Assembly: GCF_021378375.1 (NCBI RefSeq)
Contig: NZ_CP076228.1
Span: forward strand, 360,001 to 392,000
Reading direction: 5' to 3'
From: Wolbachia endosymbiont of Drosophila innubila
GTDB lineage: Bacteria; Pseudomonadota; Alphaproteobacteria; Rickettsiales; Anaplasmataceae
DNA: 32,000 nt
In this document: piece by piece, positions 1 through 32,000 of the stretch
Position numbering within the stretch: the first letter of the stretch is position 1
Layout: each line of letters starts with the position of its first letter
The notes under the pieces: model-generated
The model's database searches: none
The model's input: only the letters and a program-made list of their open reading frames with translations
Told to the model about the DNA's origin: nothing
Position numbers and translations under genes: made by a program

Positions 1-594
1 TAAGTAAGCTATTGTAGTTCCAGTTGTGGCCATTCCTATTATGCATAGAAAGTATAAAAATGGTATACATGCAATAAACATTTGACCGATAAAAGAATAT
101 GTTAAAAGCATAGACATACTGAAATCAGGTTGCAAAAGTAACAACACAAAAACTAACAGAAATATTATGATTGATATGTGTATTTTAAACTTCATTTCGC
201 TGGCCAAGATACTAGCTATAACAACAGAAAAAAATGGCCTTACGAACTCAGATGGTTGAACAGAAATTTTGACAATATGTAACCATCGTTTCGCACCTTT
301 TACCTCTATACCAAGTATTATCGCAGTTGCTACTAGAATAGTAAATAAAGCGAAACCTGCGAATGAGAGGTTAAGTATAGTTCTTGTGTTGAGAAAAGAA
401 AATGTCACCAAGGTAATTAGTGACAGGACTATATAAATTGTATGGCGCCGTATAAAATAATCCTGTGGTAGAGAAAGACGCTGCGCAATTACAGGGCTTG
501 CTGAATAAACAAGAATGAAGCTTATAGTGAGCAAAAAAAACACTGGAAGGATGAGATAATAATCCAGCGTTCTATACCAGAGTTTAATATTCAT
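1..594 (-). CDS. ftsW: SEDS-family protein FtsW/RodA, N-terminal part (3' end lies beyond window start)
   Basis: Own translation of the minus strand from ATG 594..592: [40 protein letters not shown]...[33 protein letters not shown]...QPSEF is the SEDS signature. The protein has multiple hydrophobic helices. The start overlaps the ubiE stop as ATGA. It is absent from the ORF track because the window edge truncates it. FtsW versus RodA is not resolved. Confidence 0.7.
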
Positions 595-1307
595 TTTGTT
601 CCAATGTGTAATGCCACTATTCCATAGCTCATATTATGAAACTCAACATTCTTAAAGCCTACCTCTTCAATTTCCATTTTAAAATCAGCCTGAGTTGGAA
701 ACTCTCTAATGCTCCTCACTAAATATTCATAAGAACTCTTGTCTTTAGCAACTATGCTGCCAATTTTAGGAATTACTTTAAATGAATATAAGTCATAAAG
801 TTTGGTAAATATCTCATTTTGATAGTGCATAGGGGCAAATTCTAAGCAGATAAATTTCCCATGTGGTTTTAATACCCTGTGCGCCTCATTTAAAGCCTTC
901 TTGCGGTCAGAAACATTTCGAATGCCAAAAGCTATTGTGCAATAATCAAATTCGGAGTCTTCAAATGGTAAACTTTCTGCACTTGCACATACCCAATCAA
1001 AATTAATTTGGTTTGAATTTATAGCTTTATCACGTCCTCTGTTTAGCATGTTTTGATTTATATCGCATACTGTAACCTTAGCACTTGGCTCTTTTCTTAC
1101 TACTCTTATTGCTATATCTCCAGTTCCTCCAGCAACATCTAAAACCTTAGAGTTTTTTGTAAAATGCACACTATTTACCATCTTATCTTTCCATAATCTG
1201 TGCATTCCGAGGCTCATTATATCATTCATGGTGTCGTAGCGACTTGCCACGGAATCGAATACCTCTTTAACTAATTGTGATTTCTTCTCGATTTTTATAG
1301 TAGACAT
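591..1307 (-). CDS. ubiE: Ubiquinone/menaquinone biosynthesis C-methyltransferase UbiE
   Basis: 238-aa ORF with the SAM-binding motif [10 protein letters not shown]. The N-terminus [25 protein letters not shown] is typical of UbiE/MenG. Confidence 0.9.
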
Positions 1308-1360
1308 TACGTAAAAACTCCTTTATAATTAGTAAAAATTAATTTGAATTAACACAAATG

Positions 1361-2224
1361 TCAACGACAGGCCTTGAGCCTGTTAAAATCTTCTTCAGCG
1401 TGGTATGATGACCGAGTTAGTGGGCTTGATGCAACCACTAAGAAACCTTTGGAGTAAGCAATGTATTTATAATGCTCAAACTCTTCTGGGGTAACATACC
1501 TATCAAGTTTTGCATGTTTTGGAGTTGGTTGTAGATATTGACCAATTGTAATAAAATCAACCTCAGCACTGCGCAAATCGTCCATAACCTGAAGTATTTC
1601 CTCTTTTGTTTCTCCAAGACCAACCATAAGCCCTGACTTTGTGAAAACTTTAGGATTAATCTGCTTTACCATCTTCAACAAATATAGTGAATGAAAATAG
1701 CGAGCTCGTGGTCTTATTTTTGCATACAATCTCGGCACTGTTTCAATATTGTGGTTATAGACATCAGGTGATGCAACAGCGATTGCTTCAAATGCTCCTT
1801 TCTTATTTAAAAAATCAGGAGTTAAAATCTCTATTGTTGTTTCTGAAGTTATCTTTCTAATTTCTTCTATGCACTGTATAAACTGATTTGCGCCACCATC
1901 TGGCAAATCATCACGATCAACGGAAGTAATGACAACATGTTTTAAGTTTAACTTTTTTATTGCTTTTGCTAAATTTTCTGGTTCATGAGGATCTAGTTTA
2001 TCAGGAATGCCAGTTGCAACGTTGCAAAATGCACAAGCACGAGTGCAAACAGAACCGAGAATCATCACAGTAGCATGACGTTTATTCCAACATTCACCAA
2101 TGTTTGGACATACAGCCTCTTCGCACACTGTATGCAAGTTATGCAGTTTAACGATGTTTAAGGTCTCATTGAATACTTCACCGGTCGGAGCTTTTGCTCT
2201 GAGCCATTGAGGTTTGCTATGCAT
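1361..2224 (-). CDS. lipA: Lipoyl synthase
   Basis: 287 aa. It has both cysteine clusters ([12 protein letters not shown] and [10 protein letters not shown], the radical-SAM CxxxCxxC). The start overlaps the rpmB stop by 8 nt. Confidence 0.95.
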
Positions 2225-2531
2225 CTGAAACTGCTAACTCTACCTCTTGCTTTACTAAAACTTTTTTCAACCTTCTTTTTATCTTCTGCGCTTTCTCACT
2301 TAGTTTAATCGTTCTTGTGTTGAGCAAAAAAGCATCTAAATCACCTTTGTAATCTATAGTTCTCAAAGTTCTTGTTGCCACACGAAATCTAAACTTTTTA
2401 TTCAATATATCACTTGTCAACGTAACCTTATGTAAATTTAAAAGAAAGGTACGCTTTGTTTTACGATTCGAATGTGATACCTTATTACCAAAAGATTTTT
2501 TTCTATTTGTTAATTCACAAACTCTACTCAC
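2217..2531 (-). CDS. rpmB: 50S ribosomal protein L28
   Basis: 104 aa. [33 protein letters not shown] matches the conserved L28 N-terminus. The C-terminal tail is basic. Confidence 0.9.
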
Positions 2532-2568
2532 TTCAATATACCAAATTATTCTATGTACTTAGATTACC

Positions 2569-2910
2569 TTATATAGTCAAATAGTCAATACTCTCTTGCT
2601 TAATTTTTATACCATATACTGCTTTATAACCAAAAAATATCGTAATTTTTTCTATTATAAGAGAAATCATATGCTGAATTTCCAATGCTTTGCTGCCATT
2701 TGTTACTACCAGATGCAACACACCCGAATTTATATTCTGTGCATATGAGATCTTTTTCGGTTTTGTACACTCTGCTATTTCTTTCCCTACTATATTTCGC
2801 CAGTTTAAAATAAGACGTATTTCATTTTTACTAATCTTATTTTTCATGCATTTTAATGCATAGTTTTCAATTATAGACTTTAATTTTTTTGGACCGCTAC
2901 GTTTGAGCAT
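2569..2910 (-). CDS. DUF721/DciA-like small protein
   Basis: 113 aa. The pattern W..IVG..IA..T.P..I......L.L.V.....A.E......II..I...G is the DUF721 (DciA) layout as I recall it. Assignment is by pattern only. Confidence 0.5.
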   Translation of the reverse strand: MLKRSGPKKLKSIIENYALKCMKNKISKNEIRLILNWRNIVGKEIAECTKPKKISYAQNINSGVLHLVVTNGSKALEIQHMISLIIEKITIFFGYKAVYGIKIKQESIDYLTI

Positions 2911-2967
2911 TTTTCTGTTTTTTTAGTAAGTAGATAATATAAAAGTATACATATAACTTGAGATTTT

Positions 2968-3100
2968 GTCATTACTGCTACATGTTTGTGAGATACCGTG
3001 ACGGTATGACCATAATCGTCACTCCGCAACGCATATTGCATAGTCGTCATTCCGCGGCGTGTTCGCGGAATCTAGCTCTGGTCACGCTACTTAGATGACA
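2968..3100. repeat. Cluster of degenerate GC-rich hairpin repeat units (window-wide family)
   Basis: Hairpins ataccg-tga-cggtat and attccgcg-gcgtgtt-cgcggaat. The terminal motifs gtcatt..., gtcacgctacttagatgaca recur at 9801, 15091, 20828 and 26765. Confidence 0.7.
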
Positions 3101-3356
3101 ACCTTCTAACTGCTTTACAAAGGCTCTACTCTCTGGCCTCACACCGTAAAAGCAGTATTTTTATGCAAAATTTATCTCAACGTAGCACTTGTCAAGATCG
3201 TTCCATTCAAAAATTTTTGTTTTGCCTCATAATTAACCTTATAGCTGTTTTAATTGTAATTGGTTAAATTATTATTAACTTGCCAGGCTAGATCCAAAAA
3301 ATAGCATAATCAATATGCAAATTGCAATAGAAATCACGTTTGCGTATGGTTTATTG

Positions 3357-3557
3357 CTATGCAGTTAATCTTTCCTCAATCCAAGCTGCTTGAATAGCTT
3401 CGAGTATTTTTTCGTTACAGCGTTTTTCATCATCATCAAATTCCTCTAAACTCAATACCTTTTTTTTAAGCTCAGTCAATCTAATACTAATTATATTCTC
3501 ATCTGGAAATTTTTCTTCCAGAGCTTCTACAATATCTTCTATATCAAGCCATTTCAT
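3357..3557 (-). CDS. iscX: Fe-S cluster assembly protein IscX (YfhJ family)
   Basis: 66 aa, the same length as E. coli IscX. It aligns along the whole protein from memory: KW.D...I.EAL....PD.......T.........LE.FDDD....NEKILEAI...W..E. Confidence 0.8.
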   Translation of the reverse strand: MKWLDIEDIVEALEEKFPDENIISIRLTELKKKVLSLEEFDDDEKRCNEKILEAIQAAWIEERLTA

Positions 3558-3587
3558 ACTTTTTTGTATTTATCTGCTAAGTTAAAT

Positions 3588-3674
3588 TGGTGCCCATGGG
3601 GAGACTTGAACTCCCAAGGTCGCAAAACCCACGGATTTTAAGTCCGCTGCGTCTACCGATTCCGCCACACGGGC
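3588..3674 (-). tRNA. tRNA-Leu (anticodon UAA), long variable arm, CCA encoded
   Basis: The reverse complement is gcccgtgtggcggaatcggtagacgcagcggacttaaaatccgtgggttttgcgaccttgggagttcaagtctccccatgggcacca. The 7-bp acceptor stem is GCCCGTG/CATGGGC, the anticodon loop is ct-TAA-aa, and the T-arm is GGGAGTTCAAGTCTCCC. Confidence 0.9.
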
Positions 3675-3683
3675 TTTTTTTAT

Positions 3684-4298
3684 CTATCTAGAGTAAAACT
3701 CTACTACTAAATTGACTTCCATGTCTGCTGAATAAGGAACCTCAGAATATTGAGGTGACCTCAAATACTTCACTGAATGCTCTTTACTATCTGCTTCTAA
3801 ATAATCCGGAGCCTTGCGCTCTTGTTTTTGTTCAGCCTCTACTACTACAGGGATTTTTGCTGCCCTTTCTCTTATTTTTATTATATCACCTGGCTTCACT
3901 CGATAACTCGATATGTTAACCACCTTATCATTAACTGTAACGTGCTTGTGAGATATGAGCTGCTTTGCTGAGTAAATTGTTGGAACAAGACCAGAGTGGT
4001 ATAAAACAGAACTTAATCTCGATTCTAAGATACCGATAAAATTATCAGCCGTATAACCCTTTCTGTTATAAGCATCTAAAAATGTACGTCTGAGCTGCTT
4101 ACTTGAAATCGCATAGTAAAACTTAAATTTCTTATGCGCAGCAAACTGCTTACCAAAGTCGGATAACTTCTTGAATCCAAGAATACCATGTTGACCTGGA
4201 GGGTATTTCCTTTTGTTTACTGGGTCTTTAGCTCTACCCCATAAATTTACACCAAGTCTACGGCTAATCCTATACTTTCTAGTGATAACAGTTGTCAT
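3684..4298 (-). CDS. rpsD: 30S ribosomal protein S4
   Basis: The ORF-track ORF runs to 4355, but the conserved S4 N-terminus ([21 protein letters not shown]) starts at the internal ATG at 4298. That start gives 204 aa, the normal S4 length. Confidence 0.9.
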
Positions 4299-4411
4299 AT
4301 AAAAACTCTCACGATTTAACTTTAGATTATTAAGGATTTTAGCACTCAGTGTCAACTTGTTTTTGCTGATATAATCTTTTATACTTCATTTTTAAGTTTT
4401 TCTATTAACAC

Positions 4412-6484
4412 ATGAATCATTCACATTTAAAATCTATGGCAAACGCCATCCGTTTTTTATCAATTGATGCAGTACAAAAAGCAAACTCTGGACACCCAGG
4501 TATGCCACTTGGCATGGCAGATGTTGCAACTGTTTTGTTTGCTAAATATCTGAATCATAATCCTGATGATTCTAAATGGTTCAATAGAGATCGCTTTGTT
4601 TTATCAAACGGTCATGGGTCAATGTTACTATACTCAATATTATATTTGACAGGTTATATTAGCGTAGATGAGCTAAAAAACTTCAGACAAATGGGATCCA
4701 AGACCCCAGGTCATCCAGAGTTCGGCTTGACTTCCGGGGTAGAGGCAACAACAGGCCCGCTCGGTCAGGGGTTTGCCGCTGCTGTTGGCATGGCACTTGC
4801 TGAATCGATACTTGAAAAGCAGTTTAGAATCAATCACTACACTTATGTGATGCTAGGGGATGGCTGTCTTATGGAAGGAATAAGCCATGAAGCAGCATCA
4901 CTTGCTGGGCATCTTAAATTGAATAAGCTTATAGCTCTTTTTGATGATAATGATATTTCTATAGATGGCGCTACTTGCCTTTCCTGTTCTGACGATGTAG
5001 AGAAACGCTTCTTAGCGTATGGATGGAATGTTGACAAAATTGATGGCCATGATTTTGATGCCATATCCCTTGCAATAGAGCAAGCAAAAAAGTCTGATAA
5101 ACCTACAATGATCTGCTGCAAAACTATTATCGGAAAATTTTCAAGCCGTGCTGGCACATCCTCTGCTCACAGTGGTGCTTTTTCGGAGGAAGACATAAAA
5201 CAGATGAGAGAGAAATTAAACTGGAATTATGAACCATTCCATGTACCAGAAGATGTGAAAAATGCCTGGAAGAAAACTGTTGAGAGAGCAAAACAAAACT
5301 ACACGATGTCATTCCAGCGCATGACGCTGGAATCCAGGAAAGAAGAAAAAGAATGGATCCCAGTGTCAAGCACTGGGATGACAAGAGAGAGTACTGGGAT
5401 GACAGAAGAGAATGCTGGGATGACAGGGTATCATGCAGAACTTCAAAGACGGTTAGATAAACATCTACCAGAGAATATCGCTGGTGTTTTAGCTGACCTG
5501 AAGAAACAAATATGTGAGCTAATGCCAAACGAAGCTACTCGATCTTCTTTCGGCAGAGTAATGGAACTTTTAACTGAGTCTATGCCGGAATTAATCGGCG
5601 GTTCTGCTGATCTTACCGGGTCAAATTGCACTAAATATGAGCACATGCAGGTAATAAATAGCAATAATTATAGTGGCTCTTATGTCCACTATGGAGTGAG
5701 AGAGCACGCTATGGCAGCATGTATGAATGGTATGGCACTTCACGGCGCGATTCTTCCTTATGGCGGCACTTTTTTGGTATTTTCCGACTATTGTCGTCCT
5801 GCTATACGTCTTTCAGCTCTGATGAAGCAGCAGGTTATATATGTCATGACTCACGACTCAATTGGAGTGGGAGAAGATGGCCCGACTCATCAGCCAATAG
5901 AGCATTTAGCCTCTTTGCGTGCTATACCAAATCTATATGTTTTTAGTCCAGCCGATGCAGTTGAAACTCTGGAGTGTGTTAGCATTGCACTCGAAAAGAA
6001 AGAATCTCCAGCACTGTTTGCGCTCTCAAGGCAAAACGTAAGTTACATGCGCAAGTTCTACTCTGATATCGATCAATCTGCTAATTTATCGAAGTTTGGT
6101 GCATATATTTTGTGTGAATGTTCAAAAGAATTAAAAGTGACGATATTTGCTACGGGGTCCGAGGTTGAAATTGCAGTTGAAGCAAGGGAGAAATTGCAGG
6201 AAAAGGGTATAGGTACAAGGATTGTTTCTATGCCATGCTGGAGGCTTTTTGACGAGCAAAGCGATGAATATAAAGCGGCAATATTAAATAATGACAGCAT
6301 TAAAGTTGCAATTGAAGCCGGAAGTGAAATGGGTTGGCATAAATATATAGGTTCAAACGGTATATTTATTGGCATGAAAAGCTTCGGAGAATCAGCACCT
6401 TATAAAACACTCTATGAGCATTTTAATATCAGCGCAGATCATGTGGTAAAATGTGTGTGTGAGAAACTGGTTTACATTCAGTAG
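4412..6484 (+). CDS. tkt: Transketolase (carries a roughly 40-aa repeat-derived insertion)
   Basis: 690 aa with hallmark motifs [33 protein letters not shown] and [15 protein letters not shown]. It ends with TAG. Confidence 0.95.
5308..5425. repeat. Palindromic repeat element embedded in-frame in tkt
   Basis: Hairpin attccagcg-catga-cgctggaat lies at 5311-5333 and hairpin atcccagtg-tcaag-cactgggat at 5357-5379. ctgggatgaca occurs three times at 21-nt period (5373, 5394, 5415). Positions 5354-5383 are identical to intergenic 6681-6710. Confidence 0.85.
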
Positions 6485-6519
6485 ACTTCTTGCATAACCA
6501 TATGAAAGCCCACTCTTCT

Positions 6520-6710
6520 TTGTCATCCCAGTACGTGACGTTATTTCCATCCAAGATGATGTCATTCCAGCACTTGACACTGGCATCTAGTTTTCTTTAC
6601 AAATTCACCAAAAGTGCTTCATTCTATAACGCAAAACCCATACTCACCAAACCCAATGCATTACTTGCAATTAAGTTTCCTGGATCCCAGTGTCAAGCAC
6701 TGGGATGACA
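6520..6710. repeat. Intergenic cluster of the same hairpin repeat family
   Basis: Contains tgtcatcccagtacgtgacg, gtcattccagcacttgacactggcatctag and ttacttgcaattaagtttcctggatcccagtgtcaagcactgggatgaca. The last of these is shared with 9741-9790. Confidence 0.8.
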
Positions 6711-6733
6711 CCTTTTCCGGTAGAAGATCACTA

Positions 6734-8220
6734 TCAAATCACATTGCTCTGGTCATTATGATCACCATTATTTTGTTCAACTGATTGATCGACCCCAGGT
6801 GAAGAAGAATCATCATAAGGTTGTGTGTCAGACTTTTCTTCGTCAGACCCAAACAACCATGAAAAAAAACCACCAAAAAATGATGCAATTAATGAAAAAG
6901 GCTTCATAAGTATACTAAACAAACTACCAAAAAAAGAGCTCGGCTGTTCTTCTGTTTGTGCAGGTTCTGTGGAAGCAACAGGACCTACATCGTTGTCTTG
7001 TACATCAGTTCCTTGTTCTGCACTGGTGGTGCTGGTTTTTTCCCCTTCTTTGCTATTATCTGATTGTAGTTCAGTATCATCACCTACTCGTTTTTCTTCC
7101 TCTTGACCCCCTTCACTATCTGTCGATGATCCACCCGCTGAACCATCATCAGATTTTTCTGCGGGTTGCAATAGAGTTTTTATTCCTTCATCAGTGGCTA
7201 ATTTGAAAGGAGTGTTTCCATGTTTATCTTCTATATTAACATCGATTCCATCTTTTCCCAATAGGGCTTCTACTGCCTCTTTATGGCCCTTTACAACGGC
7301 CCAATGTAAAGGAGTCTGTTCTGCAAGTTTATCTTTTATATTAACATCGATTCCTTCTGCTCCCAGTAGAGCGTTCAATACATTTATATCTATGTTGTCC
7401 TTTTTAGCAGCCAAATGCAAAGGAGTCCTGTCATCTTTATCTTGTGCATTAACATTGATTTCTTTTGCTCCCAGTAGAGCGTTCAATACATTTATATCTA
7501 TATTGCCCTTTTTAAGGACCAAATGTAAAGGAGTTTCGCCATATTCATCTTGTGCATTAACGTTGATTCCTTCTGCTCCCAGTAGAGCGTTCAATACATT
7601 TATATCTATGTTGTCCTTTTTAAGAACAGAATGTAAAGGAGTATCTTTCTTGTTATTTGGTAAATTAACATTGATTCCATCTTTTCCCAATAGGGCTTCT
7701 ACTACCTCTTTATGGTTCTTTACAGCAGCTAAATGTAAAGGAGTTTCTTGCAACCAATCTGTTGCATTAACATTGATCCCATTTACTTTCAGTAGGGCTT
7801 CTACTACCTCTTTATGGCCCTTTTCAGCAGCCCAATGTAGAGGAGTCTTGTTATCTTGATCTTTTACATTAACCTTTGCTCCTTCACTTATTAGACTGTT
7901 TACTTCCTGAATATTACCGCTTTTAGCAACCTCAAGTAATTTAGCTGTGCTTTGTAATAGAGTTTTTATTTCTTCGTCAGTAGTTAAAACTAAGGGAGTG
8001 TTTCCCTCTTCATCTTCTGCATTAACATTTGCCCCTTTGTCCAATAGAGCTTCTACTACCTCTTTATGGCCCCATACAGCAGCAATATGTAAAGGAGTCT
8101 CTCCTCTTTATCATTTTCTACCTTAACATCTGCTCCTTCACTTATTAGACGGTTTACTGCATCAATATCACCTCTTTCAACAGCCTTAAAAAAATTATCT
8201 CTACTTTGTGAATTACTCAT
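6734..8220 (-). pseudogene. Ankyrin-repeat protein with C-terminal hydrophobic segment; reading frame broken by a 1-nt frameshift near 8102-8110
   Basis: The 436-aa ORF (6734..8044, TTG scored as M) has about 9 ANK units (TPLHWAAEKGHKEVVEALL etc.). Its frame stays open upstream to 8107 as RGETPLHIAAVWGHKEVVEALL. A separate 54-codon ORF starts at ATG 8220 with SD aagaggtg (MSNSQSRDNFFKAVERGDIDAVNRLISEGADVKVENDKE) and is the obvious N-terminus, one base out of frame. Confidence 0.8.
7345..7668. repeat. Three tandem 108-bp (36-aa) units inside the ankyrin gene
   Basis: The core tcccagtagagcgttcaatacatttatatcta recurs at 7361, 7469 and 7577, an exact 108-nt period. It encodes NIDINVLNALLGA(E/K)(G/E)I(N/D)VN. 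Confidence 0.75.
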
Positions 8221-8224
8221 CCTA

Positions 8225-8335
8225 CACCTCTTTGTAAAACTATATTGTTATGATAAAGTCGTTAATAATCTATGAGCTCTCACCCCCTGTAAAATTATAT
8301 TATCATGATAAAGTCATTAATAACCCATGAGCTCT
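8225..8335. repeat. Imperfect tandem duplication (56 + 55 bp) immediately upstream of the ankyrin gene start
   Basis: 8225-8280 and 8281-8335 align with 8 mismatches and 1 gap. Copy 1 contains the SD of the ANK gene. Both copies carry ttaatgac...gataatataat-like AT-rich promoter-like sequence on the minus strand. Confidence 0.75.
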
Positions 8336-8353
8336 GGATCACGCAAATAATGG

Positions 8354-9556
8354 TTATTCCCTGTGTTTTTCAGTACATTTGAGCTGGCTGTACATAAGAA
8401 TCGCAATTGTAGAGCATGCTATTGTTAATAGTAAATTTGGTAAAATACCATAGCGAAAAAATTTTCCTACTATATATATTCCAATAGCCCCAAACATCAT
8501 ATTGCAGAATGAGAGGACTGCACTACCAAGCCCTATACCTTTGATCGTTTCTAAAGCAGAAGTTACGTTATTGCTTATTATTAATGCAAGTCCGATATTG
8601 GCTGGAATCCAAGCAGTTTGAAGAATGAATATATTCAACTTGTCCGCGAAATAAAAATATACCAATAAACTATCGGATATTATCGGTAACACCAAACCTA
8701 TTATTAGCATTTTGCTAACCCCTACTTTTGGTACATACCTTCTATTAATTAAAGTTCCAATTATGTAGAATATGACTATGATCGATATGAGGTAGCCAAA
8801 ATACTGTACTTCAATGCCCATCGATTCAAATATGAACGGGTAGTTAGCAATGTATGCCCAAAGCCACATGAAAGTTAATCCATGAATGGCTGAAAACCCA
8901 AGGAAACGATAATTTCTAAATATTGATATATATTGCTTGAAGATATTAGTAGTTATGTTAGTTATACTGGTTTCATTTTTATTTACAGTGAGTGTTTCTT
9001 GTAACTTAAAGTAGATAAAAATAAGTATAGCAATTGCCGCGAGTGACATAATAAAAAACAAAAATTTCCAATGATACCCATGTGAAATTATATAACTGCC
9101 CACCACTGGAGCTATTCCAGGTGAGAGTGCCACAACCATATTTAATTTTGAAATTACTCTCGAGTATTCACTACCCGAGTACATATCCCTTATTGCTGCA
9201 TACCCAACAACACCTGCAACACCAGCTCCTGCCCCTTGTATGAAGCGAATTAGTATCAAGAGCATAATACTGTCGGCTATATAACACATGACACTTGCCA
9301 AAGTAAAAATTGTCATACCAATCAGCATCATTGGACGCCTACCATAATGGTCCGATAATGGACCATAAATTAAGCCAGATACCGCAAATCCAACTAGATT
9401 TAAGCTAATTGTAAGCTGCACTACACTGCCTTCTACTTTAAAATAATTGGCAATGCTTGATAGTGCAACTGAGTATAGGTCAGTTGCCATATCGACAATT
9501 GCTACAGACAATATCATAATAAGAGAGATGATATTTTGCGAAAGAGCTGTTTTCAC
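8354..9556 (-). CDS. MFS transporter, Bcr/CflA-type drug-resistance subfamily
   Basis: 400 aa and about 12 hydrophobic helices. MFS motif A is GPLSDHYGRRPMML. The start codon is GTG at 9556. Confidence 0.85.
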   Translation of the reverse strand: MKTALSQNIISLIMILSVAIVDMATDLYSVALSSIANYFKVEGSVVQLTISLNLVGFAVSGLIYGPLSDHYGRRPMMLIGMTIFTLASVMCYIADSIMLLILIRFIQGAGAGVAGVVGYAAIRDMYSGSEYSRVISKLNMVVALSPGIAPVVGSYIISHGYHWKFLFFIMSLAAIAILIFIYFKLQETLTVNKNETSITNITTNIFKQYISIFRNYRFLGFSAIHGLTFMWLWAYIANYPFIFESMGIEVQYFGYLISIIVIFYIIGTLINRRYVPKVGVSKMLIIGLVLPIISDSLLVYFYFADKLNIFILQTAWIPANIGLALIISNNVTSALETIKGIGLGSAVLSFCNMMFGAIGIYIVGKFFRYGILPNLLLTIACSTIAILMYSQLKCTEKHRE

Positions 9557-9670
9557 TTAATGATTTACTGGATTAAATATACTTAATTATAATGTATTTT
9601 TTTCATTAGTATATTAAATTAACTACTGAAATTAAGAGTAGCTATTCAAGAAAAAGCCTGTGAAGGCTCT

Positions 9671-9851
9671 ATCCAGTAGGGCAGTGCCATGACTACTTGG
9701 ATCTAGTTTCCATTATACAATTTCATCAAAGCAGTTTACTTACTTGCAATTAAGTTTCTGGATCCAAGTAGTCATGGCACTGGGATGACAGGAGAAGGAG
9801 GCTACTTAGATGACACCCTCCTAGTGGATTCAAATCACAATGTTCGTACAG
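9671..9851. repeat. Repeat cluster with a perfect 20-bp inverted repeat and one solo terminal motif
   Basis: gtgccatgactacttggatc (9684-9703) and gatccaagtagtcatggcac (9761-9780) are exact reverse complements. They are followed by cactgggatgaca, ggctacttagatgaca and ctagtggattcaaatcacaatgttcgtacag. Confidence 0.8.
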
Positions 9852-9911
9852 TTATGTGCTTTGACACTGAAATCTTAAGCTAAAATCATGAAAAGCACGA
9901 ATTTCAATATC

Positions 9912-10177
9912 TTACCTTTGATTATTCACTTTAAGCTTTAAGTCTTCAACAGAAGATGCATTTGCCTCACTTACTACCTTTAGTGGTTCACCAAGGCTAT
10001 GTTCCACTTTTGTCTCAAATTTAAAGCCCAATTTTTCGCAAAGCTTCTGAAAATATTCAACAATAACATCAAACAAATTCTTACCACTTACTTTGTAGTT
10101 TTTTAGCTCTTTAGGAATGGTAAGAAGTACTTTACCATCTTCATATGTTACATTTTTATCTTCACATTTCAGTTTTA
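9912..10177 (-). pseudogene. 3' part of hypothetical gene interrupted by the IS5-family element
   Basis: Own translation reads (K)LKCEDKNVTYEDGKVLLTIPKELKNYKVSGKNLFDVIVEYFQKLCEKLGFKFETKVEHSLGEPLKVVSEANASSVEDLKLKVNNQR*. This is in the same frame as 11091..11643 once the IS is removed. Confidence 0.6.
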
Positions 10178-10236
10178 GAGGTTGTCCGGAAACAAGTAAA
10201 AGGCTATAATATCTGAAATTTTAGTACGGGGTAAAG

Positions 10237-10599
10237 ATGAGAAAAAAGTATCCAACAGATCTAAGCGAAAGGGAATGGGCAAGAATAGAAAAACACTTCA
10301 GAGTATCATACAAGAAAGGAGGAAGGCTGCCAAAGTATAGCAAAAAAGAAATATTAGAAGCAATTTTCTATGTATTGCGTACAGGGTGTCAATGGCGGTA
10401 TTTACCAAATGATTTTCCGCTATGGAAGACTGTGTATGAGCAGTTCAGGCAATGGAAGAAGCAGGGAATTTTTGAGAAAATGAATTATGAAATTACAAAA
10501 TATAGTAGAAGAAAAATAGGAAAGAATGAGCAGCCGAGTGCCTGTATAGTAGATAGTCAATCTGTAAAGACTACAGAAAAGGGGGGATCAAAGCTATGA
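10237..10599 (+). CDS. IS5-family transposase, N-terminal segment
   Basis: 120 aa. YVLRTGCQWRYLP and IVDSQSVKTTEKGG (first catalytic D region) are typical of IS5/IS1031 transposases. It stops just after the G6 run at 10581-10586. Confidence 0.8.
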   Translation: MRKKYPTDLSEREWARIEKHFRVSYKKGGRLPKYSKKEILEAIFYVLRTGCQWRYLPNDFPLWKTVYEQFRQWKKQGIFEKMNYEITKYSRRKIGKNEQPSACIVDSQSVKTTEKGGSKL

Positions 10600-10754
10600 T
10601 GGAAGTAAAAAGTAAAGGGTAGAAAAAGGCATATAATTACAGACACTCAGGGTTTTATACTAGGTTGTTACGTAGGCGCTGCTAACGAAAATGATAGAGA
10701 TGGTATTAAAATAGCATTAAACAATATGAGAACAAAATATACTAAAGTTAAAAA

Positions 10755-11066
10755 ATGTGGGCTGACATGGGATACCAAGGAAGAAATTTAAAGAATCACA
10801 TAAAGGAAGAATATGACATAGATATTGAAATTGTTAAAAGGCCTCCATGTAGATTTTGGGTGCACAAAGATACGCCACCTGAGCTACTACCAACAAGAGA
10901 ACAAGGGTTTAAAGTACAGCCAAGAAGATGGGTTGTAGAAAGGACTTTTGCTTGGGTTAATAGGAATAGAAGGCTATCGAAGGAGTATGATTTACTCACA
11001 ACATCCACTGAGAATTTCATATACCTAGCTATGAGTAGGGTTATGTTAAAGAGGGAATATGCTTGA
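10755..11066 (+). CDS. IS5-family transposase, C-terminal DDE segment
   Basis: MWADMGYQG carries the second D and VVERTFAWVNRNRRLSKEYD carries the E. This segment is in a different frame from the N-terminal segment. A middle piece KVKGRKRHIITDTQGFILGCYVGAANENDRDG (10609-10754) lies in the N-terminal frame. Confidence 0.8.
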   Translation: MWADMGYQGRNLKNHIKEEYDIDIEIVKRPPCRFWVHKDTPPELLPTREQGFKVQPRRWVVERTFAWVNRNRRLSKEYDLLTTSTENFIYLAMSRVMLKREYA

Positions 11067-11090
11067 ATTTACTAGTTTCCGGACAACCTC

Positions 11091-11643
11091 TAAACTCCGC
11101 TGAACTGCAAAAACCTGGTGTTTCGATATATGTACAATCATCATAGTTAAGCATTTTTGTATATTTCATGCTAAAACTAAGCTTTATACAATTGGGTTCA
11201 CGACAATCCATAATATACTCTCTTGTCATACAGTTGCTTTGCGTTGACAAATGAAAAGATCCAAGAGCTTGACTCATATCATTAGGAAGAAAATGAGTAT
11301 ATCCGCCCTGATAATAGTTATTTATTAACTCCTCAATAACAGAGTTATTGGGAATTGTTGCACCAACGTGTTTAAACATTTCTGTAAAAATTTGTCTGAG
11401 AAATGGACGATAATTCCCTTTTCCGTTTTCATCCCGTAGAATTAGATTTTTATGTTTTGAATACAGATTGTTAATAAATTCGTTAGTTATTTTTTGTCCG
11501 TTAATAGCAAGGCCGTGTGTTCTATTAAGATCCTTATATGTTCCCTCACCAGAAATTACTTCGTCCCAAGTGTTAGCTTTGAAATCAGCATATTTGAGCT
11601 TCTTCACTTCAGCTTTCAACGCATTGACCATTTCCTTTGACAT
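11091..11643 (-). pseudogene. 5' part of hypothetical gene interrupted by the IS5-family element
   Basis: The ORF-track ORF 11041..11643 reads 184 host codons (MSKEMVNALKAEV...ETPGFCSSAEF). It then continues for 16 codons into the IS inverted repeat (RGCPETSKFKHIPSLT*). I recognise no family for it. Confidence 0.6.
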
Positions 11644-11700
11644 GTTATATCTCTACCATTAATACCTGTATATTAATTCTAGCACTTACTTTATTAAATT

Positions 11701-14700
11701 TCAATTACTAAATGAATTTATCACTTTCACTTCCGTATTTTCCAGCGAGTCACCGTAAGTCACTGCTTTTAGGTAAAACTTTTTTCCCCTTTGCACTTCG
11801 AAAGATATTACTGAATCATCAAGCAGAGTAAATTTTTCACCTGCGGTGTGCTGATACTCTTTGGTGCCCTCTTGCCCTCTAATTAGGTTGCTAAGCTTAT
11901 ATTTATTTTTATCTATAAGTTCGGCACTCTGAAATTTTACTATCTCTTTTCCAACCAGTGCTAAATTGCTTACATTTATAGTACTAACATTAGTGCTTGT
12001 AAAACCCTCTTCTGTCATCCCAGTGCCCAGACACTGGGATCCAGGAGAAATATGGTCAAGCGCTGGAATGACACCATCACTTAAATAATGGTTATATGAA
12101 GAACTCAATACACCAAAACGTAACACTACTATAAGCCCCTCGTCGGTAGATTCCATTACATATCCGTAAGTAGACTGCTTGTTTGTGTTTGCGATAGGCT
12201 TATAATCCTTATCGTTGTACGAAATAAAGAGTGTTGCTCCTTTCCAATTCTTTTCCTCACTAATTAAAGTAAAGCTTGCACTATTACCTTTAATATCCGG
12301 TAAATCTATCATTTCTACGATGGTTTTGCTGATATGAGAAGGAGGGTATTCCTTCAGCATAAGTGACCTTGTTGAAGGAAAAGAAAGCTTATATATAGAG
12401 TGATCATAACCAACGCCAATTACTTGAATGGACATGCTTTCAAATTTCGTTTTTATAATTCTCACCGTATGTTTTTTCTCACTGTCTAAAATCGTTATTA
12501 CATCACTTGGCACAAGCCACGCATATTTTATCGGTAGCTTGAAATTGTATATATTTCTCTCTTGCCACGAAGAATAAAGTAAAACCTCAGCGATATTTTG
12601 CGCCTCTCCCTCCTCCATAATGAGCGGTATTTCAACTGTTATAGCAGCGCCTTGCTTTGGCAACTCAGCATATTTAACATCAATTGGATAGCCAAAATTG
12701 CGATTAAAATAAACGACGTTAACTTTATTGTTTAAATCTAATTGACTGATATTAGCAAGTTTTGAATTGTTACTGAAAACCGTTTCACCAATTGGTATTT
12801 CAGTCGTAACTCCCCTGCCCTTTTGGACAAATTTCAGTTTAGAGTCCTGTTCAACCACATCAAAAAAATAGCAATTTTGCAGCATTTTAATAATTGAACG
12901 TACCGATTGCTGGTCATTTATTACATATCCAGACAATAATTCTTTAACATCACTCGTATCGAACTGATCGCTTTTTAAACCTGCTTTTTGTAATAGATCC
13001 GATAAAACATCGGAAATATTAAGCTGTGAAAGCTTTCCCTGAATCCAATGTCCTGTCTGCCAATTATGGCAGTCAGTCCACATATCACACAAATTGGGGA
13101 AATAAGGAAATGGCCTTGCATCCCATGCCCAGAGAAACATTTTTTCTACCATTTCCGAGCTTTGCCACTTCTTTAGCGTTCCTTCAATTGCAATTTTTTG
13201 CGAAAGAAAGCTCACCTCTCCGTTTGAATATCGTGGATATTTGCTCTCTATGCTGCCTTTATCAACAAACACATTTGGCTCATTAGTGCAGCCGTTCATA
13301 CTGGGAAATCCATACTCAGTAAACCATATTTTTTTCATTTTTGGTTGCCATTTCGTTTTACTACCACTGGGGTTTATGTGAGTTTCACTCCACCATTTCT
13401 CTATATTTTTCCACGCATACCTGCTGTCGTTATACTTTACTTTTTCAGGTTCACTCTTTGAGTAATCATAGAAATAATCATACCCCACTCCACTGCTCCA
13501 ACCACCCATTACATCTTCCGCGGAATAACCAAAAGGAGGCTCTGGACCATCAGTCAGTGGAAAATAAGCATCTATGCCAATAACGTCGATGTACTCTGAA
13601 GACCAAAGCTCATCCATATTATACCAACCATCATATGAATGGTATTCACTCCAATCAGCAGCGTAAGTTACCGTTACTTCTTTTCCAAGCTGAAGTTTTA
13701 TTCGCTTTGCAAGCTTAACTAGCTCTATAACGGCAGGGTAATTCCCTTGTTCATCCCTGATTTTGGTAAGTTGCGCAAATTCAGATCCGATGATAAACCC
13801 TTCCACTTTAGTTTGTTTGGCAATGCTTGCATAATGCTCTATAAATTTGTTATATTGATTCTCAAAAAAATCACTTATATCCCCAGGGGTCCCGCTCAAT
13901 TTTCCTCGCTACTCTTTGTTCTTTGTGTCAAGTAAGGGCATTGGATAGAGCATCACCTTGTAGCCTCTGCTGTGTAGCTCTTCTATATATCTTATCAACG
14001 CTGCATCACTAACTGTGCCACCATACCTTGGGTTTCCACTCGCATCTTTTGAAATTAGCTGAGCATTATCTCTGGTTACACCCCCTACTTGCCAATCATC
14101 AGGTAATATTGCGGAATCATCTTGAAATTCAACTGCAAGATATATTTTACAATCTTTAATGTTCAGATCATTCACAAACCAATTGACTACCACCGACACC
14201 AACTCAACATTTGGCAAATCTTCTTTTAATTGATCCAAAGAAAGCATTGCATCGCTCTTTTTAGTGTGGTTGTTGTGATTTACCCTTTGCGCCAGCCCAT
14301 ATGGGATATATTGGTTGCTGCTTATTTTCTCTTGCGCGATTTTCTTCTGTATTTTTGTATCATATACAAACTCACCTGAACCTGGTATGATATTGATATT
14401 CCGAATATTTTCCGCTATTGAAAACCCAACGGGCTTTAATGCAGTTCGCACTTCAAATGTAAATATCGGGACGCGATTGTTATAGTCTGCTAAAGGAAAA
14501 TTCTTGATGACTATGTAAGATATTTCCCTATAAGCCGGCACATTCCCCTCTCCTTCAATTGATGACATAAATGGATCAGGATTTTGGTCTTCTCTGCCGC
14601 TGTAAAAAGTATAATCTATTTCATCAAAGCTAAGTGATGTTGTATCTGCCCAGATTCTGTTTAATTTTTCTACTTTCCCCTTGCAGATCGCAATTGCAAG

Positions 14701-15036
14701 CGTTGCGTAGTAATTATATGTAACGTTCATACCTCTTCCAATTTTGCTTTTGGTGGTTATCGCCTCTTCTTTTATTGGCTGTGACCAAATAATGTTCCCT
14801 GCAACACGAGCAGTGCCATAGATAATTGGAATCGTTCTGCCGTAGGTTGAGGTTTGAACTTGCAGATTTTTTAGTCTCGCACCATGCGTTACTTTTTGCT
14901 CGGCATCAAGGCCGAACATTGCCCCATCTAGCTGTGCACCAAGAAGAGCACCGAGTTCTGAGCCGATAATCCGGCCAATTGGACCAAAAATGCTGCCTGC
15001 TTGACCAAAAATTGATGATAAAATTATTGTAGACAT
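11701..15036 (-). pseudogene. Phage-tail / host-specificity protein of the gene-transfer-agent type (RcGTA ORFg15-like: GTA TIM-barrel-like domain plus tail domain), split by one in-frame TAG at 13909..13911
   Basis: The N-terminus MSTIILSSIFGQAGSIFGPIGRIIGSELGALLGAQLD is the glycine-rich start typical of g15-type proteins. EGFIIGSEFAQLTKIRD...VTYAADWSEYH...IDVIGIDAYFPLTD matches the GTA TIM-barrel-like domain as I recall it. ATG at 15036 is preceded by AAGGAGGA. The two ORF-track ORFs (13909..15087 and 11701..13899) are in the same frame, separated only by TAG plus 3 codons. Confidence 0.8.
12013..12073. repeat. Palindromic repeat element embedded in-frame in the tail-protein gene
   Basis: The gene strand reads gtcattccagcgcttgaccatatttctcctggatcccagtgtctgggcactgggatgaca (60-61 nt). 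It encodes VIPALDHISPGSQCLGTGMT and has the same unit order as the tkt insert. Confidence 0.8.
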
Positions 15037-15080
15037 GGTAATCCTCCTTTTGATAGATTTTTTTGAAATTGTTGAGAGAA

Positions 15081-15131
15081 GATCCAAGTATCACGCTACT
15101 TGGATGACAAGAAAGTGGTACTGGGATGACA
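15081..15131. repeat. Hairpin repeat units upstream of the tail-protein gene
   Basis: atccaagta-tcacgc-tacttggat hairpin followed by gatgaca and tactgggatgaca. Confidence 0.75.
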
Positions 15132-15317
15132 GATACTATGATAAGAAATTCAGCAGCTTACAATGGATAGTTGAAGTTTTTAATTAAGAAAAGCACACAA
15201 GTAAACCGTGTAGCTATAGTTATTGTAAGCAACAATGAAAAAGTGCGGAAGTGAAAAATTTATGTTGATTTTATATTAATTTTTAGTACAATTTAGTATT
15301 ATAATCTGGGGGTGCTA

Positions 15318-16328
15318 ATGAAATTTGAAAGGTCGGAAGAAAATAGTAAAAGAGTCTTGTCTGGTACAAAATGGATTACTAATGTTGGTCAAAACTATCT
15401 TACATCACTGAATAATAGCACTAAACCAACTAGTTCTGGAAAAAAATTAATCAATGCTTTTTTACTTGTTCCAATCATCGTGCCTACTGCTATAACAGCA
15501 TTATCTCTTAGCTTAACTATGCTTTTTTTGAATGCTGTTAATGTTCAAAAAGATGATTCTAAATTATCTAAAGTAATAAAGTTTATAGTTAGCTCTCTAA
15601 TCTATATAGCTGCTACCGTGGTTTTAATTCCGTGCATTGTATTAAATCTAATAATTTCACTGATACCTGGTCTTATTTTTTATTACATTAATAAAGACAT
15701 GTTTAGTCAAAAAGACATAAAAAACAGTCAAGGTCAACCAGTAAATAAAGTTGAGATAAGTAATGATAAAGAATACAATGAGCGTGTTGAAAAAGAAGCT
15801 AGCATATTAGGAACTGACCAACATCAAAATAATGAAGAGCACGAGCAAAATGAACTAAGGAGTAATAGTCAAAGTAATTCAGAACAACACCATTCAGCAT
15901 ATAATCAAGCATTAGTAAGTAATGGTCAACTACATAATCAACCGACTGTAGAAGTAATATCTCGAGAAGTGGGTAATACGCGATTTGTAGACCAGACTGT
16001 TATAGCAAAGGATATAAATAATGATGGTATACGAGATGGTGGAATGATGATGCGAGCAGTTGGAAATGATCGTAACTTCACTGCTTGTGGTGTTGTTACC
16101 GGAAATGCTACTAATAAACAAGAAGGTTTCGCTACTGCTATGAAGCTTTCATGTAACATTGTTGAAAATGGAATAGATTTCCAACTTGGCTGCAGTATGC
16201 GCACTGGAACTGACAAAAAGCAAGCAATTAAACATCTTAAGCAAAGTGAATCAGCGCAAACTTTGCTATCTGGTGATAGTGGAATATTGTCTATAGAGCA
16301 GTTTGGTAGCTCACAACGAAAGCAGTAA
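15318..16328 (+). CDS. Hypothetical membrane protein with Q/N/E/H-rich low-complexity linker
   Basis: The ORF track starts at GTG 15312; ATG 15318 is more likely. There are two long hydrophobic segments (LLVPIIVPTAITALSLSLTMLFL and IVSSLIYIAATVVLIPCIVLNLIISLIPGLIFYYI). These are followed by HQNNEEHEQNELRSNSQSNSEQHH and a C-terminal domain I cannot assign. Confidence 0.55.
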   Translation: MKFERSEENSKRVLSGTKWITNVGQNYLTSLNNSTKPTSSGKKLINAFLLVPIIVPTAITALSLSLTMLFLNAVNVQKDDSKLSKVIKFIVSSLIYIAATVVLIPCIVLNLIISLIPGLIFYYINKDMFSQKDIKNSQGQPVNKVEISNDKEYNERVEKEASILGTDQHQNNEEHEQNELRSNSQSNSEQHHSAYNQALVSNGQLHNQPTVEVISREVGNTRFVDQTVIAKDINNDGIRDGGMMMRAVGNDRNFTACGVVTGNATNKQEGFATAMKLSCNIVENGIDFQLGCSMRTGTDKKQAIKHLKQSESAQTLLSGDSGILSIEQFGSSQRKQ

Positions 16329-16886
16329 TTATTTCACCAGCGGCAAAGTAATACCATGCTGATTCATATATTTTCCTTTCATATCATCATATGATTTCTC
16401 GCATTCACTTTCGCCGCTTAAAAATACGAATTGGCATGCGCCTTCATTAGCGTAAATTTTCGCAGGAAGTGGAGTGGTGTTTGAGAATTCGAGTGTGACA
16501 TGACCTTCCCATCCAGGTTCTAAGGGAGTAACGTTTACTATAATTCCACATCTTGCGTAAGTTGATTTACCAACACAAATGACCAGTACATTCCTTGGTA
16601 TACGAAAATATTCCACTGTACTTGCAAGCACAAAGCTATTTGGTGGAATTATACATACGTCTGTTTCCTTATCTATGAAGCTATTCTCAGAAAAATTTTT
16701 AGGGTCCACGATGGCTGAATTAACGTTAGTAAAAATTTTAAATTTATTATCCACTCTTGCATCGTAACCATAAGATGATAGTCCGAAAGATATAACACCT
16801 TTGCTGCTTTTGTGGTTCACAAAAGGTTCTATCATTCCAAAATTTTCAGCTTTTTCTCTTATCCATTTATCTGGCATAACTGGCAT
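16329..16886 (-). CDS. dcd: dCTP deaminase
   Basis: 185 aa. [10 protein letters not shown]...MIEPF...[14 protein letters not shown]...[17 protein letters not shown] are conserved Dcd blocks. Confidence 0.9.
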
Positions 16887-17027
16887 AATTGCCCCTTAAA
16901 GTTGTGTAATACTTACAATAATATAAAATAAAATTTAAATGTAAACTGTAGCTTTTGTCATGCAATTAAAGCTTTTCAGTTTGATTTTTTATTACAATAA
17001 TTAGATTTATGTTCTTAACTAAAAATA

Positions 17028-18044
17028 ATGCTTAGAAACTTTCTCCTGATTTTTGTATTCGTATTATTCACGCCGCTATCAAATGCTGATGCCAGGAAAT
17101 ACATCAGAATTGTTGGATCTTCAACTGTTTTTCCTTTTATCTCGTTTATAGCCGAAGAGTTCAACCGTGTATTCTCCTTTAAGACTCCAGTTGTGGAATC
17201 GATAGGAAGTGGATCAGGATTCAAAATGTTTTGCTCAGGAATAGGGGAAGACACTCCAGACATCACCACTTCATCTCGCCCTATGAAGGAAGTAGAAAGA
17301 GAACTATGTAAAAGGAATAAAATTAATGAAGTGATAGAAATCATCATTGGCTATGATGGAGTTGTCATTGCAAATTCAAATCAAAGCCATAGATTTGATT
17401 TCACAAAGAAGGACTTATTTGAAACTTTATCTGCATATTCTCAAGAAAATGATAAATTAGTAAAAAATAATAAGAAGTTTTGGTCTAATGTCAATCAAGC
17501 CTTACCAAAAACAGAAATTGAAATTTATGGTCCACATCAAAATACAGGTACATACGAAACTTTGGTTAATTCTATTATGCTTGATCAATATTCATGCATG
17601 AACTCGAGAATTTTCAAAGAGAATTATAAAGATCAGGAAGAAAGAAAGAAAGCATGTGGTAATATAAGGGATGACGGAAGGTATATAGAAGTTGGAATTA
17701 ATGAAAATATAATAATACAAAAATTGAAAAGTAACAAGAACGCCTTAGGGATATTTAGTTTCAGCTTTTTAATGAGGAATCAAGATAAAATACAAGGGAG
17801 CACAATTGCAGGAATTGAGCCAACTTACGAAAATATATCATCGGGAAAATATATATTAGCAAGACCTCTATACCTTTACATAAAGAGGGAACACTTGGAT
17901 ACTGTTGATGGATTAAGAGAATTCGTAAAAGAAATTATAGATTCGATCGGCATTGAAGATGGGTACCTATCTAGGCTTGGTCTAATTCCACTTTCAAGTG
18001 AAGATATAAAGAAAGCTTCAGCAAAGGTTTATGATATAACGTGA
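17028..18044 (+). CDS. pstS: Phosphate ABC transporter substrate-binding protein (PstS family)
   Basis: 338 aa. The N-terminus looks like a signal peptide (MLRNFLLIFVFVLFTPLSNADA). IRIVGSSTVFPF and GSGSGFKMFCSG are PstS/PBP-type motifs. Confidence 0.8.
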   Translation: MLRNFLLIFVFVLFTPLSNADARKYIRIVGSSTVFPFISFIAEEFNRVFSFKTPVVESIGSGSGFKMFCSGIGEDTPDITTSSRPMKEVERELCKRNKINEVIEIIIGYDGVVIANSNQSHRFDFTKKDLFETLSAYSQENDKLVKNNKKFWSNVNQALPKTEIEIYGPHQNTGTYETLVNSIMLDQYSCMNSRIFKENYKDQEERKKACGNIRDDGRYIEVGINENIIIQKLKSNKNALGIFSFSFLMRNQDKIQGSTIAGIEPTYENISSGKYILARPLYLYIKREHLDTVDGLREFVKEIIDSIGIEDGYLSRLGLIPLSSEDIKKASAKVYDIT

Positions 18045-18080
18045 CGGCAACGTTTCTTTTATATTCTTTGTTCTAGCGTA

Positions 18081-18112
18081 GTCAGACCCAGCGCGGCGCG
18101 CTGGGATGACAA
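18081..18112. repeat. Solo GC-rich hairpin unit between convergent genes
   Basis: cccagcgcg-g-cgcgctggg (18087-18105) has a perfect 9-bp stem and is followed by gatgaca. It is a family-end motif and has no U-run. Confidence 0.6.
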
Positions 18113-18116
18113 TGGA

Positions 18117-18791
18117 TTACTGATTAGGCAGTTCTGCGTTGTTGCAACACCCAGAAACAACCGGGTTCAAACTTTTCGTATTTGGACTTTCTGATTTCTC
18201 ACAAACTCCTCCAATATAAGCTAGTACAGCCAATGCTGAAACTGCTGAAACTTCTAAAACTAATGCAACTACAGGATATGCCAGCACATAGGCTGCAATA
18301 GCACCAACTACGCATAGTCCAACAACGCCTAGAGCGATCTTCCCTTTGTATTCATTAAGCTTTATTTCTCTGTCCTTTTTATAACCCTTAACTTCTTGAA
18401 TAAAGTCTTCAAGCCATCCCTCACCAGCTATATTAGCATACTCTTTTTGTTGCTTTTCAAGAGAACCTATTATATAGTTATCTTCTGTATTTTGACCTTC
18501 TCTATTAACCATGTGGTCTTCAAGCCAGAAGTTACGAACATCAGGGGAAGCTTTATCCCAAAGAAGTTTAGTGATCTCTTTTATCTTTTCAAATTCTTCT
18601 TTGCCAAGATTTCTTTCATAGTCAACCATCAGAGGATAAATTAACAAGCAATCAATATCAGTAGCATCACTCCAATATACATTTCGCGTCAAAACACTTT
18701 CTACATCTTCACCGCAATTCTCTAGTGCTGTTTTAACTTGATCAACATTAAGACTTCTTATTGCACGCCTTAGTGCCATATCAAGATCCAT
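18117..18791 (-). CDS. Hypothetical protein with C-terminal double transmembrane segment
   Basis: 224 aa. The soluble N-terminal part is followed by IALGVVGLCVVGAIAAYVLAYPVVALVLEVSAVSALAVLAYIGGV. The start overlaps the upstream stop as TAATG. I recognise no family. Confidence 0.5.
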   Translation of the reverse strand: MDLDMALRRAIRSLNVDQVKTALENCGEDVESVLTRNVYWSDATDIDCLLIYPLMVDYERNLGKEEFEKIKEITKLLWDKASPDVRNFWLEDHMVNREGQNTEDNYIIGSLEKQQKEYANIAGEGWLEDFIQEVKGYKKDREIKLNEYKGKIALGVVGLCVVGAIAAYVLAYPVVALVLEVSAVSALAVLAYIGGVCEKSESPNTKSLNPVVSGCCNNAELPNQ

Positions 18792-19173
18792 TACCTCTTG
18801 TGCTCTTCTATTTCTTGAATAACTGTTTTAAGAGCAGGTATGTTATAAAGGCCAAATCCTCGAAAACTCTCTATTGCACGACAACACACAAAATCACGAG
18901 TTTTCTGATTAGCAACTTTCCAAATTTGTTTAATGATCTCTACGTTTTCTCCAATTTCTCCTTGAACTTTAACTCCAGCGTCAAGACCAATAATAGCAAA
19001 ATCTAAAAAATTATCTTTGTAACCAGCCCCAATCCCCTCGTGGTTCAAAACTGCTTGTATATTATCACATTCATTATTGTCGAATATGCCCTGGACCTTT
19101 TGAGGGTAGTTATTGCTAATTGCTATAATTAATGAAGCTCGAATTTTTTTTGTATATCAGTTAATTCAACCAT
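18791..19173 (-). pseudogene. Hypothetical gene with frameshift in an A8 tract
   Basis: ATG 19173 has SD agaggt 6 nt upstream and reads MVELTDIQKK, then hits a stop 4 codons later. The -1 frame is open from the A8 run (T8 on plus strand, 19144-19151) to the stop at 18791 (IRASLIIAISNNYPQKVQGIFDNNECDNIQAVLNHEGIGAGY...). The ORF track shows only the TTG-started 85-aa tail. Confidence 0.45.

Positions 19174-32000: not shown

Follow-up and report, generated by a model that had tools for sequence, protein, structure and literature searches.

How a transketolase gene of Wolbachia comes to carry, within its reading frame, hairpins of the kind that are dispersed between the neighbouring genes is the question raised by the tkt locus in the 32,000-nt stretch of DNA from the Wolbachia endosymbiont of Drosophila innubila that we analysed (the window, whose numbering is used for all coordinates). 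The tkt frame (4412..6484, + strand) is open for 690 codons without interruption, as the preliminary description had read it, and its 690-aa product is an exact match to WP_190321202.1 (Wolbachia of D. innubila). [quoted passage not shown] The standard Tkt of wMel is the same 690-aa allele, which we found on 215 contigs; because this is the ordinary wMel protein, the sequence of the insert has long been public, and the Wolbachia of D. innubila has neither a novel insert nor one confined to itself. The gene is kept even in a Wolbachia genome of 0.55 Mb (L026). We consider it highly likely that the segment is a tolerated selfish REP insertion, which purifying selection holds to the reading frame and whose hairpins drive the slippage behind its hypervariability. 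Four elements of this answer, namely family membership, insertion polarity, in-frame hypervariability and location in a linker, are resolved in the present analysis.

The variable segment of tkt occupies 5303..5437 (+ strand; codons 298-342) and encodes 45 residues. It takes the place of 6 codons of the insert-free alleles, which makes the gene longer by 117 nt and its product by 39 aa. The element had earlier been placed at 5308-5425, residues ~299-338; that it lies in frame within the gene holds, and its limits have had to be redrawn. REP unit 1 (5307..5337, + strand) is placed tag first, reads TGTCAT-TCCAGCG-CATGA-CGCTGGA-ATCCAG, encodes SFQRMTLES and contains a 23-bp hairpin at 5311-5333 (ATTCCAGCG-CATGA-CGCTGGAAT). 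An A-rich spacer of 16 nt encoding KEEKE (5338..5353, + strand) separates it from REP unit 2, which lies in the inverse orientation (5354..5383, - strand; TGGATCCCAGTG-TCAAG-CACTGGGATGACA), encodes 10 residues and contains a second 23-bp hairpin at 5357-5379 (ATCCCAGTG-TCAAG-CACTGGGAT). Both of these hairpins, which the preliminary description had picked out, are perfect, with 9/9 paired stems and 5-nt loops. The units are mutually inverted, with the tags on the outside (TGTCAT...CCAG, spacer, TGGATC...ATGACA), and together they make up a complete inverted REP dimer (5307..5383, + strand) that folds as one long hairpin of ~30 bp with the spacer as its loop; the predicted fold has a minimum free energy of -52 kcal/mol as RNA (z -7.2) and a z of -4.3 as DNA. 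The right arm plus tag forms a 21-nt tandem repeat (5372..5426, + strand; ACTGGGATGACA followed by 9 nt) that encodes 18 residues and to which TRF assigns a period of 21, 2.6 copies and 88% matches. Exact copies of CTGGGATGACA begin at 5373, 5394 and 5415, the triplication at 21-nt spacing that had been noted from the start. The possibility that the tkt hairpins are intrinsic terminators was considered and rejected for tkt: the sense strand has no T-run behind them, and a terminator-like arrangement is present on the antisense strand only. An antisense ORF at 5127..5528 was taken to be a by-product of the open tkt frame.

The tkt insert is an inverted dimer of GTCAT-tagged REP units, and relatives of these units are spread through the window. 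Direct reading confirms the claimed 30/30 identity of 5354-5383 to intergenic 6681-6710; hairpin 2 recurs exactly at 6684-6706 and with one mismatch at 26866-26888, where shuffles expect 0, and CTGGGATGACA, allowing at most one mismatch, has 19 matches in the window against 0.30 expected. The insert is formally similar to the intergenic copies, with which it shares 30 consecutive identical nucleotides and a match to one covariance model. The window contains 14 intact hairpins of the family, 11 intergenic or at a gene edge, two in tkt and one in another ORF. Alignment of 15 units in one orientation gives the consensus TGTCATCCCAGTGCnTGACACTGGGATCTA, with GTCAT invariant at one end and preceded by C in 5 units and by T in 10, both tkt units reading TGTC. 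Inner stems fall into the subtypes CCAGTG/CACTGG, CCGCTA/TAGCGG, CCGCG/CGCGG and CCAAGTA/TACTTGG, across which the hairpin shape is held by compensatory changes: these affect 6/9 stem pairs in the 15 units, with a covariation score of 0.54 against 0.19 in shuffles. The figure of 96% paired for the aligned units is so by construction, because the units were picked as hairpins.

In form the tkt units agree with REP hairpins, which are imperfect stem-loop palindromes of 20-40 bp, and the window family has the corresponding distribution, being dispersed, mainly intergenic and arranged as head-to-head dimers or clusters. Dimers with longer spacers are found at 6560-6710, 9682-9782 and 26862-26952, the intergenic spacers measuring 29-89 nt against 16 nt in tkt. 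The arm-plus-tag 'stutter' with a period of ~21-22 nt is also seen in intergenic copies at 15080-15131 and 26972-27020; an intergenic cluster at 26617..27025 (no strand assigned) comprises at least six units of three stem subtypes, has its clustered hairpins at 26720-27025 and shows a 22-nt stutter of the arm as in tkt. A second in-frame REP dimer of the window (12004..12078, - strand) encodes GVIPALDHISPGSQCLGTGMTEEG and lies inside ORF 11701..13899, whose product has a GTA TIM-barrel plus a phage-tail domain. No IS200/RAYT-type transposase was found among the 25 window ORFs scanned, a point against a mobile insertion.

The same dimer is represented in Rfam by WsnRNA46 (RF02625), Wolbachia small non-coding RNA 46, for which Mayoral et al. 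2014 is said to be the source. The RF02625 consensus describes the same inverted arrangement (guGuCauccgaGug...CuGGgauCca / ugGauuCCaGuG...ggauGaCac). Four intergenic copies in the window match this model: the threshold is passed by the full-length copy of the tkt-type dimer that lies where tkt and the ankyrin gene converge (6542..6730, - strand; 88.1 bits) and by a second WsnRNA46-type dimer (9664..9801, - strand; 74.6 bits), and the intergenic cluster has sub-threshold matches at 26617-26769 and 26848-26967. The tkt copy matches the model from end to end (5291-5404, which covers the dimer; model positions 1-151), scoring 49.6 bits on the - strand and 46.9 bits on the + strand (E 8e-8 for the whole window), below the gathering threshold of 65.3 bits. 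It differs from WsnRNA46 in lying within coding sequence and in its shorter loop, the central 54 nt of the model being represented by 17 nt, and it is below threshold only because its loop has 17 nt where that of RF02625 has ~54 nt. WsnRNA46 behaves as a dispersed REP-dimer repeat. It is among the most frequently annotated sRNAs (PMC9029176), and a repeat with at least one in-frame coding copy calls for caution in interpreting Wolbachia small-RNA reads and Rfam matches.

We compared tkt from 80 genomes and 120 Wolbachia Tkt proteins to establish which state of the gene came first. Between AKQNY and ELQRRL the window Tkt has 45 residues where insert-free Tkt has 6 (e.g. VSSTSK), which is the clean gap of ~39-40 aa in relatives that had been predicted (net 39 aa). 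Insert-free Tkt is found in Mesenet, an Anaplasmataceae MAG, Anaplasma and early-branching Wolbachia (wPpe, wCori and others), and also in strains of supergroup B (wStri, wCon) and in a number of F-like ones. The insert-free Wolbachia Tkt P0116 aligns to PDB 4xeu in one unbroken stretch, whereas alignments of the window Tkt to solved structures break at residues 291/341. The segment is therefore derived, since outgroups lack it and the insert-free protein aligns without the break that splits the window protein; it lies within a conserved ORF, introduces neither stop nor frameshift and is absent from orthologues. An objection foreseen in the preliminary description, that transketolases of repeat-free relatives might carry a homologous segment at the same place, applies in part, because the repeat-poor filarial Wolbachia keep old, decayed copies of the element; what they carry is not ancestral Tkt sequence.

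These comparisons also bear on the opposite proposal, in which the segment is native Tkt that resembles the repeats by chance or is itself the source of the intergenic copies. The one feature in its favour is that the F-type 'empty' allele (GTGTC-CTCGA-CCAGTG) already has GTGTC...CCAGTG at the site. This proposal is already contradicted, and we give it scarcely any probability: outgroups and early-branching Wolbachia are without the segment, the family has at least 14 intact copies and at least three stem subtypes, with nothing in common but the tag and the shape of the hairpin, and the same REP family sits in the unrelated ORF 11701..13899. Because the F-type site resembles the flanks of a REP, some 'empty' alleles may be excision remnants rather than naive sites, and the F-type site may be either target or footprint of the element. 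No target-site duplication could be defined at the tkt insert, which counts against an insertion.

The position of the insert in the protein is consistent with its being tolerated. Split transketolase chains (Carboxydothermus) cover only residues 5-261 and 373-684 of the window Tkt, and by alignment and from the literature the insert, residues 298-342, maps to the middle of the PP-Pyr linker, residues 262-372. In full-length enzymes this linker, which measures ~70 aa and comprises helices alpha12 and alpha13 of E. coli TK, is flexible; active split ChTK, DXPS and PDH E1 lack it (PMC7661550). In an alignment of 46 sequences no column between N296 and E343 is invariant, and invariant columns are dense on both flanks. 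The loop formed by the insert is probably surface-exposed; this placement rests on the PDB alignments and the paper on split transketolase because an AlphaFold2 model failed (46 Wolbachia-only sequences; pLDDT 36, pTM 0.30) and was discarded, the alignment being too shallow. The suggestion from which this work began, that a transketolase tolerates an in-frame selfish element, is supported by the linker site, by the in-frame alleles and by the dispensability of the linker in the split enzyme.

Across Wolbachia the insert is highly variable in length and yet remains in frame. In the 118 Wolbachia Tkt in which the region was measured, its length takes 21 values between 50 and 134 aa. The allele classes include remnants (SSVSLTSENKE), alleles with one hairpin (NSVSFQCLTLESS), alleles with just the dimer, and alleles in which 1, 2, 3 or 4 units of seven residues accompany the dimer. 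In compound alleles hairpins alternate with a duplicated tkt flank (ELQRRLDxRLPDN), and the allele of 733 aa (L081) has a 47-nt tkt segment three times at 70-79% identity. These duplications were found by a repeat search on L081; TRF missed the flank duplications in two further loci (L025, L002) because the copies are just 70-79% alike. The duplicated flank was also considered as a part of the mobile element, and rejected on its single occurrence in the window. The locus thus varies in the manner of a VNTR, with a period of 21 nt, 2.6 copies here and 1-4 seven-residue units among alleles, and there is a larger period of ~90-150 nt, including tkt codons, in 1-3 copies. Insert length changes fast relative to substitutions: it differs in 50 of the 366 pairs with 0-3 backbone residue differences, and P0004 and P0043 have identical backbones and regions of 89 aa and 82 aa. 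All 27 Wolbachia-clade genomic loci with a complete tkt are open except one (L036), a read-archive assembly with a homopolymer frameshift from A7 to A6. Outside these 27, L025 has a truncated tkt that adjoins a Pao-type retrotransposon, and it is therefore probably host DNA or a chimeric assembly.

We propose that a non-autonomous, GTCAT-tagged REP inverted dimer would have inserted into tkt of a Wolbachia ancestor, where it could be translated as a low-complexity loop because the linker tolerates changes in length. Purifying selection on tkt would then allow only stop-free variants in multiples of three to persist, and the hairpins would promote replication slippage and unequal recombination, so that the segment expands, contracts, is duplicated together with tkt codons and decays. 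We infer this slippage mechanism, as well as neutrality at the protein level. A precedent is provided by VNTR-105 and VNTR-141 of Wolbachia, whose periods hold hairpins of 23 bp with 9-bp stems and whose copy number differs among close supergroup A strains, for which hairpin-induced slippage has been blamed (Riegler et al. 2012, PMC3287509). The hairpins of tkt have the same dimensions and the explanation is the same; the two VNTRs, whose periods are 105 and 141 bp, lie between genes, however, whereas the tkt array is coding and has a period of 21 nt.

The fate of the palindromes differs among lineages, and it is here that a role at the level of RNA has to be weighed. Palindromes are 9/9 in supergroup A and unrecognisable in wDimm and the J strains, and in supergroup D the stem stays 9/9 through a double change (ATTTCAG...CTGAAAT), which hints at constraint at the nucleic-acid level or gene conversion rather than pure neutrality; an independent insertion may likewise lie behind this compensatory change. 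The embedded hairpin of ~30 bp might act as a processing site in tkt mRNA (e.g. for RNase III), and in doing so might yield WsnRNA46-like small RNAs or tune the stability or translation of the mRNA at the PP/Pyr boundary, a role that would be compatible with a selfish origin. The match of the tkt dimer to the full-length RF02625 model, the very stable predicted hairpin and the maintained stem in supergroup D would agree with this, as would the description of WsnRNA-46, in the passage quoted in PMC12796755, as an expressed small RNA acting on murD and host dynein. We nevertheless regard a function in RNA as unlikely, since the tkt copy falls short of the 65.3-bit threshold with its central region cut from 54 nt to 17 nt, since in many strains the hairpin is absent, has lost one arm or has decayed and yet tkt is kept, and since gene conversion, or variant units that were inserted separately, could equally produce the compensatory pattern. 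That the duplex in tkt mRNA is in fact processed, and either ties transketolase expression to a small-RNA pathway or is a source of such RNAs, seems to us decidedly unlikely; if it were true, variation of the repeat from strain to strain would tune that link.

The same allele series bears on a possible co-option of the inserted peptide, in which selection would be keeping it for a role in the protein such as that of a docking loop or regulated linker. Supergroups A, C, D and J and part of F all have the segment in frame, and in C and J the coding sequence is kept after decay of the palindrome, as co-option would lead one to expect. Against this, length (50 to 134 aa) and sequence vary freely and not one residue is invariant, the composition is of low complexity, healthy lineages, including supergroups B and F, have insert-free alleles, and the whole linker is dispensable in a natural transketolase. 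For an RPE in guanylate kinase of R. conorii, the insert-deleted and wild-type enzymes have reportedly been found equal. Co-option is very unlikely in our view, and a tolerated selfish insertion is the reading that we retain.

The tkt insert adds one more case to a phenomenon known from earlier work on Rickettsia and Wolbachia. The preliminary description had compared it to the palindromic elements of these genera, and the comparison is right in kind, although the classical RPE-1, at 100-150 bp and of a sequence unrelated to the tkt units, is a poorer model than dimers of GTCAT/CGTC-tagged REPs. CGTC-4 REPs, which correspond to RPE-4 in R. conorii, are also present in wMel and wRi, and no dedicated transposase was found for CGTC REPs (Di Nocera et al. 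2013, PMC3733652). Like the tkt units they are tagged short hairpins in head-to-head dimers or clusters, mostly intergenic with some in-frame copies, and their intragenic units are read in the same frames as tkt unit 2; the peptides WIPWSNHGMT (RC0283, R. conorii) and VIPVLDTGI (WRi_011360, ComEC of wRi) are nearly the same as the unit 2 peptide. The differences are that the tkt units have TGTC in place of CGTC, only GTCAT being invariant in the window, that the published list of REP-bearing ORFs does not include tkt and has ComEC as its only wRi entry, and that neither a 21-nt arm repeat nor flank duplications are described there (PMC3733652).

The family of WPEs was reportedly defined by Ogata et al. 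2005. In-frame WPE-like palindromes occur in addA, addB and priA of Wolbachia (Badawi et al. 2014, PMC4224334), and as with other RPE and WPE inserts, which lie in housekeeping genes and leave them unbroken, the tkt insert is an in-frame palindrome. The ATGAC motif common to RPE-4, -6 and -7 and WPEs (PMC3767692) is present in the tkt insert as GGGATGACA and GTCAT. The CGTC-4 units of wMel and wRi have been called unrelated to the WPEs of wBm (Di Nocera et al., PMC3733652), and secondary sources thus disagree on WPE kinship, one pointing to the shared ATGAC (PMC3767692) and the other using the word 'unrelated' (PMC3733652). We found no published description of the tkt locus in the literature searched, a body of work to which Ogata et al. 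2005 did not belong. The present analysis adds the hypervariable series of alleles, the finding that host codons have been duplicated, and the recognition that the repeat is the WsnRNA46 family of Rfam. The locus offers a well-bounded case in which an enzyme of core metabolism has taken up a selfish palindromic repeat, and its alleles (empty, single unit, dimer, expanded, flank-duplicated and decayed) represent the life cycle of such inserts and also tell where a protein can tolerate them. The tkt linker is in addition a length-polymorphic coding marker that separates near-identical strains of supergroup A.

The REP dimer carried in frame by the transketolase gene tkt belongs to a dispersed class of REP dimers, the repeat that Rfam lists under the 'sRNA' family WsnRNA46 (RF02625). 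The window holds five RF02625 matches in 32 kb, including those to the Rfam model at 6542-6730, 9664-9801, 26617-26769 and 26848-26967, and the top match sits in a 250-bp gap around which the tkt and ankyrin genes are convergent. Any Rfam hit or small-RNA read assigned to WsnRNA46 is therefore multi-copy. The window also contains another REP dimer in frame, at 12004-12078, where it encodes the peptide GVIPALDHISPGSQCLGTGMTEEG. It lies within a minus-strand ORF (11701-13899) whose 732-aa product carries GTA_TIM, Phage-tail_3 and Rcc01698_C domains, and is placed between the final two of these Pfam domains. The right arm of the first unit is missing from this dimer, a state shared with some tkt alleles.

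The tkt loci of other strains were compared. At the insertion site, the 'empty' F-type alleles, which have no insert (L004, L009 and L003), read GTGTC-CTCGA-CCAGTGAAGAG, the outer parts of which match the REP flanks of the single-hairpin alleles (GTGTC-ATTCCAG...CTGGAAT-CCAGTGAA). Judged from these alleles, this site could be either a preferred target for insertion or the remnant of an excision. The supergroup D alleles (L007 and L010) contain a single hairpin whose stem is still paired at 9/9 positions after a change on both sides, from ATTCCAG/CTGGAAT to ATTTCAG/CTGAAAT. Such a two-sided change might have arisen through gene conversion, through constraint acting on the hairpin, or because a variant unit inserted independently. 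Read in antisense (minus strand, window 5379-5357), the second tkt hairpin is followed by CCATTCTTTTTCTTCTTT and scored as intrinsic-terminator-like; on the sense strand, no T-run was found 3' of either tkt hairpin.

The genomic origin or the labelling of several tkt copies collected for comparison is in question. The L025 locus (4648-7458) is from NZ_OU909470.1, the 'Wolbachia of Psylliodes chrysocephala' chromosome, and because its tkt ends at residue 462 and adjoins an ORF whose 936-aa product contains domains for a Pao retrotransposon peptidase and an integrase zinc-finger, the sequence suggests either Wolbachia DNA inserted in the host genome or a chimeric assembly. Three Wolbachia-type Tkt proteins (P0084, P0109 and P0110) are annotated to hosts, namely Glossina morsitans, Vollenhovia emeryi (labelled 'transketolase-2, chloroplastic-like') and Trichonephila clavata, and are probably lateral transfers or contamination of host assemblies. 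A further protein, P0015, is labelled 'group B' and has an allele of supergroup A type (99% identity).

Other genes and repeats in the window were noted as well. The trkH cation transporter is split between two plus-strand ORFs (19315-19782 and 19840-20775; matching profile positions 4-117 and 316-486), and is probably a pseudogene or frameshifted gene. An IS4/IS5-family element (10174-11094) is bounded by 27-nt inverted repeats that are 96% complementary, and its transposase looks split or degraded, since a 120-aa DUF4096 ORF (10237-10599) is the only one intact. A pair of 55-nt inverted repeats (80% complementary, spacing 1082 nt) at 23753-24944 encloses no ORF of at least 110 aa, and may mark an insertion sequence in decay or another non-autonomous element. 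Within the minus-strand ankyrin-repeat protein gene (6734-8044) there are tandem repeats of 102-108 nt (3.4 and 1.9 copies, approximately 81% matches), and the C-terminal half of its product is acidic and of low complexity.
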